From positions 7,621-71,620 of the forward strand of contig JAHFJJ010000001.1 of assembly GCA_023245895.1 (NCBI GenBank): a DNA stretch of 64,000 bases, given 5' to 3'. Source of the stretch: Candidatus Doudnabacteria bacterium (lineage in GTDB: Bacteria; Patescibacteriota; Doudnabacteria; UBA920). The notes under the pieces are model-generated. The model made no database searches. It saw only the letters and a list, made by a program, of their open reading frames with translations, and was not told the DNA's origin. This document shows positions 1 through 64,000 of this stretch, one piece after another. The position numbers were made by a program, and so were the translations under genes. Within the stretch, counting starts at the first letter, position 1. The number at the start of each line of letters is the position of its first letter.

Positions 1-1
1 C

Positions 2-838
2 ATTCCGCTGGTGTTTATAAATGTCCTTGACCTTGTCGGCGTAGGACAAGAAGGCGACGCAATCAGCGAAACCTATAAAAACTTATTAAAAGGTTTGGGT
101 GATGTAGTAAAACAGGCAAAAATTGTCGCGCTAAAAGGCGAGACGGCGCAAATGGGAATCTTTATTAATTCCGAAATAGCTGATTCCAAAACTAAATTCA
201 ACTGGTCCGGCACAATGATAGGCGCTTACCATCCGGATAAAATGATAACCGGAAAAACTTTACAGGAAGGTCAGGTAATTATCGCCCTTAAGGAAAACGG
301 CTTTAGGTGCAACGGCATAAGCAGCGTGCGCCAAGCTTTAAAAGAAAAATTTGGAAATGAATGGTATAAAAATCCTGAAGCCGCGGAAAGTCTTAAACAA
401 GCCGCCGCTCCTTCCGTGCTTTACGATATGTTAATAAATACTTTGCACGGCTGGTTTAACCCTCATTTTAAAGCCGAAATTACTATCCACTCTGTCATCC
501 ACCTTTCCGGCGGCGGCATAAAAGAAAAATTGGCAAAAGACGTTATTTTCCCCCGCGGACTTTCGGCTGAACTTACGGAACTTTGGGAGCCGCCCCAAAT
601 AATGAAAGAGTGCGCGGCCTGGCACAATATTAGCGATGAAGAGTTTTATGAAGTCTGGAACGGCGGGCAGGGGATGTTGCTTATTATAGATGAAAAAGAT
701 GTCGATTTGTGCTTAAAAAGAGCGGCCGAATTTTCAGTCCAGGCAAAAATTTGTGGTAAAATAACCAAGGAAACAAACCCGCAAGTATTAATATCTTCAC
801 AATTCACCAAAGGCAAAAGCATTATTTACGATGGATAA
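2..838 (+). CDS. purM: Phosphoribosylformylglycinamidine cyclo-ligase (AIR synthetase), C-terminal part; the 5' end lies outside the window
   Basis: The C-terminal domain matches the PurM pattern: LSGGGI glycine motif, FxW...G.....EE.Y..WN.GQGM....D, then a lysine-rich end. The ORF track starts at GTG 11, but the frame is open back to the window edge. It overlaps purC by 8 nt, as in an operon. Confidence 0.7.
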   Translation: MPLVFINVLDLVGVGQEGDAISETYKNLLKGLGDVVKQAKIVALKGETAQMGIFINSEIADSKTKFNWSGTMIGAYHPDKMITGKTLQEGQVIIALKENGFRCNGISSVRQALKEKFGNEWYKNPEAAESLKQAAAPSVLYDMLINTLHGWFNPHFKAEITIHSVIHLSGGGIKEKLAKDVIFPRGLSAELTELWEPPQIMKECAAWHNISDEEFYEVWNGGQGMLLIIDEKDVDLCLKRAAEFSVQAKICGKITKETNPQVLISSQFTKGKSIIYDG

Positions 839-1796
839 ATCTATAATTGAACAAAACATAAATAAGGTCATAGAAAAAACTGATTTCAAAAATTTGGGCG
901 AGCGCCGCCAGGGCAAGGTGCGCGACATTTACACCCAGCCTGACAAAATAATTTTGGTATCAACCGACAGGTATTCTGCTTTTGACAGGAATTTGGCGCT
1001 AGTCCCCTTCAAGGGCCAGGTGCTGACCCAAACCAGCAAATGGTGGTTTGAAAAGACGGCTGATATAATCCAAAACCATCTCATTAGTTCGCCGGACCCA
1101 AATGTGGTGGTGGTAAAAAAATGCAGCGTGATCCCAATCGAAATGGTTGTAAGGGGCTATATAACCGGCGTGACCGGAACCGCGCTTTGGACGCTTTACC
1201 AAAACGGCCAGAGGAATTTTGGGGATTTTGTTTTGCCGGACGGCATGAAAAAAAACCAAAAGTTAGACAAGCCTGTCCTAACCCCTACTACAAAATCCGA
1301 CGACCACGATGCGCCTCTCACCACCAAAGAAATACTTGAACAGCAAATAGTGCCGAAAGAATTGTGGAAACAACTCGCAGACACCGCTATAAAATTATTC
1401 ATCCGCGGACAGGAACTGGCCCTTAAACAGGGATTAATTTTGGTAGATACCAAATACGAATTCGGCTTGGACGAAAACGGCAAACTAATGTTGATAGACG
1501 AAATCCATACGCCGGATTCTTCCAGGTACTGGCAGGCTGATTCCTATCAAGCCCGCATAGACGCCGGCCAGGAACCGCAGAACTTTGACAAAGAATTCTT
1601 GCGCCTGTGGTTTAAAGCCAACTCCAACCCCTACGAAGACAAAGAACTCCCCAAAGCCCCGACGGACATGATTGTCGAGCTCTCCGCCCGATACATCCAA
1701 ATTTACGAACAAATTACCGGCCAGAAATTCGAGGCGGACTTAAATACCCCTGTTTTGCAAAGGATAGAAAAGAATTTAAAGAACTACCAGCTGTAA
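831..1796 (+). CDS. purC: SAICAR synthetase, long form of about 320 aa
   Basis: GKVRDIY...LVSTDRYSAFD is the classic SAICAR synthetase signature. The length fits the long eukaryote/Bacteroidetes-type form. It sits between purM and purB. Confidence 0.85.
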   Translation: MDKSIIEQNINKVIEKTDFKNLGERRQGKVRDIYTQPDKIILVSTDRYSAFDRNLALVPFKGQVLTQTSKWWFEKTADIIQNHLISSPDPNVVVVKKCSVIPIEMVVRGYITGVTGTALWTLYQNGQRNFGDFVLPDGMKKNQKLDKPVLTPTTKSDDHDAPLTTKEILEQQIVPKELWKQLADTAIKLFIRGQELALKQGLILVDTKYEFGLDENGKLMLIDEIHTPDSSRYWQADSYQARIDAGQEPQNFDKEFLRLWFKANSNPYEDKELPKAPTDMIVELSARYIQIYEQITGQKFEADLNTPVLQRIEKNLKNYQL

Positions 1797-1808
1797 ATAA
1801 GCTCCGGA

Positions 1809-1836
1809 GTGTAGCGTGCCCATTTATGGGCGATCT
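1809..1836. repeat. REP half-site gtgtagcgtgcccatttatgggcgatct, flanking the RAYT on the left
   Basis: Hairpin gccca-tttat-gggc. The same unit recurs at 3720, 8133, 8781 and 20927. It is the inverted partner of the unit at 2266-2291. Confidence 0.7.
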
Positions 1837-1847
1837 AAGATCTAAAT

Positions 1848-2261
1848 ATGGATGGAAGAAAAAAAATTAGGCTAAAGAATTATGACTACAAAAGTAACGG
1901 CTACTACTTTATTACAGCTGTTTCCAAATTAAGAGAAAATATATTTTTAGGCAAAGAATACTTAGTTGAGGTGGAACTAAAAGACCTGCAAAGTAAAACT
2001 CCCGGAGTAAATCTTGATTATTTCGTAATAATGCCGAACCATATTCATGCTATACTAATTTTACAAAATTGCGATTTGCATTTAGGAGAGATAATTAGAA
2101 GGCTTAAGGCCAAAGTATCGTATAGCTTCGGACAGAACGTTTGGCAAGCCAATTACTACGAGCATGTAATTAGAAATGAGACAGCACTTACAAAAATTAG
2201 AGAATATATCATTAACAATCCGCAAGAGCTTTTATTAAAATTCGATAATTTCTATAAATAA
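1848..2261 (+). CDS. IS200/IS605-family Y1 (HuH) transposase, REP-associated (RAYT-like)
   Basis: HuH motif MPNHIHAIL. A tyrosine-bearing C-terminal segment ANYYEHVIRNE. The 137 aa size is typical of TnpA(IS200). It is flanked at 12-40 nt on each side by inverted REP units. Confidence 0.8.
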   Translation: MDGRKKIRLKNYDYKSNGYYFITAVSKLRENIFLGKEYLVEVELKDLQSKTPGVNLDYFVIMPNHIHAILILQNCDLHLGEIIRRLKAKVSYSFGQNVWQANYYEHVIRNETALTKIREYIINNPQELLLKFDNFYK

Positions 2262-2265
2262 CTGG

Positions 2266-2291
2266 GACGCCGATAAATCGGCACGCTACAG
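2266..2291. repeat. REP half-site, right flank of the RAYT
   Basis: gacgccgataaatcggcacgctacag is the near reverse complement of the left unit, with compensating loop changes (cat/gat, ggg/cgg). Confidence 0.7.
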
Positions 2292-2340
2292 CTCCCCCCT
2301 CAAGGGGGAGAACGAAAAGTAAAAGTTAGATAATAATCCC

Positions 2341-3723
2341 ATGCCACTATCATCTATCAGTCCCATTGACGGCCGCTACGCCAAACAAACCAAACCGCTG
2401 GTTGAATTTTTCAGCGAACAGGCTTTAATGCGCTACCGCCTTATTGTTGAAGGCGAATATTTAATCGCGCTGTCGGAACTAAAACTCAAGCTTAGGAAAT
2501 TATCTGACAAAGAAAAAAAACTTATCCGCTCCCTTTATAAATTGCCAACAACCGATGCGCAAATTATTTCTGATATTGAACAGAAAGGCTACAAAAATAT
2601 CCCGGCAACCAACCACGACGTAAAAGCCGTGGAATACTTTTTAAAGTTAAAGCTGGAAAAAACTTCCCTAAAAAAAGTCTTGGAATGGGTGCATTTTGGC
2701 TTAACTTCTTACGATATAAATACTCCCGCCCGCGGCATGATGCTGGGCGATGCTTTGGAAGAAGTAATCTTGCCGAAAATTAATTTGGTAATCCAAAATA
2801 TTGAATCGTTAGCGAAAAAACATAAAAGCCTGCCCATGCTTTCGCGCACCCACGGCCAGCCTGCCTCCCCCACCACTTTTGGCAAGGAGATGGCTGTTTT
2901 TTCCACGAGATTAAAAAAACAATTGGCTGTTCTGAAAAATACAAAAATCTCGGTAAAACTCAGCGGCGCCACCGGCAACTTTAACGCCCATGTGGCGGCT
3001 TACCCAAAAGTTGACTGGATAAAATTTGCCAAAAATTTTATTAACAGCGCCAATAAAAACAGAATCCTCAAACTGGAATTAAATTTGCCCACTACCCAAA
3101 TAGACCCGCATGACAGCGAAGCGGAAATTTTTGACTGTTTGCGCCGTATGAACAGCATTTTAATTGGCTTTAACCAGGACATGTGGCGCTACATTAGCGA
3201 CGAGTGGGTTGGCCAAAAAGCCGTAAAAGGCGAAGTCGGCTCCTCTGCCATGCCGCATAAAATCAACCCCATAAATTTTGAAAACAGCGAAGGCAACTTA
3301 GGCCTGGCCAATGCTTTGTTAAACCATTTTTCGATGAAATTGCCAATCTCGCGACTGCAAAGGGATTTATCAGATTCCACAGTAGAAAGAAACTTTGGTT
3401 CAGCCCTGGCTTACAGCCTAATTGCTTACGAAAATTTACTAAAAGGACTGTCCCGAATTGAGGTAAATAAATTTAAGATGGCGCAAGATTTAAAAGCCCA
3501 TCCCGAAGTCATTGCCGAAGCCATTCAAACAGTCTTGCGCAGGGAAGGCGTAAAAATGCCTTACGAAAAACTTAAAGAACTTACTCGCGGCGAAAAAGTT
3601 ACGCTCAATGATATGCATAAGTTTGTTGATGGTTTAGATGTAAGCGATAAAGTTAAAAAAGAGCTAAAAAAGTTTACCCCGGAAAATTATACCGGATTAG
3701 CAAATAAACTGGCCTTGATGTAG
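2341..3723 (+). CDS. purB: Adenylosuccinate lyase
   Basis: Fumarate-lyase family signature GSSAMPHKINPINFENSEGN. N-terminal SPIDGRYA. 460 aa. Confidence 0.9.
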   Translation: MPLSSISPIDGRYAKQTKPLVEFFSEQALMRYRLIVEGEYLIALSELKLKLRKLSDKEKKLIRSLYKLPTTDAQIISDIEQKGYKNIPATNHDVKAVEYFLKLKLEKTSLKKVLEWVHFGLTSYDINTPARGMMLGDALEEVILPKINLVIQNIESLAKKHKSLPMLSRTHGQPASPTTFGKEMAVFSTRLKKQLAVLKNTKISVKLSGATGNFNAHVAAYPKVDWIKFAKNFINSANKNRILKLELNLPTTQIDPHDSEAEIFDCLRRMNSILIGFNQDMWRYISDEWVGQKAVKGEVGSSAMPHKINPINFENSEGNLGLANALLNHFSMKLPISRLQRDLSDSTVERNFGSALAYSLIAYENLLKGLSRIEVNKFKMAQDLKAHPEVIAEAIQTVLRREGVKMPYEKLKELTRGEKVTLNDMHKFVDGLDVSDKVKKELKKFTPENYTGLANKLALM

Positions 3724-3773
3724 CGTGCCCATTTATGGGCGATCTTAGACGCCGATAAATCGGCACGCTACAC
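3720..3773. repeat. REP doublet (two inverted units with a 3-nt spacer) overlapping the purB stop codon
   Basis: gtagcgtgcccatttatgggcgatct-tag-acgccgataaatcggcacgctacac. The TAG stop of purB is the TAG inside the terminal GTAG of the REP. Confidence 0.8.
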
Positions 3774-3775
3774 GA

Positions 3776-3808
3776 AACAACCCCGGCAAGCCGGGGTTGT
3801 TTTTTTAA
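3776..3808. terminator. Bidirectional rho-independent terminator between purB (+) and the DinB gene (-)
   Basis: aaacaaccccgg-caag-ccggggttgttttttt. A 10-bp GC-rich stem with a T-run on the plus strand and an A-run on the other side. Confidence 0.75.
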
Positions 3809-3815
3809 ATTTGTA

Positions 3816-4316
3816 TTAGTTAGCTTCAGCAGGCTTGTGCTCGCCGTCCCAGGGTTCATCCGCGCTCGGGCCGTAAATGGAAGGCACCAAACCTCCGGCC
3901 AAACGGATGTAAACGCTAAACTGGCCGCGGTGGTGAATGGAATCCATCATCATAAAACCAAACACATCCATAGCGCGGATTTTCATTCCCGCAAAATCCA
4001 CAATTTGGTTGGTTTGCTCTTCGCTCGCCGACTTTATGGCATCCATAGAAGCTTTGTGGTTTTTTTCCAGCAGCGTCAGAATTTCACCCATGGTGGCAGG
4101 GACTTTGTTGTCGTAAACCGAAAAATCTATTTTGCCGTTAAGCGCGTCTGTATTCACTCTTTCTTCCAGGGCAAAATTGTACGCCAGCTCGCCCGCGCTT
4201 TTGGATTTTTCGTGCGGTTTAAAGCTTAGCTTGTCTGCCGGAAAAGCCTTAAGCACGCGGACTGTAGTCTGGTACTCTCTTTCTTTGACATTTAAAAACA
4301 TTTCTTTTTCGTTCAT
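3816..4316 (-). CDS. DinB/YfiT-like (DinB_2) family protein
   Basis: Conserved HHRGQ histidine triad region. The C-terminal GPSADE tail is shared with the paralog at 29470-29970. Confidence 0.7.
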   Translation of the reverse strand: MNEKEMFLNVKEREYQTTVRVLKAFPADKLSFKPHEKSKSAGELAYNFALEERVNTDALNGKIDFSVYDNKVPATMGEILTLLEKNHKASMDAIKSASEEQTNQIVDFAGMKIRAMDVFGFMMMDSIHHRGQFSVYIRLAGGLVPSIYGPSADEPWDGEHKPAEAN

Positions 4317-4540
4317 AAATCTCCTTTAGTCGCCTATGAGCGATCTAATTAATTTTATCTGGATAGTTATTATATCACAAATTTTCCCTGCTAACTTTAG
4401 ACAAAATTTGGTAACATTTCACAACCCTGAGTAAAGTCATAAATTTGCCAGTATTTGATGGACACCTTCTCTGAATTTCTTAAAGATTTCCGAGAAGGTG
4501 CCCATCTGACTTGGTCCTTTGAACTGTTACAAATTTGCTA

Positions 4541-4569
4541 TTGACAATTGGGCGGGTTATGTGTATTAT
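4541..4569 (+). promoter_or_regulatory. Sigma-70-like promoter: TTGACA, 17-nt spacer, TATTAT
   Basis: TTGACA at 4541-4546 and TATTAT at 4564-4569, 68 nt upstream of ATG 4637. A GAGG Shine-Dalgarno sits 8 nt before the ATG. Confidence 0.5.
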
Positions 4570-4636
4570 TTGGATACCTGTGCAACATTTCTAGACAGGA
4601 TAATGTTCACGTTCCAAAACTCAAAGTGAGGAAAAT

Positions 4637-5074
4637 ATGTTGAAGATCAGACTCTTCCTGCCACTGTTGCTCGTCTTGATTATCGGGACGGCAACTTCCG
4701 CTTTCGCGAACACGAGCCCCCCTGAAGCGCTGACAGTGGACTCCGCGGCGGTTCTGAACCAACTCCAGGTCAACGGCACGGCGAGTTACGCCGCTGGCAT
4801 GGAGAATTCCCTTTATATATTTGCTGCTTCGAACAACGGCGCGTCCCCGGGTCACCTTTTGAACCTTACCCTGGCGAACGTCAACGCGAATAGCATGCCC
4901 GACATGAACCTGGCCAACGGCGCTTCGCCCGGCTTTAACATCATTACGATGGCGACGAATACGGCTCCACACGACATAGCCCAAAACGTCGCGGCGAATC
5001 TGCAAACCCTATCGCGGCACCAAGTGGAGGCCACCTCCTCCGCCACGGTGACGTTCGGCAACATCCAGGGCTAA
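4637..5074 (+). CDS. Secreted hypothetical protein with a signal peptide, Ala/Asn/Thr-rich; visibly higher GC than its flanks
   Basis: N-terminal MLKIRLFLPLLLVLIIGTATSAFA looks like a signal peptide. Codon usage is GC3-rich, unlike the neighbours. It has its own promoter and terminator. Confidence 0.5.
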   Translation: MLKIRLFLPLLLVLIIGTATSAFANTSPPEALTVDSAAVLNQLQVNGTASYAAGMENSLYIFAASNNGASPGHLLNLTLANVNANSMPDMNLANGASPGFNIITMATNTAPHDIAQNVAANLQTLSRHQVEATSSATVTFGNIQG

Positions 5075-5087
5075 CTGCGTAACGGCC

Positions 5088-5128
5088 TACGGCCCCTGTG
5101 CATGAGCATAGGGGCCGGTTTCTTTTTT
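5088..5128 (+). terminator. Rho-independent terminator
   Basis: cggcccctgtgcatgagcataggggccgg followed by tttcttttttt. Confidence 0.7.
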
Positions 5129-5159
5129 TACCACGCCAAATGGCGTGTTTTTTGTTGGG

Positions 5160-5170
5160 CATGGTATAAT
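5160..5170 (+). promoter_or_regulatory. Extended -10 element TGGTATAAT upstream of cyoA
   Basis: TGnTATAAT sits only about 12 nt before ATG 5182. That implies a very short leader, or another promoter further upstream. Confidence 0.3.
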
Positions 5171-5181
5171 GAAAATATCAA

Positions 5182-6072
5182 ATGACACGCCGAAACAAAA
5201 TAAAACTGGCTATTTTTATTGCCGTTGACGCCTTACTGGTGGGTTTTTCACTCTGGATGATGGCAAGGCCGGAGTTCCACTTTGGCAACTTTGCCGTACT
5301 CAACCCTAAGGGCATTATTGCGCTAAAGGAACGCGGGCTAATGTTTACATCTGTTTTGTTGATGCTGTTTGCCGTAGTCCCGGCATATTTTCTTTTATTT
5401 TACTTTTCTAAAAAATATAGCGCTAAAAATAATTCCCAAAACAAATATTCGCCAAATTTGGAAAGCAACCTAATTGGCGCGCTTATTTGGGTAGTCCCGA
5501 GTGTTGTTATTTTTATTATTGCGGGAATTATTTGGAAAAGTACCCACGACCTTGACCCATACAAACCCATTGAGTCAAACATAAGACCTTTAACAATACA
5601 GGTTGTGGCACTAAGATGGAAATGGCTGTTTATTTACCCGGAGCAAAACATTGCGACTGTAAATTTTATTGAGTTCCCAAAAGACACGCCTATTAATTTT
5701 GAACTAACTTCAGACGGACCAATGAGTACCTTTTGGATTCCCCAGTTAAGCGGCCAAACCTACGCTATGGCCGCTATGAGCACCAAACTCCACCTAATGG
5801 CAAACGACACCGGAGAATTCAACGGCTTGTCTTCGGAAATAAACGGACAGGGATACTCGGGGATGCGTTTTGTGGCTAAGGCTACATCACAAAATGATTT
5901 TGAAGCCTGGGTGGAATCCATAAAAAAATCCCCGGATATTCTCAACGAAGACCAATATAACGAACTCGAAAAACCGAGCGAAAATAATCCGCGGGCCTAT
6001 TATTCAATGGTGGAAGAAAGTTTGTATAATAACATTATGATGAAGTATATGATACCTGATAAAGCCAAATAG
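5182..6072 (+). CDS. cyoA: Cytochrome bo3 ubiquinol oxidase subunit II
   Basis: FWIPQLSGQTYAMAAMSTKLHLMANDTGEFNGLSSE...GYSGMRF matches the E. coli CyoA C-terminal domain. The CuA Cys/His ligand motif is absent, which marks a quinol oxidase rather than a cytochrome c oxidase. The N-terminus is lipoprotein-like. Confidence 0.85.
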   Translation: MTRRNKIKLAIFIAVDALLVGFSLWMMARPEFHFGNFAVLNPKGIIALKERGLMFTSVLLMLFAVVPAYFLLFYFSKKYSAKNNSQNKYSPNLESNLIGALIWVVPSVVIFIIAGIIWKSTHDLDPYKPIESNIRPLTIQVVALRWKWLFIYPEQNIATVNFIEFPKDTPINFELTSDGPMSTFWIPQLSGQTYAMAAMSTKLHLMANDTGEFNGLSSEINGQGYSGMRFVAKATSQNDFEAWVESIKKSPDILNEDQYNELEKPSENNPRAYYSMVEESLYNNIMMKYMIPDKAK

Positions 6073-8136
6073 ATGTCTCTACTTTTTGGAAAACTTACAT
6101 TAGCCGCCCTGCCCCACGAATGGTTCACCATCGCGGGAACGGTTTCAATGATGTTAGGCGGCCTTGGCGTTGCGCTTTTTTTGACCTACTACAAGCGCTG
6201 GAAATGGCTGTGGACAGAATGGCTGACATCTACCGACCCTAAAAGAATTGGCATTATGTATTTTGTGGTGGCTTCTTTAATGCTGGCCAGGGGCGCTCTG
6301 GACGCGGGCATGATATGGCTACAGCAGGCGCTTTCAGTGGGCAGCTCCCACGGCTACTTAAGCGCCGACCACTTCCAGCAAATTTTTACGGCCCACGGCG
6401 CAATAATGGTCTTTTTTGTTACCATGGGTTTTTTGTCCGGACTAATTAACTACATAATGCCCCTGCAAATTGGCGCGCGCGACGTGGCATCGCCTTTGCT
6501 TAACACTTTAAGCTTTTGGCTTTACGTTGCCGGCGCGGTTTTAATAAATTTGTTTTTCGTGTTCGGCGGGGAATTCGCGGCAACCGGATGGCTGTCCATT
6601 GCCCCGCTTTCGGGCATTGAGTTTTCCCCCGGCGTAGGCGTGGACTACTGGATATGGAGTTTGCAAATTTCCGGCTTGGGCAGTTTGCTTGCGGGCGTGA
6701 ACTTTATTGTCACCATTTTAAAAATGCGAGCGCCGGGCATGACTTTAATGCGCATGCCAATGTTCGTTTGGACATCCCTCTCCAGCATGGTGCTGGTAGT
6801 TTCTGTTTTTCCAATTTTGGCCATGACTTTAATCCTTTTAACTTTAGACCGCCAATTCGGTACGCATTTTTTTACCTCGGGTTTTGGCGGCAACCCCATG
6901 CTTTATACCAACCTTATTTGGTCGTGGGGGCATCCGGAAGTTTATATTTTAATGATACCCGCCTTTGGCGTTTACTCCGAAGTCGTATCTACCTTTAGCC
7001 AGAAAAAATTATTCAGCTACAAGTCTTTGGTTGTCGCGGCCATTCTAATTACTTTGCTTTCGGTTTTGGTCTGGCTTCATCACTTCTTTACCATGGGCGC
7101 GGGCGCTAATGTTAACGCCTTTTTCGGAATTATGACCGGCGTAATTGCGATTCCAACCGGCGTGCAGGTTTTTACCTGGCTGGCCACAATGTACAAAGGA
7201 AAAATTAACTTTAAACAGCCCATGCTCTGGTTTGTTGGCTTTATCTGCACCTTTACCTTGGGCGGAGTGGCCGGAGTCATGCTTGGAATTCCGGGGATTG
7301 ATTTTCAGGTGCACAACAGCCTGTTTTTGGTTGCCCACTTCCATACCATGGCCATAGGCGGAGCGCTGTTCGGGATTTTTTGCGGCATTACCTACTGGTT
7401 CCCCAAAATTACAGGTTTTATGCTAAACGAACGGCTTGGCAAATACGCCTTCTGGTCTTGGATAGTCGGCTTTTTTGTTTCCTTTATGCCGCTCTACATT
7501 TTAGGTTTTATGGGCGCGCCCAGGAGGCTTGACCACTACGATGCATCGTTGGGCTGGCAATGGTTGTTTATAGTCGCGGGTTTTGGATTTTTAATTATTT
7601 GCTTAGGCGCGGCTTTGCAGGTTTTACAAATTATAGTAAGCGTTATACAAAGAAAAGAAAGTATGGATGTTACCGGAGACCCCTGGAACGGTAGGACTTT
7701 GGAGTGGGCAACGTCTTCTCCTCCCCCTGTTTACAATTTTGCAATTATACCCGAAGTTAGGGATCGCGATGCTTTCTGGGATATGAAACAATACGCTGTC
7801 ATTGCGAGAAGTGCAGCCGACGAAGCAATCTTATCCGAGAGTAGATTGCCGCGCCCCTCGGATGCACTCGGGGCTCGCAATGACACACAAAAAATTACTT
7901 ACAAAGATATAGTGATGCCAAAAAACACCGCCATTGGCATCTACATTTCCGCCTGCACCTTCTTTTTTGGCTTTGCTTTTGTTTGGCACATTTGGTGGCT
8001 GGTTATTGCAAGTGCAATAGGCGCAATCGTATGCTTAATTGTCAGGTCGTTCGATGAAGAAACTGAATATGTTATTACTGCGGTGGAAGTTGAAAAAATA
8101 GAAAGCATAAATAAATCTTCTACGTTCCCGATGTAG
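6073..8136 (+). CDS. cyoB: Cytochrome bo3 ubiquinol oxidase subunit I, with an in-frame palindromic-element insertion near the C-terminus
   Basis: Haem-copper oxidase subunit I with 12 or more TM helices and the motifs WFFGHPEVYI-like (GHPEVYILMIPAFG) and HFHTMAIGG. The C-terminal IVMPKNTAIG...VWHIWWL matches the CyoB tail. An extra segment of about 27 aa is encoded by the repeat at 7798-7886. Confidence 0.9.
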   Translation: MSLLFGKLTLAALPHEWFTIAGTVSMMLGGLGVALFLTYYKRWKWLWTEWLTSTDPKRIGIMYFVVASLMLARGALDAGMIWLQQALSVGSSHGYLSADHFQQIFTAHGAIMVFFVTMGFLSGLINYIMPLQIGARDVASPLLNTLSFWLYVAGAVLINLFFVFGGEFAATGWLSIAPLSGIEFSPGVGVDYWIWSLQISGLGSLLAGVNFIVTILKMRAPGMTLMRMPMFVWTSLSSMVLVVSVFPILAMTLILLTLDRQFGTHFFTSGFGGNPMLYTNLIWSWGHPEVYILMIPAFGVYSEVVSTFSQKKLFSYKSLVVAAILITLLSVLVWLHHFFTMGAGANVNAFFGIMTGVIAIPTGVQVFTWLATMYKGKINFKQPMLWFVGFICTFTLGGVAGVMLGIPGIDFQVHNSLFLVAHFHTMAIGGALFGIFCGITYWFPKITGFMLNERLGKYAFWSWIVGFFVSFMPLYILGFMGAPRRLDHYDASLGWQWLFIVAGFGFLIICLGAALQVLQIIVSVIQRKESMDVTGDPWNGRTLEWATSSPPPVYNFAIIPEVRDRDAFWDMKQYAVIARSAADEAILSESRLPRPSDALGARNDTQKITYKDIVMPKNTAIGIYISACTFFFGFAFVWHIWWLVIASAIGAIVCLIVRSFDEETEYVITAVEVEKIESINKSSTFPM
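7798..7886. repeat. Palindromic element family B (gtcattgcgag...ctcgcaatgac) lying in frame inside cyoB
   Basis: Perfect 11-bp terminal inverted repeat, gtcattgcgag at 7798-7808 against ctcgcaatgac at 7874-7884, with nested internal stems. Near-identical to the intergenic copy at 25249-25324. It translates as AVIARSAADEAILSESRLPRPSDALGARNDT, which has no counterpart in E. coli CyoB. Confidence 0.75.
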
Positions 8137-8186
8137 TTAGCCCATTTATGGGCTGTCTATAACAGCTGATAAATCAGCTAACTACA
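8133..8186. repeat. REP doublet (variant) overlapping the cyoB stop codon
   Basis: gtagttagcccatttatgggctgtct-ataac-agctgataaatcagctaactac. The cyoB TAG stop is the GTAG of the REP. Confidence 0.75.
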
Positions 8187-8198
8187 AAACAACAAACT

Positions 8199-8786
8199 AT
8201 GCAAAAACCTGATTTACAAATAACCCAACACAATGACAGCAAAACCATCCTCGGATTTTGGGTCTATTTAATGACGGACTTAATTATGTTCGCTGTGCTG
8301 TTCGCGACTTACGCCGCGCTTAAAACCAGCACCTTTGGCGGCCCCGGCCCAAGCGAACTTTTCAGCCTAAACGGAGCTCTTGCTGAAACGTTGATATTAC
8401 TTACCAGCAGTTTTACCTGCGGACTGGCTATGCTCGCGGCGCATCGCCAAAATAAAAACCAAACCATTATTTGGTTTCTGGTTACACTGGCTCTTGGCCT
8501 AACTTTCCTTGGCCTGGAATTAAAAGAATTTTCACAGCTTATTGCCGAAGGCCATACCTGGCAAAAAAGCGCGTTCTTGTCATCATTCTTTGCGCTCGTC
8601 AGCACTCACGGTTTGCATATTGCAATTGGCTCGCTTTGGATAGTTGTCGCCATAAAACAAATTTACTCGCGCGGACTTACACCTTTTATTACTTCCAAAC
8701 TCACCCGCCTAAGCCTCTTCTGGCACTTTTTGGATATTGTCTGGATTTTTATTTTTACGATTGTTTATTTAATGGCGAAAGTGTAG
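8199..8786 (+). CDS. cyoC: Cytochrome bo3 ubiquinol oxidase subunit III
   Basis: 195 aa with 5 TM helices. HGLHIAIG and FWHFLDIVWIFIF are typical of subunit III. It sits in the cyoABCDE order. Confidence 0.85.
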   Translation: MQKPDLQITQHNDSKTILGFWVYLMTDLIMFAVLFATYAALKTSTFGGPGPSELFSLNGALAETLILLTSSFTCGLAMLAAHRQNKNQTIIWFLVTLALGLTFLGLELKEFSQLIAEGHTWQKSAFLSSFFALVSTHGLHIAIGSLWIVVAIKQIYSRGLTPFITSKLTRLSLFWHFLDIVWIFIFTIVYLMAKV

Positions 8787-8808
8787 CGTACCGATTTATC
8801 GGCGAACT
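8781..8808. repeat. Single REP unit overlapping the cyoC stop codon
   Basis: gtgtagcgtaccgatttatcggcgaact. The TAG stop of cyoC lies within its GTAG. Confidence 0.7.
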
Positions 8809-8810
8809 AA

Positions 8811-8945
8811 GCAAAACTGCGGAGCCTTCTCCCCTGGCAAGGGGAGATGTCATGAGTGCATCCGAATGACAGAGAGGTCGAAACCGAGGAACACCTCATC
8901 TGTCCCTCAGATGCATTCGGGACATCTTCTCCTCAAGGAGAAGAG
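8811..8945. repeat. Cluster of three hairpins between cyoC and cyoD
   Basis: tctcccctggcaaggggaga, then a degenerate family-B core (gagtgcatccgaatgaca ... gatgcattcgggac), then tcttctcctcaaggagaaga. The ORF-track N-terminal extension of the cyoD ORF (8856) is encoded entirely by these hairpins. Confidence 0.55.
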
Positions 8946-8972
8946 GGTACACAAGGAATTGCAAACAAAAAT

Positions 8973-9311
8973 ATGGCAACATTCAAATCCTACATCACCG
9001 GCTTCATATTCTCCATCGCCTTAACCCTAATGGCCTATTTCGCCGTGGCCAACCACGCGCCTAATATACTGCCAATAATCCTAACCCTTGCCATAATCCA
9101 ACTATTCGTCCAGTTAATATTTTTCCTGCACGTCGGCAAAGGCTCAGACAGAATCTGGAACCTGGTAGTTTTATTTTCCACCGTCGGCATTGTGTTAATT
9201 CTGGTCTTAGGCTCAATTTGGATAATGGGGCATTTAAATTACAACATGACGCCCGGACAAGTACAGGAATTTATTTTAAAAGATGAAAGCTTAATGCCGG
9301 ATATGAAATAA
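8973..9311 (+). CDS. cyoD: Cytochrome bo3 ubiquinol oxidase subunit IV
   Basis: From MATFKSYITGFIFSIALTL it runs to about 113 aa with 3 TM helices, the size of E. coli CyoD. I prefer this start over the track start at 8856, which reads through the hairpin cluster. Confidence 0.6.
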   Translation: MATFKSYITGFIFSIALTLMAYFAVANHAPNILPIILTLAIIQLFVQLIFFLHVGKGSDRIWNLVVLFSTVGIVLILVLGSIWIMGHLNYNMTPGQVQEFILKDESLMPDMK

Positions 9312-9321
9312 CCGCTTATGT

Positions 9322-9424
9322 GTCATTGCGGGGAGTCCCGCCCTTTTTGCATAAAAGGGCGGGACGACGTGGCAATCCCTTACCTCGGATAAAAAGATTG
9401 CTTCGGTGCTACTGGCAATGACAA
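9322..9424. repeat. Composite palindromic element (family B ends, gtcattgc...gcaatgaca) between cyoD and cyoE
   Basis: Terminal inverted repeat tgtcattgc/gcaatgaca. Internal hairpins gtcccgccctttt-tgcat-aaaagggcgggac and gcaatc...gattgc. Confidence 0.65.
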
Positions 9425-9427
9425 AAA

Positions 9428-10318
9428 TTGCTTATGTTCAAAACCTACTACAAATTAGCCAAACCCGGAATTATTTACGGCAATGCCATAAATGCGATTG
9501 CCGGGTTTTTACTTGCCTCGCAGGACGGTTACGATTTTAGACTGTTAATGATAACCCTAATCGGTATTTCCTTGATAGTCGCCTCGGCCTGCGTTTTCAA
9601 CAACATTTGGGACGCGGAGATTGACGCCAAAATGGAACGCACCAAAAACCGCGCCATGGCAGTAAAATCCATAACAAAATCCAACGCGGCTGTTTACGGC
9701 GGCTTGCTTTTCATGCTGGGAGCAACTATTCTCCACTATCACATAAACGATGCCGCGCTCTTTGCCGCGTCTTTTGGTTTTTTAGTTTATGTATTCCTTT
9801 ATACCCCGCTCAAACGCCATACAATTTACGCCACGCAAATTGGCGCGGTTGCGGGAGCCATGCCCGCCGTTGCCGGATACACTGCCATAACGAATAATTT
9901 TGACCTTGGGGCCGGAATATTGTTTTTAATTATAGCCCTCTGGCAAATGCCCCACTTTTACGCCATAGCCATTTACAGGATGGATGAATACGCCGCGGCC
10001 GGTGTCCCCGTCCTTTCGGTTAAAAAAGGCATAAATTTTACCAAAATAAGTACTTTAATTTATTTAATAGCCTTTACTGCTTCTACCAGCTTACTAACGG
10101 TATACGGCTTGACCGGCTACCTTTATTTGGCGGTAATGTTGTTATTAGGCTTAATCTGGCTCTACAAAGGCGTAAAAGGACTTTCCGCCAGAGGCGGATC
10201 CGCCTTTGGCGGAAAAGTTGCTGACGATATTCTGTGGGCAAAAAAGATGTTCCGGTTATCGCTTATTATAATTTTGGCCTTTTGTGTTATAATTCCTATA
10301 GATAAATTTTTCAAATGA
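9428..10318 (+). CDS. cyoE: Protohaem IX farnesyltransferase (haem O synthase), carrying a 28-nt palindrome in frame
   Basis: UbiA-family polyprenyltransferase with about 9 TM helices and NxxxDxxxD (NNIWDAEIDAKMERT). It is the last gene of the cyo operon. Residues SARGGSAFGG are encoded by the palindrome at 10185-10212. Confidence 0.9.
   Translation: MLMFKTYYKLAKPGIIYGNAINAIAGFLLASQDGYDFRLLMITLIGISLIVASACVFNNIWDAEIDAKMERTKNRAMAVKSITKSNAAVYGGLLFMLGATILHYHINDAALFAASFGFLVYVFLYTPLKRHTIYATQIGAVAGAMPAVAGYTAITNNFDLGAGILFLIIALWQMPHFYAIAIYRMDEYAAAGVPVLSVKKGINFTKISTLIYLIAFTASTSLLTVYGLTGYLYLAVMLLLGLIWLYKGVKGLSARGGSAFGGKVADDILWAKKMFRLSLIIILAFCVIIPIDKFFK
10185..10212. repeat. Palindrome ccgccagaggcggatccgcctttggcgg inside the cyoE reading frame
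   Basis: The same 28-nt palindrome occurs intergenically at 10839-10866 as a perfect palindrome, and inside rpoD at 53916-53943. Confidence 0.7.
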
Positions 10319-10575
10319 TTTTAGTCTTCCACATAATAATAGCCTTAATAAGCCTCATGCAAACCGGATATGTATTTTTCCGTCCATCCGACTCCGGCCT
10401 TAAAGTTTCTTATGCCTTGGTTATTTTTACCCTAATTAGCGGTTTTGGCTTAGTGCTAAGCAAACCCGCAAACATGACTCAAGCCTGCGTAACCGGTTTG
10501 ATTTACCTTGGCTTTGTTTCTTTCGGAGTTGTTTCAGCAAGATACAGGCTGGCAAAAGCAAAAATAAATCCATAA
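10315..10575 (+). CDS. Small hypothetical membrane protein (2-3 TM helices) overlapping the cyoE stop
   Basis: Hydrophobic 86 aa ORF whose start overlaps the cyoE stop by 4 nt. No recognisable motif. Confidence 0.3.
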   Translation: MILVFHIIIALISLMQTGYVFFRPSDSGLKVSYALVIFTLISGFGLVLSKPANMTQACVTGLIYLGFVSFGVVSARYRLAKAKINP

Positions 10576-10584
10576 ATAAAAAAA

Positions 10585-10612
10585 TACCTCCGTCAGTCAC
10601 GGGGGTATTTTT
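10585..10612. terminator. Bidirectional terminator hairpin
   Basis: atacctccgtcagtcacgggggtat flanked by an A-run and a T-run, between convergent genes. Confidence 0.55.
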
Positions 10613-10622
10613 TTATTGAGCG

Positions 10623-10817
10623 CTATTTTTTGTTTAAAAATTTGGCCGCTTGATAGGCTAAGAAAAGCGCTACCGGCGCCCCTATCCAGCTCACCCACAA
10701 AGGTACTACAAAAGTGGAAATTTTTACCTGCCAACCATTAAGCAGGCGAAGCACATGGACTATGGCGATGACGGTAAAAATAACCGAAATTGTTTGCAAA
10801 TATATTTTTTGTTTCAT
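10623..10817 (-). CDS. Small hypothetical membrane protein, 64 aa with 2 TM helices
   Basis: Hydrophobic ORF between the terminator and the perfect palindrome at 10839. Confidence 0.3.
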   Translation of the reverse strand: MKQKIYLQTISVIFTVIAIVHVLRLLNGWQVKISTFVVPLWVSWIGAPVALFLAYQAAKFLNKK

Positions 10818-10838
10818 TAGTTTATAAGATTAATTTTC

Positions 10839-10866
10839 CGCCAAAGGCGGATCCGCCTTTGGCGGA
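10839..10866. repeat. Perfect 28-nt palindrome ccgccaaaggcggatccgcctttggcgg, the intergenic copy
   Basis: Its reverse complement is identical to itself. Same family as 10185 and 53916. Confidence 0.75.
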
Positions 10867-10975
10867 AATATTTAATATACTGATTATAACATACTTTACC
10901 AAACCTGGCACATTTCCCTGATGCCTGTCAGATACATATTGGCATAAGCCATTAATTTTATATTATTATACCCCT

Positions 10976-12205
10976 TTATTTCGGATTATTTTCTGCCGTG
11001 AGCCTTATTTTACGCGAAATAAGGAAACAAATTAAAATTAAAACCGCGCCGGCTAAGAACGCGTAATTTATGGCAAGCAAAGCAACCGCTCCCCCGGCCA
11101 AAGGCCCGACTATCTGCCCAAGGCTCATATAAGAAAAATTAACTCCCATAATCTCCCCCTGTCTCTGGGGCTCGGTTTCCAAAGAAAGTACAGTTGAGGA
11201 TAAAGTTTGAATTATAGAGTTAGACAGTCCCATAATTATAGAAGCTATAATAAGGCCGGTTAAGGTTTTAACAAAAAACAAAAGTGTGAAAGACGCTGTT
11301 AAAGTAAACAGCGCGAGAGTAAAAGCAGTAAGCACTCCCAATTTTTTACTTACCCTTGGCACTAGGAACAGCTGGCTAACCAGGCCAATGGCCCCGAACA
11401 TCACAAAAACCAAAGATACTCCCTTTGAAGTCAGGCCGATAATTTTTAAAGAAAAAGGCTGGAAAGCAAAAATAAACATACCAAAGGCAAAGGCCCACAA
11501 AAAGGTTATTAAAAGCGTGGAGCCGACCCGTTTGTCAAAAAGCGTTTTGCCCAGCTTTTTAAAGTCAAAAAGTTTCTTATGTTCCACTTGGCCAATATGG
11601 GGGTTGGTTTCGTCTAAAAGCGTAAAAGCCAAAATTACGGCAATAACGGAAATTATGCCGGCTATGATGAAAGGCAGGCTCATGGAGATTCCTACGGTCA
11701 GGGCGGAAATGGCCGGGCCGGCTATAAAACCTATGCCAAAGCACGCGCCAATAATCCCAAAACCTTTGGCTCGGTCCTGTCCCTCAATGGAGTCTGAAAT
11801 CACGGCCTGGGCCACGGGAAAGTTGCCCGCGGTCAAGCCATCCAAAGCCCGGGCCAAGAACAAGAACAGGGCGCTGGGGGCGAAAGCCATAATAAAGAAA
11901 GACACGGCTGTGCCTATTAGCGAAATAATCAGCAAAGGCCTTCTTCCATACCTGTCCGAAAGCATGCCAATTACCGGCGTAGATATAAATTGGCAAATGG
12001 AAAAAACAGAAAACAGGATGCCATTTTCAAAATCCGAAAGCCCGTATTTTACAGAATACGGATATAAAATAGGGATTACAATCCCGTAACCCAAAGCGCC
12101 CACCAAAGTAACCGCAGCAATTACTATAAGCCGTTTGTTGTTTTTAATCATAGGTTTCATTTTAGCAAAAAATCCCGGTTTTGCCAATGAAGCTCCCCGC
12201 GGCAA
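10976..12205 (-). CDS. MFS transporter, drug:H+ antiporter-like, 12 TM helices
   Basis: MFS motif A GMLSDRYGRRPLL, 12 predicted TM segments, 409 aa. Confidence 0.8.
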   Translation of the reverse strand: MPRGASLAKPGFFAKMKPMIKNNKRLIVIAAVTLVGALGYGIVIPILYPYSVKYGLSDFENGILFSVFSICQFISTPVIGMLSDRYGRRPLLIISLIGTAVSFFIMAFAPSALFLFLARALDGLTAGNFPVAQAVISDSIEGQDRAKGFGIIGACFGIGFIAGPAISALTVGISMSLPFIIAGIISVIAVILAFTLLDETNPHIGQVEHKKLFDFKKLGKTLFDKRVGSTLLITFLWAFAFGMFIFAFQPFSLKIIGLTSKGVSLVFVMFGAIGLVSQLFLVPRVSKKLGVLTAFTLALFTLTASFTLLFFVKTLTGLIIASIIMGLSNSIIQTLSSTVLSLETEPQRQGEIMGVNFSYMSLGQIVGPLAGGAVALLAINYAFLAGAVLILICFLISRKIRLTAENNPK

Positions 12206-12276
12206 GCCCTTTTACAAGCTCTTGCACATACTATCCTCTGCTTTGTGTGGATAACCTCCCACTAGAATAAATTTAG

Positions 12277-12942
12277 TCATAATTTTTTTAATAACTCTAA
12301 AGTTACCTCTCTAAGACTGCCGACTACTATGTCAGCCCTGGCGAAATTGTGGTCTTTAGTATAAATATTCGGAATGGCTATGGCTTTCATCCCGGCGTCT
12401 TTGGCAGAAATTATTCCGACATCTGTATCTTCTAAAACTATACATTCTTCCGGCTTTACTCCTATTTCTTTAGCGGTATGAAGGTAAATATCGGGATAAG
12501 GCTTACCCCTTCTTCCTTCCGCGGGCCCGACAATAGTACGGAAGTGGTGCTTAACCTTTAACTTTTCCAAAACTAAGTGCAGGAATGTTTCATTCCTATT
12601 GGAAGCCAGCGCGATTATTAATTTGTTTTCTTGGAGTAACGCAATAAGTTCGATAAACCCCGGAAATGCTTTAATTTCCTCCTCTTCCACCATTTTCTGC
12701 CAGTAGGCCCGCTTTTTATCCCGCACAATATCAGCATCTATTGGCAGATTATATTGTTTCTTAAAATTTTCATAATAAGTTTTTGCTTCCACAGCCCCTC
12801 CAATCTTATGCAACAAGCCGTTTTCATAGAGCTCGGCCTTTATTCCATATTCATTAAGCAGCTTTTCAAAAGAACGGGATTCTATAATCTCTGTATCAAG
12901 GATAAGTCCGTCCATGTCAAAAATCACAGCTTTGTATTTCAT
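12277..12942 (-). CDS. HAD-superfamily hydrolase, beta-phosphoglucomutase/phosphatase-like
   Basis: N-terminal AVIFDMDGLILDTE (the DxD motif of HAD subfamily IA). A C-terminal ...DTDVG... region. Confidence 0.75.
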   Translation of the reverse strand: MKYKAVIFDMDGLILDTEIIESRSFEKLLNEYGIKAELYENGLLHKIGGAVEAKTYYENFKKQYNLPIDADIVRDKKRAYWQKMVEEEEIKAFPGFIELIALLQENKLIIALASNRNETFLHLVLEKLKVKHHFRTIVGPAEGRRGKPYPDIYLHTAKEIGVKPEECIVLEDTDVGIISAKDAGMKAIAIPNIYTKDHNFARADIVVGSLREVTLELLKKL

Positions 12943-13403
12943 AACTTTTTTTTATAAAAAATTACTTCCAAAGGCCAGCCTTCGGTTGCCCTTCTTACTT
13001 CTGTAAACCCATATTTTTGGTAAAATTTTTGGGCTACAACCTGTTTAACAGTCGTATCAAGCACCAAATCCGTAAACCCCAACTGCCTTGCCCTGTCTTC
13101 TAATTTTTTCAGCATGATTTTACCTAATCCCTGGCCTTGCAGTTCAGGCAGCACCCTCATTCTTTTAATCTCGGCCGTTGTTGTAGAAATTTTTTTAAGC
13201 GCGCCCATTACAACCAGCCTGCCCTCCATAAACCCAACCAAAAACTCGCCTCCCTGCAAATACACCTCAGGGATTTTATCCAAGTCCCCGTCCCACTTGC
13301 CGCTTTTATAAAACGCCCCGGCAGACTTTAATGCCGCCTCATGAAGATTCTTTACCTGTTGCTTGTCAGCATCATCGTATTGGCGAAAAATAATTTTGTC
13401 CAT
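12939..13403 (-). CDS. GNAT family N-acetyltransferase
   Basis: Acetyl-CoA binding motif VLPELQGQGLGKIMLKKLEDRARQLG (Q/RxxGxG/A). Its stop overlaps the HAD gene start by 4 nt. Confidence 0.8.
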   Translation of the reverse strand: MDKIIFRQYDDADKQQVKNLHEAALKSAGAFYKSGKWDGDLDKIPEVYLQGGEFLVGFMEGRLVVMGALKKISTTTAEIKRMRVLPELQGQGLGKIMLKKLEDRARQLGFTDLVLDTTVKQVVAQKFYQKYGFTEVRRATEGWPLEVIFYKKKL

Positions 13404-13422
13404 AGTTCATTATTTATAAAAT

Positions 13423-14544
13423 TTACTGAAACTGAATATAAACCGGGATGGGAGTAAGTTTCAAGAGTTGCTGGGGTGTTAACATCCCGCCGCCCACAAC
13501 GTCGTTTTTATAAAAAAGTTTAAAGCCCGTGAATTGGATTGGCTCTTTATATACATACTGCTGGTAAGTATTTAGCTTGGCGCCCTGTCCGCCAAAGCCG
13601 TCCATGTCCATAACAATTTGGACTTCGGGAAGAGGCTGGATTTTTTTTGCGTTGGTGACCATTGCCTGGGTAAACCGGTGGACTATGAGAACTTTGGGCG
13701 TGAGGTTGTTATCGCGGACAATTTTTGCAAGATACTCCGCGGCAAAATTAAAATCAGCCGCGTCCAAAGTCCCTATTACGGTGCCCGGCCTTTGGCCGTT
13801 ATGCATGGCAAACTCCGGGTCTATGCCCAAATGCACATTGGGAAGTTTTAAATACTTTTCCAAAAGCGGGACTTCTGTTTGGACATTGCTTTGCCCGACT
13901 TGGATGTCCAAAAATACCAAACCGTGGATTTTATCAGCCATTGCTAATACTTTTTTTATTTCCGACTCCGGCATCCTTGCTCTATATTTTCCGTCGCGCC
14001 CTCCACCGGCCTGCGCTACTACCACAATGTAATGAAGTGCAGGGATTACTGGCGTAGTCGGATCGGCCTCCTGCCATTTCTTTACTTCGCTTGATAGTTT
14101 ATCCAGCATGACATCTTCGGTATACTCGCCCAGCACGCCCATGCCCTTTGAATATAAATTTCCGTAATAAGCCACTATCCGGTTAAAAGGCAAAAGCGCC
14201 CCGTAATTTGGGTAAACGGTTTTTACCGGCCATAGTAGGTTTTCCTTGCTCCCTCTCCCTATGGGAGAGGGCCGGGGTGAGGGTTCTGTGGACGTAGCAG
14301 TTGATGATGCGACTACAGGATTATTCGCTATCTGCTCTAACTTTAAATCATAAGCCACAAAATCCAGTTTAGGCGGTTCGGGAACGGGCGTTACTGTTTC
14401 CGCTGATTTAACCTGTCCGGGTTTTTGCATAACCGCAATTTTAGGATGGCTAAAAATCTTAAACTTCAAATAAAACCCTGCACATACCAAAACCGCCGCA
14501 GCCGTGATAAACCAAAAAACTTTATTTTTAAGCACATTTTTCAT
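13423..14544 (-). CDS. Membrane-anchored hypothetical protein with a Pro/Ser/Thr linker, carrying a short palindromic element in frame
   Basis: An N-terminal TM anchor followed by a large extracytoplasmic domain of unknown family. Residues SPRPSPIGRGS are encoded by the hairpin ccctctccctatgggagagggccggggtgaggg at 14251-14283. Confidence 0.45.
   Translation of the reverse strand: MKNVLKNKVFWFITAAAVLVCAGFYLKFKIFSHPKIAVMQKPGQVKSAETVTPVPEPPKLDFVAYDLKLEQIANNPVVASSTATSTEPSPRPSPIGRGSKENLLWPVKTVYPNYGALLPFNRIVAYYGNLYSKGMGVLGEYTEDVMLDKLSSEVKKWQEADPTTPVIPALHYIVVVAQAGGGRDGKYRARMPESEIKKVLAMADKIHGLVFLDIQVGQSNVQTEVPLLEKYLKLPNVHLGIDPEFAMHNGQRPGTVIGTLDAADFNFAAEYLAKIVRDNNLTPKVLIVHRFTQAMVTNAKKIQPLPEVQIVMDMDGFGGQGAKLNTYQQYVYKEPIQFTGFKLFYKNDVVGGGMLTPQQLLKLTPIPVYIQFQ
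14251..14283. repeat. Hairpin element ccctctccc-tatg-ggagaggg-ccggggtgaggg inside an ORF
   Basis: A related element, cccctctcttttcaaaagagaggggcggggtgag, lies intergenically at 56216-56250 immediately upstream of dnaG. Confidence 0.6.
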
Positions 14545-14609
14545 GTATTTACAGTATACGCCAAAATTAAAAAGCGCCCAAACGGACGCTTTTTAATTTA
14601 GCTCAAGCT

Positions 14610-15008
14610 TTATTTCGGCATGGACGCCGGGTCCGGCTGAATAACCCCAAAAATATTGCCCTCCGGGTCTTTGCGGTAGGCGAGCAAACCAACCCCAGGA
14701 ATATCCATTTTTTCCGTAGCAATAGTCCCGCCGGCTTTTTCTATTTTGGCAAGGGTCTCGTCTATACTACTTACCCCAATGGTGCAGACAAACGCGTTAA
14801 CGGCCGCGCCTTCTTTGGGCAAGTCGCCTTTGCGCAAAACCATGCCGCCGTTAATACCCATATCTCCGGGTTTGCCGCTTACCAAAACGCGGTAGCCACC
14901 AAATGCCTCGCCCATGGCAGACACTTCCCAGCCAAAACAATCCTGGTAAAATTTTTGCATTGCATCCATGTCTTTGGCATGGATTTCAAAATGTACGACA
15001 CGATTCAT
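14610..15008 (-). CDS. VOC (glyoxalase/bleomycin-resistance/dioxygenase) family protein
   Basis: 132 aa. HFEIHAKDMDAMQKFYQDCFGWEV is typical of PF00903 proteins. Confidence 0.7.
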   Translation of the reverse strand: MNRVVHFEIHAKDMDAMQKFYQDCFGWEVSAMGEAFGGYRVLVSGKPGDMGINGGMVLRKGDLPKEGAAVNAFVCTIGVSSIDETLAKIEKAGGTIATEKMDIPGVGLLAYRKDPEGNIFGVIQPDPASMPK

Positions 15009-15072
15009 GGTAATTTCCTTTCTTTTTTAATATTAATTTTTCCTATATAATACTTATAAATAAGGAGGTCTT

Positions 15073-15336
15073 ATGGCATCTGTCCTATATAGCGCGGAAG
15101 CGCTTGCGGGAAGGCTGGACCGGCTTTTTCCGACCGGAGGCAGGGAAGAAAAAATTGAGCCAATACGGGATGACTGCGATGAGTTGGCTGAATTGATTAC
15201 CGAGGTCTGGGATTCTTTGCCGCAAACTTTGCAGAAACGCATTCAAGACATTGAACTGGAAGTATGCAAACGGGAGCCTTTCGCCCTGCGCATCCTGCCT
15301 TGGGTAACAATCGAAATCCTTGATGACCTTGGGTAA
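15073..15336 (+). CDS. Hypothetical small acidic protein
   Basis: Strong Shine-Dalgarno AAGGAGG 6 nt upstream of the ATG, and a terminator directly after it. Confidence 0.5.
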   Translation: MASVLYSAEALAGRLDRLFPTGGREEKIEPIRDDCDELAELITEVWDSLPQTLQKRIQDIELEVCKREPFALRILPWVTIEILDDLG

Positions 15337-15344
15337 CCCCCACC

Positions 15345-15379
15345 CTAACTAGGGCACGTTAAACCGTGCCCTGATTTTT
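15345..15379 (+). terminator. Rho-independent terminator
   Basis: agggcacgttaaaccgtgccct followed by gatttttt. Confidence 0.65.
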
Positions 15380-15897
15380 TATCCCTGGGATGCTTTTTCC
15401 AAATCCGCGATTATTATCTTTTTCATTTTCAGCATGGCTTGCATTACTCGGCCCGACTTCTCCTTGTCCGGGTCGCTTAAAAGCTCGCCCAGTATCTTCG
15501 GGGTAACCTGCCAGCCAAAACCATATTTGTCCGAAAGCCAGCCGCATTGGGATTCCTTTCCGCCGCCCGTAATAAATTTATCCCAAAAATGGTCAACTTC
15601 TTCCTGAGTTTCGCATTCAATAAGCAGCGAAACTACTCCGCCTTTTGGAAAAACGCCCGGACCGCCGTCTAAAGCCATAAACCTTTGCCCTTCCAGTTCA
15701 AAAATCGCGGTTATAACCTTGCCCGATACTTCCTTTGGCCAAGGCGGATTTGGGATGTTCTCCGGATATTTTTGCATGCTTACCACCCTAGAGCCGCCTT
15801 TACTTTTTGGCGCGCTGTTAAAAAGTGACACATAGAAGTTAACGCCCTCTTCACAATCTTTCTCAAACCATAAACATGGGGTGATTTTTTGAACCAT
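15379..15897 (-). CDS. VOC-superfamily protein of the PhnB/YjdN type
   Basis: The N-terminal ITPCLWF motif is characteristic of this family. 172 aa. Confidence 0.65.
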   Translation of the reverse strand: MVQKITPCLWFEKDCEEGVNFYVSLFNSAPKSKGGSRVVSMQKYPENIPNPPWPKEVSGKVITAIFELEGQRFMALDGGPGVFPKGGVVSLLIECETQEEVDHFWDKFITGGGKESQCGWLSDKYGFGWQVTPKILGELLSDPDKEKSGRVMQAMLKMKKIIIADLEKASQG

Positions 15898-16132
15898 AAA
15901 AATTCCTTAATTGGCTCTACTAGATACTTAAATTTACGAAAATACAAAATCTAAGGTTTAAAGCTTTAGTATTTTATTTTAAGTTTCGCCTGCCTGCGGT
16001 AGGCAGGTATTTAGTAGAAAAATTTAATAATTATTTTATATGATTTATTGTAGCAAAATTTTGGCTTTTGTAAAAAGTAAAACGTTAATTTTTAATTATT
16101 GTTCTTATAATACTGCTAAGCCCTTACCAACA

Positions 16133-16351
16133 TGAGCCCAAAAACCTCTGTCATCCCGGAATTTTTTGGCACGTCCGACGTAGCTTTAGCGAAGTTGGAA
16201 GGGCTGTAAAAATATCCCTGCCTACCGCAGGCAGGCGGGATCCAGAACTTGGCTTATATACTGGATCCCGGCTCTCGGATGTCGTACCTTCGGTAGATCT
16301 GCCGTAGGCACGACATTCGGCCGGGATGACAGACTAAGGGTTTTTGGGCTC
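16133..16351. repeat. Composite nested palindrome of about 220 nt, MITE-like or a structured RNA
   Basis: Outer inverted repeat gagcccaaaaacc/ggtttttgggctc. Inner inverted repeat ctgtcatcccgg/ccgggatgacag. Internal pairs cgggatccag/ctggatcccg and cctgcctaccgcaggcagg. The last unit also occurs in opposite orientation at 15991-16010. Confidence 0.55.
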
Positions 16352-16367
16352 ACGTCTTACCAGCCAA

Positions 16368-16410
16368 ACAAAAGCGCAACCCCAACCATTGAAGGTCGTG
16401 GTTGCGCCTA
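16368..16410 (-). terminator. Terminator for the membrane-protein gene at 16448-17017
   Basis: On the minus strand it reads gcgcaacc...ggttgcgc followed by ttttgttt. Confidence 0.5.
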
Positions 16411-16447
16411 CGAAATACGCTTTGCTCTAAAAGACCCAACCGGAAAG

Positions 16448-17017
16448 CTATATTTTGCCTTTAAAAAAAGCGTTAATCTCGCGCTCTATTTCCTTGAGCG
16501 ACTCGCTAAACTTTTCTTCGCGCGAATCTACCTGCTTGGACATAAGCCAAGGCCATACGCATATTCCGGGCGCGCCGACCAAAACAGCCAGTACTAAGGA
16601 TTCCCAGTCTGCGAGCCGAAACCCCAGATAAATCCCATATAAGATTGTAAATCCGGAAGCCGTCCATAAGCCTGCCATAGCCAGCTGTTGCCATAAGGCA
16701 AGCTCCCCAAAGGGAACTTTTCTGTTGGCCGTCGGGGCGCGCGCGGGCATTGGCGTTTTCTCCTGGCGGATAGCCTCCTTTAAGGCTTGTGTTAAATCAG
16801 TCCTCTCTACCGGGGACACGGAAAGCAAGAACGCTGCCCCCATTAAAACAAACGCGACGGAAATATCCAGGTAGCTGGCAAACTCTCTCCAAAAAGCGCT
16901 AATAGGACGGTTGGTTTCATGCAGGATAAGTCCGAACATAAGTGTGACCGCGCAAAAGACCAGTAAAAGTCCTAAACGGCGCCTGCTGGAACCTTTTAAG
17001 AGCAAAAGTTTCTTCAT
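16448..17017 (-). CDS. Hypothetical integral membrane protein with 4-5 TM helices; higher GC than the flanks
   Basis: Hydrophobic 189 aa ORF with an Arg-rich N-terminus. Its GC-rich codon usage resembles the neighbouring island. Confidence 0.45.
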   Translation of the reverse strand: MKKLLLLKGSSRRRLGLLLVFCAVTLMFGLILHETNRPISAFWREFASYLDISVAFVLMGAAFLLSVSPVERTDLTQALKEAIRQEKTPMPARAPTANRKVPFGELALWQQLAMAGLWTASGFTILYGIYLGFRLADWESLVLAVLVGAPGICVWPWLMSKQVDSREEKFSESLKEIEREINAFFKGKI

Positions 17018-17250
17018 GTGCCCTCCTTATTTGATTCTAAATTATATCAATTAGGATGAATGTATGCAATCTTTAATATAATCTGTCAATTATTTTTAAC
17101 GAAATAATAATTAAAATTACCTTTAAATTAAAGCAAAAATTATTATTAATTTATATTATTCAAAATTAATTTACTATATTTGGTTGTATAAGTATATTAC
17201 TTAAGCCACTCAATTAAGGGCGGTAAATACAACCACAAAAAGAGGAAAAA

Positions 17251-18924
17251 ATGACCAATAGCGCGAGTCCGACAGGCAACGTTATTCTGCTTAACCGTTT
17301 CCAGTTCTGCCACGTTCGCAATAAGAACAACGGCGACATCCTGCTCCACGAGGGTGAGCCGAAACACGGCAAGCGCCTCCAGCTGGAAAGCCATGAAGAA
17401 GTGGTGGGAGTCTGGGAAAAAATCCGGGTGCCCGACCATAAGTACGCCGTAGTCCTCAACCCTTTCAGCGCCGCGACAGGTGACATTATTCCGGGCGACC
17501 GTGAAATCCGCCCCGGGCCGGCGGAATTCTCCCTGCATCCCGGGGAGGCCTTAGAAGGCATTGAAGATGAGATAGTTTTGGCCGACGACGAGGGGCTGCT
17601 GCTTAGGGCGGAAAAAGATTCTCCGCATCCCCTGGCCGGCGAGCAATCTTTTCCCGCCGAAGCCATGCTAAAAGCGGGCCAGGAAATCCTGATTAAAGGA
17701 GAGCGGCGGTACATTCCGCACAAACACATTCGGATAAAAGAAAAAAGGAAGTCCATACCGCTCTCGTCCAAAAACGGGAAGTATGTCCAAAACAGCGACA
17801 CGGGCAAAGTCCGGCTGGTCCGCGGCGAATGCGACTTGTTTTTGGAGCACAACGAATCGCTTTGGAACAAAACCTTGACCCGCGAGGAGGCACAAGCATT
17901 GGGCTACGAAGAACAAACCACGCCAAACCAAAGCCGCGTGCTGGTAGCTGAACCCCGCCAGCGCAAGGACCTATCCGACGCCATTGTGGTTGACCTTGAA
18001 GCCAACGAAGCCATTGCCATTTACAACGGCAATACCGAGCGGGTGGTATTCGGCCCCGATGCCGTTTTCCTGGAACCGCACGAGCGGCCAAAGGTACTGT
18101 TTATTTCCGGAGGCGTGCCGGTCAGGCCCAACGCGCTGAGGATTGCCATCCTCAAAATGGGTCCGGATTTTATTCACGACCAGCTTACAGTAAGAACCAA
18201 AGACAACGCGACGTTGGCCATAGACGTCAACTTCCGCTGGCGCTTCCAAATTGACCGCGAGCATCCGTACAGGCTGTTCGCCCTCAAAGACTTTGTGGGC
18301 TTTGTGGCCCAAACCTTGTCTTCGGAAATCCGCGAGGAAGCTGCCAAACACACCTTTGAGGACTTCCACTCCAAGGCCGCGGAACTGGTAAAGCAAACTT
18401 TGTTCAACGGCCAAAGCAGCCGCCTGTTCACGGAAAACGGCCTGGAAATTTTTGGCATTGACGTGGAAGGCATTGTGCCTGAAGACCCGGAAATCAAAAA
18501 GAAACTGGCCGATGCCATCAAGACCAACGTGGACATTTACACGCAACGCGTAAAGGAGGAGGCTGAACTGGAAAGCGCCCGCCGGCTAATTGACGGCCGG
18601 GAAAAAAACGAGAAAGCAAGGCAAAACTTAATTACCCTGGAAATTGCCAATAGCCGCACGCTGACTATTGAACAGGCAAAAATTAAGGGTGAAGCTGCGG
18701 TTGCCTTTGCCGAATCCGAAGCCCAAGCCGTGGAAATCCGGACCAAAGCCGAACGGGAAGCCGAGATACTGAGGCTAAAAGACCTTACCGGCATTTTGTC
18801 GGGAGACGGCGGCAAGGCCTACATTGAACTGGAACGGGCCAGGGCATTGCGCGAAACCGACAAGGTGGTAGTTCCAACCGATTCCAAGCTGGTTTTAGGG
18901 CTGGAAAAATACCTGAACGAATAA
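17251..18924 (+). CDS. Major vault protein (MVP) homolog, a shortened bacterial version: about three MVP repeats, the shoulder domain and part of the cap helix
   Basis: Collinear similarity to eukaryotic MVP, written as window sequence / human MVP. MVP repeats 7-9: HKYAVVLNPF / HNYCVILDPV; DEGLLLRAEK / QQGLLLRALQ; KNGKYVQNSDTGKVRLVRG / NEGIYVQDVKTGKVRAVIG. Shoulder domain: VVFGPDAVFLEPHERPKVLFISGGVPVRPNALRIAILKMGPDF / [43 protein letters not shown], and DFVGFVAQTLSSEIREEAAKHTFEDFHSKAAELVKQTLF / [39 protein letters not shown]. A coiled-coil cap-helix region follows. The human sequence is quoted from memory. Confidence 0.75.
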   Translation: MTNSASPTGNVILLNRFQFCHVRNKNNGDILLHEGEPKHGKRLQLESHEEVVGVWEKIRVPDHKYAVVLNPFSAATGDIIPGDREIRPGPAEFSLHPGEALEGIEDEIVLADDEGLLLRAEKDSPHPLAGEQSFPAEAMLKAGQEILIKGERRYIPHKHIRIKEKRKSIPLSSKNGKYVQNSDTGKVRLVRGECDLFLEHNESLWNKTLTREEAQALGYEEQTTPNQSRVLVAEPRQRKDLSDAIVVDLEANEAIAIYNGNTERVVFGPDAVFLEPHERPKVLFISGGVPVRPNALRIAILKMGPDFIHDQLTVRTKDNATLAIDVNFRWRFQIDREHPYRLFALKDFVGFVAQTLSSEIREEAAKHTFEDFHSKAAELVKQTLFNGQSSRLFTENGLEIFGIDVEGIVPEDPEIKKKLADAIKTNVDIYTQRVKEEAELESARRLIDGREKNEKARQNLITLEIANSRTLTIEQAKIKGEAAVAFAESEAQAVEIRTKAEREAEILRLKDLTGILSGDGGKAYIELERARALRETDKVVVPTDSKLVLGLEKYLNE

Positions 18925-18948
18925 AGCCCCGGTTCGCTACAATATGTT

Positions 18949-18990
18949 AAGTCAAGCGTGCGTTCAAACTTGGACGCACGCTTATTTTTA
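18949..18990 (+). terminator. Rho-independent terminator after the MVP gene
   Basis: aagcgtgcgttcaaacttggacgcacgctt followed by atttttat. Confidence 0.65.
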
Positions 18991-19224
18991 TATTTTCATT
19001 ATCTTATGGTCAGGATGTACGCAAACATAACAGTCGGCAAAAGAAAAGGCGAACAAATTAAGGTCTGCTTACTTCCGCTACTGCGCTAAAACACGCGCGT
19101 CCAAAATTTTAAGGACGCGCGGTTTTTTTATAAGTTGATTCTTAAATGAATCAACTCCGAACCTTAATTGGTGTTGGCGGTTTAAATTTAATTTTAAAAT
19201 AAATTTATTGCTTCTATTTTGGTA

Positions 19225-19572
19225 TTATGGTTTAAAAATTTTCCATTTCCCGTCTTTAAATACCGCTGCCGATGTTCCGCCTACGGGTACGCCATTTTCA
19301 TAATAAGTTACATGGATTTCGGTTGTAGAACTTTCGCGTTCCGGGTAGCGGCCTTTTCTTAAATAATCATAGCCTATTGTTTCTCCCGCCCCCTCACCCG
19401 GTACTTCAACATCCAATAAATAAAGGCCTTTTTCGTCTTCACGTTTTTTGGTTTCTTTATACTCTCTCCCTTGTCCTATTAACTCCCTAAACACCGAATG
19501 CACTTCTTCCGCGCTGGGAATATGCTCCGGATTCATTTCATGTACATTTCTTTCTTCTTCTGTCATAAACAC
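19225..19572 (-). CDS. Hypothetical protein, 115 aa
   Basis: ORF with no recognisable motif, inside the higher-GC island. Confidence 0.4.
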   Translation of the reverse strand: MFMTEEERNVHEMNPEHIPSAEEVHSVFRELIGQGREYKETKKREDEKGLYLLDVEVPGEGAGETIGYDYLRKGRYPERESSTTEIHVTYYENGVPVGGTSAAVFKDGKWKIFKP

Positions 19573-19648
19573 ATAATAGCATATAAAACTTTAATATATA
19601 AAAAGGGTAGCGAAACAGAATGTCTCGCTACCTGTAGAACCGAGCAAG

Positions 19649-20737
19649 CTACTCGGCGCTTAATGCTGTTCTGGAACGCAAAAAAAGTGTTGCGCTCCAG
19701 AGTTGTTCAAGCGCGCCGTACCCTTTGCCGGTGGCCGGGTCGTACCACTCGCGGAAGCCTTTAAGGCCGCTAAGTTTCCTAAACTGGTCTTCGGCCATAC
19801 CGCGCTCGCCTATCTTAAGGAGCGCTAGGATTGAGAAGCCAACAACAAAAGGCCAGACCACAACGCCATCGGTAATTTCCACAACCGCCTTCTCTTCTTG
19901 CGAGGTTGGGTTATGCCGGCACTGTATGGTAACGCCGTACGCTGTGTCAACCGAACGGAAACTTTCCGCTAAGCTGCCATAGCGTTCTTTTGGCGCCACA
20001 TCGTAAAGAATTGCGAAAGCGCCGCCGAGAGGGTCAAACCGTGAACTGCCCGGGTAGTCCAAATAACCGTTGCCCGTCCAAAACCTTTCGTTTATCCGTT
20101 TCTTAAGCTGTTCCGCTTTTGCCCGCTCTCCCATTAGCCGGTAAGCGTGGTACATAAGACAGTTGTTGGTTAAAAGCGGCTTGTTGCCCAACTCCAAATG
20201 CATGGTGTCGCGCCAATCACAGCCCAAAACCAAACCGTCTTTTATGAGGTTTTTCTCAATGTAGGCAAGGGCCCGTGTAATGCGCGAAGCATACTTTGCC
20301 AGCAAAGTCCCATCTCCGGTCCGGTTCGCGTACTCGTGCATTCCAATAATGTAAAGGATTTCCGAGTCCCTGGTTCCGGGCGTAAGGTTCCAAAGCTGGC
20401 CTTTTAGGAATCGGCCTAGCATAAACGCCAGCTTCTTGTCCCGCCAGCTCTTTTTGAGCTTTTCAAAAAGAAACGGTCTTGTTTGGTCAAGAAAGAGAAT
20501 TGGGATTTGACCCTTTGAGCGCTGTCGCTTAGAAAGGTTATTGAGATGAGTTTTGACTATTTCCTTCTGGCCCGATTCAATCAGCGCCGGCATAATCGCA
20601 ATAACAAAGTCACGCGTCCAGCATTGGAAACGATACCGCGTGGGATCGGCCCAAACGCCTTTAGTGCCAATGCACCTCTGTAGGATTGCGGTTGCTGTCC
20701 TAACTTTTCCGTATACGGAATCCACCAATTTCATCAT
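19649..20737 (-). CDS. Six-hairpin (alpha/alpha-toroid) glycoside hydrolase-like protein, GDE_C/GH63/GH100-like
   Basis: 362 aa. Trp/Tyr-rich segments (CWTRDF, GCDWRDTMH, FWTGNGYLDYPG) resemble the glycogen-debranching C-terminal and neutral-invertase type toroid glycosidases. Weakly supported. Confidence 0.4.
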   Translation of the reverse strand: MMKLVDSVYGKVRTATAILQRCIGTKGVWADPTRYRFQCWTRDFVIAIMPALIESGQKEIVKTHLNNLSKRQRSKGQIPILFLDQTRPFLFEKLKKSWRDKKLAFMLGRFLKGQLWNLTPGTRDSEILYIIGMHEYANRTGDGTLLAKYASRITRALAYIEKNLIKDGLVLGCDWRDTMHLELGNKPLLTNNCLMYHAYRLMGERAKAEQLKKRINERFWTGNGYLDYPGSSRFDPLGGAFAILYDVAPKERYGSLAESFRSVDTAYGVTIQCRHNPTSQEEKAVVEITDGVVVWPFVVGFSILALLKIGERGMAEDQFRKLSGLKGFREWYDPATGKGYGALEQLWSATLFLRSRTALSAE

Positions 20738-20926
20738 AAAGCCTCGCTTTCTGTTGGTACTTTCAGGCGTTCATTCGTATGTCCTTAGCGTCTTGCCGAA
20801 TGCTTTTTTTCATACGGTCCTCCTATAAACTATAACAACTAAAAATATCACAAAAGGCCTGTTTTGTAAAGGATTTGGGCTTTCCCCGCATAGGGGGTAT
20901 CGGTGCACAAGAACGAGCCACAAAGA

Positions 20927-20978
20927 GTAGTTGCCTGATTTATCAGGCCCTTGGAGGCTCGATAAATCGAGCAACTAC
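20927..20978. repeat. REP doublet (variant) in the intergenic region of the GC-rich island
   Basis: gtagttgcctgatttatcaggc-ccttggag-gctcgataaatcgagcaactac. Same gtag...ctac termini and ttatc/gataa loop logic as the REPs at 3720 and 8133. Confidence 0.7.
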
Positions 20979-21002
20979 AGGAAAAATATTAATAAAATTA
21001 AA

Positions 21003-21047
21003 AAAAGAAACGTACGTTACCATCGGTTAAGATGGACGTACGTTTAA
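21003..21047 (-). terminator. Terminator for the gene at 21084-21638
   Basis: On the minus strand: aaacgtacgtccatcttaaccgatggtaacgtacgttt followed by cttttttt. Confidence 0.6.
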
Positions 21048-21083
21048 TGGTGTTTGTGGTTGAGCCGCCAATCAGGTCTGTTG

Positions 21084-21638
21084 TTAACCACCTATTGGAC
21101 TTACCGCTAGCGAGCTGGTGGTCATCAAAGTATTGATTGCGTCCACGTCCGCCATTGGAATGCCGTTGGCCAAGATTGTCGTGCCACCAGTGCTATAGGT
21201 GACAGTTTTCAAAGGACCAACCCCTGTTTCCTCCGCCCTCTCCGAAGCCAACTGCCTAATTCTGGTCAAGTTTTCAGCTATGACCCTGCGGCCTTCGGGC
21301 GTTAATAGTTGCTCAGCCGTGGCTGGAGACCCAAGCACGTCAAGGCCGCGGAATGAAATACTGCGGGAGCCAAAAAACTCTTCGCAGAATTGCTTCAGTT
21401 TCAGCTCCTCGCTTTCGCCAACCTTAACCTGAATGTGGTAGCCGGCGGGATGTTCGTAGTAGCTGTCAACTGGCCGAAAGCGGTGAACTCCTTCCATTGA
21501 GTCGCCAAGAGCAAAAGCCTTGCCAAACGCTTCCATGAACTTCCACTCAAACCCCAACGGAACTACAATGTCCCAGCGGACATCACGCTTGTAGACAATC
21601 GCCCGCCTCGTCTCGCTATTACCAGACGGTGAACTCAT
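21084..21638 (-). CDS. Hypothetical protein, 184 aa
   Basis: ORF with GC-rich codon usage. No motif recognised. Confidence 0.4.
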   Translation of the reverse strand: MSSPSGNSETRRAIVYKRDVRWDIVVPLGFEWKFMEAFGKAFALGDSMEGVHRFRPVDSYYEHPAGYHIQVKVGESEELKLKQFCEEFFGSRSISFRGLDVLGSPATAEQLLTPEGRRVIAENLTRIRQLASERAEETGVGPLKTVTYSTGGTTILANGIPMADVDAINTLMTTSSLAVSPIGG

Positions 21639-21802
21639 GCTAATACCTCCTTCGTGACTCTTAACTTATTACTCCCAAGCGTTGCCAAGAGATTCTGCAT
21701 AATATCAAGAAAACCCGGACTTGTCCAGGTTAAAATTTATTATTAAAAAAAGAAGCGTGTGCTGTTGCTGGCTAAGGCCAACAACACACGCTTCCAAAGT
21801 TC

Positions 21803-22678
21803 TCAGTCCCGTTCCAGGACTTCCACCGTGTCGCCGACACGAATGTAGCCGGGTCCCCGGTGATTAAAGTTGCGTCCAAAGAACAGAGCGCTTTGCTTAG
21901 CCGGATCCATAATGCCAATGTGGCGGCCTCGCCTGTACTGCCCCCAAGTCGCGCTCGGCTCCTTTAGCCGCACTGCGGTTTCCTGGTTAGTGCAGGGTAA
22001 GGGGCAGCGTTCACAGAGCGTCATTCCATCCAGCACTATGCCGCTGTCGCCGCCTATCTTTACAACTTTCATATGGTCTTCGGCATGCGGCTCGCCGCCG
22101 CTGAACACAAAATTCGGGCGGAAACGGTTAACAGGCAGGCTTCCCTGGCCTTTGTTGGCCAAGCGCTCATTGAGTCCGTCAATAGAAGCCTGCTCTAATC
22201 CCATTAACGGATAAGCGTCGCCAAACCCTACCTGCGCTGTGCCCTGCTTAGCCTTCCGAAAAAAATCGTCAGCAATGCGCACAAGGCGATATTTGCCCGG
22301 TCGTTCCTGGCTCAGAAAGCTGCTAAACCAATCGGCAAGATGGTTGCCCATATCGTAGGCGCGGATGCCAGTAGTATTCCAAACCTGGACCACGACCTCT
22401 TGCTGTTGCATAGATGGATGGGCATAAACCGTCCGGCGGCCGGGGGCGGTAATAAAAATAGTGTCCGTGTCCTCTATCCACGTCCTAACCTTGCACAGGC
22501 TTTTGACTTCAATGCCAAGGCCTTTGGCTTTGCGCTGGGCCGCGAACATGCCGATGTTGGCATCTATAATCATATACTCGCGGTCGTGTTCAATGCCTCG
22601 CGGGCCGACCCGTGCCTCTGAAAGCCGAATGCCGCCGCACGATTTTATTGGGTAGCAATACAATTCGCTAATATGCAT
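21803..22678 (-). CDS. MOSC domain protein (MOSC_N beta-barrel plus MOSC), YcbX/mARC-like
   Basis: N-terminal LYCYPIKSCGG is the hallmark of the MOSC N-terminal beta-barrel. A C-terminal conserved Cys region (CERCPLPC). 291 aa. Confidence 0.75.
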   Translation of the reverse strand: MHISELYCYPIKSCGGIRLSEARVGPRGIEHDREYMIIDANIGMFAAQRKAKGLGIEVKSLCKVRTWIEDTDTIFITAPGRRTVYAHPSMQQQEVVVQVWNTTGIRAYDMGNHLADWFSSFLSQERPGKYRLVRIADDFFRKAKQGTAQVGFGDAYPLMGLEQASIDGLNERLANKGQGSLPVNRFRPNFVFSGGEPHAEDHMKVVKIGGDSGIVLDGMTLCERCPLPCTNQETAVRLKEPSATWGQYRRGRHIGIMDPAKQSALFFGRNFNHRGPGYIRVGDTVEVLERD

Positions 22679-22828
22679 CCTCCTGCTCCTTTCTTCTCTG
22701 ATGTGTATTTCAAAGACCCTGTATCATATCAAAAAATCCTGGCACTTGTCCAGGATAAAATTGAAAGTATTGTGTAAAAAAATAATACCCCGCGTTACTC
22801 GTCCGTTAGGACTTTCGCGCGGGCTCGG

Positions 22829-23446
22829 TTATGGACACCAGTGCTCACTGCACTCGCTATACGATACGCCGGAATGGTGCTTTACAAGGTCATCAATAAA
22901 TTCCCGAATGGTCGGGGGTATTTTGGGAAGTTTTTCGTCCGGAACTTGGTACTTAACCTCGCCGGAACTCATATCCAGGTCAACATCGCAAGCAACCCAA
23001 AACTTGCCCCACAGGCGGCGCAGGGACTGGGTATTAAGCGGGAGCAACTCAAGCTTAATCCCTTCCTGTATCTTCTTTGCGTCGTCCTCGGCAATCTCAA
23101 GCACTTCCGAAAGGGCCCTGTAAAATTTTGTCCTCGCATAATCCCGAGTCCAAGCAACATCTGTAACTTCACAACCGCACGGCAGGCACTGCCCGCGCTT
23201 GAGTTGTTGCATTTGCTCCATCCGCTCGCCGTAATTGCTGGGTTTCTCAAATTGGACGGTCATACGCGCCCGGAGTTTCGGAAGGTGGCTAGTCCACCCA
23301 AACATTCTTTCATGACACTGTTCACACACTTCAACGTGGCCGTCAATCTGCTCCGTGCGTTCACGAATAAATGTGTAAAAATCATAGTGGCGTTGCTGTA
23401 TGAGGGCATGAATATCTTCTGCATTAGCTTCACCGGTTTCCGTCAT
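22829..23446 (-). CDS. Hypothetical Cys/His-rich protein, 205 aa
   Basis: Several CxxC/CxC motifs (CEQCHE, CLPCGCE, ECSEHWCP) suggest metal binding. Confidence 0.4.
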   Translation of the reverse strand: MTETGEANAEDIHALIQQRHYDFYTFIRERTEQIDGHVEVCEQCHERMFGWTSHLPKLRARMTVQFEKPSNYGERMEQMQQLKRGQCLPCGCEVTDVAWTRDYARTKFYRALSEVLEIAEDDAKKIQEGIKLELLPLNTQSLRRLWGKFWVACDVDLDMSSGEVKYQVPDEKLPKIPPTIREFIDDLVKHHSGVSYSECSEHWCP

Positions 23447-23574
23447 AATTCCTCCTCAGGATATAAATTTTAACATTATAACATTATTAAAACAAACCTA
23501 TGTAAATTTGACTTAACATTGACTTAAGCCCCTAAACCGGCTATACTTTTTAATCAAACAAAGGGAGGACTTAT

Positions 23575-23895
23575 ATGTCGGAAAGGAAAGTGCCTGAATT
23601 AAAGGTGGGCTCGAGATTTAAGTTTTCTCGGGGGAAAACAATTTATACTGTAACGGAAATTTTTGTTCAAAGAGAAGATTTTGTCGAAATCGAAGTGGAA
23701 GACAATCAAGAACCCGATAAATGTATACAATGGATGTTCGACCTGACAGACCATACTGGGATTAATATATACAAAATATTTGTATATTCAATAGATAAAC
23801 TTGGGTTAAGCCTAGATCAGGTCAAAGATTGGGAACAGACGCACGCAGTTGGAACGGCATCCTTCAATTTTGATGGAGAAGAATTTTTACTATAG
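23575..23895 (+). CDS. Hypothetical protein, 106 aa
   Basis: Strong Shine-Dalgarno AAAGGGAGG 7 nt upstream of the ATG. Confidence 0.5.
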   Translation: MSERKVPELKVGSRFKFSRGKTIYTVTEIFVQREDFVEIEVEDNQEPDKCIQWMFDLTDHTGINIYKIFVYSIDKLGLSLDQVKDWEQTHAVGTASFNFDGEEFLL

Positions 23896-24241
23896 GGCAT
23901 CGACGAATTTGAGGATTACAAAAAATTATCTTTTTCTTCCTCAAAAATAAGCAAGGGATGTATTAACATCCAATGGTCCACTAAAGAAGATGCTGAATTC
24001 GTAGAACACATCGTATATCCTTTTAAAGTAGACATGAGACTCGAAACCTTCCAAAACCTATTCCAGCTTTTATCGGAGTAAGCATGCCTTTCACCAGACA
24101 CCTTTGGTCCGACTAGGCAAAATTAATAAACTCAGATCCTACGACGCAAGCGAGCGGTGGGTCCTGGGTTTTTTCTTTATTTTAACTCCCATTTGCCCAA
24201 CAAAAAATACTAGCTTTTCGCCAGCGTTTTTTAGTTTTGAT

Positions 24242-24637
24242 TTACGCTTGCTTTCTCGCAATATTTACCATCCACCTTATACCAAATTTGTCGCCCCAGG
24301 GAGCCGGTACCAAAGGCTGTTCTACTTTTCCGCCGGCAGACAGTTTATCCCAGTAACCTTGAAGTTCGACTTCTTCATCCCCGCTTAAAGAAATGGAAAT
24401 GTTGGTACCGGGCTTATATTCCCATTCTTTGGGAGTATCAGATGCCATAAGCGTTATTCCGTTATCCGCGACCAGCATGGCGTGCATAATTTTATTTTCT
24501 TCGCTTGGATCGTGCGGCATACCGCCTTCTTTAAAAGTACTCATGGTAAGCTTGCCGCCTAAAGCAGAACTATAAAACTCCATTACTTCCTTGGCTTTGC
24601 CGTCAAAATTTAAGTACGGGTTCAGTTTGTTGTTCAT
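24242..24637 (-). CDS. VOC-family protein of the PhnB type
   Basis: N-terminal PYLNFDGKAKEVMEFYSSALGG is the characteristic PhnB/3-demethylubiquinone-9 methyltransferase-like signature. Confidence 0.7.
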   Translation of the reverse strand: MNNKLNPYLNFDGKAKEVMEFYSSALGGKLTMSTFKEGGMPHDPSEENKIMHAMLVADNGITLMASDTPKEWEYKPGTNISISLSGDEEVELQGYWDKLSAGGKVEQPLVPAPWGDKFGIRWMVNIARKQA

Positions 24638-24702
24638 ATATTTTTATAATTAATTATTTTCTCTCATGATTATAACATATATTTAATAACAATAATAATA
24701 TA

Positions 24703-24731
24703 TTGACAAACGATAAATAGTAGTATACGAT
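24703..24731 (+). promoter_or_regulatory. Sigma-70-like promoter: TTGACA, 17 nt, TACGAT
   Basis: 32 nt upstream of the DUF2975 gene start at 24763. Confidence 0.4.
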
Positions 24732-24762
24732 ATTAATATCAAGAATTAAGCAATCAATCTTT

Positions 24763-25242
24763 ATGAAAAAAACCTCAACAATATTTCTTCAGGTAGTCAT
24801 TGTGGCTCTTGGCATTGTTGCGCTTGCCCTTTTGCTTTGGGAACCTCAAATCGAGGGCAGGAACGCGCATGCTACGCTCTTTGAGATTTACTTTAAAGAT
24901 CCATTTCTGGCTCTTGTCTACATAGGGTCTATTCCTTTTTTCATAGCACTCTACCAAGCATTCAAGTTGCTGGGGTACGTAAGGCAAAATAAGACATTCT
25001 CCCAGGCAACTGTAAAAGCTCTGCGTACTATAAAATATTGCGCGCTGGCTATAATTGGTTTTGTTGTGGTAGAAGAAATTTTTATTATGCTCAACCATGG
25101 TAGTGATGATCCTGCAGGCGGGGTTTTTATGGGTGTTCTCATTACCTTCGGTTCAATCGTCATTGCCACCGCGGCGGCGATGTTTCAACGGATTTTGCAA
25201 AATGCCGTGGAAATAAAATCGGAAAACGATTTAACAGTTTAG
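24763..25242 (+). CDS. DUF2975-family membrane protein, the partner of a YozG-like HTH regulator
   Basis: 159 aa with 4 TM helices. The typical pairing has a small XRE HTH gene immediately downstream. Confidence 0.6.
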   Translation: MKKTSTIFLQVVIVALGIVALALLLWEPQIEGRNAHATLFEIYFKDPFLALVYIGSIPFFIALYQAFKLLGYVRQNKTFSQATVKALRTIKYCALAIIGFVVVEEIFIMLNHGSDDPAGGVFMGVLITFGSIVIATAAAMFQRILQNAVEIKSENDLTV

Positions 25243-25248
25243 TAACAT

Positions 25249-25324
25249 GTCATTGCGAGGAGTGCAGCCGACGAAGCAATCTTATCTAAGGAAAAGATCG
25301 CTTCGGATGCACTCGCGATGACAT
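25249..25324. repeat. Palindromic element family B, the intergenic copy
   Basis: gtcattgcgaggagtgcagccgacgaagcaatcttatc...gatcgcttcggatgcactcgcgatgacat. Roughly 90 % identical to the copy inside cyoB. Confidence 0.75.
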
Positions 25325-25347
25325 GGAAGAGAATAATCAAAAATATT

Positions 25348-25551
25348 ATGGCAATAATAATAAATATAGATGTCATGCTGGCCAAAAGGAAAATGAGCGT
25401 CACCGAACTTACGGAAAAGGTCGGCATAACCATGGCCAACATTTCGATTTTAAAAAATGGCAAAGCAAAAGCCATCCGCTTTTCCACCCTGGAAGCAATT
25501 TGCAAAGCTTTAAATTGCCAACCTGGGGATATTTTAGAATTCAAAAGATAA
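25348..25551 (+). CDS. XRE-family HTH transcriptional regulator, YozG-like
   Basis: MAIIINIDVMLAKRKMSVTELTEKVGITMANISILKNGKAKAIRFSTLEAICKALNCQPGDILEF is a near-consensus YozG. I moved the start to ATG 25348, because the track start at 25318 lies inside the repeat. Confidence 0.8.
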   Translation: MAIIINIDVMLAKRKMSVTELTEKVGITMANISILKNGKAKAIRFSTLEAICKALNCQPGDILEFKR

Positions 25552-25602
25552 TTAAAAAACAGTGGGTTATCTACCCACTGTTTTTTAATCTCTGATGATT
25601 AT

Positions 25603-26484
25603 TTAGACAAATGATCCGGTTTTTACTTCTCCCGCTCTTTCGTAGTTGGCTACAATAACTCCGCTGGGTGTAACTTTGCTATCAGTTAATTTGAATGCGA
25701 CGGGAATTGTGCCTCCTGCCTGCCGCGTCCGGCCGGCTTTCCACTCACGTTTTAACCATTTTCGGCCAAATCCTGTCTTCAAATCATGCTCACGCTTTAC
25801 TGCCAGTTCACGAGTAATATACTCCTCATAATGGATTATCTCTATAGGCTTACGCAGTTTTGTGTGTTCAGCACCATAGCCGGCTGCATGCTGATTCCAA
25901 CGCTCTGATAGGTCTTGGGTTTGGCCAATATATATCGATCCATCATCACAGAGTATCGCATATACAAAAAATAGATTCGGCCGCGGCGCAGGCAGGTCGG
26001 CAAATAGGCGCTTACCCGAGCCTAAGGTTACAGGAAAAGTTTTTAGCAGTAATTCATCTACCAAATCGTGTTTCAAAAGCGTTTGGATGAGGTTAGCGCT
26101 GCCCCAGACTTTTAAGTCAGGCCCGTCTTGGGCTTTGAGTTTTTTAATTTCCTCTACAATGTCGTCTTTTATAATAATGGAGTTTTTCCAGTCAGCTTTT
26201 GTAAGCGTATTTGAAACTACATACTTGGTGGCTTCGTTAATGCCGGGCCAGCCTTCTTCGTGCTGTGGCCAATAGTTAGAAAATATGTCAAAAGTTTTTC
26301 TGCCCAGGAGCAAATCGGAAGGCTGTTTCATTTGCTCGCCCATTATTTTGCCGGCTACTTCATCAAAATAAGGAAAAGTCCAGCCGCCATACTTAAAGCC
26401 GCCCGAAGTATCTTCTTCCGGTCCGCCCGGCGCCTGCATTACGCCGTCTAAACTAATAAAACTAAGGACAATAATTTTTCTCAT
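25603..26484 (-). CDS. RibD_C/DHFR-like (YwjB-type) reductase-family protein with a GIY-YIG nuclease domain inserted in frame (aa 172-258)
   Basis: The N-terminal 171 aa (IIVLSFISLDGVMQAPGGPEED...GSGKRLF) and the C-terminal 35 aa (TIPVAFKLTDSKVTPSGVIVANYERA) together make a normal RibD C-terminal-domain protein. Between them sits a complete COG2827-type GIY-YIG domain (FFVYAILCDDGSIYIGQTQDLSERWNQHAAGYG...REHDLKTGFGRKWLKRE), encoded at about 25711-25971. Confidence 0.65.
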   Translation of the reverse strand: MRKIIVLSFISLDGVMQAPGGPEEDTSGGFKYGGWTFPYFDEVAGKIMGEQMKQPSDLLLGRKTFDIFSNYWPQHEEGWPGINEATKYVVSNTLTKADWKNSIIIKDDIVEEIKKLKAQDGPDLKVWGSANLIQTLLKHDLVDELLLKTFPVTLGSGKRLFADLPAPRPNLFFVYAILCDDGSIYIGQTQDLSERWNQHAAGYGAEHTKLRKPIEIIHYEEYITRELAVKREHDLKTGFGRKWLKREWKAGRTRQAGGTIPVAFKLTDSKVTPSGVIVANYERAGEVKTGSFV

Positions 26485-26721
26485 ATTTTCGCATTATTAA
26501 TTACGTTTAGACCCTCTATTGAACATTGCTTGGATTAATGGGCTTACTAATTTGTCTGTGAAAAAGGTATCAGGTATCTTTTCTTATTTAAGTTGGGCTG
26601 ACGGATGTTACTTTCCGGCCGCAAGGAGTATGCAGGCTTGGCCGGCGCGGGTTTTAGTGCCTGCCGATTGTTTGACTGAGTCTATCCAGGTAACAAAGTC
26701 CCAAAGTCGGGACTGACTGCT

Positions 26722-27063
26722 TTATTTAGTCCTGAACGGCCGTTGATTAACTTCTTTAAGGATTCTAAGTGTGGCGTGTACCGAGAGGTTATCGCTTGGT
26801 AAAAGTATTAGTTTATCGCCTAATTGGTTGAGCAGCCGGCTTAAAAACTCATCGGCCCAAGACGGCGACAGTGTTAATATGCCGGAAAAATCTATTTCCA
26901 GTTCTTCGTCTTTAGGTAGCCCCCGTAAAGTAGTTTGAAAAGCCTTAAAAGCCTCGCTGCCCAATTCACGCGATATTAAGGTTTTACCAAATTTTTCCAG
27001 TTGCAATTTCATAGTAAGTATTAAATTATTTCCATTTTTTAAAATTCTATTTTTGCCAAACAT
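26722..27063 (-). CDS. DUF4325/STAS-like small protein
   Basis: 113 aa, co-directional with the upstream GHKL ATPase gene and overlapping it by 25 nt. The SpoIIAA-like fold call is weak, made from pattern only. Confidence 0.4.
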   Translation of the reverse strand: MFGKNRILKNGNNLILTMKLQLEKFGKTLISRELGSEAFKAFQTTLRGLPKDEELEIDFSGILTLSPSWADEFLSRLLNQLGDKLILLPSDNLSVHATLRILKEVNQRPFRTK

Positions 27064-27758
27064 CCCCGTACAATGTTCTGCCCGCGTGTAACGCGAAATA
27101 GCTTATCTGTTCCTTGCATGCGCACCTCCGCGTCCCCGCTGGTAAAAAATAAGTCCAGCGGCTGCTCGATTACCACTTCACGGACAAGCTTAAGCCCGTT
27201 GCCGCGTTTTTCCGGCGCGCGTCCGGAGATGAATTCGGTAAACGCGACCTTCACCGCCTCAACATGGCTTGGAAGCTCAGGGCGAACTTGGCGCAAAGTT
27301 TCTAAAATACCCAAACCTCTGTCGGCAAGTACAACAATACCCTTAGCAAGATCGTAACCAAAAAAAATTCCTGCCGTGTCCGGCCATTTACCCAAGTTAT
27401 GGGCAAACGAATTATCGCCAATCTCTCCGGTAATTAAAGTAACCAAGGAATATAACTTTTCAAATCCAGGCTTTTGCATAAGTTCGTATTCCATTTTTGT
27501 GAGCCTTGCATTAAAAATGGAACTTGTTGGACAATAAAACACATTGGGAAACTCGACACCTTCCGAAATCCACTCGGAGGCAAATTTCATCATATCGCTG
27601 GCAAATATTTCTAAGTCTTTTTCTCGATAATAACGATGGCTGCCGCCGTCTTTTTTTATAGCTACCAATTTACCGCTCTCGTCCCAACGGCGTAGTGTAT
27701 TCAAAGAAACCCCAAGATATTGGGATGCCTGGCTAATTGTGAGTAATTTTTCTTCCAT
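27039..27758 (-). CDS. MerR/excisionase-type HTH fused to a GHKL (HATPase_c) ATPase domain
   Basis: N-terminal LTISQASQYLGVSLNTLRRWDESGKL is an HTH_17/MerR-like motif. The C-terminal half has the GHKL N-box and G-boxes (GEIGDNSFAHN; LADRGLGI; RGNGLKLV). Confidence 0.55.
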   Translation of the reverse strand: MEEKLLTISQASQYLGVSLNTLRRWDESGKLVAIKKDGGSHRYYREKDLEIFASDMMKFASEWISEGVEFPNVFYCPTSSIFNARLTKMEYELMQKPGFEKLYSLVTLITGEIGDNSFAHNLGKWPDTAGIFFGYDLAKGIVVLADRGLGILETLRQVRPELPSHVEAVKVAFTEFISGRAPEKRGNGLKLVREVVIEQPLDLFFTSGDAEVRMQGTDKLFRVTRGQNIVRGCLAKIEF

Positions 27759-27960
27759 ACAAACATACTATCACAATATTAAAATCTACACAAGTATAGT
27801 ATAAATCTACCCAAAAAGATGATAATCTACTCATTAATTAGCTAAAATACATACTAACCTAACATAATATTGAACATACATGTATACCGTATGTACATAT
27901 ATTATTCATAAAAATAAGGTAAAATTTGTTAAAACAATGAGGCAATGTCCCATTTTTATG

Positions 27961-28278
27961 TTATTTTTTAGATCGCCTATTAAGTGCCCATTGTACCGAA
28001 GGGCTCACAGACTTATCTGCGCGATGCATACAGCCCAGCCAGCAACACGGACGGCGCATGCCTTCTTTGAGTTCACTGACCACTCTTTTAACATGGTCCT
28101 TCCTGGTCTCTTCTTTCTTGACGAAGGTAGTCCAGCAAATCCACTCATTGCGAGCTAATGGAGTAATGTCCTGCCACAATGCCAAAGCTTTAGCATCGGA
28201 AGCCAGGGCTTTTTTTAAGTCCGTGGGCATTGTGTGCACTGTGCCAGAGGAGATTTTTTTAGTTAGTTTGGTATCCAT
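27961..28278 (-). CDS. YdeI/OmpD-associated family protein
   Basis: 105 aa with the pattern LARNEWICW...ETRKDHVKR typical of this family. Confidence 0.55.
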   Translation of the reverse strand: MDTKLTKKISSGTVHTMPTDLKKALASDAKALALWQDITPLARNEWICWTTFVKKEETRKDHVKRVVSELKEGMRRPCCWLGCMHRADKSVSPSVQWALNRRSKK

Positions 28279-28283
28279 TTATA

Positions 28284-28748
28284 TTACTGACTAATTAATA
28301 CTAATTTACCTTCTGGTTTAGTCCAGTCTGTCCACCGCCACCAAGTTGGAATAAAAACAAACTTCACATAATTTGGTCCGTGGGCCTTATCCTTCTTTTC
28401 AGGAAACTTCCCATGATAAATTTTTTCATACAAATCTGCTTCGTTACCTTTTATTAATCTTGCTATCCCATCCATTTGAAAAGTTTTCATATCTGCCTCA
28501 TTTGTCCCAATTACAACAGATGCCCTGGTTTCTTCCCTTCCGAAAAGGGCCTCGCTTTTCCTATAAGTTTTATTTGTCTCAAAGAAAAACATTAATGGAT
28601 TGTCCTGATGGGCAAAATGAACCGCGGCCGCGTGCGGTGAGCCGTCCATCATTTCTACTGACAACACGCAAACTCGCTGGGATTTAATATAATCAAGTAT
28701 TTCTCGGTTCATATAAAAATAAGCAGGGTTAGTTAAACCTAGAGCCAA
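28284..28748 (-). CDS. Pyridoxamine 5'-phosphate oxidase-like FMN-binding protein
   Basis: 154 aa in a split-barrel pattern (VCVLSVEMMDGSPHAAAVHFAH..., ...ETRASVVIG). Confidence 0.55.
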   Translation of the reverse strand: MALGLTNPAYFYMNREILDYIKSQRVCVLSVEMMDGSPHAAAVHFAHQDNPLMFFFETNKTYRKSEALFGREETRASVVIGTNEADMKTFQMDGIARLIKGNEADLYEKIYHGKFPEKKDKAHGPNYVKFVFIPTWWRWTDWTKPEGKLVLISQ

Positions 28749-28998
28749 AAAATAGAGCTGAGCACAAAATATTCATTATAAAAAACAAGGCCAGAATAAC
28801 CCATGGATTCTTTTGGGGAGTTGTATTTTTATAGACATAATAAATTATTAGCGTACCAATAATGGTGTATATAATCCAAGCCATTATTGCGGTAGGGATA
28901 GATAGGCTCTTGGTAGTTGCATCAAAAAGAAAAGACGTGGCTATTCCTAACATTACACTAACATAGTACATTCTTGAGCTGCTGCCTAAATTTGGCAT
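28729..28998 (-). CDS. Small membrane protein, 3 TM helices
   Basis: Hydrophobic 89 aa ORF overlapping the start of the upstream gene. Confidence 0.3.
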   Translation of the reverse strand: MPNLGSSSRMYYVSVMLGIATSFLFDATTKSLSIPTAIMAWIIYTIIGTLIIYYVYKNTTPQKNPWVILALFFIMNILCSALFFGSRFN

Positions 28999-29054
28999 AT
29001 TTTGTGATTTTACTTAATAAAAGAAGTAAAAGGGACCAAGAGCTTTTACTTTGC

Positions 29055-29462
29055 CTAATTATCTGAATTTTGGTTGATTCCTTTTTGGAGACTTAAAAAT
29101 TTTGTAACAATTTTATTTAACAACGGCCATTCCTTCCACTCTCCGGAGTTGGCTACCCTATTTATTCCTATAACTATTAAAAGCAGGACTGCGCTTATTA
29201 CGGTTTTAAAAATAAATAAAGGGCTGATAGAAACAACTTGATTGGCTATTTCGGTCCGAAAAATAAAGTAGACACCTATAAAAAATAAAATACCCGCTAC
29301 TAAATCAAAAAACTGTGAGAAAGGACGGTCTTTACTAACAACCCCATCTTCCGGTCTCCAGGCTGTATGACCAAAAGTATTACCTAACCAATATAACAAC
29401 AGGCTAATTGTTGCTGTGAGAATAAAAGGAATGAAAATAAAAAATTTAAACAACCTATTCAT
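29055..29462 (-). CDS. Membrane protein, 4 TM helices
   Basis: Hydrophobic 135 aa ORF. Confidence 0.35.
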   Translation of the reverse strand: MNRLFKFFIFIPFILTATISLLLYWLGNTFGHTAWRPEDGVVSKDRPFSQFFDLVAGILFFIGVYFIFRTEIANQVVSISPLFIFKTVISAVLLLIVIGINRVANSGEWKEWPLLNKIVTKFLSLQKGINQNSDN

Positions 29463-29469
29463 ATATTAC

Positions 29470-29970
29470 TTAAAAGTTTCCCTCGTCTGCCGAAGGCCCA
29501 TACAAGGAAGGGACGGGGAGGTTATTGAGCCTCATATATACGGTTAACTGGCCGCGGTGGTGGACCGAGTGGTTTATGGTGGAGCCGATAAAATCTTTAA
29601 TAGGCATGCTCATAAGCACTTTGCCGCCGGCTTTGAGCTCAAAGGGCTCTACTATGTCTTGGTCGGAAATATTTTGCAGGGCTTTTTTTGCTGCCTGCAT
29701 ATTTTCGTCAAAATGGTTAACCAAGTCCGCGGTTACTTTTAAGTCTATATGCTTCCAGGTGGCAAAATCTATTTCCCCGCCGCTGGCCATTGTGGCAATC
29801 CACTTGGGCACTTCCGCCACAAGCAACGCCAAATAACCCATAGCCATAGACTTTTCGTGCGGCTTATACTGGAACAAACTTTCCGGAATCCTCTCCAAAC
29901 ATTTCCTGCTGGCCGCTGCCTCTGCCTCCAGCTCTGCTAAAAACATTTGCCCTATTGTTGTATTATTCAT
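29470..29970 (-). CDS. DinB/YfiT-like (DinB_2) family protein, a paralog of 3816-4316
   Basis: HHRGQ motif. The C-terminal SLYGPSADE is almost identical to the other copy. 166 aa, the same length. Confidence 0.7.
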   Translation of the reverse strand: MNNTTIGQMFLAELEAEAAASRKCLERIPESLFQYKPHEKSMAMGYLALLVAEVPKWIATMASGGEIDFATWKHIDLKVTADLVNHFDENMQAAKKALQNISDQDIVEPFELKAGGKVLMSMPIKDFIGSTINHSVHHRGQLTVYMRLNNLPVPSLYGPSADEGNF

Positions 29971-29981
29971 GTTACCCCTTT

Positions 29982-30413
29982 CTATATATTATTTTTTTGA
30001 TGAATTTTTTTTCTATGCATATATACAGTTTTTATTAGCGAGGCCAGCACTTTCTCGTTTACATCGGAAAGGCGGTTTATGTACAGGCAGCCTCCGCCTC
30101 TTTTATGCTTTCCTAATTTAGCCAAAAGCGCCGGGTCTTCCTGCTTCCACGCCAAAATATAAAGAGTCAGGTTTTGCTTACGGGGTGAAAAACCCACCAA
30201 AAACCAGTCGCCCTCCTGCGCGCTTTTCTCGGATTTATAATGGTATTTCCCAAAGCCCACCATACTCGTCCCCCACATTACCGGTTTTTCGCCGGTAATT
30301 TTTTTAAAAAGTTTAAGCAATGTAAGGGCGTCTTTGCGCTTTTCGTCCGGCTTTATGGAGTTTATAAATTTTAAAACGCTCTCTTTGGTTGCCTTTGTTT
30401 TTAGTTCTGCCAT
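29982..30413 (-). CDS. DUF1801 (YdhG-like) family protein
   Basis: 143 aa with the pattern VLKFINSI...ALTLLKLFKKITGEKPVMWGTSMVGFGKYHYKS. Confidence 0.55.
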   Translation of the reverse strand: MAELKTKATKESVLKFINSIKPDEKRKDALTLLKLFKKITGEKPVMWGTSMVGFGKYHYKSEKSAQEGDWFLVGFSPRKQNLTLYILAWKQEDPALLAKLGKHKRGGGCLYINRLSDVNEKVLASLIKTVYMHRKKIHQKNNI

Positions 30414-30435
30414 AAAATTTGCTTTGTAAATTTTA

Positions 30436-30478
30436 CTCCGACCTGTTCCGACTGAAACGTCGGAACAGGTCGGAGTAA
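30436..30478. repeat. Perfect 19-bp-stem hairpin tactccgacctgttccgac-tgaaa-cgtcggaacaggtcggagta
   Basis: It lies between divergent genes. It is too long and GC-balanced for a simple terminator, so a recombination or operator site is possible. Confidence 0.5.
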
Positions 30479-31245
30479 GTACTAAATTTAATTATATAAT
30501 CATAATAACCCAAGGCGCTAGGCTTTGTCGAGGTCGCCTGCCTGCCTAACCCCCAGGATGCGCGGGAACACGTAAAATTTTCTATTATATACCTTTTGTG
30601 CTATACTCGTATTATGAAGAATAAAAAATATCTAGCTTTTGCAGGTTGTATGTTTTTGGGGATGGGCATAGGCGCTCTGTTGGGTGATACCGGCGCGGGC
30701 ACGCTCATTGGTATGGGCGCGGGCTTTCTTGCCAGTCTTTTCGTGAAATAGGAACGAACCCTTACTCATAAAACATTTGGAATGTAAAAACCACCATGAG
30801 CTTGTCGAATGGTGATTTTTGTTGGCTCAGCACTATAGAAAGCGTTGGAACTATTTGGAAAAGAAAATTAGACTTCTTTTGTCAGCTCCCATTTCCGATT
30901 ACGAACTGTATAAACTTTTTTCCATTGAACCCCAACTGCACCTTGGGGCGCCTCAACGTCGCCTTTATGATTATAATAGTCCTCAGTGCCTTTGCTTTCG
31001 TCGCGTCGCAAAATAACAGTATGTTGATCGCCTTCTTTTGAACCAAATCCGTCTTAGGATAACTCCCAGTTGAATACAGGCTCCTTTGCTGAACCTTGCC
31101 AGCCTGCTTCGGTTAAATAGTGATTTGTATCTAAACCGGAAAAATCGGGCGTTTCTTTTTCGTTCATATTTTTATAAAATAAATTTATTTAACTTTTTCT
31201 GCAACTTAATTATAGCATAAACAGGTCCGAGCTTCTACTTCCCCG

Positions 31246-31282
31246 AATTAAAATCCACCAATGTTTATTGGTGGATTTTAAT
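31246..31282. promoter_or_regulatory. 36-nt palindrome attaaaatccaccaat-gttt-attggtggattttaat upstream of the Fic-like gene
   Basis: A perfect 16-bp inverted repeat about 140 nt upstream of a TATAAT (31423-31428) and ATG 31442. Candidate operator or att-like site. Confidence 0.4.
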
Positions 31283-31441
31283 GGCTCCGAGCGGCACGAG
31301 AACTTAGAACCGTTATTTTAAGCGGATGGAAATCTTATAAAATGGACATGGCAGTAAAAATAATCAGAAAGGGTCTGTAAGCTTACTAGGCCAAGCCCCA
31401 ATTATGACCTTCCAATTAATTATTGCTATAATCGTATCAAT

Positions 31442-32530
31442 ATGATACGATATAAGTACTTAAATGATACGAAAATGACTACTATATCAACAAAACAGCA
31501 AACTATTATAGGTATCTTCCTTGAAAAAGGAGGTATACAATCATCCGATGTCTATGAAGAAGTCACCAAACTTGGAGAAAAAACTTCACTAGTAACGGTA
31601 AAAAGGATGCTGTCTGAAATGGCCAGTGAAGGTATTTTGGAAGTTTCCGGCTCCGGAAGGTCAACCGGCTATCATATTAGTCCTAAAGGTCGAGTGTTTG
31701 CCGAAATAAATTCCAAAGAATATATTTCTGCGGAACCTGATAAGCGGTTTGGCTTAAGCCGTTATAATTTTGACTTGTTGTCATCCATTCCCGAGGAGAT
31801 TTTTACAGATGAAGAATTAAAACGATTGAAAAACGCTACTATTGAATATGAAAAAAGAATAACGGACTTGCCAGCGGCAATCCAAAAAAAAGAAATGGAA
31901 CGGCTGATCATTGAGCTATCTTGGAAATCATCACGGATAGAAGGCAATACCTATACTCTCTTGGATACCGAGAAGTTGATTCTGGAAAACAAGGAAGCAC
32001 CTGGTCATAGTAAAAAAGAAGCGCAAATGATACTCAACCATAAAGATGCTTTTAACTACATTCACAAAAACTCCGCCCAATTTAAAACTTTGACCCGAAA
32101 AAATCTTGAAGAACTACACGCTATCTTGGTGAAAGATTTAAGTGTGGGACTGGGACTGCGAAAAAAACCGGTGGGAGTTACAGGTTCCAAATATTTACCC
32201 TTGGATAATATCCACCAGATTACAGAAGCAGTGGAAAACCTTTCGGCCACTGTAACGCGTATAACCACTCCTTATGCCAAGGCCTTGGTTGCCTTATTGG
32301 GTATTAGTTATATCCAACCGTTTGAAGACGGCAACAAAAGGACATCCCGGCTTATGGCTAATGCCTTACTTCTTTCCCATTCCCTTGCCCCGCTTTCGTA
32401 TAGGAGTGTTGATGAAAATGAATACCGCGAAGCCGTGTTGGTATTTTATGAATTGAATTCTCTTGTACCGATGAAAAAAATATTCATCAATCAATATGAG
32501 TTTGCTACCCAAAATTACGCGGTAAAATAA
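31442..32530 (+). CDS. Fic/Doc-family protein with a non-canonical motif (QPFEDGNKRTSR)
   Basis: N-terminal winged-helix-like region plus a Fic core. The motif position reads QPFEDGNKR. Canonical Fic is HPFx(D/E)GNGR and Doc is HxFx(D/N)(A/G)NKR, so it is Doc-like (NKR) with the catalytic His replaced by Gln. Confidence 0.7.
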   Translation: MIRYKYLNDTKMTTISTKQQTIIGIFLEKGGIQSSDVYEEVTKLGEKTSLVTVKRMLSEMASEGILEVSGSGRSTGYHISPKGRVFAEINSKEYISAEPDKRFGLSRYNFDLLSSIPEEIFTDEELKRLKNATIEYEKRITDLPAAIQKKEMERLIIELSWKSSRIEGNTYTLLDTEKLILENKEAPGHSKKEAQMILNHKDAFNYIHKNSAQFKTLTRKNLEELHAILVKDLSVGLGLRKKPVGVTGSKYLPLDNIHQITEAVENLSATVTRITTPYAKALVALLGISYIQPFEDGNKRTSRLMANALLLSHSLAPLSYRSVDENEYREAVLVFYELNSLVPMKKIFINQYEFATQNYAVK

Positions 32531-32531
32531 A

Positions 32532-34703
32532 TTAAATCTTTACAAGTTTGTTATAATAGCGTTTCCGCTGTTTAAATTGCCTTTCAAGAAAGGCGATTTT
32601 TTTGTCTTCGTAATCAATAATGGTTTTTTGGTTATTCTTGCCTCGCATGCGGCCAATATATTGGATTAGTTTTCCTTCAAAAGAAAATGGAAAAGCAATT
32701 ATCAAACAGTCAATGCTTGGGATGTCCAGCCCTTCACCAAAAAATTGGCCAGTTGAAAGAATTGCTTGGTAATGGCCGGTTTGGATTTGTTTCAGTTTGA
32801 TTGTTCGTTTGGCGTTGGAATCCTCACCTGATATGGTAATAGTTTCGCATAGGCCTTTGAGATAAAGACTTAAAATTTCCAAGTGATCACGTCGTTCCGA
32901 CAAAAACAAGACTTTTTTGCCTTGGCTGGTTTGTTCCTGAATGTCTTTGACTATCATCTGGTTGCGGTTAGTATCAAAACAAATAAGTTTGGCCAAGAGT
33001 TGAAAGTTGTCAGTGGTGAACTTGAAAGGAACTTCCAGGTTGGTTTCTCGGACAATGATTTGCGTGTTGACTGATTTGTAAGCTGCCGCAGCCGTTTCAG
33101 CTATTATTTCCAGTGCATACTCCATTTGGGCGATGATGTCTCCAATGAACATATAAATTAAGGGCTCATCGTTATGCTTCCGCTTGGGCGTAGCAGTAAG
33201 GCCATAAATGTATTTGGGATTAAGCTGGCTGATAACCTCGCGGAAAGTCTTGGCAGGAATATGGTGACATTCATCTACAATTATCGTACCGAATTTGTTT
33301 TGCAGTTCGGCAAAATTGCCAATTCGTACTAAAGTTTGCATCATGGCTATTGTAATTTCCTCGCCGGTCTTTTTCTTAACAGAATAGTATTGCCCAATGT
33401 CCTTTTTAGGAATTCCCAAAAACGATTGCGTACGTTCAACCCATTGGTCAAGCAATTGCTTGCGATGAACTAAAATTAAGGCCGGCAGTTTTCTTTTGGC
33501 GATAACCTCCAGACCTATTATAGTTTTGCCACTACCGGAAGGTGCGACAATAACGCCGCTATCAGCTTCCAAGGCCTTTGCTACAATCGGCTTCTGCTCA
33601 GGTAAGAGCTTAATGTTGCTCGTAAACTTTACCTCCGGTATTTGCGGTCGTTGGTCTTTAATTTGATAAGCAATTCGGTTATCATGCAAAAAAGAAATTA
33701 GCTGATTTAAAAATCCCCGCGGCAATAAAACATCATCGCCATCTTCCTCAAGCAATTTAAAGAACTTTTGGACTTTGTGAACGGATTTGCCTAACCGTTT
33801 CTTGGTTAAGTATTCCGTGCTAATAAAATTGAGCTTTTCTTTCAAAAAATGGATAAGCTGAGGGGTGAGCTCAGAGCGATTTAAAATAATTTTGCTGTTT
33901 AAAGTTAATCTGACCGATGAAACACCTAACGCTTCCGACACAAAGCTAACGGGCTTGTTAAATACGTTTGAATAAGCTGTTTCAAGTTCCACACCTGTGT
34001 GCTTATATATCGTTTGCAAAAAAGCCCATTGATCGGGATAGGGCTTAAAAGTTTCAGGATCTAAAAATAACGTATTGCTTAGCCGAACAGCTTGGCCTTG
34101 CAGAGGAATGGCAATAAGGTTACCAAACCCCTCTTTGGCTAAACTGTCTTGGTTTGGAAAAAGTCTGTCAAAGCTGACTTCCTTATCAAATTCCGAAAGT
34201 TTTAACACCCGGCGGATTATTTCCAAAATTATTTGTCGGCTCTTATAGCAAGGGTATGGGCTTCCAAAAAATATCCAAACATGCCCGCCGTTGCCTGAAC
34301 GGGATCGTTCAAGATAGGGGTGGAGGCCAACCTTTAGGCATTCGTCAATAAAATTTTTGCAATCCTGTTGCCAAGTACTGCCGTCAAAATCAGCGGCGAT
34401 AAAATACGAAGTATTATCTTGCAGAATTGGGTAAATACCAATAGCACTTGCACCAATTAAATGTTTTCTAACAATATCCGGTGTTAAGGGTATTAATTTT
34501 TTATCTTTAAAGTCCTTGAAGGCCCCACCCTTAAGTTTAAAATTATTGTAAGCTGTCCAATTGACGTCGTAAGCCGGACTATAGTTGCCTTGGCCATTCT
34601 TCTCCCAGTACTTGGCATACACATCTGTTCTGCCGCGAAAGAGCGACTGGTATAAATTCAGCTGTTCTTCAGTAATACTCTGTATCATATATTTAAATTC
34701 CAA
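32532..34703 (-). CDS. PrimPol (archaeo-eukaryotic primase-like) domain fused to an SF2 DExH helicase
   Basis: N-terminal AEP motifs: FIAADFDGSTW (the DxD motif) and SRSGNGGHVWIFF (sGxGxH). C-terminal helicase motifs: VIVAPSGSGKT (Walker A), IIVDECHH (motif II), GLTATP (III), LDIPSIDCLI (V) and QYIGRMRG (VI). 723 aa. Confidence 0.7.
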   Translation of the reverse strand: MEFKYMIQSITEEQLNLYQSLFRGRTDVYAKYWEKNGQGNYSPAYDVNWTAYNNFKLKGGAFKDFKDKKLIPLTPDIVRKHLIGASAIGIYPILQDNTSYFIAADFDGSTWQQDCKNFIDECLKVGLHPYLERSRSGNGGHVWIFFGSPYPCYKSRQIILEIIRRVLKLSEFDKEVSFDRLFPNQDSLAKEGFGNLIAIPLQGQAVRLSNTLFLDPETFKPYPDQWAFLQTIYKHTGVELETAYSNVFNKPVSFVSEALGVSSVRLTLNSKIILNRSELTPQLIHFLKEKLNFISTEYLTKKRLGKSVHKVQKFFKLLEEDGDDVLLPRGFLNQLISFLHDNRIAYQIKDQRPQIPEVKFTSNIKLLPEQKPIVAKALEADSGVIVAPSGSGKTIIGLEVIAKRKLPALILVHRKQLLDQWVERTQSFLGIPKKDIGQYYSVKKKTGEEITIAMMQTLVRIGNFAELQNKFGTIIVDECHHIPAKTFREVISQLNPKYIYGLTATPKRKHNDEPLIYMFIGDIIAQMEYALEIIAETAAAAYKSVNTQIIVRETNLEVPFKFTTDNFQLLAKLICFDTNRNQMIVKDIQEQTSQGKKVLFLSERRDHLEILSLYLKGLCETITISGEDSNAKRTIKLKQIQTGHYQAILSTGQFFGEGLDIPSIDCLIIAFPFSFEGKLIQYIGRMRGKNNQKTIIDYEDKKIAFLERQFKQRKRYYNKLVKI

Positions 34704-35556
34704 AACAATTTACGGCTTCATCCTTAAACCAATTTATAAATTGGGACATACTATCATGGGCTATTAAATCTTTGGCGTCGAAAGTAAAGAGTTGTCCGTA
34801 CCTAGAGAAATAAATTGCAAGTTTGTTTACCTCGCATTTGCCAGGGGTATCCCCAATGCCACCAATTTTATGCAGTAAATAATAACCGGCTAACTGATGA
34901 AGCATTGGTCTGTCAAATTTTAAGTATTTCGTTGTTTTGATGTCAATCAGGATATCGTCGACGAGCAAATCAGCATCCGCGCCGCCGACTAAATTAGAAG
35001 CATGTCCAAAAGTAGGATTAAGCAAACATATGTTTTTTGCGGCAAATATCTCTGGCTTAACCAAATGGATTAAATTTTCAAGATCGGTTACATCTCCCTG
35101 ATCAACAACGCCAAAGTTCCGATCAAGTCGGCCTTCCCTATAAATTTTATCAAGCTGGGCAAGGAGGATGGCGCTCTTAATGATTCCTTTTGTAATCTGG
35201 CCTGATTTAAGATAATCAGCATAAAGTTGTTTGGCCTCATTTAGAATTGCCAATCCTTTATTGTAAGTTTTTTCATACCAAGAGCGACCAAAAATGGAAT
35301 ATGATGTTCCCCATCCAAAGGTTTCGGGAATCTGCTTTACTGCCTGTTCGGCAACCCAGGTTTTAATTATAGCGTTTGGGTTTAAGCGCTTTAAATAGAA
35401 CCGCAGCAGATAATCAAAAGCCGTGCCGACCAGCATATAGTTTTGGGTAAGCGGAGGGGCTAGCAAAGCAGTTTGACAATTGAAATCCGGCAACATGAAT
35501 GTTTCCTGAAATTTTTCCCGCACCTGCTTTACTTTAATGAATGAAGTAAGGCTCAT
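34693..35556 (-). CDS. PD-(D/E)xK nuclease-like hypothetical protein, upstream of and overlapping the PrimPol-helicase
   Basis: GGADADLLVDDILIDIKTTKY fits the D...(D/E)xK restriction-endonuclease-fold motif. Weakly supported. Confidence 0.4.
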   Translation of the reverse strand: MSLTSFIKVKQVREKFQETFMLPDFNCQTALLAPPLTQNYMLVGTAFDYLLRFYLKRLNPNAIIKTWVAEQAVKQIPETFGWGTSYSIFGRSWYEKTYNKGLAILNEAKQLYADYLKSGQITKGIIKSAILLAQLDKIYREGRLDRNFGVVDQGDVTDLENLIHLVKPEIFAAKNICLLNPTFGHASNLVGGADADLLVDDILIDIKTTKYLKFDRPMLHQLAGYYLLHKIGGIGDTPGKCEVNKLAIYFSRYGQLFTFDAKDLIAHDSMSQFINWFKDEAVNCFGI

Positions 35557-35718
35557 TAAGGTATTTTAGCCTAAATAAAGCGGTTTATGCAAAAGGCCCA
35601 TTCCGCTATTTTTTGTTTTTTTATACAGGGTTTATTTTTTGTGGTATAATAAAAGCACTTAGTTTGCCTGAGCAAAACAAAACCAAAAATTTAATCTGCT
35701 TAAGCCACACTCTTCTAT

Positions 35719-35907
35719 ATGGAACCCCTAAGAGAAAATTTTTTAAAGACTTACGCCAATACCCCTATTAACTTGCGAGGAGATATAATTTTGGTTTTGG
35801 ATAAATTGGGACCGGTTAGTTGGAACGCGGCCTATATTGAAGTTGAACAAAAGTCAGAAATATCGGAAACAATTTTAAAAGAACTTAAGGCCCTGGATTT
35901 AATTTAA
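35719..35907 (+). CDS. Small hypothetical protein, 62 aa
   Basis: ORF only. Confidence 0.25.
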   Translation: MEPLRENFLKTYANTPINLRGDIILVLDKLGPVSWNAAYIEVEQKSEISETILKELKALDLI

Positions 35908-35911
35908 AACT

Positions 35912-36160
35912 ATGCAAAAAGAAACTCAAGAAAACTTGAAAAAAGAACGCGAGTTAGTTATAGCGCGTTTAGAAGTTATGTCGCCGGAATTGCATTTTTC
36001 CAGCGGTCATAGTTTTCAAAATTTCTCCAGGGACGAAATTATTGCCCAAATTAAGGAAGGTACCAATGTTGGAGCAGAGTTTGTTAAAACAGAAATGGAA
36101 TTCTTAAGAGCCTTAAAAGACGGTAAGTTACTAAAAAGTTTAATACCTGATCAAACATAG
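35912..36160 (+). CDS. Small hypothetical protein, 82 aa
   Basis: ORF only, in a tightly spaced co-directional series. Confidence 0.25.
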   Translation: MQKETQENLKKERELVIARLEVMSPELHFSSGHSFQNFSRDEIIAQIKEGTNVGAEFVKTEMEFLRALKDGKLLKSLIPDQT

Positions 36161-36814
36161 ATGTCTAGAATTCTTATTGTAACCAACCCATGCGACGATA
36201 AGGTTACTGAATATCTGGATACTTGGTCGGAAAAAGCAATTAATCTGGCTAAAGCTCAGCCAGATACTTTTGTTTATGAGCTGCGCGGGGGAAAGGCAAA
36301 CAGAGAAGACTTTGTTAAGGTTATAGAAGAAAAGCAGCCGCAACTTATTCTATTTAACAGTCATGGCAACCACGATTCTATTACCGGCTTTAATCAAGAC
36401 GTGCTCGTTCGGTGCGGTGAAAATGAACACCTATTAAAAGACAAAATAATCCATGCAATGTCTTGCAACGCGGGTAAAACGCTTGGACCGGAAGCCATAA
36501 AAATTGGAGGCGTGGCATATATAGGTTATAAAGAAGAGTTTAAGCTCACCCATCTTAACAAAAATACTAAAGCCGAACAGTTGCGAGATGAGGTCGCCCA
36601 GTTTTTCTTGGAGCCTGCCTATGAAGCCATAATAGCTCTTGTCGAAGGAAGCACAGTTGAAGAAGCTTTCAACCGTTCACGAAAAATGTGCGCAGATAAT
36701 TTAACTTCTTTAATAACCAGCAATTCTCCCAGTTTAAACTCCAGCGTTGCCAGTCGCTTATACCATAACTACCAGCATCAAGTTTATTTGGGAAATGGCG
36801 CAGCCACGTTCTAA
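36161..36814 (+). CDS. Hypothetical protein with a possible caspase-like His-Gly...Cys dyad
   Basis: LILFNSHGNHDSITG (His-Gly) followed about 40 aa later by IIHAMSCNAGKT (Cys) recalls the C14/CHAT-type protease dyad spacing. Speculative. Confidence 0.3.
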   Translation: MSRILIVTNPCDDKVTEYLDTWSEKAINLAKAQPDTFVYELRGGKANREDFVKVIEEKQPQLILFNSHGNHDSITGFNQDVLVRCGENEHLLKDKIIHAMSCNAGKTLGPEAIKIGGVAYIGYKEEFKLTHLNKNTKAEQLRDEVAQFFLEPAYEAIIALVEGSTVEEAFNRSRKMCADNLTSLITSNSPSLNSSVASRLYHNYQHQVYLGNGAATF

Positions 36815-36838
36815 TTTAACTCATTTCAAAACAGGCTC

Positions 36839-38257
36839 TTGGAAATACATACGCCGGGACAAATTTTTAGAAACACTCCGTACGATAAATTTATTTTGAA
36901 CCTTTCGTGCAGCCAAGCTAAGCTGGAAAATGACAACAAAGGAGTAGATGTAAAGCGCGGACTTAGAAAGAAAATTGCAGCAGGTATGACCATTGGCTTG
37001 GTACCGGAAGGTTATGTAAATTCCAAATATGCAGCCAGGGGCACAAACGTGGCGTTAAAAGATTCAGAGCGTTTTCCTTTGGTCCGCAAAATGTGGGACT
37101 TAATGCTTACAGGAAATTATACACCGCAACAAATTTTAAAAATTGCAAACAGAGAATGGGGTTATAAAACAATTCAGCGGCACAAAATTGGTGGCAAATC
37201 TTTATCTCGTAGTGCAATCTACCAAATGTTTAAAAATCCATTTTATTATGGTTCTATATTTCTTCGTAAAGCTGACGAAGTACATCCGGGCACTCACGAG
37301 CCAATGGTTACCAAAGAAGAATTTGACCGCGTCCAATTTTTGCTCCGCAGCAAGGGCTTAAAATCCGCGCCTCATACAAAAGAGTTTGCCCATACCGGAC
37401 AAATTGTTTGCCAGGAGTGCGGCTGCCAAATTACAGCAGAAGAAAAAAATAAATTCGTCTGCACCAATTGCAAACAAAAGTTCACCCATTCCTTTAAAGG
37501 TAATAAAGCGGCCTGCCCGTACTGCGGTACTTTAATTGCTAACATGGAAAAGCCAAAAAGCTACCATTATGTTCACTACCGCTGCACCAAACGCAAGAAC
37601 ACTGAAACTTTCCGCTGCTCTCAATCCAGCGTTAGTGAAAAAGACTTGGAAGGCCAGGTTAAAAACTTCCTAGCGACAATAAGCATAAACCCCAAATATC
37701 TGGAATGGGGCCTTAAGCATTTAAACGAAAACAAACCAAAAGAAGCCGTAACAGAGGAGGCTATAGCTCAAAATGCAGAAAAGGCATTAGCCGGCATAGA
37801 GAAAAAACTCGGTGGTTTAATTGATATGCGCGCTGCGGGAGAAATTAGCGAGGAGGAATTTAGCAAACGCAGGCAAGCGGCTCTAAATGAAAAGGAGCTG
37901 ATGGAAACAATTTTAAAAAAGAATAAACGCGATGACAGCCAAGGCACTAACAAAGCAAAAGAAACTTTAACATTTGCCGAGCGCGCCTTAAGAGAATACG
38001 AAAATGGCGACAAAAGAAAGAAACACGAGATATTAAAGACCTTAAGTTCGGAACTAAAGCTAAACAACAAAACACTTCTTATACATGCGCAGAAACCTTC
38101 TATAATTCTAACTCAATCTCTTGTGGCCGTACCTGAAGCAAAAGCAGGGTTAGGAACCGTAGAACCCACTATAAACAAAAGACGAACTGCGTCTTTCGAC
38201 GTCGTTCGTCCTTCGTGGCTCGGGAGCTGGGATTCGAACCCAGAACCAATCGATTAA
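36839..38257 (+). pseudogene. Large serine recombinase lacking the N-terminal catalytic (resolvase) domain: recombinase domain, zinc ribbon and coiled coil only
   Basis: It carries the recombinase-domain motif (YQMFKNPFYYGSI), a CxxC...CxxC zinc beta-ribbon (CQECGC...CTNC...CPYCG) and a coiled-coil tail. No Ser-containing resolvase domain or alpha-E helix appears upstream. Its 3' end runs into tRNA-Asn, the expected att site. Confidence 0.65.
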
Positions 38258-38290
38258 CAGTCGATTGCTCTACCGTTGAGCTACTCCCGA
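38216..38290 (-). tRNA. tRNA-Asn (anticodon GTT), CCA encoded
   Basis: The cloverleaf reads out by hand: acceptor tcgggag/ctcccga, D-arm gctc-aacggta-gagc, anticodon stem atcga/tcgat with loop ctGTTaa, T-arm ctggg-ttcgaat-cccag, discriminator G then CCA. 75 nt. Confidence 0.85.
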
Positions 38291-38526
38291 ATATTTTCGT
38301 CAAGCCATTTGCGGCCTTGACCAGACTTTAAGAATTTTTCTCTTCTTAAGGCCTCGTTTTTTGTCGCAAACATCTCTTGATGGATTAATATCCAAGGCTT
38401 GTTATGTCGAGTAAAGATGTTAGTCCCATTGTTATGTTCGGCAAGGCGCGCTTCCGCAGATTTTGAGCTGGAGCCGACATAGCGTTTGCTATTCCTTTGG
38501 CTTTTTAACACATATACGCGGAACAT
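38281..38526 (-). CDS. GIY-YIG nuclease (COG2827/Slx1-URI-like), free-standing; its last 3 codons overlap the tRNA-Asn 5' end
   Basis: 81 aa. YVLKSQ...RYVGSS...RLAEHNNG...KPWILIHQEMFATKNEALRREKFLKSGQGRKWLDEN. It is a paralog of the domain inserted in the DHFR-like gene. Confidence 0.75.
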   Translation of the reverse strand: MFRVYVLKSQRNSKRYVGSSSKSAEARLAEHNNGTNIFTRHNKPWILIHQEMFATKNEALRREKFLKSGQGRKWLDENIRE

Positions 38527-38538
38527 ATTTTTACAGTC

Positions 38539-38599
38539 TCCGCCGGAGGCGGACCAGCCTCTGGCTGGGATTGCTCTACCGTTGAGCTACTCCCGAATA
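38539..38599. repeat. Palindrome ccgccggaggcggaccagcctctggctgg, followed by a 31-nt duplicate of the tRNA-Asn 5' half
   Basis: 38569-38599 (gattgctctaccgttgagctactcccgaata) is identical to 38263-38293, which covers tRNA nt 1-28 plus 3 flanking nt. The GIY-YIG gene lies between the two copies. Confidence 0.75.
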
Positions 38600-38682
38600 A
38601 GATTATTACGATAAAACTCCTGTATATATTAACAGATTATAAAATTTCTATCAAGCAATTCTATCAAGCAGGGTATTAAACA

Positions 38683-38715
38683 AAATAAACGCCCCGCCAA
38701 TGGGGACGCTTATTT
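38683..38715. terminator. Bidirectional terminator hairpin
   Basis: aaacgccccgccaatggggacgctt flanked by an A-run and a T-run. Confidence 0.5.
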
Positions 38716-38731
38716 TTTAACTAAAATTAAA

Positions 38732-39019
38732 TTAAACTGTCTGGCGCAAAGCCCGGACTATGGCTATTAGCACTATGGCGCCCAGTAGCGCGACCAGGAA
38801 GCTGTAAAGGTTAAAACCGCTTATTCCGTTCTGACCAAAGAAGCTCATTAGCCAACCCCCTACTACCGCTCCAATTATCCCGACCACAACATTCATAAAC
38901 GAGCCTTGCTCGGCGTCGGTCTTCATTACGAGCGAAGCCACCCAGCCGACCAGCGCGCCAAAAATAATCCAAAGAATAATTCCCATACCCAGTATATCAA
39001 CTTTCAATTCCAACCGCAT
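38732..39019 (-). CDS. GlsB/YeaQ/YmgE-family stress membrane protein (transglycosylase-associated)
   Basis: 95 aa. ILWIIFGALVGWVASLVM...VVGIIGAVVGGWL is the family pattern. Confidence 0.75.
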   Translation of the reverse strand: MRLELKVDILGMGIILWIIFGALVGWVASLVMKTDAEQGSFMNVVVGIIGAVVGGWLMSFFGQNGISGFNLYSFLVALLGAIVLIAIVRALRQTV

Positions 39020-39124
39020 AAAGCGAATGGAGTTTAGATAAATTATAAAATTTAGCCTGCTTACACCCAGCTACAATATTGAAAGTTGTATTACTGGGCA
39101 TAAATTTTATTATTAATGATTAAA

Positions 39125-39328
39125 TTAATTAGAAGGTTTGCTGACATTCACGTCAATCCTGTCAGGCACGTTTATGTTGGTGCCGGAATTCCGCTCCCGC
39201 AAAGCGGGCAGGCCATAGGCGAAAAACAGGAAGACAAGCACAGCCGCCAGGATAATACCGATTATTAGTCCCGCGCTGCTGCCGCTATCACTGGCGTTTT
39301 GCGGCGGATTGTTTATTATAGTTGGCAT
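39125..39328 (-). CDS. Small single-pass membrane protein, 67 aa
   Basis: Hydrophilic Ser-rich N-terminus followed by 1 TM helix. Confidence 0.3.
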   Translation of the reverse strand: MPTIINNPPQNASDSGSSAGLIIGIILAAVLVFLFFAYGLPALRERNSGTNINVPDRIDVNVSKPSN

Positions 39329-39362
39329 ATGTTTATTTGTTATTAATTATCTAATATAAGGC

Positions 39363-39506
39363 CTAGTCCCTATCCCTTAAAACTTCAGCCTCCTCGCGGT
39401 GGCCGGCGGCCTTGTCCTGCTCCTCCGCGGCAGCGGCATCGTGCTCCCGCGCCGCGTTCTCTTCAGCCTGGGCCGCGTCGTTGTCGGCCTGGTTGGTATC
39501 TGCCAT
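39363..39506 (-). CDS. Small acidic Ala/Glu-rich protein, 47 aa; an alternative frame to the track ORF 39377-39568
   Basis: MADTNQADNDAAQAEENAAREHDAAAAEEQDKAAGHREEAEVLRDRD, with aaaggga 7 nt upstream of the ATG. I cannot decide from sequence whether this frame or the track frame is real. Confidence 0.25.
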   Translation of the reverse strand: MADTNQADNDAAQAEENAAREHDAAAAEEQDKAAGHREEAEVLRDRD

Positions 39507-39632
39507 ATAATTTCCCTTTCATAAAGATTGCGCCGCCCGCCCGCTTGGGCCTGACTAAGGCGAGACAAGCCAAACCTTATTTATTAACTATTCCGTCCCC
39601 GCCATTTATAACGCTTATTTTTGGAAAATGAT

Positions 39633-39992
39633 TCAACTAAAAGCTAATTTTTGCTTGGCCTTTTCTACCACCTCACGCAAACTCCAGTTATAAGGCAGGT
39701 GTTCGTCCAGCCCCATGGAGTACTGCGTGAATATTTCTCGGTCCCGGAAGCTGTTGAGGAATAAAGCCGGCAGCTTCCTTGCCCAGCTCTGCCTGCGGAT
39801 TTGATTTACCGCCGGCTGCCCTTCTTCTTCGGCCACATCCACTACCACTAAGTCCGGATGCCGGCTCTGCGCGACTTTTACCGCTGCCTGTCCGCTGGAA
39901 GCGGTTAGCACCTCAAAACCCTCGGTCTTAAATTTTTGTACCCAGGCCTTTTCCAGGCTCGCGGTATCTTCTATTACTAATATTTTTGCCAT
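39633..39992 (-). CDS. Response regulator receiver (CheY-like) domain protein
   Basis: ILVIED near the N-terminus, the phospho-acceptor region DLVVVD, 119 aa. It lies directly downstream of the GGDEF-EAL gene. Confidence 0.65.
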   Translation of the reverse strand: MAKILVIEDTASLEKAWVQKFKTEGFEVLTASSGQAAVKVAQSRHPDLVVVDVAEEEGQPAVNQIRRQSWARKLPALFLNSFRDREIFTQYSMGLDEHLPYNWSLREVVEKAKQKLAFS

Positions 39993-40065
39993 TTTGGCTC
40001 CTTTTTTAATTTTAATTATTTTTTACGCCGGCCTTACGACTTAGCCGGCATCAAAATATTTCTAT

Positions 40066-40150
40066 AAAAACAAAAACCGAACAAACATTTGTCCGGTTTC
40101 GCCATTGGCCTCCCCGCAGCTTTAAGGCGACCATATAATAAGCTGCGGAT
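40066..40150 (-). ncRNA. Conserved structured element, copy A: hairpin with conserved loop ATTATaTGGTCGCCTTA plus palindrome ccgGacaaatgtttgttcgg
   Basis: A second copy sits at 44333-44458. Loop and palindrome are conserved between copies, while the flanking stem differs with compensatory changes (gcagctt/aagctgc against ctgaaagtt/aactttcag). Confidence 0.4.
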
Positions 40151-40167
40151 TTAGGGCTTACAGAATA

Positions 40168-42480
40168 TTAAATTTTTACCGGTTCCTGCGCGGGTTCTTT
40201 TTTCGGCAACAGCTTTTTTGCTTCCAGCCAGCCGGCGACTGCTTCAGGCGCCATAGGCGGGGAAATATAATAGCCCTGCGCCGCGTCGCATCCCAGGCCT
40301 GCCAAAAAATTAAATTGCTGGTCAGTCTCCACGCCTTCGGCAATGACTTTTAAATTCAAGGTGCGGGCCATAGAAACAATGGTGCGCACAATACCCGCGT
40401 CCTGTTCATTTACAATGCACTGCCTGACGAAAGAACGGTCAATTTTAAGGTTATGGATAGGAAAGCGCTTTAAATAACTTAAGGAGGAATAGCCCGTCCC
40501 AAAATCATCTATGCTAATCCTAACGCCCATTTTCTTAAGCTGTTTCAAATTATGGCTTGTGGTTTCCAGGTTGCTCATTGCAACGCTCTCGGTAATCTCT
40601 ACTTCCAGGTTGCCCGCATCCATGGCGGATTCTTGCAAAATACGCGCCAGCTGCTCAAGGAATTCGCTGTCGGCAAAGCTTTGGGCTGAAAGATTAACAG
40701 CCATCCGGAACTGCGGAAAACCCATAGCCTCCCAGTCTATATATTGCCGGCAGGTCGCTTTTAAGGCATATTCGCTAAAGCGTAAAATTAAACCGGTTTC
40801 TTCGGCCAGGGGAATAAATTCCGCCGGCGAAAGTAATCCTTTAACCGGATGCTGCCAGCGGGCCAGGGCTTCCATAGCCATGAGTTTTCCGGTTTTCAAA
40901 TTTACAATCGGCTGGTAATAAAGCGACACTTGATTTTCGGCCAGAGCGCGGCGGAGGTCATTTTCCAAAGCCAGTTTTTCAGAGGCGTGGGTGTCCGAGG
41001 ATGGGTTATAGAGGCTGTAACAGTTGCGGCCTTTTTCCTTGGCGCGGTAGAGGGCCATATCCGCGTGCTTTTTTAGTTCATGAGTATCGTGGCCGTCGTA
41101 AGGGTAAATAGCAATACCAATGCTGACCGAAGGGTGGAATGTATGCGCGCCCAGCTGTACCGGTATGCTACTGGCTTTTAGGATTTTTTCCGCGACCTTT
41201 ACCGCCTCGCCTCCGGAATGTATTTCGTTCAATAAAATTAAAAACTCATCCCCCCCAAAACGCGCAATAGTGTCCTCCGCCCTCAGACAGGACTTAAAAC
41301 GCGTGGCCGCTAATTTTAGCACGGTATCGCCCACCGAATGGCCCAGTGTGTCATTAATGCTTTTAAAGCGGTCCATGTCCAAAAACATTATTGCCATTTT
41401 CCTGTTATGCCGCTTAGCCGCTTCTATGGCTTGTTCAACCCTAATACCGAATTGCTTGCGGTTGGGCAGGCCGGTTAGGGAATCATGGTAGGCCTGGTGT
41501 AAAATGGTCTGTTCTGAAAATTTGCGTTCGGTAATGTCGCGCAGGTTGGCCACAATACTGCCTACGCCGGGATGGTCCATCATGTTAACCAATGTCGCTT
41601 CCAGCCAGCGCACGGAACCGTCGCTATGCCAAAAACGGAACTCAAGCGTTTTGGAGCTTTGGGGGACCTGCAAAATTTCAGTGCTATGGGAACGTAAAAG
41701 CGGCAGGTCTTCTTCTAAAACCAACTCGGTAATTTTTTTGTTAATTAAATCGGCCGATTTGTATCCGGACACCTTTGCGGCCGAAGGAGTCATGTCTAAA
41801 ATTTGCCCCTCGGGAGAAATAAGGGCAATAATGTCATAGCTGTTTTCAACCAGGGCCTGGAAACGGGATTTTTGGTTTTCGGCTTCCAGCCTGGCGGCCT
41901 GTTCGCTGGCCAACAAACGGTATATGGTAATGGCCTGGGCGGCACTATGACCAATTAAAACACAAAGGTCTTTTTCATCATCCGTGAATTCGTGTACGTT
42001 GTTGTAGCAAATGTTGAAAGTGCCGTAATTAGTATTTTTATATGCAATGGGAATTGCCACAAAACCTTTAATGTAGGGCTTGAGCTCAGATACCAGCTTG
42101 TCCCATTGTGTATAATCCGACATATAAATAGGCATTTTGTCGTCAAATGCCTTTTGTGTAATGCCGTCTGTCCTGGGCGGGGTCGGTTCAAAAGGAGTAC
42201 GCGGGTCTTTATAGAGCAGCCTAAATTCTTTTTCAGTACTGTCTTTAAAAAAAGAAAAGCCGTAATTGGCGTTTAAAATATCAACTGTAACGTCAGTAAA
42301 ATTTTGTACGATTTGCCTCTCGTTGGCCGCGCCGACAGATTTAAGGACAGCCTGGTTTAACCTATTAAAATTTTTCTTAATGTTTTCTTGCATAAAGTTA
42401 AAGGAAAGGGGCTTGCTGGAGGAATGGGAAATTCCCCCAGCAAGTGTAGCGTAGGCTATTGGAACACCAACAAACGGCAC
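40168..42480 (-). CDS. GAF/PAS sensor protein with GGDEF and EAL domains (c-di-GMP turnover)
   Basis: RFGGDEF with an upstream LDMDRFKSIND GGDEF core. EAL motifs EALARWQHP and the DDFGTGYSSL region. Central PAS segment. 770 aa. Confidence 0.85.
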   Translation of the reverse strand: MPFVGVPIAYATLAGGISHSSSKPLSFNFMQENIKKNFNRLNQAVLKSVGAANERQIVQNFTDVTVDILNANYGFSFFKDSTEKEFRLLYKDPRTPFEPTPPRTDGITQKAFDDKMPIYMSDYTQWDKLVSELKPYIKGFVAIPIAYKNTNYGTFNICYNNVHEFTDDEKDLCVLIGHSAAQAITIYRLLASEQAARLEAENQKSRFQALVENSYDIIALISPEGQILDMTPSAAKVSGYKSADLINKKITELVLEEDLPLLRSHSTEILQVPQSSKTLEFRFWHSDGSVRWLEATLVNMMDHPGVGSIVANLRDITERKFSEQTILHQAYHDSLTGLPNRKQFGIRVEQAIEAAKRHNRKMAIMFLDMDRFKSINDTLGHSVGDTVLKLAATRFKSCLRAEDTIARFGGDEFLILLNEIHSGGEAVKVAEKILKASSIPVQLGAHTFHPSVSIGIAIYPYDGHDTHELKKHADMALYRAKEKGRNCYSLYNPSSDTHASEKLALENDLRRALAENQVSLYYQPIVNLKTGKLMAMEALARWQHPVKGLLSPAEFIPLAEETGLILRFSEYALKATCRQYIDWEAMGFPQFRMAVNLSAQSFADSEFLEQLARILQESAMDAGNLEVEITESVAMSNLETTSHNLKQLKKMGVRISIDDFGTGYSSLSYLKRFPIHNLKIDRSFVRQCIVNEQDAGIVRTIVSMARTLNLKVIAEGVETDQQFNFLAGLGCDAAQGYYISPPMAPEAVAGWLEAKKLLPKKEPAQEPVKI

Positions 42481-43247
42481 TTGTCGTCTTGGTTCTCCAA
42501 TACCGGGCCTGAGTCATGGACCAGGCGCATGGGCTGTAGGTGCGTCTGGTAGCTTAGAGTATGCCAGTGCCAAGCCCCAGGGCTTGCAGGGCGGTCTTGC
42601 GGCCTGTCGTTTTCAAACAGTTCAGTTATGGCCAAAATACCTTCCGGCTTAAGCAGGGACTTAACCGATGCCAGGGTCAAAACCCTTTCCTCATTTGGTA
42701 CCCTGTGCAGTCCGCGGATAGCTACGACCGCGTCCACCATGCCTAGCAACACTCCGTGCCTTGCGAGTTCGTCAGCGACTAAATGGACCGGAGTATGAAG
42801 GACCTGGGCGTTGGGGAAAGAATCGCGATGTTTGGCCAGCTCTCTTTTCAAATCGGCTACTACGCTCTCGGCATAGTCAACCAAAAACAGCGTACCATTT
42901 AGGCCTGCCATTGTGGCCAATTCCAGCCCAAAGTCCATACCCGCGCAAAGATAGACAACAACGCCGGCATCCAACTTGGACATAACCAGTTCACTACGGG
43001 CAAGGGAAGCTGTAAGCTGGTCATGGAATTTTTGGTTGGCAACCAGATGCTCAGCAATCAGCTCCCGTTGCGAACCGGTGTCTCCCATGTAGTAGGCCTG
43101 CATAATGGCTTCCCGCTTGGGAGCGCGGGCAACAAAAAAATCCGGGCAATGAAGCGCGTCTCTGCAAAAAGCGTACCATTGGCTCCAGGCATCAGCATCG
43201 GTCAGTACAGGCACCTGTTGCAAGCTCAGACCTGGATGATCTTTCAT
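42456..43247 (-). CDS. Putative class I SAM-dependent methyltransferase-like protein; higher GC
   Basis: VVYLCAGMDFGLELATMAGLNGTLFLVDYAE resembles methyltransferase motif I and post-I. It overlaps the start of the GGDEF-EAL gene by 25 nt. Weakly supported. Confidence 0.4.
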   Translation of the reverse strand: MKDHPGLSLQQVPVLTDADAWSQWYAFCRDALHCPDFFVARAPKREAIMQAYYMGDTGSQRELIAEHLVANQKFHDQLTASLARSELVMSKLDAGVVVYLCAGMDFGLELATMAGLNGTLFLVDYAESVVADLKRELAKHRDSFPNAQVLHTPVHLVADELARHGVLLGMVDAVVAIRGLHRVPNEERVLTLASVKSLLKPEGILAITELFENDRPQDRPASPGAWHWHTLSYQTHLQPMRLVHDSGPVLENQDDKCRLLVFQ

Positions 43248-43368
43248 TTGTCCTCCAACACTAATTGAAATCTATTCGCAAGCCTAAGCTTGCGGACTAT
43301 GAGTATTATAATCAAAGGCCAATAATACCACAAACCCAAAACTCCCCCTCACCACCCTTAAAAAACCT

Positions 43369-43614
43369 TTAATTATGCGGGAACCGGTTTAAAGAACGGC
43401 CAATATGGATGATTGCCACCGCGCCCGTTAGCGCTACTAATAGCGTATAAGTGGTGTACCCCGCCGCGCCAGGCATGCCGATAGCGCTAATTAAAGAACT
43501 GCTGGCCAGGGCGCCAACTATGCCCATGGCAATGTCCCAGCGGCGGTTTTGCGAAGGCTTGGAAACCAGCCAACCCACAATGCCGCCAAAAAACATTAAA
43601 ATTAAAATATCCAT
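43369..43614 (-). CDS. GlsB/YeaQ/YmgE-family stress membrane protein, second paralog
   Basis: 81 aa. FFGGIVGWLVS...AMGIVGALASS. Confidence 0.7.
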   Translation of the reverse strand: MDILILMFFGGIVGWLVSKPSQNRRWDIAMGIVGALASSSLISAIGMPGAAGYTTYTLLVALTGAVAIIHIGRSLNRFPHN

Positions 43615-43945
43615 AAATCTTCCTTTCTTAAAAATTAATCTTCTGATTACTCAGCGTACAATCAGCGTCCCTGTCATTACCTAGACTTCGCTCGGAGTGA
43701 CGCTGATCCTCCTAAGGCGGACTAATGGGTCAGCGAATAATCAGCGGTCATAAGATTCAAGCGCCTGGATTTTTGAGCCCCGCCAAAAGCAGGAGCTGTG
43801 TAACTGTGCAAGCCCGGTAGAGCAACGTTACAAGCTATTTATTAAAAAACCAAAAAAATATCAAACGTTTTTTAACTACCACAGTAGAATAAAGCAACTA
43901 ATTGTAACGTGATTCTACCGGGCAAGCGCATAAATCCTAAATAAT

Positions 43946-44112
43946 ACTATGGCCCCGCAATAAAGGTTTCCCACCGCAAGCAGCGGGGTATTGGAACCTA
44001 TATTAGCTCCTCGGCTCGCTCGGCTGCAAGCAGCCGGACTCGCTCTACGTCGCTAATAAAGCTAGAAGATTTCCCGCTTTTCCTCCAAGTCCCTCCGAAC
44101 TTGCGGGGCCAT
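43946..44112. ncRNA. Candidate structured RNA of about 165 nt, closed by a 12-bp terminal helix
   Basis: tggccccgcaa at the 5' end pairs with ttgcggggcca at the 3' end. Internal hairpins cccaccgcaagcagcggggt and cggctgcaagcagccg. It sits in a roughly 1 kb non-coding gap with no ORF. Identity unknown. Confidence 0.25.
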
Positions 44113-44133
44113 ATTAACAGTCAAAATTAAGCC

Positions 44134-44230
44134 CTATTCATTATCTTGGCTCATGTCTCCTTGTCCTCGATGGTCAGCCTGGCCAGACTTGCCTTGCTGG
44201 TTACCTGCCTGGTTATTGTAAATCTGCATA
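44134..44230 (-). CDS. Small Gln/Gly-rich protein of 31 aa with a strong RBS, KGG/stress-peptide-like
   Basis: GGAGAGGGG sits 8 nt upstream of the ATG. The product is MQIYNNQAGNQQGKSGQADHRGQGDMSQDNE. Confidence 0.3.
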
Positions 44231-44332
44231 TTTCTCACCCCTCTCCAAATATCTAATTAATTTTACCTAAATAACCTATCCGCTTCGTTTTGTTTTTGCC
44301 CCGGCAAAAGCCCAGGGGTTTTAGGAAGCGAA

Positions 44333-44458
44333 AAAACAAAAAATCCGAACAAATGTTTGTTCGGTTTCGCCATTGGCCTTGGCCGCCTAAATTTTATTGG
44401 CAATAAAATTTTGGTGGCCTAGCTGAAAGTTTAAGGCGACCAGATAATAACTTTCAGG
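44333..44458 (-). ncRNA. Conserved structured element, copy B, with an extra internal hairpin
   Basis: ccgaacaaatgtttgttcggtttcgccattggcc and ctgaaagtt-taaggcgaccagataat-aactttcag. See copy A. Confidence 0.4.
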
Positions 44459-44605
44459 TTACAGGCTAACAATTTATATGAAATTTTTGCTTTCTTTACT
44501 AAAGATACTCCTGTTTAAAAAAAGTGTCAAGCAAGATTTTTGCTTTTTCTTTAGGGGGATTTTTTGTTTATCCACAAAAAATAAGCGCTATGTTTAAATC
44601 GGCTT

Positions 44606-45853
44606 TTAAAAAACCAGCGTTGAAAAATAATCCTCTAAAGTTTCCGCGCGTCGAATGAGCTTATGGCTTCCGTCTTTACACAAAAGCAATTCAGCGGAAC
44701 GCAGCTTGCCATTATAATTAAAACCCATGGAGTGGCCGTGCGCGCCGGCGTCGTGAATTACTAAAATGTCTCCAATTTCTATTTTGGGAAGCCTTCTTCC
44801 CACACAGAACTTATCGTTATTCTCACATAAAGACCCTACTACATCATACACTTGAGTTTGGGGCTGGGCTTCTTTGCCTAAAATGCTAATGTGGTGGTAA
44901 GCCCCGTACATGCCGGGCCGCATTAAATTCGCCATGCACGCGTCCACGCCAACGTAGTCTTTATAAGTATGCTTTTCATGTACTACCCGCGTAACCAAAT
45001 AACCATAAGGGCCGGTAACCATGCGGCCCGATTCCGTAAAAATTTTAAGCGGCGGCAAATTGTTGTTAATAATTTTTGCTTCATACATTGAGCGGATGCC
45101 GGCAGACCATTTTTCCAAATCCACGGCCTGCTCTTCCGGTTTATAAGCTATACCAATGCCGCCTCCCAAATTTATAAACTCAAAAGTTATATTTAATTTC
45201 CCGGAAATTTCTACAACCAAATCTAAAACCGCCTCGGCTGTTTCGGCCAAAGCCTCCAGCCTAAGTTCATTGGAAACCACCATGGTATGAAGGCCAAACC
45301 TTTTTACGCCTTTGTCCCTCATTATCCTGTAACCCTCTAAAAGCTGTTCTTTGGTCATGCCGAACTTGGCCTCAGTCGGATCGCCGATAATTGAATTGCC
45401 AACGCTTTTCCTAAAAGGACCCGGATTAAAGCGAAAGCTTATTATTTCAGGCACAGGCAAGACAGATTCCAGCATAGGTATGTGGGAAATATCATCTAAA
45501 TTTATTATGGCTTTTAATTCAGCGGCCTTTGTAAACTCTTCCAAAGAAGTATTGTTGGATGTAAACATAATACCCTCTCCCCTCATGCCACACCTTTCGG
45601 CTAACACCAATTCCGCAAGTGAGCTGCAATCTACTCCCATGCCCGCCTGTTTTAAAAGGCTGATTATGTGCGGATTCGGCAAAACTTTTACCGCGAAATA
45701 ATTTTTATACGCTGACGCCCAAGAAAAAACCCCATACAACCTTCGGGCATTATCTAAAATCGCTTTTTCGTCGTAAATATAAAAAGGCGTTGGATAAGTT
45801 CTAACAATCTGTTCAATTTCTTTTTTGCCAAACGGCAATTGTTTATTGTCCAT
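44606..45853 (-). CDS. lysA: Diaminopimelate decarboxylase (Orn/DAP/Arg decarboxylase family 2)
   Basis: N-terminal TPFYIYDE. A TIM-barrel PLP region with the conserved Lys (YAVKVL?N). C-terminal ...GAYG/CEN.D.. pattern (VVGSLCENNDKF). 415 aa. A carboxynorspermidine decarboxylase cannot be fully excluded. Confidence 0.7.
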   Translation of the reverse strand: MDNKQLPFGKKEIEQIVRTYPTPFYIYDEKAILDNARRLYGVFSWASAYKNYFAVKVLPNPHIISLLKQAGMGVDCSSLAELVLAERCGMRGEGIMFTSNNTSLEEFTKAAELKAIINLDDISHIPMLESVLPVPEIISFRFNPGPFRKSVGNSIIGDPTEAKFGMTKEQLLEGYRIMRDKGVKRFGLHTMVVSNELRLEALAETAEAVLDLVVEISGKLNITFEFINLGGGIGIAYKPEEQAVDLEKWSAGIRSMYEAKIINNNLPPLKIFTESGRMVTGPYGYLVTRVVHEKHTYKDYVGVDACMANLMRPGMYGAYHHISILGKEAQPQTQVYDVVGSLCENNDKFCVGRRLPKIEIGDILVIHDAGAHGHSMGFNYNGKLRSAELLLCKDGSHKLIRRAETLEDYFSTLVF

Positions 45854-45930
45854 AAATTTTTATATAGATAAGAATAGTGGCGGGGATTGGCAGTCTCCCC
45901 GCCGGTATACCACATTCCTTACTACCTCCT

Positions 45931-47250
45931 TCAATTTTGTTTAGGATAGAACTTCCTAAACTTTCCGTAAATTGCCCGAATCGCGTTTTGCCACTGGCTT
46001 TCATCAACCCCAACTATTACGTTAGCCTGCCGAAAGTCCTGGCTAATCATACGAACCTTAATTCCCTCGTTAGCCAAAGCTTCTGCAATGTCAGCTAGGC
46101 TACGAGTATAGTTGGCCATACCGAATCCCACAATAGTAACTAAAGCAATCCCATTAGAAACTTCCACGGGATTTCCGGGGGTTATGGCCTGCAGCCGCTC
46201 AAGCACTCTATCTGTTTTATCACAAAGTTTATCCTTATGAACGACTACAGATAAAGTATCAGTCCCGGTCGGAAAATGCTCTACTGAAACTCCGAGGTCG
46301 CGGAAAACGCAAAATACGCTGGCGGCAAAACCCGTTTGGTCATGAAGACCCGGCATAGCCAAATTAAAACGTACGAACCCTGCCTTGCCCGCTATGCCCG
46401 CAACAACTTCTGGTCCAGGCTCTCTCTCAAACCGGATTATGCTGCCAAGGTCATTGGGTTTGTTGGTGTCGGCTATGCGTATTTGGACGCCTCTTACCCT
46501 TGCCGGCTCAATCGCGTCTGCGTGCAAAACACTAGCCCCTAAATAAGCAAGCTCCCGTATTTCACGGAAAGTAATGCTCCGAATTATAGCGGCATCTGGT
46601 ACAATCCTGGGGTCGGCTACCCTCAACGGTGTATCGGACCAATTCTCATACAAATCTGCGGCAAGAGCTCCGGCCACAATTGCGCCGGTAATGTCCGATC
46701 CGTTCCTTGGAAAGGCCTTTACTGCTTCTCCCTGTCTACCATAGAAGCCGGGAACAATATATCCATTGGACCCATTGCAACGCTCCGCAATTTTTTCGTA
46801 AGTTACAGGGTGGACTTGGCCGTGGTGGCCAAAAAAGATGAGCTGGTCTGCGTCGACAAACTCGAAATCCATGTATTGTGCCATAAGCAGCCCGCAAAGG
46901 TACTCGCCCCGGCTGACCACGAAGTCGTAAGTTGCCTTCTTTGACCGGATTTGCTTTTCAATCGTGGCAAAATACGCCGGAAGATCAAGCCTCAACTTCA
47001 GGTCCGCAGCAATTTCCACAAAACGCTCCGTAACAGCCTTCCATGGTCCTGACCAGTCTTGACTGACCCTTCTTGAGTCCCAAACTTTAACAAGGAAATC
47101 CGTTACCTTGTCCGGATGCGCCTCATCTTTGCCCGGGGCTGACACCACTATAAACCGACGACTTGGATCATCCCGGACAATTGCGGCAATTTTCCTAAAC
47201 TGTACTGCGTTGGCAGTCGACGACCCTCCAAACTTGCATACTTTCTTCAT
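45931..47250 (-). CDS. lysC: Aspartate kinase
   Basis: N-terminal KFGGSS, an amino-acid kinase fold, C-terminal ACT-like regions. 439 aa. Adjacent to lysA. Confidence 0.8.
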   Translation of the reverse strand: MKKVCKFGGSSTANAVQFRKIAAIVRDDPSRRFIVVSAPGKDEAHPDKVTDFLVKVWDSRRVSQDWSGPWKAVTERFVEIAADLKLRLDLPAYFATIEKQIRSKKATYDFVVSRGEYLCGLLMAQYMDFEFVDADQLIFFGHHGQVHPVTYEKIAERCNGSNGYIVPGFYGRQGEAVKAFPRNGSDITGAIVAGALAADLYENWSDTPLRVADPRIVPDAAIIRSITFREIRELAYLGASVLHADAIEPARVRGVQIRIADTNKPNDLGSIIRFEREPGPEVVAGIAGKAGFVRFNLAMPGLHDQTGFAASVFCVFRDLGVSVEHFPTGTDTLSVVVHKDKLCDKTDRVLERLQAITPGNPVEVSNGIALVTIVGFGMANYTRSLADIAEALANEGIKVRMISQDFRQANVIVGVDESQWQNAIRAIYGKFRKFYPKQN

Positions 47251-47385
47251 TCCTTAATCCTCCTTAAAAATTTCTGCCTTAGCGGCATTTGGCTGAGGGT
47301 TTACTTAAGCCCGCAAACAAATTCCGCCAATCATCCGCCTCAGGCGGACTATCTTCTATAATATAAATTAAGATAAATAGAAAAA

Positions 47386-47420
47386 CGCCACCCGGCTGGG
47401 GTGGCGCTTTAAAGTTTTTA
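47386..47420. terminator. Bidirectional terminator
   Basis: aaaaacgccaccc-ggct-ggggtggcgcttt flanked by an A-run and a T-run. Confidence 0.65.
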
Positions 47421-47589
47421 GACAAACTAAAGCATTACCGCCTCAAACGGGTGGAAATGCTCTTCTTAGCGAATTGTGAGAATTGCGCGTTCATCTTATT
47501 TTTTATTCCTGGCGATTAAAGTGGGCAAAGCTAAAAGAATAAATCCTAAGACTACTACAGCAATGGTTAAATATCCTATTAACATATTT

Positions 47590-47808
47590 TTATTTAGCCT
47601 TAATTAATACCAAACTACAAACAAAACAAAAAATAGCAACAAGGATTCCAAAGAACAAGAGCAATATATTAAACCTGTCAAAAATGGCGGGTAAGACTAT
47701 GGAAGCTATGCACACTAGGCCTAAATCTGCAGTAATATCGGACAATTTTTGCAGTTGTTCAGAAGACAAACGTATGTCTTTGTATTTATTATACCTTATT
47801 CGGAACAT
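47590..47808 (-). CDS. Small membrane protein, 72 aa with 2 TM helices
   Basis: Hydrophobic ORF. Confidence 0.3.
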   Translation of the reverse strand: MFRIRYNKYKDIRLSSEQLQKLSDITADLGLVCIASIVLPAIFDRFNILLLFFGILVAIFCFVCSLVLIKAK

Positions 47809-47823
47809 ATGTCAAATGTAACT

Positions 47824-49338
47824 CTAAATTGAATTTAAGTCAACCGTCTCATCAATCCGAATTTGCGAAACAAAATCAGGAATATGGGAGACCATTAACA
47901 TTGCGCCTTGGTATTCGTCCAATGCTTTGGCGATGATGGGAAGATGGCGGAAGTTTATGTGGTTGGTGGGTTCATCTAATATCAGCAACCCCGGTTTCAT
48001 TAAGACTAACCTGCAAAAAGATAGTAACCCTTTTTGCCCTTCGGACAAAGCGGCAATCGGATGGTCTAAAAGTTTGCCGTCGATTAAAAAGCCCGCAGCG
48101 GTGGCGCGTAAATGGTGCTCGTCAAACTTTTCCATAACTTCTTTTAGCGCGTCAAAGGCTTTTTGTTCAAAGTCAAAATTGCTGAAGTCCTGTTTGTAGT
48201 AGCCTATTTTTATGCCTTTGGCGATTGCGAAACCATCAGAAGTTAAGGGATTCCTCGGCTCGGATGCACTCGCCTCGGAATGACGGGGAAAGGTGGAAGC
48301 GATTTTTTCAAGTAAAGTTGATTTGCCAATGCCATTAGGTCCGCTGATGATGATATGGGTATTTTTGCGGACGACCAACTCCAGCTCTTTTGTTATCGGC
48401 TGATGATTTTTGAGCGCCGATATTGAATTGAATTCCATTATCTTTCCGTCAAAAAATTTATCAAACTCCTGGCAAGGCATAACAAATTCGCGGATGGTTC
48501 TGTCTTCCTGCCTAACTTCCACAATATTTTCCTCGGCTTCTTCCGCCGCCTCGCGCATGCGTTTGGCAACCGCGCGAAGCTTGCCGCCTTTGTGGGCAAA
48601 AACTTCCGCCTGGCTTCGCTTTTCTTTAATTTCCATTTGCATACGCGCGTTCTGCAAATTTTCTCTCTCTATTCGATTTTTAATTTCTTCAACTACATCG
48701 TAATAGTTGCCGGAATACTGTTCAACCTTATGAGTAAAGACATCTAAATACAAAACGCCGTCAGAAAAAGCGTTTAAAAAATCCGCGTCGTGGGAAATTA
48801 CAATTACGGTTTTTTCATACATCATTAAAAAACCGGTTAAATGCTCTATGCCCTGCTGGTCTAAATTGTTGGTGGGCTCGTCCAGCAAAAGAATGTCGGG
48901 ATTTTGGATTAAAGCGTGCGCCAAAAGCAACCTAGCCTGCTGTCCGCCCGATAAAGCTTTTACCTGCCTGTCCAAAGGCAAATCCACATTTACAACCTCA
49001 AAAACATCTTTAATCAGCTTGTCCAAATTATATTTCTTTTCCGTAAACGCCGTGGCAAAATAATCCCTGACGGTTAATTCCAAAACATCCAAAGGCATAA
49101 CCTGGCGCGCAATGGCAATACTGGCATCCCTTGGCGTGCGGTGAACATCTCCCGATGTCGGCTTAAGCTCGCCGGTTATCATTTTAAAAAGGGAAGATTT
49201 CCCCGCGCCGTTCTGTCCCATTAAAGTTATCCGGCTTCCGGTGCGCACGGAAAAACTCGCCTCATCTAAAATGTGCTTATTATGGCCGTATTCAAAACTG
49301 ACATCGGAAAATCTAAGTATGACGCTGTCGTTTGGCAT
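47824..49338 (-). CDS. ABC-F family ATPase (two ABC domains, no TM region), carrying a partial family-B palindromic element in frame
   Basis: Two Walker A motifs (GQNGAGKSSL; GPNGIGKSTL), two ABC signature motifs (LSGGQQ; LSEGQK) and D-loops. 504 aa. Residues FPRHSEASASEPRNPLTSD are encoded by 48252-48287, which matches the family-B core tcggatgcactcg. Confidence 0.85.
   Translation of the reverse strand: MPNDSVILRFSDVSFEYGHNKHILDEASFSVRTGSRITLMGQNGAGKSSLFKMITGELKPTSGDVHRTPRDASIAIARQVMPLDVLELTVRDYFATAFTEKKYNLDKLIKDVFEVVNVDLPLDRQVKALSGGQQARLLLAHALIQNPDILLLDEPTNNLDQQGIEHLTGFLMMYEKTVIVISHDADFLNAFSDGVLYLDVFTHKVEQYSGNYYDVVEEIKNRIERENLQNARMQMEIKEKRSQAEVFAHKGGKLRAVAKRMREAAEEAEENIVEVRQEDRTIREFVMPCQEFDKFFDGKIMEFNSISALKNHQPITKELELVVRKNTHIIISGPNGIGKSTLLEKIASTFPRHSEASASEPRNPLTSDGFAIAKGIKIGYYKQDFSNFDFEQKAFDALKEVMEKFDEHHLRATAAGFLIDGKLLDHPIAALSEGQKGLLSFCRLVLMKPGLLILDEPTNHINFRHLPIIAKALDEYQGAMLMVSHIPDFVSQIRIDETVDLNSI
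48252..48287. repeat. Partial family-B palindromic element inside the ABC-F ORF
   Basis: cctcggctcggatgcactcgcctcggaatgacg compared with the family-B right half cttcggatgcactcgcgatgaca. Confidence 0.55.
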
Positions 49339-49486
49339 GGAGTTAAAAAATCCCCGCCCGGGGATAAAATTTACCTATGTATTATACTTTTATTTTGTCG
49401 TCGCGTCAATGGATTGGAAGTCATTTTTTAAAAAACAATAGGGCAGAATCCTTACGGATCCCGCCCTTAAAGCTTTTCGATTCGGC

Positions 49487-50230
49487 CTACTGAACGAGTC
49501 GAGCAAAAGCCCCTTTGGATTTGGTTCTCATCTCTTCCAGGAAGACCCTGCTTGTCAGAGGTACATAACCATTTCGTGTCCTAACCCAGAGTTGTCCGAG
49601 GTCAGACATGCTGGCGCCCTGTTGCCCCATAAGCCTTACAGGAGTTTGCCTAGTCCTTCGCAGAAGTTTAAATGGAACGAAACGGCGGATTTGGCCTCCA
49701 ACGACAATCATCCCAATGTCGAATGCAAGCCACAGTTCGATTGACCCACTTAATCCACCGCATAATGCTTTTACTGCGGCTTCATACCTTTTTATGGGCA
49801 CAAAATTGAGGCCAGAAAGGAATCGCAGAAAATAGAGCTCCGTGTCACTCGGTCTTGCAGAGGCTTCGGTGTGCAGGGCGTGAACAGCCTGTTCAAAAGC
49901 GTTCACAACTCCGGCATTTCGATACTCTGTTAAGAGGCCGCCAAATTCCTTTTTAATCCTGACTCCCGGATCAGCCGCCTCCTTGACCGGCAGTACTTCA
50001 ACTTCCAAAATTTTTATCTCCAAATGAAGCTGAAGAACCGCGCTACAATGCGGGCAGTCCATGCACTCGCTGCGCTCAAAGTTTTCCTCTTCGGGGAGTC
50101 TTGGGCTGCGTATTTCAAATTCTTCCAACTTAAACGTTTTTCGGATTTGAACTTTTTTGAGAAAAGCCAGCTCGTTTTTGCAATTGGGACAAACCACCGA
50201 CTGACGAAAGGTAGTGTTTTGTTCGCTCAT
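49487..50230 (-). CDS. Hypothetical protein with an N-terminal zinc ribbon
   Basis: CPNCKN...CMDCPHC, a four-Cys ribbon. The C-terminal 150 aa have no recognised family. Confidence 0.4.
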   Translation of the reverse strand: MSEQNTTFRQSVVCPNCKNELAFLKKVQIRKTFKLEEFEIRSPRLPEEENFERSECMDCPHCSAVLQLHLEIKILEVEVLPVKEAADPGVRIKKEFGGLLTEYRNAGVVNAFEQAVHALHTEASARPSDTELYFLRFLSGLNFVPIKRYEAAVKALCGGLSGSIELWLAFDIGMIVVGGQIRRFVPFKLLRRTRQTPVRLMGQQGASMSDLGQLWVRTRNGYVPLTSRVFLEEMRTKSKGAFARLVQ

Positions 50231-50291
50231 GTTCCTCCTTTTGAAAGATTATACTACATTAAAAAGGAAGGGGTTGCAAATGGACGTATAA

Positions 50292-50325
50292 CAAAACAAC
50301 CCTGCTTTTAAAAAGCAGGGTTGTT
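50292..50325. terminator. Terminator hairpin
   Basis: aacaaccctgc-ttttaaaa-gcagggttgtt. Confidence 0.5.
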
Positions 50326-50545
50326 CATAAGTTTTAAATTTAGGATGTCTTAATGGCGGCTTTTAAATTGACCCGGGCTTTTTCCGCAGCCGTATGGAAG
50401 TCGTCCATGGCTTTTTTAACCGCCGCGTTGCGGGTCTGCGCCAAAGCACTAATTTGCGGACCGGCCTTTGTCTATAGCTTTGCGGTCAGCTACAAGCTGG
50501 GTTACGGCAGTTTTAATAAAGCGAGAAATTATAAGCTTTGTTTCA

Positions 50546-51001
50546 CTAAGCCAAATTCACTTCTTGGCCGCAAAAGGCGCAACGTTTGGCCAAAACAGGA
50601 ATTTCACTTAGGCACTCCGGGCATTTTTTTGTTTGCCCTGAACCGGAGGAATTTGATGACGACTGGTTCGGGGTGGTTGGGTCAGACTCTTTGCGGAGCC
50701 TGGCAAGGAAAAGGTTCATGGGCGTAATGACAAAAAAATAGACCACGGAGGCAATGAGTACAAAAGAAATTAGGGCGTTTAAAAAATCCCCGTACAAAAA
50801 TTGGCTGTCGTTTATGCTAAACGACAAATTGGAAAAATCCGAAGTATTTATAATCGCGCCGATGATTGGCGTTATTAAATCTTTAACCAGCGAATTCACT
50901 ACATTGGAAAACCCCGCGCCAATAACAACACCAACCGCCAAATCTATGGCATTACCGCGTAAAATAAATTTTTTAAACCCGCTTAATGTATCTTTTATCA
51001 T
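50546..51001 (-). CDS. mscL: Large-conductance mechanosensitive channel with a C-terminal zinc-ribbon extension
   Basis: The N-terminus GFKKFILRGNAIDLAVGVVIGAGF is a near-consensus MscL. A Ser-rich linker follows, then CPECLSEIPVLAKRCAFCGQ. Confidence 0.8.
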   Translation of the reverse strand: MIKDTLSGFKKFILRGNAIDLAVGVVIGAGFSNVVNSLVKDLITPIIGAIINTSDFSNLSFSINDSQFLYGDFLNALISFVLIASVVYFFVITPMNLFLARLRKESDPTTPNQSSSNSSGSGQTKKCPECLSEIPVLAKRCAFCGQEVNLA

Positions 51002-51130
51002 AATATCCTTAGCTTAATACTTATTACATAAAGAAGCAAGATCCAAGAATCAAGAAGCGGAAAAATTTAAATATTCAAACCTTGGTTCTTTTTTGGTTCT
51101 TGCAATCTTGATTCTTGGTTCTTATTATTG

Positions 51131-52468
51131 TTATTTACCCAAGTCAGCAATATCATCTTCATACTTCTTAGCCGTGGCCATTACACTATCCCCGTAAAAA
51201 CGGTACTTCACATTGGTGCCGCCGGAAAAATAGCGCATCGCAGCGTTCCACTCGCCCTGGTAAGTGCCGTCCGCGCCGCCGGCGCTAAGCTTAATGGCTG
51301 AAGCTAAAAACGCGTCGCGGATGTCCCAGGGGTTCGCGGCTTTGCCGGTTATGGCCGTCACTTTGTCTTTATAGCCCATCCAGGTAGATGGGATAAATTG
51401 CGCCGGCCCCATGGCTCCGCCCCAGCCCGACTGGTTGCCGTTCCTGTCTTTTAAAGGGCAAGACACCGGCGTCACTTCCGGGTCAAGCCCGAGCTCGGCA
51501 GTAATTTGCAAAAACGGCTGGATGTCGCGGTCGGGCTTCATTACAACTTTATAACTTTTGTTTGGCGGGTCGCCGGGACGGTTGCAGGTGCCTACGTTTT
51601 TGCCTAAGTTTGATTCTTGAGTAAGAATTGCCAGCAAAAATGCCGGCCTGATACCCGTAGATTGCTGGGCCCACTGCGCAATTTTAAGCGCCTCGCCAAA
51701 AGTAATTTGCGAACTAATACCTAAAAGCTGGTAAATGCGGCCCTGGATTTCCGCGGCCTGCCGCTTAGTATCGTTAAGCGTAATTTGGTAATCTGCCTCA
51801 CGGCCCTTAGTCTGCTGGAGCAAAACATTCTGCTGGCCAACAGTATCTGCAAGCTGGGCCTGTTGCAAAACTTTTATTGACAATAAATTTTCCGCGTCTT
51901 CCTGCTGGCCGGTCAGCTCTTCCTGTTGTTTGGCCAATGCAATGTTGGACTCTCTTATTTCCCCAACTAAGGCAGACAAATTTTCGGAGACTTTTTGGTA
52001 ATCGTAATAGGCGTTAAAGATGTCGGACAATTGTTTCTTGGAAACTACGGTGTATAAAAATGGGTAGGAATCACCTTCACTTATTCTCCTAATTACTTCC
52101 GCCACCTTAACTTTTAACTGCTGGGCGTGTTCAATATTTTGGCTAATGGACTGCTTGGTTTCATTAATTTGCCCGCCCAAAGCCGTGACTTGCAAATTAG
52201 TCTGCTTAATTTGCAAATTTAAAACGCTCTGCTGTTTTTTTAAAACTTTAATTTTATTGGCCAGGGTATTTTTTTCCGCCTGGGTCTGGGCCAATTGGCC
52301 CTGGAACAGGGCTATTTGGTTCTGGATTTCCAAAAGCTGTTGCTGCAATTGCGCCTGTTGGACAACTCTATCAGCTTGTTCGTCGGCAAAAATTGTTCCC
52401 GGATAACACAAAAAGCTTAAATAAGCGACTATAACAATACTTATAGAAAACTTTTTCCAAATTTCCAT
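51131..52468 (-). CDS. Secreted coiled-coil protein with a C-terminal lytic transglycosylase (SLT_2/MltB-like) domain
   Basis: Signal peptide, then about 200 aa of Gln-rich coiled coil. The C-terminal LAILTQESNLG ... GAMGPAQFIPSTW is the SLT catalytic-Glu and substrate-binding signature. Confidence 0.7.
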   Translation of the reverse strand: MEIWKKFSISIVIVAYLSFLCYPGTIFADEQADRVVQQAQLQQQLLEIQNQIALFQGQLAQTQAEKNTLANKIKVLKKQQSVLNLQIKQTNLQVTALGGQINETKQSISQNIEHAQQLKVKVAEVIRRISEGDSYPFLYTVVSKKQLSDIFNAYYDYQKVSENLSALVGEIRESNIALAKQQEELTGQQEDAENLLSIKVLQQAQLADTVGQQNVLLQQTKGREADYQITLNDTKRQAAEIQGRIYQLLGISSQITFGEALKIAQWAQQSTGIRPAFLLAILTQESNLGKNVGTCNRPGDPPNKSYKVVMKPDRDIQPFLQITAELGLDPEVTPVSCPLKDRNGNQSGWGGAMGPAQFIPSTWMGYKDKVTAITGKAANPWDIRDAFLASAIKLSAGGADGTYQGEWNAAMRYFSGGTNVKYRFYGDSVMATAKKYEDDIADLGK

Positions 52469-52825
52469 ATTTTAATCATACCATAAGTATACGAACCTAT
52501 AAACGATAAACCCCCTCGTCCTAAAATGGATGGAGGGGGTTTACCCTAAGGTAGCTTTTCCCATATGCGATTTTCTCGTTTTCTACTTAATTGTAGAGGT
52601 CAGGTTTAGCACCTGTAGGCTCTTCGCTGCTTTGGAAAAGCTACCTGTCCGTAACCTGTTAATCATCTATGGCGTTCCTTTCTAATTAAATGTTACGCCT
52701 GCTAAAATTCCGGGTCAAGCAAGTTATCCACTTTATCCGATTTTTTAGCGTAAGATGAAGCAAAAACAAAATTCCGCCCTTTTTTAAGGGTGGAATTTTG
52801 AACACGCCGCAAGCTATATATAAAA

Positions 52826-53020
52826 TTATTTTCTAGTTGCAGCAATGGCTGTTTGTAATTTTACTATCAGACTTTCAACAGTAGATCGCGAATTGGGATA
52901 TGCTTTAAAATAATTCACCAAAGATCTTTCTGTAAAGCCATTTAATCCCATTAGCTTAGTGTTTATATCTTCTACTAACTCTCTATCCATACTTTCTTGA
53001 GAAACTTGCGGATAATCCAT
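52826..53020 (-). CDS. Small hypothetical protein, 64 aa
   Basis: ORF only, downstream of rpoD. Confidence 0.25.
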   Translation of the reverse strand: MDYPQVSQESMDRELVEDINTKLMGLNGFTERSLVNYFKAYPNSRSTVESLIVKLQTAIAATRK

Positions 53021-53041
53021 ATAATTAATCCTTTTTTAAAT

Positions 53042-54361
53042 TTAATAATCTCTTAATTTATTTATATCAATATGCTCCCTTATCCTTTCAAGGGCTTTTG
53101 ATTCAATTTGCCTAATGCGTTCCCTGGTAACTCCGAATTCTTCACCCACTTCTTCCAAGGTATGGGTTACGCCGTCTTCCAGGCCAAAGCGCATTTTTAA
53201 AATTTTCTGTTCGCGCGGGTCTAAGTCATTCAAAATTCCGCCCACGTATTCTTTTAAAATTTGCCTGCCGGCCACTTCATTTGGCTTGGTGGTTTCTTCG
53301 TCTACTATAAAGTCGCCCAAAGATGAGTCTTCACCGTCATCTTCCCCTACCGGCGAGTCTATGGAAACCGTTTCCTGCGAGATTTTTTTAAGATGGTAAA
53401 CTTTTTCAACCTCAATGCCCATTTCCGCGGCAATTTCTTCGGGCAAAGGTTCGCGGCCTAAATCTTGAACCAATGATCTTTCTGCCTGGGCATATTTATT
53501 CAAAGTTTCCACCATGTGGACCGGGATGCGGATAGTACGGGACTGGTCAGCCAGCGCGCGGGTAATGGCTTGTCTTATCCACCACGTGGCGTAAGTAGAA
53601 AACTTATAGCCCTTTCGCCAGTCAAACTTTTCCACGGCCCTGAACAAACCCAGGTTGCCTTCCTGGATTAAATCCAACAGCCCCAAATTCCTGCCCATGT
53701 ATTTTTTAGCAATAGAAACTACCAAACGCAGGTTGGCTTCGGTAAGTTTTTTTCTCGCGGCCACATCGCCTTTGGTAATCCTTTTGGCCAGCTCCACCTC
53801 TTCTTCGCCTTTGAGCAAAGACACTTTGCCAATCTCGCGCAAATACATTTGAATGCTGTCGTCGTAAATGTCGCCCAGGTCAAAGGCGTCCACCATGTCA
53901 TCCGACTTTTTTCTGCCGGAGGTAGATCCGCCTTTGGCGGACTTTTTGCCCTTGCCTTTTACCGCTGTTTCATCATCCGCAGGCGCCTTGTTCTGCTCCC
54001 AAACGCTGGCTACTTCCTGGTCAACAATTTCAATGCCGCGCTTTTCCAACTGCTCCATTACATTTTCCAAACCCTGTATGTCGTCTTCAAAATAAGGGAT
54101 GCTATGCAAAATTTCCGCTTCCGTAACAAAACCGCGCTCACTGGCTTTTTCCATGAGCTTCTTTAAAAGTTTTTCCGTGTCCACCACCGGCTGCTTCAAC
54201 GGCAAAGCCCCCTGCACGGGCTTTGCGGCCGCGCGCTTGGCTTTTGCCTTAAGGCGCATTTTTATGGCCTTCTTATGCTGATTGTTTTGCTTGCGCTTAA
54301 CAACCTTCTGCTTCTTTGCGCCCTTCGCAGATTTTTTAATTGCCTTTTTTTTCTTAGCCAT
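53042..54361 (-). CDS. rpoD: RNA polymerase primary sigma factor (sigma-70), short form with a Lys-rich N-terminus; contains the GGATCC-palindrome element in frame
   Basis: Region 2 [40 protein letters not shown]. Regions 3 and 4 present, including [20 protein letters not shown]. It follows dnaG, the macromolecular-synthesis operon order. 53916-53943 encodes [11 protein letters not shown]. Confidence 0.9.
53916..53943. repeat. GGATCC-centred palindrome family, a copy inside the rpoD N-terminal low-complexity region
   Basis: ccggaggtagatccgcctttggcggac compared with the perfect palindrome ccgccaaaggcggatccgcctttggcgg at 10839. Confidence 0.6.
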
Positions 54362-54454
54362 ATATAAAGGATATTTATGGATATTAGGATATTAATAGAT
54401 ATTGAATTTGTAGATATTTGACAATATCCAATATCAATAAATATCTACTAATAC

Positions 54455-56215
54455 CTAAAGATGATTCTCAAATACTGCTCTCTCTTTTAACAAATTAGCA
54501 AAGGTTAGATTTAATTCATCAACTCTTAGTTTATTGCCGGCGGTTTCCGCGGCCTTAATGTCGGACTGCAAAGCCTGCTGTTGGCGTTTTAAGGAATTAA
54601 CTTTGAGCAATGCGAAAGATTTTTCTAAAATTCTCCTTAATCTGTCAGTCTCTCCGCCCAGTTCGTCCAGTTGTGATTCTACCATAAAAAGCACTTCTTT
54701 GGCTAGTGTTGTCTGTCGCGCTGATGCGGCTTGTTCTCCCCCTGCAATTAGCTGGCTTACTGCCTTACCAACCTCAGGATCCTCAAAATCTTGCGCCTGG
54801 ATTTTGCCCAAAATTGCAGCCAAAAAATCCGGCAAAAACAGCAACCCCCCCAAAACTTCCTTTTGCAAAAGCAGCCCCGGCGCAACTTTTTGGGCCTGTG
54901 ATATACTATCCCCTATACCCTGTACCCTCAACCCTCCCTTTATCTGGTCCCGAATAACCTTTTCCGAAATTAAAAACCTGGTGGCAATATTATGCACGTA
55001 ATGGTCCTGCTCTAACGGGTCGCTCACAAAGCCTAAAAACGGTACCACCTCTTTACTCAAATATAATTTTTGCTCTACCGAACCCTGTTTAAAATTGTTT
55101 TCGGCTAAATCTATGTAGTAATCCAAAAACCAAATAGCTTCGCTGATGGCTTTTTCCCAAAGCCCCGGAGATTTTTTTATTAGTTCGTCGGGGTCCTTAA
55201 CATTTTTAAGGATGATGAGTTTTAAACGGAAGCCATTCTTCAAAGCCAGCTCCCCGGCGCGTCGGCTGGCAGTCTGACCCGCGGCGTCACTGTCAAAACA
55301 AAACTTTAAATTTTTTGTCAGGCGCCCTAGTTGCTGGAGCTGTTGTTCTGTCAAAGCCGTGCCGCTGGATGCCACGGTGTTTGCAAAGCCAGCCTGGTGA
55401 GCCGCAATGCAATCCATTTGTCCCTCGACAATGACCGCTTCATCTTTTTTGCGAATAGCGTCTTTGGCAAAATTCAGCCCGAACAAAATTTTGCTTTTGT
55501 TGTAAATGGCGGTTTCAGGGCTATTAACATATTTCGCGGACTTACCATCATCGCGCAAAATTCTGGCAGAGAAACCAACGGTCTCACCAAAATAATTATA
55601 AATGGGAAAAGTTACGCGCCCACGGAATCGGTCGTACATTTGTCCGCGTTCATTTTTGGCCGACACTCCGGCTTTTACCAGCTCGTTGATGTTAACTTTT
55701 TTAGTTGCCAAAGCTTTTTCCAAAGCGTGAAAATCATCAGCCGCAAAACCAATTTCCCAGTTTTTTATTGTCGCCTCGCTAAGTCCGCGCGTTTTTAAAT
55801 ACTCCAAAGCTTCCGCGCCGCCTTTGCTTAATAAGACCTGATGATAGTAACGCGCGGCAAAAGCGTTTATCCTTAACAATAATTCTTTTTCATCCTGCTG
55901 ATACTGGTCAACCGGCTTATAGGTTGGCAACTTCACCCCCGCTTTGTCAGCCAAAATTTTCAGCGCGTCCCTAAATTCCAAATTCTCATATTTTCTCACA
56001 AAACCAAAAACATCCCCGCCCTCGCCGCAGCCAAAGCAATGCCAAATCTGCTTTTGCGGGCTTATGATTAAAGACGGTGACTTCTCATTATGAAAAGGGC
56101 AAGGCGCCTTAAAATTGACGCCGGCCTTCTTAAGTTGAATATAACCGCCGATGATATCCGCAATATTCAGCCTATCCTTAATCTCTTGTAATACCGGATC
56201 GTTCATAGGTTTCAA
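54455..56215 (-). CDS. dnaG: DNA primase
   Basis: Zinc-binding CPFHNEKSPSLIISPQKQIWHCFGCGEGGDVFGFV. A TOPRIM region (EGQMD...D.D..G). 586 aa. Immediately upstream of rpoD. Confidence 0.9.
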   Translation of the reverse strand: MKPMNDPVLQEIKDRLNIADIIGGYIQLKKAGVNFKAPCPFHNEKSPSLIISPQKQIWHCFGCGEGGDVFGFVRKYENLEFRDALKILADKAGVKLPTYKPVDQYQQDEKELLLRINAFAARYYHQVLLSKGGAEALEYLKTRGLSEATIKNWEIGFAADDFHALEKALATKKVNINELVKAGVSAKNERGQMYDRFRGRVTFPIYNYFGETVGFSARILRDDGKSAKYVNSPETAIYNKSKILFGLNFAKDAIRKKDEAVIVEGQMDCIAAHQAGFANTVASSGTALTEQQLQQLGRLTKNLKFCFDSDAAGQTASRRAGELALKNGFRLKLIILKNVKDPDELIKKSPGLWEKAISEAIWFLDYYIDLAENNFKQGSVEQKLYLSKEVVPFLGFVSDPLEQDHYVHNIATRFLISEKVIRDQIKGGLRVQGIGDSISQAQKVAPGLLLQKEVLGGLLFLPDFLAAILGKIQAQDFEDPEVGKAVSQLIAGGEQAASARQTTLAKEVLFMVESQLDELGGETDRLRRILEKSFALLKVNSLKRQQQALQSDIKAAETAGNKLRVDELNLTFANLLKERAVFENHL

Positions 56216-56250
56216 CCCCCTCTCTTTTCAAAAGAGAGGGGCGGGGTGAG
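56216..56250. repeat. Hairpin element cccctctcttttcaaaagagaggggcggggtgag directly upstream of dnaG
   Basis: Same family as the in-frame element at 14251-14283. Confidence 0.55.
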
Positions 56251-56304
56251 TTCTTTTGAGATATTCTTACCCTATTTTAGCTGTATTTCCAATATTCCAC
56301 TATA

Positions 56305-56334
56305 TTGACAGTATAGTCAATTTTATGCTATAAT
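56305..56334 (+). promoter_or_regulatory. Sigma-70-like promoter: TTGACA, 18 nt, TATAAT
   Basis: Consensus hexamers 160 nt upstream of ATG 56497. The leader contains two small hairpins. Confidence 0.5.
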
Positions 56335-56496
56335 ATAAGGTTAAATTAAATAATTGATTATTGTGAAAATTAGCCCATTTTTACGGCAATTTCCCGTTTA
56401 ATCAATTCTTTATAGGAATTGAACGTTCTTTGTCCGACCACTTAATCGTGGCCGGAAATTCAAACCTGCCCAAATGGGCAAACAAAAGAGGGAAAA

Positions 56497-57330
56497 ATGA
56501 AAGAAGAAAATAATATTGGAAACGCGTCCGACCAAACCGACTCCCCTGCATCTTCAGAGTCTACTCAAGAAGTCAGACTCGTGGAAGAAACTTCGGGATT
56601 AATTGCGTCACCAACACCGGTTGACAGCGAGACCCAAAAACCGCAAGAAAAAACGGGCAAAGATATCGTGCTCGTGTCTCAAGATCGCACAATCTTCAAA
56701 TCCGTCTACGCCTTGGAGGTCACCGGCCGAAGAGTGCAGTCGGTCTCCGGAATCCTTCACTGGAAGCCGGAGACTCTTATCAGAAGAATTAAAACGGCCC
56801 TTCCGGCAGTGGTTGAACAGCAGCTCTACCTTCATGTAGGCGGAGATTTCCGGATTCAACCGGAATCTTTGGCGAAGTTGCTGAGGAGTTTTCTGGGAAG
56901 CTATGAACTGCAACCCGACGATTTCTTCAGTGTTTCTGTCGGTAACAACCTCGTCAAAAACAAGTTTGCCGACGTTGCCGACTTTCTGGAAGGCGCGCTG
57001 ACCTTGCTCGACAAAGTTTCAATCGACTACGCTGGTTTTACCATGAGCATGGAAGACGCGGCGGAATTGGTAAAGACTTACGGCCCAGAGGGCGCAGAGT
57101 CAATAATCGATTCAATCGCGGCCAACATCGACCATATTGCCCCACGGCTGAATGCTGAAAACCGTTCTTTCGAACGCGCAATGGGCATTGCCATCGGGTT
57201 CCTGGTAGACGTAATCATTCCGGACAACCGTTCTTCACCGGCGGTTCTGGATATGCTTGAATACTTTCAAGACACTGACGGCCTCCTACGCGCGCAAATG
57301 CGCAGGGCCACCGGAAAGGACGAAGAATGA
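56497..57330 (+). CDS. Hypothetical protein, 277 aa; higher GC
   Basis: Acidic, Ser/Thr-rich N-terminus. It overlaps the downstream J-domain gene by 4 nt. Confidence 0.4.
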   Translation: MKEENNIGNASDQTDSPASSESTQEVRLVEETSGLIASPTPVDSETQKPQEKTGKDIVLVSQDRTIFKSVYALEVTGRRVQSVSGILHWKPETLIRRIKTALPAVVEQQLYLHVGGDFRIQPESLAKLLRSFLGSYELQPDDFFSVSVGNNLVKNKFADVADFLEGALTLLDKVSIDYAGFTMSMEDAAELVKTYGPEGAESIIDSIAANIDHIAPRLNAENRSFERAMGIAIGFLVDVIIPDNRSSPAVLDMLEYFQDTDGLLRAQMRRATGKDEE

Positions 57331-58457
57331 GCGACTTCACACGCGAGCTTCGAAGACAGTTCGAAGCCAAGCCCGTATGGGGCGACATAAATCCGCTGGT
57401 TGTTATGGGGCTGACCGAAGCTATTCTGGATTTGGAAGTTTCTGAAGACCAGTTGCACAAGATAGTCCGCAGTTTCGCCCGCCAACTTTCTGCCCAAGTT
57501 CACCCCGACAAAGCCCCTAACCAAGAAGTTACGGAGCGGCAAAAAAGCATTATTGCCGCCTTTGACTTCATTGACGATGAGGAAACTTTCCGGGTCGCTT
57601 TGAAAGACTTTAGGAATCTCAAAGCTGAGGATAGGAAAGAAAACCAAGCTCTTCGCCAAACTATCGCTGCCCTTCGCCGCCAACTTACTAGTCATGCAGA
57701 AGAGATGAATAGATTTGCGGACATTAGAAGGCAAATTACTGAAGAACGCTCCGCCTTCGAAAGAACAAAACTTGAAGATCCGGCCATGGTCCCAATTCTG
57801 GAGGAAAAAATTGAAAGATTCAACCAGGTGATCAGCGCACAAGAGCGGCGTATTGGGCATTCTGAAGAGATTCAAAAGCAATGGAGACGCAGGCATGCCG
57901 ATTCGCTCCGTTACATTATTAACCTAGGAGAAAGAGAGGAAAACCAACCTGGGGCAATTTTTGTGTACGACACGAAGTGGGCGGCCATTGCATCGCTCCC
58001 CGATATCGATTCGCCTTGGGTAGGAAAGCGACAAGAAATGGAGGATGTAGCACAAGCTGCAAAATCGATAGGAATCGCAGACAAGGAGATTACGCAGATA
58101 AAGGAAGCTTGGCAAAGGTATTACAATGATAACCAATTAGCAAGAAAGAGTCAGAACCATCGGCTAAGCCTCATCCAACTAAACACTGGAAAGCCCTCGC
58201 TGGTTATTGGTCAAAAGACCGCCGTATGGGGTGGCAACTTAATTGGCTCATTGGATCCTAAAGCCCTTCCTACGATGGGAAGAGGTTGGCTGGAATTCTC
58301 GCTGCAATATGAGAAGGTGATAAACACACTCACACCTTATCTCGCACCGGGCAATCTGCTGGTTTCCGTCTTTAAGAAAAGAGGTGATTCTCACCTGGAC
58401 ATTACTTGCCCAGCATTCAAGTTCACTACAAAGAAAATCATCATCGCTGTAGGTTAA
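57327..58457 (+). CDS. J-domain (DnaJ-like HPD motif) protein with a long coiled-coil and C-terminal domain of unknown function
   Basis: LHKIVRSFARQLSAQVHPDKAP reads as J-domain helix II followed by the HPD loop. No Gly/Phe region and no zinc-finger region, so it is not a DnaJ/CbpA orthologue. Confidence 0.5.
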   Translation: MSDFTRELRRQFEAKPVWGDINPLVVMGLTEAILDLEVSEDQLHKIVRSFARQLSAQVHPDKAPNQEVTERQKSIIAAFDFIDDEETFRVALKDFRNLKAEDRKENQALRQTIAALRRQLTSHAEEMNRFADIRRQITEERSAFERTKLEDPAMVPILEEKIERFNQVISAQERRIGHSEEIQKQWRRRHADSLRYIINLGEREENQPGAIFVYDTKWAAIASLPDIDSPWVGKRQEMEDVAQAAKSIGIADKEITQIKEAWQRYYNDNQLARKSQNHRLSLIQLNTGKPSLVIGQKTAVWGGNLIGSLDPKALPTMGRGWLEFSLQYEKVINTLTPYLAPGNLLVSVFKKRGDSHLDITCPAFKFTTKKIIIAVG

Positions 58458-58738
58458 CGACGTTTCCAGGCTGCGCGAAGCCAAAACAACAATCCGAGAC
58501 AAAGTATCGCGCTACTTTGTCTCTTTTCCAAAGCTTGTGATTCCGATCATGAATTTTGGAAAACAACTATCGACAAAACCAAATAAAAATGATATTCTAT
58601 GCAAAGCCACTTTAAAAGGACTCCCGAAAATCCACCTGAGAATTTTATTAAGGGATTTTTGGGAAAGAGGAGCAACTGCGGAGGGCGAGAGGCGATTCGC
58701 TTTAGCGAATCCCGAAAGCCCGAAGCAAGTTGCGACGA

Positions 58739-58828
58739 GGAAGCGTCGCATAGTGGTCTAGTGCACGCGCTTGGAAAGCGCGCAACCTGTCAAAGGGTTC
58801 GGGAGTTCGAATCTCCCCGCTTCCGCCA
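58739..58828 (+). tRNA. tRNA-Ser (anticodon GGA), CCA encoded
   Basis: Acceptor ggaagcg/cgcttcc, D-arm gcat-agtggtcta-gtgc, anticodon stem cgcgc/gcgcg with loop ttGGAaa, a long variable arm aacc-tgtcaaag-ggtt, T-arm gggag-ttcgaat-ctccc, discriminator G then CCA. 90 nt. Confidence 0.75.
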
Positions 58829-58835
58829 CAAAAAA

Positions 58836-58866
58836 CCAATCACAGATGTGATTGGTTTTTTGTGTC
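58836..58866 (+). terminator. Rho-independent terminator after tRNA-Ser
   Basis: aaccaatcacagatgtgattggtt followed by ttttgtgt. Confidence 0.7.
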
Positions 58867-58895
58867 CCGAGCGAAGTCGAGGGGCAAAAAATATG

Positions 58896-61361
58896 TTATT
58901 TCCCCAATTTATCTTCTACCTTCTTTATATTCATACTGGCTTTCAAAACTGTATCTGGATTTAACGATATCGAATCTATGCCGAGGCCGACTAAAAATTC
59001 CCCAAAATCCGGGAAGTCAGATGGCCCTTGGCCGCAAATGCCTACCTTAAGGCCGCGGTTGTGGGCTTCAGGGATGAGGATGGATATTAGTTTTTGCACA
59101 GATTTGTTGCGTTCGTTGCCAATGTGGGCGATGAGTTTGCTGTCGCGATCAAGTCCGAGCGTCAGTTGGGTTAAGTCGTTGCTGCCGATTGAAAATCCGT
59201 CAAAAATTTCCGCGAACTCGTCTACCTGCAAAATATTGGAAGGAATTTCGGCCATCACCCAAACTTCCACGCCTTCCACAAGGTCTCCATTTTTCTTTTT
59301 CTTCCTGTCATCAGCCGATATTCTTTTCAGGCCATGATAATTTAATATCTCAATTACTTTTTTTCCTTCTTCCGGCGTGCGGCAGAACGGCACCATAACG
59401 CTTAAATTCCACAAGCCCATTTCTTCGCGGATTTTTTTTACGGCTTCCACTTCCAAAGAGAACGCCTTTTCAAATTTGGAATCGTAATAGCGGCTAGCCC
59501 CGCGCCAGCCCATCATGGGATTTTCTTCAATGGGTTCGTATAATTTACCGCCAACTAATCCCGCGTATTCATTACTCTTGAAATCGGAAAATCTTAGCAG
59601 GACATCGTACGGATAAAAAGCGGAAGCCAGCTGGGCAACGCCGTAAGCAAACTTTTCGGAATAATACTGCACCTTGTCTTTATAGCCAGCGGTTAAACTG
59701 TCTATTTGCTGCTTAACTTTCTCATCCGTAAGCTTGTCATAATCAATGAGCGCGTTAGGGTGGATTTTAATAAAGTTGGAGATAATAAATTCCACGCGCG
59801 CAAGGCCTACGCCCTTGTTGGGCAAAAAAGAATAGTTAAAAGCCAATTCCGGGTCGGCGGCTATCATTTTAATATCTGTTTTGGGCGGCTGGAAATTGGT
59901 CAGGTCGGTTTTGTTGATTCTAAATTTCAGCAAGCCTTCGTAAACCTTGCCGACTTCGCCTTCGGCGCAGGATACGGTAATTTCCATGCCGTCCTTAATT
60001 ACTTCCGTGGCATTGCCGCAACCCACGACCGCCGGAATACCAAGCTCGCGCGAGACAATAGCCGCGTGCGATGTCCTGCCCCCCGCGTTAGTAACAATCG
60101 CGGACGCAATTTTCATAATCGGTTCCCAGTCCGGGTCCGTAATTTCCGTAACCAAAACTTCGCCCTTTTTAAATTCGCTAAGCTGTCCGGCATTGCGTAT
60201 ATAGCGGGCCTTGCCCTGGCCAATCTTGGCGCCCACCGCGGCCCCTTGAGCGATGATGTTACCCTTTTCTTCCATCACAAATTCTTCCAAAACATTTCCT
60301 TCTTTACGCGCCTGCACGGTTTCCGGCCTGGCCTGCACAATAAAGAGTTCTTTTGTTACTCCGTCGTAAGCCCATTCAATGTCCATTGGCCTTTGGTAGT
60401 GCTCCTCTATAATTACCGCCCACTTGGCCAATTTTAAAATCTGTTCATCGTTTAAAGTCCAGGCGTGCCTGTCTAAAGGGTCGACCGGCAATTCTTGTGT
60501 AGGTTCAGATGACCCCGCGGGGGTATAGACCAGCTTTTTCTCTTTGCTGCCTAAGCGTTTGCTAATTATGGACTTAAAGCCTTTTTTTAAAGTTGGCTTA
60601 AAAACTTTAAACTCATCCGGCGTAACCACGCCTTTAACCACAAACTCGCCAAGGCCCCAGGAGGCGTTAATTAAAACTAAATCTTTAAAGCCGCTTTCCG
60701 TATCCAGTGTAAAAATTACGCCGCTTGAGCCGCGGTCACTGCGCGCCATTTTTTGCACAGCCACGGAAAGTGCAATGTTAAAGTGGTCATAATTCTTGTC
60801 CTGCCTGTAAGAAATAGCCCGGTTGGTAAAAAGCGAGGCGAAAGCTTTTTTTATTGATTCCAGCAATTCGTGGTCGCCGCGCACATTTAAATAACTCTCC
60901 TGCTGTCCGGCAAAAGAAGCATCGGGCAAATCTTCCGCGGTTGCGGATGAACGGACAGCCACATCCAAATCCGCGGGCGAAAGTTTGAGTTTTTCCCCTA
61001 ACTGGCCAAAAGCTACTTTAATTTCCATTTCTAAATCTGCCGGAAACGGGGCCGATAAAATCAGCTCCCGCACTTGTGCGCCTTTTTCTTCCAAGTGTTT
61101 TATATTGTGCGTGTCCAAACCTGCCAAGGCGTCCTTAATTTTTTGGTCAAGGTTATTTTGCTTTATAAAATAATTATAGGAATAAGCGGAAACGGCAAAC
61201 CCAAAAGGAACAGAAATTTTTTCCCCGGGAAACAGCTTGCTCTCGGCGCCGGTTAAATTACGGTACATTTCCCCCAAATTCGCGTTCTTGCCTCCAACCA
61301 AATTCACATCTTCTTTGCCAATCTCGTCAAACCAAAAAATGAACTGATCTTCTTTTGCCAT
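58896..61361 (-). CDS. ppsA: Phosphoenolpyruvate synthase (pyruvate, water dikinase)
   Basis: N-terminal VNLVGGKNANLGEM. A central phospho-His domain (GGRTSHAAIVSRELGIPAVVG). A C-terminal PEP-utilising TIM barrel. 821 aa. Confidence 0.85.
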   Translation of the reverse strand: MAKEDQFIFWFDEIGKEDVNLVGGKNANLGEMYRNLTGAESKLFPGEKISVPFGFAVSAYSYNYFIKQNNLDQKIKDALAGLDTHNIKHLEEKGAQVRELILSAPFPADLEMEIKVAFGQLGEKLKLSPADLDVAVRSSATAEDLPDASFAGQQESYLNVRGDHELLESIKKAFASLFTNRAISYRQDKNYDHFNIALSVAVQKMARSDRGSSGVIFTLDTESGFKDLVLINASWGLGEFVVKGVVTPDEFKVFKPTLKKGFKSIISKRLGSKEKKLVYTPAGSSEPTQELPVDPLDRHAWTLNDEQILKLAKWAVIIEEHYQRPMDIEWAYDGVTKELFIVQARPETVQARKEGNVLEEFVMEEKGNIIAQGAAVGAKIGQGKARYIRNAGQLSEFKKGEVLVTEITDPDWEPIMKIASAIVTNAGGRTSHAAIVSRELGIPAVVGCGNATEVIKDGMEITVSCAEGEVGKVYEGLLKFRINKTDLTNFQPPKTDIKMIAADPELAFNYSFLPNKGVGLARVEFIISNFIKIHPNALIDYDKLTDEKVKQQIDSLTAGYKDKVQYYSEKFAYGVAQLASAFYPYDVLLRFSDFKSNEYAGLVGGKLYEPIEENPMMGWRGASRYYDSKFEKAFSLEVEAVKKIREEMGLWNLSVMVPFCRTPEEGKKVIEILNYHGLKRISADDRKKKKNGDLVEGVEVWVMAEIPSNILQVDEFAEIFDGFSIGSNDLTQLTLGLDRDSKLIAHIGNERNKSVQKLISILIPEAHNRGLKVGICGQGPSDFPDFGEFLVGLGIDSISLNPDTVLKASMNIKKVEDKLGK

Positions 61362-61418
61362 GTTTATATTTTAATAATCATAAAATATTATACCAATTTT
61401 AGATACTTTAATAAATTA

Positions 61419-61452
61419 GCCTCAATAATTCACGGCCGTGAATTATTGAGGC
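61419..61452. promoter_or_regulatory. Perfect 34-nt palindrome gcctcaataattcacggccgtgaattattgaggc covering the stop of the PaaX-like gene
   Basis: Exact self-complementarity. It shares the core ttcacggccgtgaa with the second palindrome at 62003-62036. Confidence 0.6.
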
Positions 61453-62009
61453 TTTCTGATTTTGTTCAAATCAAATCTTTTTCTTAGCTCCTCATCATTA
61501 TCCATTTCATCGACTTTAATAATCCTTATATAATTCATTAGACCGCTTTGCTGCAGATAGCCTATAGCCTCTCTGTTTAAAGGATAAGGGTTAATAAAAA
61601 CGCTGGCTTGAAGCTTTACAAAATTATTTCTTTTTAAAAGGCCTCGTAATTGATCTCGTTTATCTCTAGCCTCTTCTGGTACATCAAAAATTACAATCCT
61701 CCATTTTCCATCCCAATGATTGCTTTTACTGATACTTGCCTTTACAAAAAGTTTTTCCAATTCACCTTTGCTAGTTAAGGCAAGAAAATTGTTACTTCCT
61801 TTTTTAGCTACCTTTACCAATCCTTTACTTTTCATTCGGCGTATAGATTCATAACAACTTTTCTTGCTTGCCCCTTTAAGTTGATTTCGACGCCAGCTAT
61901 CCGTGTGCTCTAAAGGCCATTGGAAAAAGCCCGTCGATTCACCTATAGCTGTTAATAATATACTGCTTAATGACCCGTATTTATTGCTCATAAATTTATT
62001 ATACCTCAT
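61443..62009 (-). CDS. PaaX-family-like transcriptional regulator
   Basis: WDGKWRIVIFDVPEEARDKRDQLRGLLKRNNFVKLQASVF matches the PaaX C-terminal-domain pattern. The N-terminal part is winged-helix-like. Its start and stop codons lie inside the two flanking perfect palindromes. Confidence 0.5.
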   Translation of the reverse strand: MRYNKFMSNKYGSLSSILLTAIGESTGFFQWPLEHTDSWRRNQLKGASKKSCYESIRRMKSKGLVKVAKKGSNNFLALTSKGELEKLFVKASISKSNHWDGKWRIVIFDVPEEARDKRDQLRGLLKRNNFVKLQASVFINPYPLNREAIGYLQQSGLMNYIRIIKVDEMDNDEELRKRFDLNKIRKPQ

Positions 62010-62036
62010 TATTTCACGGCCGTGAAATAATGAGGT
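62003..62036. promoter_or_regulatory. Perfect 34-nt palindrome acctcattatttcacggccgtgaaataatgaggt covering the start codon of the PaaX-like gene
   Basis: Exact self-complementarity, about 85 % identical to the palindrome at 61419. Confidence 0.6.
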
Positions 62037-62043
62037 TATTTAA

Positions 62044-63309
62044 TCAAAATAAACTTGTTTGTTTAGGTTTTTTGAATAATTTTTCTTTTTCGTCCTGCTC
62101 ATATATACGAATTTTTCCGAACACTCCGTCGTAGCCGCCTTCTATGTGAACGTTGCCTTCCCGAACACGCAGAATCGATGTCGATATCTCCGGAGTAGCT
62201 ATTTTGGTAATTCTTTCCTTATCAAAATCTAGTAGAATTTCAAATTCCGGATATTTGGCCACCATTTGCTCATACATTGCTAAAACTTTTTTGCTTTGCG
62301 TACCCACTTCCATAGTATCAGCAATAATTTCTTCCAAAGGGATAACATTTTTAAACGGCACGGCTCTTGATGGGGCAAAACCCAATTCCCTGTCGGCTAA
62401 CTCGTCAACACGGTTTAAAACCCCCACAAGCAGCTTTTTGCCGCAGACCGGACAAATACCTTTTAGTTTTTTAGTCTGCGCTGGCAGGCAGGAAAATTTG
62501 CAGTCACGGTGGCCGTCCAAATGGTATTTTCCTTCTTCGGGAAAAAACTCTAAAGTGTATAAAAATTCTTTAGGGTTTTTACTGTAAAGCACTCTGATAA
62601 TTTCGGAATAAGATAGTTTTTCAGGATTAATTTCAAAAACATTTGCTTCCCTGCCAATCTTCCTTAAAGAATGCGCGTCAGAGTTGGAAGTAAGTGAATA
62701 CTTGTCCAAACCCGAAATTTGCCAGTTCATTTTTGGGTCCGAAGAAAGGCCCGTTTCAATTGCCTTAATATACTTTGCCTGGTCGCCGAAAGCTTCCTCT
62801 ATAGAATTAAAACCGGAAAGCGAACCAAACACCCCAAAATGCGGCGTCCAGGCGTGGGCGGGGATGACTTCGGTTTCCGCAGATGCTTCTTTTACTATCT
62901 TTACTAACTCGTCGCAGTGAATGCCCATAATCGGCCGGCCGTCGGCTTTTAGGTTTGCGCCGCGCTTTTCCAGGCCGCTGATAATTCTATCCACGGCCTC
63001 AAAATTCGGGGCAAAAATCATATTATGGACCCGCCGGACTTTCTCTCCCTGCTTATATATAGAGGAGACTTCGGATGTCAGCATAAAGTAAGCCCGTGCC
63101 GATTTATCTTTCAATTGGTATAACCCAGGCCTTACTTCTTCAAGAGCCTCTTTTAATTCCATTAGCCATTTTGGATGCGTAAAATCTCCGGTGCCAATTA
63201 CCTGTATGCCTTTTTTATCCGCCCAGTGGCCAATATTTTTTGGGTTTAAATCCTGCGAGCAGGCCCTGGAATATTTACTGTGAATTTGGAGGTCGGCTAT
63301 CACGCGCAT
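62044..63309 (-). CDS. PHP-domain protein with a zinc finger, endonuclease Q (TIGR00375)-like
   Basis: N-terminal ADLQIHSKYS (a PHP metal-binding His pair) and other His/Asp ligands (HAWTPHFG; SDAH). A CPVCG zinc finger. 421 aa, the size of EndoQ. Confidence 0.55.
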   Translation of the reverse strand: MRVIADLQIHSKYSRACSQDLNPKNIGHWADKKGIQVIGTGDFTHPKWLMELKEALEEVRPGLYQLKDKSARAYFMLTSEVSSIYKQGEKVRRVHNMIFAPNFEAVDRIISGLEKRGANLKADGRPIMGIHCDELVKIVKEASAETEVIPAHAWTPHFGVFGSLSGFNSIEEAFGDQAKYIKAIETGLSSDPKMNWQISGLDKYSLTSNSDAHSLRKIGREANVFEINPEKLSYSEIIRVLYSKNPKEFLYTLEFFPEEGKYHLDGHRDCKFSCLPAQTKKLKGICPVCGKKLLVGVLNRVDELADRELGFAPSRAVPFKNVIPLEEIIADTMEVGTQSKKVLAMYEQMVAKYPEFEILLDFDKERITKIATPEISTSILRVREGNVHIEGGYDGVFGKIRIYEQDEKEKLFKKPKQTSLF

Positions 63310-63333
63310 AAGTTATCTGTTATAATGATTGCT

Positions 63334-64000
63334 ATGAATAATCAGGATTATTTAAAAATTGCTATACAAGCCGCTAAAGCCTGCGGTCCTATGTTTAAAA
63401 AAACTTTTGGGAATGCCCCAGGTGTTACAAGCAAGAATAACGACCCGGCCAACTTGGTTACCGAAACGGACAAGGCTATTGAACTGAAAATTAGGAAGAT
63501 GCTTAATAAAAATTTCCCATCACACAAAATTATCGGCGAAGAGTTCTCAAAGGACGTTGTAGGGAAAAAAGATTTTGTTTGGGCCATTGACCCAATAGAC
63601 GGCACCACCAACTACATTCATGGCCTTCCTTTTTGCTGTATTTCTATAGGCTTGTGGGATGGCCAAGGGCCTTTAGTAGCGGCCCTTTACAACCCACTTT
63701 TAAAACAACTGTTTACCGCCATTCGCGGCAAAGGCGCCTGGCTTAACCAAAAGCCTATTAAGACATCAAACCAAAAAAAACTTAAAGATGCTTTTGGCGC
63801 GCTTGGCTGGATGAATATGGACGACGGCATAAAATTGTTTGCCGATATAGTTAAAAATTCCCGCAGGCCCCGGGTGCTGGCCAGTTCTGCTCTGCAAATT
63901 TGCCTGGTCGCTTCGGGGAATTTGGACTATTACGCGACTACCGATGTAAAAATTTGGGATTTTGCCGCGGCTGTGCTTGTCTTAACTGAAGCCGGCGGCC
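63334..64000 (+). CDS. Inositol monophosphatase-family protein (SuhB/IMPase-like); the 3' end lies outside the window
   Basis: WAIDPIDGTTNYIHGLPFF is the IMPase metal-binding signature, with the upstream EE..G motif (IGEEF). The frame is open to the window edge. The track ORF 63348-63611 on the opposite strand is antisense to it. Confidence 0.75.
   Translation, partial: MNNQDYLKIAIQAAKACGPMFKKTFGNAPGVTSKNNDPANLVTETDKAIELKIRKMLNKNFPSHKIIGEEFSKDVVGKKDFVWAIDPIDGTTNYIHGLPFCCISIGLWDGQGPLVAALYNPLLKQLFTAIRGKGAWLNQKPIKTSNQKKLKDAFGALGWMNMDDGIKLFADIVKNSRRPRVLASSALQICLVASGNLDYYATTDVKIWDFAAAVLVLTEAGG

What the first reader, a model, noticed from the sequence alone, without database searches (positions are those of the whole stretch)
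61419..62036. PaaX-like regulator gene bracketed exactly by two perfect 34-nt palindromes
gcctcaataattcacggccgtgaattattgaggc (61419-61452) covers the stop codon, and acctcattatttcacggccgtgaaataatgaggt (62003-62036) covers the start codon of the same 188 aa gene. Both are exact palindromes sharing the core TTCACGGCCGTGAA. Either the regulator binds both, giving autoregulation with start-codon occlusion, or the gene is a cassette delimited by palindromic recombination sites (attC or BIME-like).
Basis: seen in the sequence. Interest (0 to 1): 0.5.

Follow-up and report, generated by a model that had tools for sequence, protein, structure and literature searches.

The report
Repressor gene bracketed by its palindromes
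A small DNA-binding protein gene in an uncultured, tiny-genome (CPR) bacterium sits between two near-identical perfect palindromes; the same arrangement recurs in dozens of related genomes and most likely lets the protein switch off its own promoter, a module I could not find described in the literature.

Summary
There are two perfect palindromes, 61418-61453 (36 nt) and 62003-62036 (34 nt). They bracket a 182-aa gene (61443-61991, minus strand) that encodes a winged-helix plus Cas2-like protein, a truncated relative of PaaX.

The bracket is not a local accident. Among homologous loci, almost all from Patescibacteria, 58 of 81 carry a long palindrome at the stop codon. With a relaxed criterion, 64 of 79 carry one about 300 nt upstream.

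- Both copies in a locus match each other out to position 17-18 from the dyad.
- Between loci only the centre is conserved (CGGCCG, or less often CGATCG).
- The upstream copy overlaps the gene's own promoter. In the window this reads -35 TTCACG, 17 nt, TATAAT, 6 nt, ATG.

E. coli PaaX represses its own promoter through a 39-bp split palindrome. My best reading is therefore an autorepressor with twin operators.

The attC, BIME and plain-terminator readings fail their defining tests. Some features stay unexplained:
- the near-perfect symmetry at every position;
- the role of the downstream copy;
- clean presence/absence of the whole module in syntenic relatives;
- palindromes of the same type conserved inside fpg and miaA genes.

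Protein binding to the palindromes is inferred, not shown.

The parts
62003..62036 (.). Upstream palindrome (U), 34 nt perfect, ACCTCATTATTTCACGGCCGTGAAATAATGAGGT. Proposed operator overlapping the gene's own promoter.
   Evidence: exact palindrome; identical 34 nt in the 74%-identical orthologue L014; an equivalent site at -286 to -357 nt from the WDGKWR codons in 41 of 79 loci (64 of 79 with a relaxed criterion).
62021..62026 (-). -35-like hexamer TTCACG, which is one half of the palindrome core.
   Evidence: TTCACG, 17 nt, TATAAT, 10 of 12 matches, the joint-best promoter-like site in 58-64 kb; the same geometry in 10 loci (TTCACG, TTGACG or TTCTCG, 17 nt, then a -10 box).
61998..62003 (-). 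-10 box TATAAT. Its first T is the last base of the palindrome.
   Evidence: a -10-like box with at least 5 of 6 matches on the gene-proximal side of U in 21 of 41 loci (9 perfect), against 17-29% on the control sides and 9% at random positions.
61443..61991 (-). Gene for a 182-aa winged-helix plus Cas2-like protein, a minimal PaaX-family protein. ATG at 61991-61989, 6 nt after the -10 box (leaderless). Stop TAA at 61445-61443, inside the downstream palindrome.
   Evidence: PF20803, 7.3e-22. (P0001, 182 aa, 100% identity). (alignment of N-termini). (structure model pLDDT 80.6; top fold match PaaX 8a39, then Cas2). (PaaX TIGR02277 44 bits against a cut-off of 264; cas2 TIGR01573 25.3 against 24.5).
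61418..61453 (.). Downstream palindrome (D), 36 nt perfect, AGCCTCAATAATTCACGGCCGTGAATTATTGAGGCT. Proposed second binding site, and possibly also a 3' hairpin. It contains the stop codon.
   Evidence: an equivalent site in 58 of 81 loci, with its centre at +263 to +350 nt (mode +275) from the W codon of the WDGKWR motif. U and D of one locus are 64-94% identical position by position out to position 17 from the dyad, then drop to background.

Best explanation
[quoted passage not shown] It has no effector domain. The two palindromes are its cognate 34-36-bp binding sites.

The upstream site is co-extensive with the gene's own sigma-70-type promoter. Half of the core serves as the -35 element, TATAAT sits at the edge of the palindrome, and the ATG follows 6 nt later. 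A bound dimer would therefore exclude RNA polymerase, giving negative autoregulation.

The downstream site overlaps the stop codon. It is a second, more symmetric site for the same protein. It may act as an auxiliary operator (a loop of about 584 bp) or as a roadblock, and its transcript may also form a 3' hairpin.

By analogy with E. coli PaaX (operator TGATTC-N27-GAATCA), the variable outer arms would be read by the variable winged helices. The invariant CGGCCG dyad would lie under the conserved Cas2-like dimer.

What is shown:
- the sequence architecture;
- its conservation across loci;
- the promoter overlap;
- the homology to PaaX.

What is inferred:
- binding of the protein to the sites;
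- repression;
- which domain reads which part of the site;
- any role of the downstream site.
For: 1. Recurrence. The bracket is present in L002, L008, L014, L017 and L132 and in the metagenome loci: downstream 58 of 81, upstream 41 of 79 (64 of 79 relaxed), both 32 of 72.
2. An unbiased DNA-only search of species genomes found 13 copies of the core, all in Patescibacteria. Five of them flank this gene family or lie just downstream of it.
3. Discrete cognate sites. Palindromy and U-versus-D identity both hold to position 17-18 from the dyad and both fall to background at 19-20. Positions 11-17 are locus-specific yet shared by U and D.
4. Slow evolution. U is 100% identical over 34 nt in an orthologue whose protein is only 72.5% identical by global alignment (74% by BLASTP). 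D differs at 2 positions per arm, and both are compensated.
5. Promoter overlap. This is seen. Imperfect U sites carry TTGACA and TATACT in their outer arms.
6. The protein is a PaaX homologue by sequence and fold. PaaX represses its own Px promoter by hindering RNA polymerase, through a 39-bp split palindrome (PMC9493321).
7. Some solo sites in the same contigs carry the same arms as the local U and D sites: L076, L088 and L103 closely (6-7 of 7 outer positions), L017 partly (7 of 7 inner, 4 of 7 outer).
Against: - No binding data exist.
- Symmetry is kept at every one of 17 positions, including positions that carry no family-wide information. This is more than a dimeric operator normally needs.
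- A repressor whose only sites in 64 kb flank its own gene has no evident target.
- Two of the eight solo sites found in species genomes lie between convergent genes, and four solo sites in homologue loci lie inside ORFs. These are not promoter positions.
- No clear correlation was found between the recognition helix and the site sequence.
- U-to-D centre distances (549-681 bp) show no helical phasing.
- The protein keeps Cas2-like residues, including the invariant Asp103 and the Q-x-S-V motif. A pure repressor would not need them.
Confidence: 0.55

Rival explanations
1. The unit palindrome-gene-palindrome is, or descends from, a selfish or domesticated DNA element. This would be IS-like, or analogous to a REP/RAYT 'REPtron'. 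The Cas2-like protein would recognise and process its own terminal hairpin or cruciform-forming repeats. Solo palindromes would be products or relics of that activity.
For: - The architecture mirrors a minimal insertion sequence: a promoter in the left terminal repeat, a stop codon in the right repeat, and about 620 bp in total.
- The whole unit, with both palindromes, is cleanly present (window, L014, L008, L132) or absent (L129, L130, L131) at one syntenic site after the EndoQ gene. No solo copy is left behind.
- Unlinked solo copies within one genome are identical over 36-38 nt: L007, L010 and L011; L003 and L005.
- Near-perfect symmetry despite sequence turnover suggests a symmetrising, hairpin-templated process.
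- The Cas2-like acidic residue is invariant.
Against: - The gene is single-copy in the window.
- 90%-identity protein clusters are seen on only 1-5 contigs.
- Synteny is conserved, and PaaX-like divergence tracks EndoQ divergence. L015 and L016 both sit next to secA.
- No target-site duplication is visible.
- No known transposase fold is present.
- Copy number is far below that of REP elements.
Confidence: 0.15
2. The palindromes work mainly as RNA or DNA hairpins, as terminators, insulators or 3'-end stabilisers that isolate the gene from its neighbours. They would not be read specifically by the encoded protein.
For: - Each palindrome lies just after a co-directional stop codon.
- The predicted RNA hairpins have free energies of -21 to -25 kcal/mol, z about -7 to -8.
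- The scan flags them as terminator-like.
- U is perfect in 18 of 43 loci when the upstream neighbour is co-directional, but in 1 of 12 when it is divergent (p = 0.04).
Against: - There is no U-tract enrichment. The 3' flank is T 0.38 against A 0.32, and about half of the sites have the T-run on the wrong side.
- There is no excess of G-T wobble among the mismatches.
- The same contigs hold ordinary GC-stem plus T-tract terminators.
- A hairpin role does not explain three things: the CGGCCG dyad conserved across CPR lineages, the identity of U and D arms within a locus, or the specific association with this gene.
- Such palindromes also sit inside fpg and miaA reading frames, where termination would be harmful.
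Confidence: 0.12
3. The protein acts on RNA. Its Cas2-like domain, a fold with reported RNase activity in some Cas2 and VapD proteins, would bind or cleave the hairpin formed by the palindrome in transcripts, giving post-transcriptional control.
For: - Cas2-like motifs are retained. TIGR01573 scores just above its cut-off and there are PADLOC Cas2 hits.
- D lies within the gene's own 3' end.
- Intragenic copies in fpg and miaA would be transcribed.
Against: - In many loci the upstream copy lies upstream of the predicted transcription start, so it is absent from the gene's own mRNA.
- There is no strand asymmetry or wobble signal.
- The N-terminal domain is a winged helix of the PaaX type, a DNA-binding module.
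Confidence: 0.1
4. The gene is a recombination cassette delimited by attC-like or other site-specific recombination sites. It would excise as a circle carrying one palindrome.
For: - Two directly repeated sites flank one ORF.
- The unit is present or absent in syntenic relatives.
Against: - Empty sites carry no solo palindrome.
- No integrase or recombinase is called in the 12 loci with gene calls.
- The bracketed gene is always the same gene, and there is no array.
- The sites are perfect palindromes with a symmetric centre, unlike attC.
Confidence: 0.03

Closest known systems
PaaX, the phenylacetyl-CoA-responsive repressor of the paa operon (E. coli W; PDB 8a39; Pfam PF07848, PF20803, PF08223)
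   Same: - An N-terminal winged helix followed by a Cas2-like central domain, including the shared WDGKW motif.
- A long palindromic operator of about 36-39 bp.
- Repression of its own promoter by hindering RNA polymerase (PMC9493321).
   Different: - Only 182 aa against 316, with no C-terminal effector domain.
- It scores far below the PaaX equivalog cut-off: 44 bits against 264.
- There is no paa operon nearby.
- The site is a continuous perfect palindrome with an invariant CGGCCG dyad, not two hexamers split by an arbitrary N27.
- A second copy sits at the stop codon, so the gene is bracketed.
- The family is apparently confined to Patescibacteria.
Cas2, the CRISPR adaptation protein
   Same: - A ferredoxin-like fold.
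- Motifs hhh[FY]D[IV]P...R..L...L...F..[LQ].SVF, with the conserved Asp.
   Different: - It is fused to a winged helix.
- No cas1, other cas genes or CRISPR array appear in the 12 loci with gene calls.
- The flanking repeats number two, are fully palindromic, and enclose the gene itself.
REP/BIME elements with their RAYT gene (REPtrons), and IS200/IS605-type minimal elements
   Same: - A small single-copy gene flanked by its own roughly 35-bp hairpin-forming repeats.
- Extra copies elsewhere, mostly just after stop codons.
- The repeat sequence is genome-specific.
   Different: - The protein is not an HUH/Y1 transposase.
- The repeats are perfect palindromes without the GTAG head.
- Copy number is a few per genome region, not tens to hundreds.
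Autoregulated site-binding proteins whose gene lies beside one of their few chromosomal sites (B. subtilis RTP with its Ter sites; E. coli Tus with TerB). This comparison is from my own knowledge.
   Same: - A small winged-helix dimer.
- The gene lies next to a site that overlaps its own promoter.
- A handful of other sites lie at non-promoter positions.
   Different: - The sites here are symmetric and so cannot be polar.
- There is no GC-skew switch in the window.
- There is no evidence of a role in replication.

Membership tests
PaaX family repressor | N-terminal winged helix plus central Cas2-like domain (PF20803) | tested here: met
   PF20803 scores 7.3e-22, 77.7 bits against a cut-off of 24. 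The profile hits 8a39 residues 57-114. Foldseek's top hit is 8a39, E 4e-6, over 177 aligned columns.
PaaX family repressor | C-terminal effector (phenylacetyl-CoA) domain PaaX_C, and the full-length equivalog score | tested here: not met
   There is no PF08223 hit, and the protein ends about 10 residues after the Cas2-like domain. TIGR02277 scores 44.3 bits against a cut-off of 264.55.
PaaX family repressor | Association with paa catabolic genes | tested here: not met
   The neighbours are EndoQ-family, PpsA, histidine phosphatase, SecA, ComEC and similar genes.
PaaX family repressor | Binds a palindromic operator overlapping its own promoter | not testable with these tools
   The sequence geometry fits. 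Binding itself needs EMSA or footprinting.
CRISPR Cas2 | Cas2 profile match above the curated threshold | tested here: inconclusive
   TIGR01573 scores 25.3 against 24.5, which just passes. PF09827 scores 22.4 against 23.8, which just fails.
CRISPR Cas2 | Adjacent cas1, other cas genes and a CRISPR array | tested here: not met
   None is called within up to 10 kb in the 12 loci with gene calls. The window holds only two copies of the repeat.
Integron attC cassette | Imperfect palindrome with R''/L''-L'/R' boxes (GTTRRRY) and extrahelical bases | tested here: not met
   The sites are perfect palindromes with a CGGCCG or CGATCG dyad and have no GTTRRRY ends.
Integron attC cassette | An array of diverse promoterless cassettes next to intI | tested here: not met
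   It is always the same gene, with its own promoter, and no integrase is called in the flanks.
REP/BIME with RAYT | The flanked gene encodes an HUH/Y1 (IS200/IS605-like) transposase | tested here: not met
   The Pfam, NCBIfam and fold matches are PaaX and Cas2 only.
REP/BIME with RAYT | Tens to hundreds of intergenic copies per genome | tested here: not met
   There are 2 copies in the 64-kb window, both flanking the gene. About a dozen solo copies (12 listed, one of which proved to be a distant upstream site) were found in about 0.8 Mb of homologue-centred loci. Whole genomes could not be scanned.
Intrinsic (Rho-independent) terminator | Stable GC-containing stem-loop | tested here: met
   Free energies are -21 to -25 kcal/mol, z about -7 to -8. 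flags the sites as terminator-like.
Intrinsic (Rho-independent) terminator | A U-tract immediately 3' of the stem | tested here: not met
   The 3' flank is T 0.38 against A 0.32. The internal A/T tract is in the terminator-compatible order in only about half of the sites.
Insertion sequence | Terminal inverted repeats enclosing one ORF, with the promoter in the left repeat and the stop codon in or at the right repeat | tested here: met
Insertion sequence | A recognised transposase, multiple copies, varied insertion sites and target duplications | tested here: not met
   The only sign of mobility is presence or absence at one syntenic site.

The most novel reading that the evidence does not exclude
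The module is not just a repressor with operators. It would be a self-contained DNA-level element in which a Cas2-derived protein recognises palindromes as cruciforms or hairpins and nicks or resolves them. That activity would keep the palindromes perfectly symmetric. It could also seed the copies seen at other loci, including inside fpg and miaA, and let the whole gene-plus-palindromes unit be gained or lost cleanly. This would be a new class of hairpin-processing element, and a functional bridge between Cas2 and the PaaX regulators.
Probability: 0.15. Interest if true: 0.85.

Novelty: new variant of a known kind. Interest (0 to 1): 0.55.

Why it matters
CPR/Patescibacteria have tiny genomes, and little is known experimentally about how they regulate their genes.

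- This protein family is sizeable. It has 240 clusters (at 50% identity) at E <= 1e-30 and 4211 at E <= 1e-10, though the looser cut-off probably also captures classical PaaX and Cas2 relatives.
- Annotation pipelines name its members Cas2 or PaaX. Neither name fits the genomic context.
- The work gives the family a concrete, testable binding site that can be read straight from each genome. That could make it a convenient model repressor-operator pair for uncultured bacteria.
- It offers a natural series of protein-site pairs for studying how specificity drifts.
- The unexplained features raise the question of whether a Cas2-fold protein here does more than bind DNA. Those features are perfect symmetry at every position, a second site on the stop codon, clean gain or loss of the unit, and conserved palindromes inside repair and tRNA-modification genes.

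Tried and rejected
- **Rfam scan of the region.** Only sub-threshold noise was found.
- **Viral contigs.** There were 30 hits to the 16-mer core, but 29 have arms of only 7-10 nt and look like chance. This serves as a negative control. The one long hit (L031) sits next to a serine-recombinase-like ORF with no PaaX-like gene, so it was judged unrelated.
- **Replication origin or terminus link.** GC skew is uniformly negative across the window.
- **RNA-level signal.** G-T mismatches are no more common than A-C mismatches, and there is no T-tract.
- **Recognition helix against site sequence.** No simple rule emerged. Pairwise correlations are weak (rho 0.08-0.23). The only hint is that the inner core tracks the Cas2-like domain slightly better than it tracks the winged helix (partial 0.18 against 0.02). 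I treat this as inconclusive.
- **A promoter at the downstream copy.** There is no -10 enrichment.
- **Helical phasing of the U-D distance.** There is none (distances taken).
- **Defence-system models (PADLOC).** Only weak Cas2 hits were found.
- **Literature.** There were no hits for the core sequence, for PaaX + Cas2-like + Patescibacteria, or for PaaX + Cas2 + winged. The CPR + palindrome search returned 6 papers, none relevant.
- **A second gene copy in the window.** There is none.
- **attC and BIME readings.** Both were rejected on the membership tests.
Full report
**1. The observation**

The sequence shows two exact palindromes. The other is at 62003-62036 (34 nt).

- Their shared core, TTCACGGCCGTGAA, occurs exactly twice in 64 kb. 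Even with two mismatches allowed, shuffles give 0.09 matches.
- No other CGGCCG- or CGATCG-centred palindrome above chance length exists in the window.
- The two arms differ at three positions, and each difference is mirrored in the opposite arm.

Between the palindromes lies one minus-strand ORF. As a mechanical ORF it is 188 aa (62009-61443). The database gene call, however, is 182 aa (P0001), homologues align from MSNKYGS, and a TATAAT box sits between the two candidate ATGs. The real start is therefore most likely ATG 61991-61989, 12 nt outside the palindrome. The stop codon TAA (61445-61443) does lie inside the left palindrome.

**2. The protein**

- Pfam finds PaaX_M, the 'central Cas2-like domain' of PaaX (7.3e-22), and a sub-threshold Cas2 match.
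- A family profile hits E. coli PaaX (8a39) across the winged helix and the shared WDGKW motif.
- An AlphaFold model (pLDDT 80.6) matches 8a39 best (E 4e-6), then two PaaX-like structures (3kfw, 3l09), then many Cas2 structures.
- The protein ends just after the Cas2-like domain, so the PaaX effector domain is missing.
- It scores 44 bits against the 264-bit PaaX equivalog cut-off. It just passes the NCBIfam cas2 cut-off, 25.3 against 24.5.
- The family keeps Cas2-like motifs: an invariant Asp103 and Q128, S130 and V131.

In short, it is a minimal winged-helix plus Cas2-like protein. It is homologous to PaaX but is not a PaaX orthologue.

**3. The bracket is a conserved module**

A DNA-only scan of one genome per species for TAWTTCACGGCCGTGAAWTA returned 11 loci from 8 genomes, all Patescibacteria.
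- Every one of the 13 copies but one (L001) extends into a perfect palindrome of 34-42 nt.
- In two loci (L002, L008) two copies about 590 bp apart bracket a 182- or 186-aa homologue.
- A third locus (L003) has the copy just downstream of a homologue.

As a control, 29 of 30 hits to the 16-mer core in viral contigs have arms of only 7-10 nt.

I then started from the protein instead. This used homologue loci from exact look-ups and 80 metagenome loci at 31-66% identity. They gave the following picture.
- A palindrome centred 263-350 nt after the W codon of the WDGKWR motif (mode 275) is present in 58 of 81 loci. That is about 23 nt past the usual stop.
- A palindrome centred 286-357 nt before that codon is present in 41 of 79 loci.
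- Both are present in 32 of 72 loci.
- With a relaxed criterion (at least 12 of 18 positions paired), 64 of 79 loci have the upstream site.
- In several homologues the reading frame runs into the core and ends ...NSRP*. This reads AAT TCA CGG CCG TGA, so the palindrome supplies the stop codon.
- Of 106 perfect loop-less palindromes with arms of at least 13 nt in 865 kb of these loci, 91 are centred on CGGCCG or CGATCG. Shuffled sequence gives none.

The family is sizeable, with 240 50%-identity clusters at E <= 1e-30. I found no paper describing it.

**4. Anatomy of the site**

Reading outwards from the dyad, the consensus is G/A, G, C, A, C/G, T, T, W, W, W. After that information is low, apart from a frequent C at position 13.

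Two independent measures end at the same place. Complementarity of the two arms, and identity between the upstream and downstream copies of one locus, both stay high to position 17-18. Arm complementarity is 0.88-1.0 through position 17, and U-to-D identity is mostly 0.8-0.94 (lowest 0.64) through position 17. Both fall to background at positions 19-20.

The unit is therefore a discrete site of 34-36 bp.
- The inner 10 bp per arm are conserved across the family.
- The outer 7 bp are specific to each locus but shared by both copies.

The site evolves slowly. In L014, whose protein is 72.5% identical by global alignment (74% by BLASTP), the upstream 34 nt are identical. The downstream arms differ at two positions, both compensated.

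**5. The upstream copy is the promoter region**

In the window the minus strand reads TTCACG (half of the core), 17 nt, TATAAT (its first T is the last base of the palindrome), 6 nt, ATG.
- The same layout recurs with TTCACG, TTGACG or TTCTCG in ten loci. In other subfamilies the dyad lies in the spacer, with TTGACA and TATACT occupying the two outer arms. This makes those upstream copies imperfect.
- A -10-like box with at least 5 of 6 matches lies on the gene-proximal side of the upstream copy in 21 of 41 loci (9 perfect). The figures are 17-29% on the three control sides and 9% at random positions.
- The downstream copy shows no such enrichment.

The short distance from the -10 box to the ATG implies a leaderless transcript. 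That is an inference.

**6. Precedent**

According to the review PMC9493321, E. coli PaaX binds TGATTC-N27-GAATCA, a 39-bp split palindrome. The same review states that it represses its own Px promoter by sterically hindering RNA polymerase. A 34-36-bp palindrome read mainly at its outer arms by two widely spaced winged helices is therefore what this fold would be expected to use.

I infer, but cannot show, two further points. The variable outer arms go with the variable recognition helix. The invariant dyad goes with the highly conserved Cas2-like dimer. My attempts to demonstrate this by correlation were inconclusive.

**7. Most likely mechanism**

The protein is a dimeric autorepressor. Binding at the upstream site excludes RNA polymerase from the gene's own promoter.

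The downstream site is a second site for the same protein and is usually the more perfect one. It may be an auxiliary operator, with centres about 584 bp apart here and 549-681 bp elsewhere. It may instead be a roadblock that limits read-through into the next gene.

There is a weak hint that the same sequence also serves as a 3' hairpin. The upstream copy is perfect in 18 of 43 loci where the preceding gene is co-directional, but in 1 of 12 where it is divergent (p = 0.04, not corrected for relatedness).

**8. Why not a plain terminator, attC or BIME**

*Terminator.* The hairpins would be stable, at -21 to -25 kcal/mol. Several points argue against a terminator role, though.
- There is no U-tract enrichment.
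- Half of the sites have their internal T-run on the wrong side.
- There is no wobble signal.
- Ordinary GC-stem plus T-tract terminators exist in the same contigs.
- A terminator would not keep one dyad across CPR lineages, nor match its partner 584 bp away.

*attC.* This reading fails on every defining feature: perfect symmetry, no GTTRRRY, no integrase, no array, and always the same gene with its own promoter.

*BIME/REP.* This reading fails on protein type and on copy number.

**9. What remains odd**

(a) Symmetry is kept at all 17 positions, including those that carry no family-wide information. A dimeric operator does not obviously need that.

(b) In this window the protein's only candidate sites flank its own gene.

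(c) Among Doudnabacteria-like relatives with the same gene order (SuhB-like, EndoQ-family, ..., PpsA, DnaG, RpoD), the whole unit varies.
- It is present in the window, L014, L008 and L132.
- It is absent in L129, L130 and L131. There the EndoQ stop is followed directly by the next gene's promoter, and no solo palindrome remains.
- EndoQ identities are 77-86% for all pairs, so I cannot tell loss from gain.
- PaaX-like divergence tracks EndoQ divergence, which fits inheritance with repeated loss.

(d) Solo copies exist.
- In the pattern-driven genome loci, all eight lie just after a stop codon, and two lie between convergent genes.
- In the protein-driven loci there are about a dozen (12 listed; the L101 entry proved to be that locus's distant upstream site).
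- Four of these lie inside reading frames, at the same codon positions in two related genomes each.
- In fpg they are at codons about 178-190. The peptide FFTAVK[N/K] is encoded by TTT TTY ACG GCC GTR AAA.
- In miaA they are at codons about 63-75.
- In both genes the arms are quite different but still perfectly paired.
- Some solo copies match the local flanking sites: L076, L088 and L103 closely, L017 in the inner arm and partly in the outer arm. Others do not: L068, L015, L016 and L049. Further paralogues or an independent process may therefore be involved.

These points keep alive a more exotic reading, in which the Cas2-fold protein processes hairpin or cruciform DNA. I give that about 15%.

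**10. Verdict**

- The autoregulation idea is supported in modified form, as promoter occlusion rather than start-codon occlusion.
- The cassette, attC and BIME ideas are rejected.
- The protein is a new, minimal branch of the PaaX and Cas2-like fold.
- The gene-bracketing twin palindromes with an invariant CGGCCG dyad appear to be an undescribed variant of a known regulatory principle.
- Binding and repression are inferred and need the experiments listed under decisive next steps.

Noticed in passing
window 10182-10215 and 10835-10868: A second, unrelated pair of 34-nt palindromes lies 653 bp apart: TTTCCGCCAGAGGCGGATCCGCCTTTGGCGGAAA (one mismatch) and TTTCCGCCAAAGGCGGATCCGCCTTTGGCGGAAA (perfect). 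Each half is itself a small hairpin. The first lies inside the 3' part of a heme O synthase-like ORF (9428-10318, plus strand). The second is intergenic. Together they enclose two small membrane-protein ORFs.
   Followed up: partly
L017 15943-15980 and L068 15803-15842 (fpg); L015 11484-11511 and L016 9157-9194 (miaA): CGGCCG-centred palindromes with arms of 14-20 nt (perfect in three, one mismatch in L015) sit inside reading frames, at the same codon positions in pairs of related genomes. The arm sequences differ and the encoded loop residues differ with them. Symmetry is therefore maintained at the cost of amino-acid changes. Only the L017 copy resembles the local PaaX-like sites, and mainly in its inner arm.
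   Followed up: partly
L129 11266-11289, L130 11293-11319, L131 11344-11383, compared with window 61362-62043: Syntenic relatives lack the whole palindrome-gene-palindrome unit. The EndoQ-family stop codon is followed directly by the next gene's TGGTATAAT-type promoter. The ppsA promoter AAATTGGTATAAT is shared by L131 and the window (61399-61387, minus strand).
   Followed up: yes
window 62044-63309 (minus strand): The upstream neighbour is an EndoQ-family (PF27218, TIGR00375) PHP-type protein. It is very well conserved (over 70% identity in more than 100 clusters) and is variously mislabelled 'DNA helicase UvrD' in source annotations.
   Followed up: no
L003 (gene-oriented coordinates: centres +306 and +398 from the W codon): One genome (AMAZON01) has two different palindromes in tandem downstream of its PaaX-like gene, with cores ATCACGG and TTCACGG. 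The second is identical to a solo copy on another contig, L005.
   Followed up: no
L131 16103-16144; L077 2686-2725; L068 and L084 upstream sites: Palindromes from different samples share the outer-arm motif AGCACGATT but have different inner cores (TAGCGG, TAACGG, GAGCGG). The L068 and L084 proteins share the recognition-helix sequence PQFERGVRHL. This is an anecdotal hint that the outer arms are what the winged helix reads.
   Followed up: partly
whole window: CGATCG does not occur at all in the 64 kb, while CGGCCG occurs 21 times. I did not test whether this reflects a restriction-modification system.
   Followed up: no
L031 9272-9307 (viral contig): A single 36-nt perfect palindrome with the same TTCACGGCCGTGAA core lies between two minus-strand genes, downstream of a large serine-recombinase-like ORF, in a 55% GC viral contig. 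There is no PaaX-like gene nearby.
   Followed up: partly
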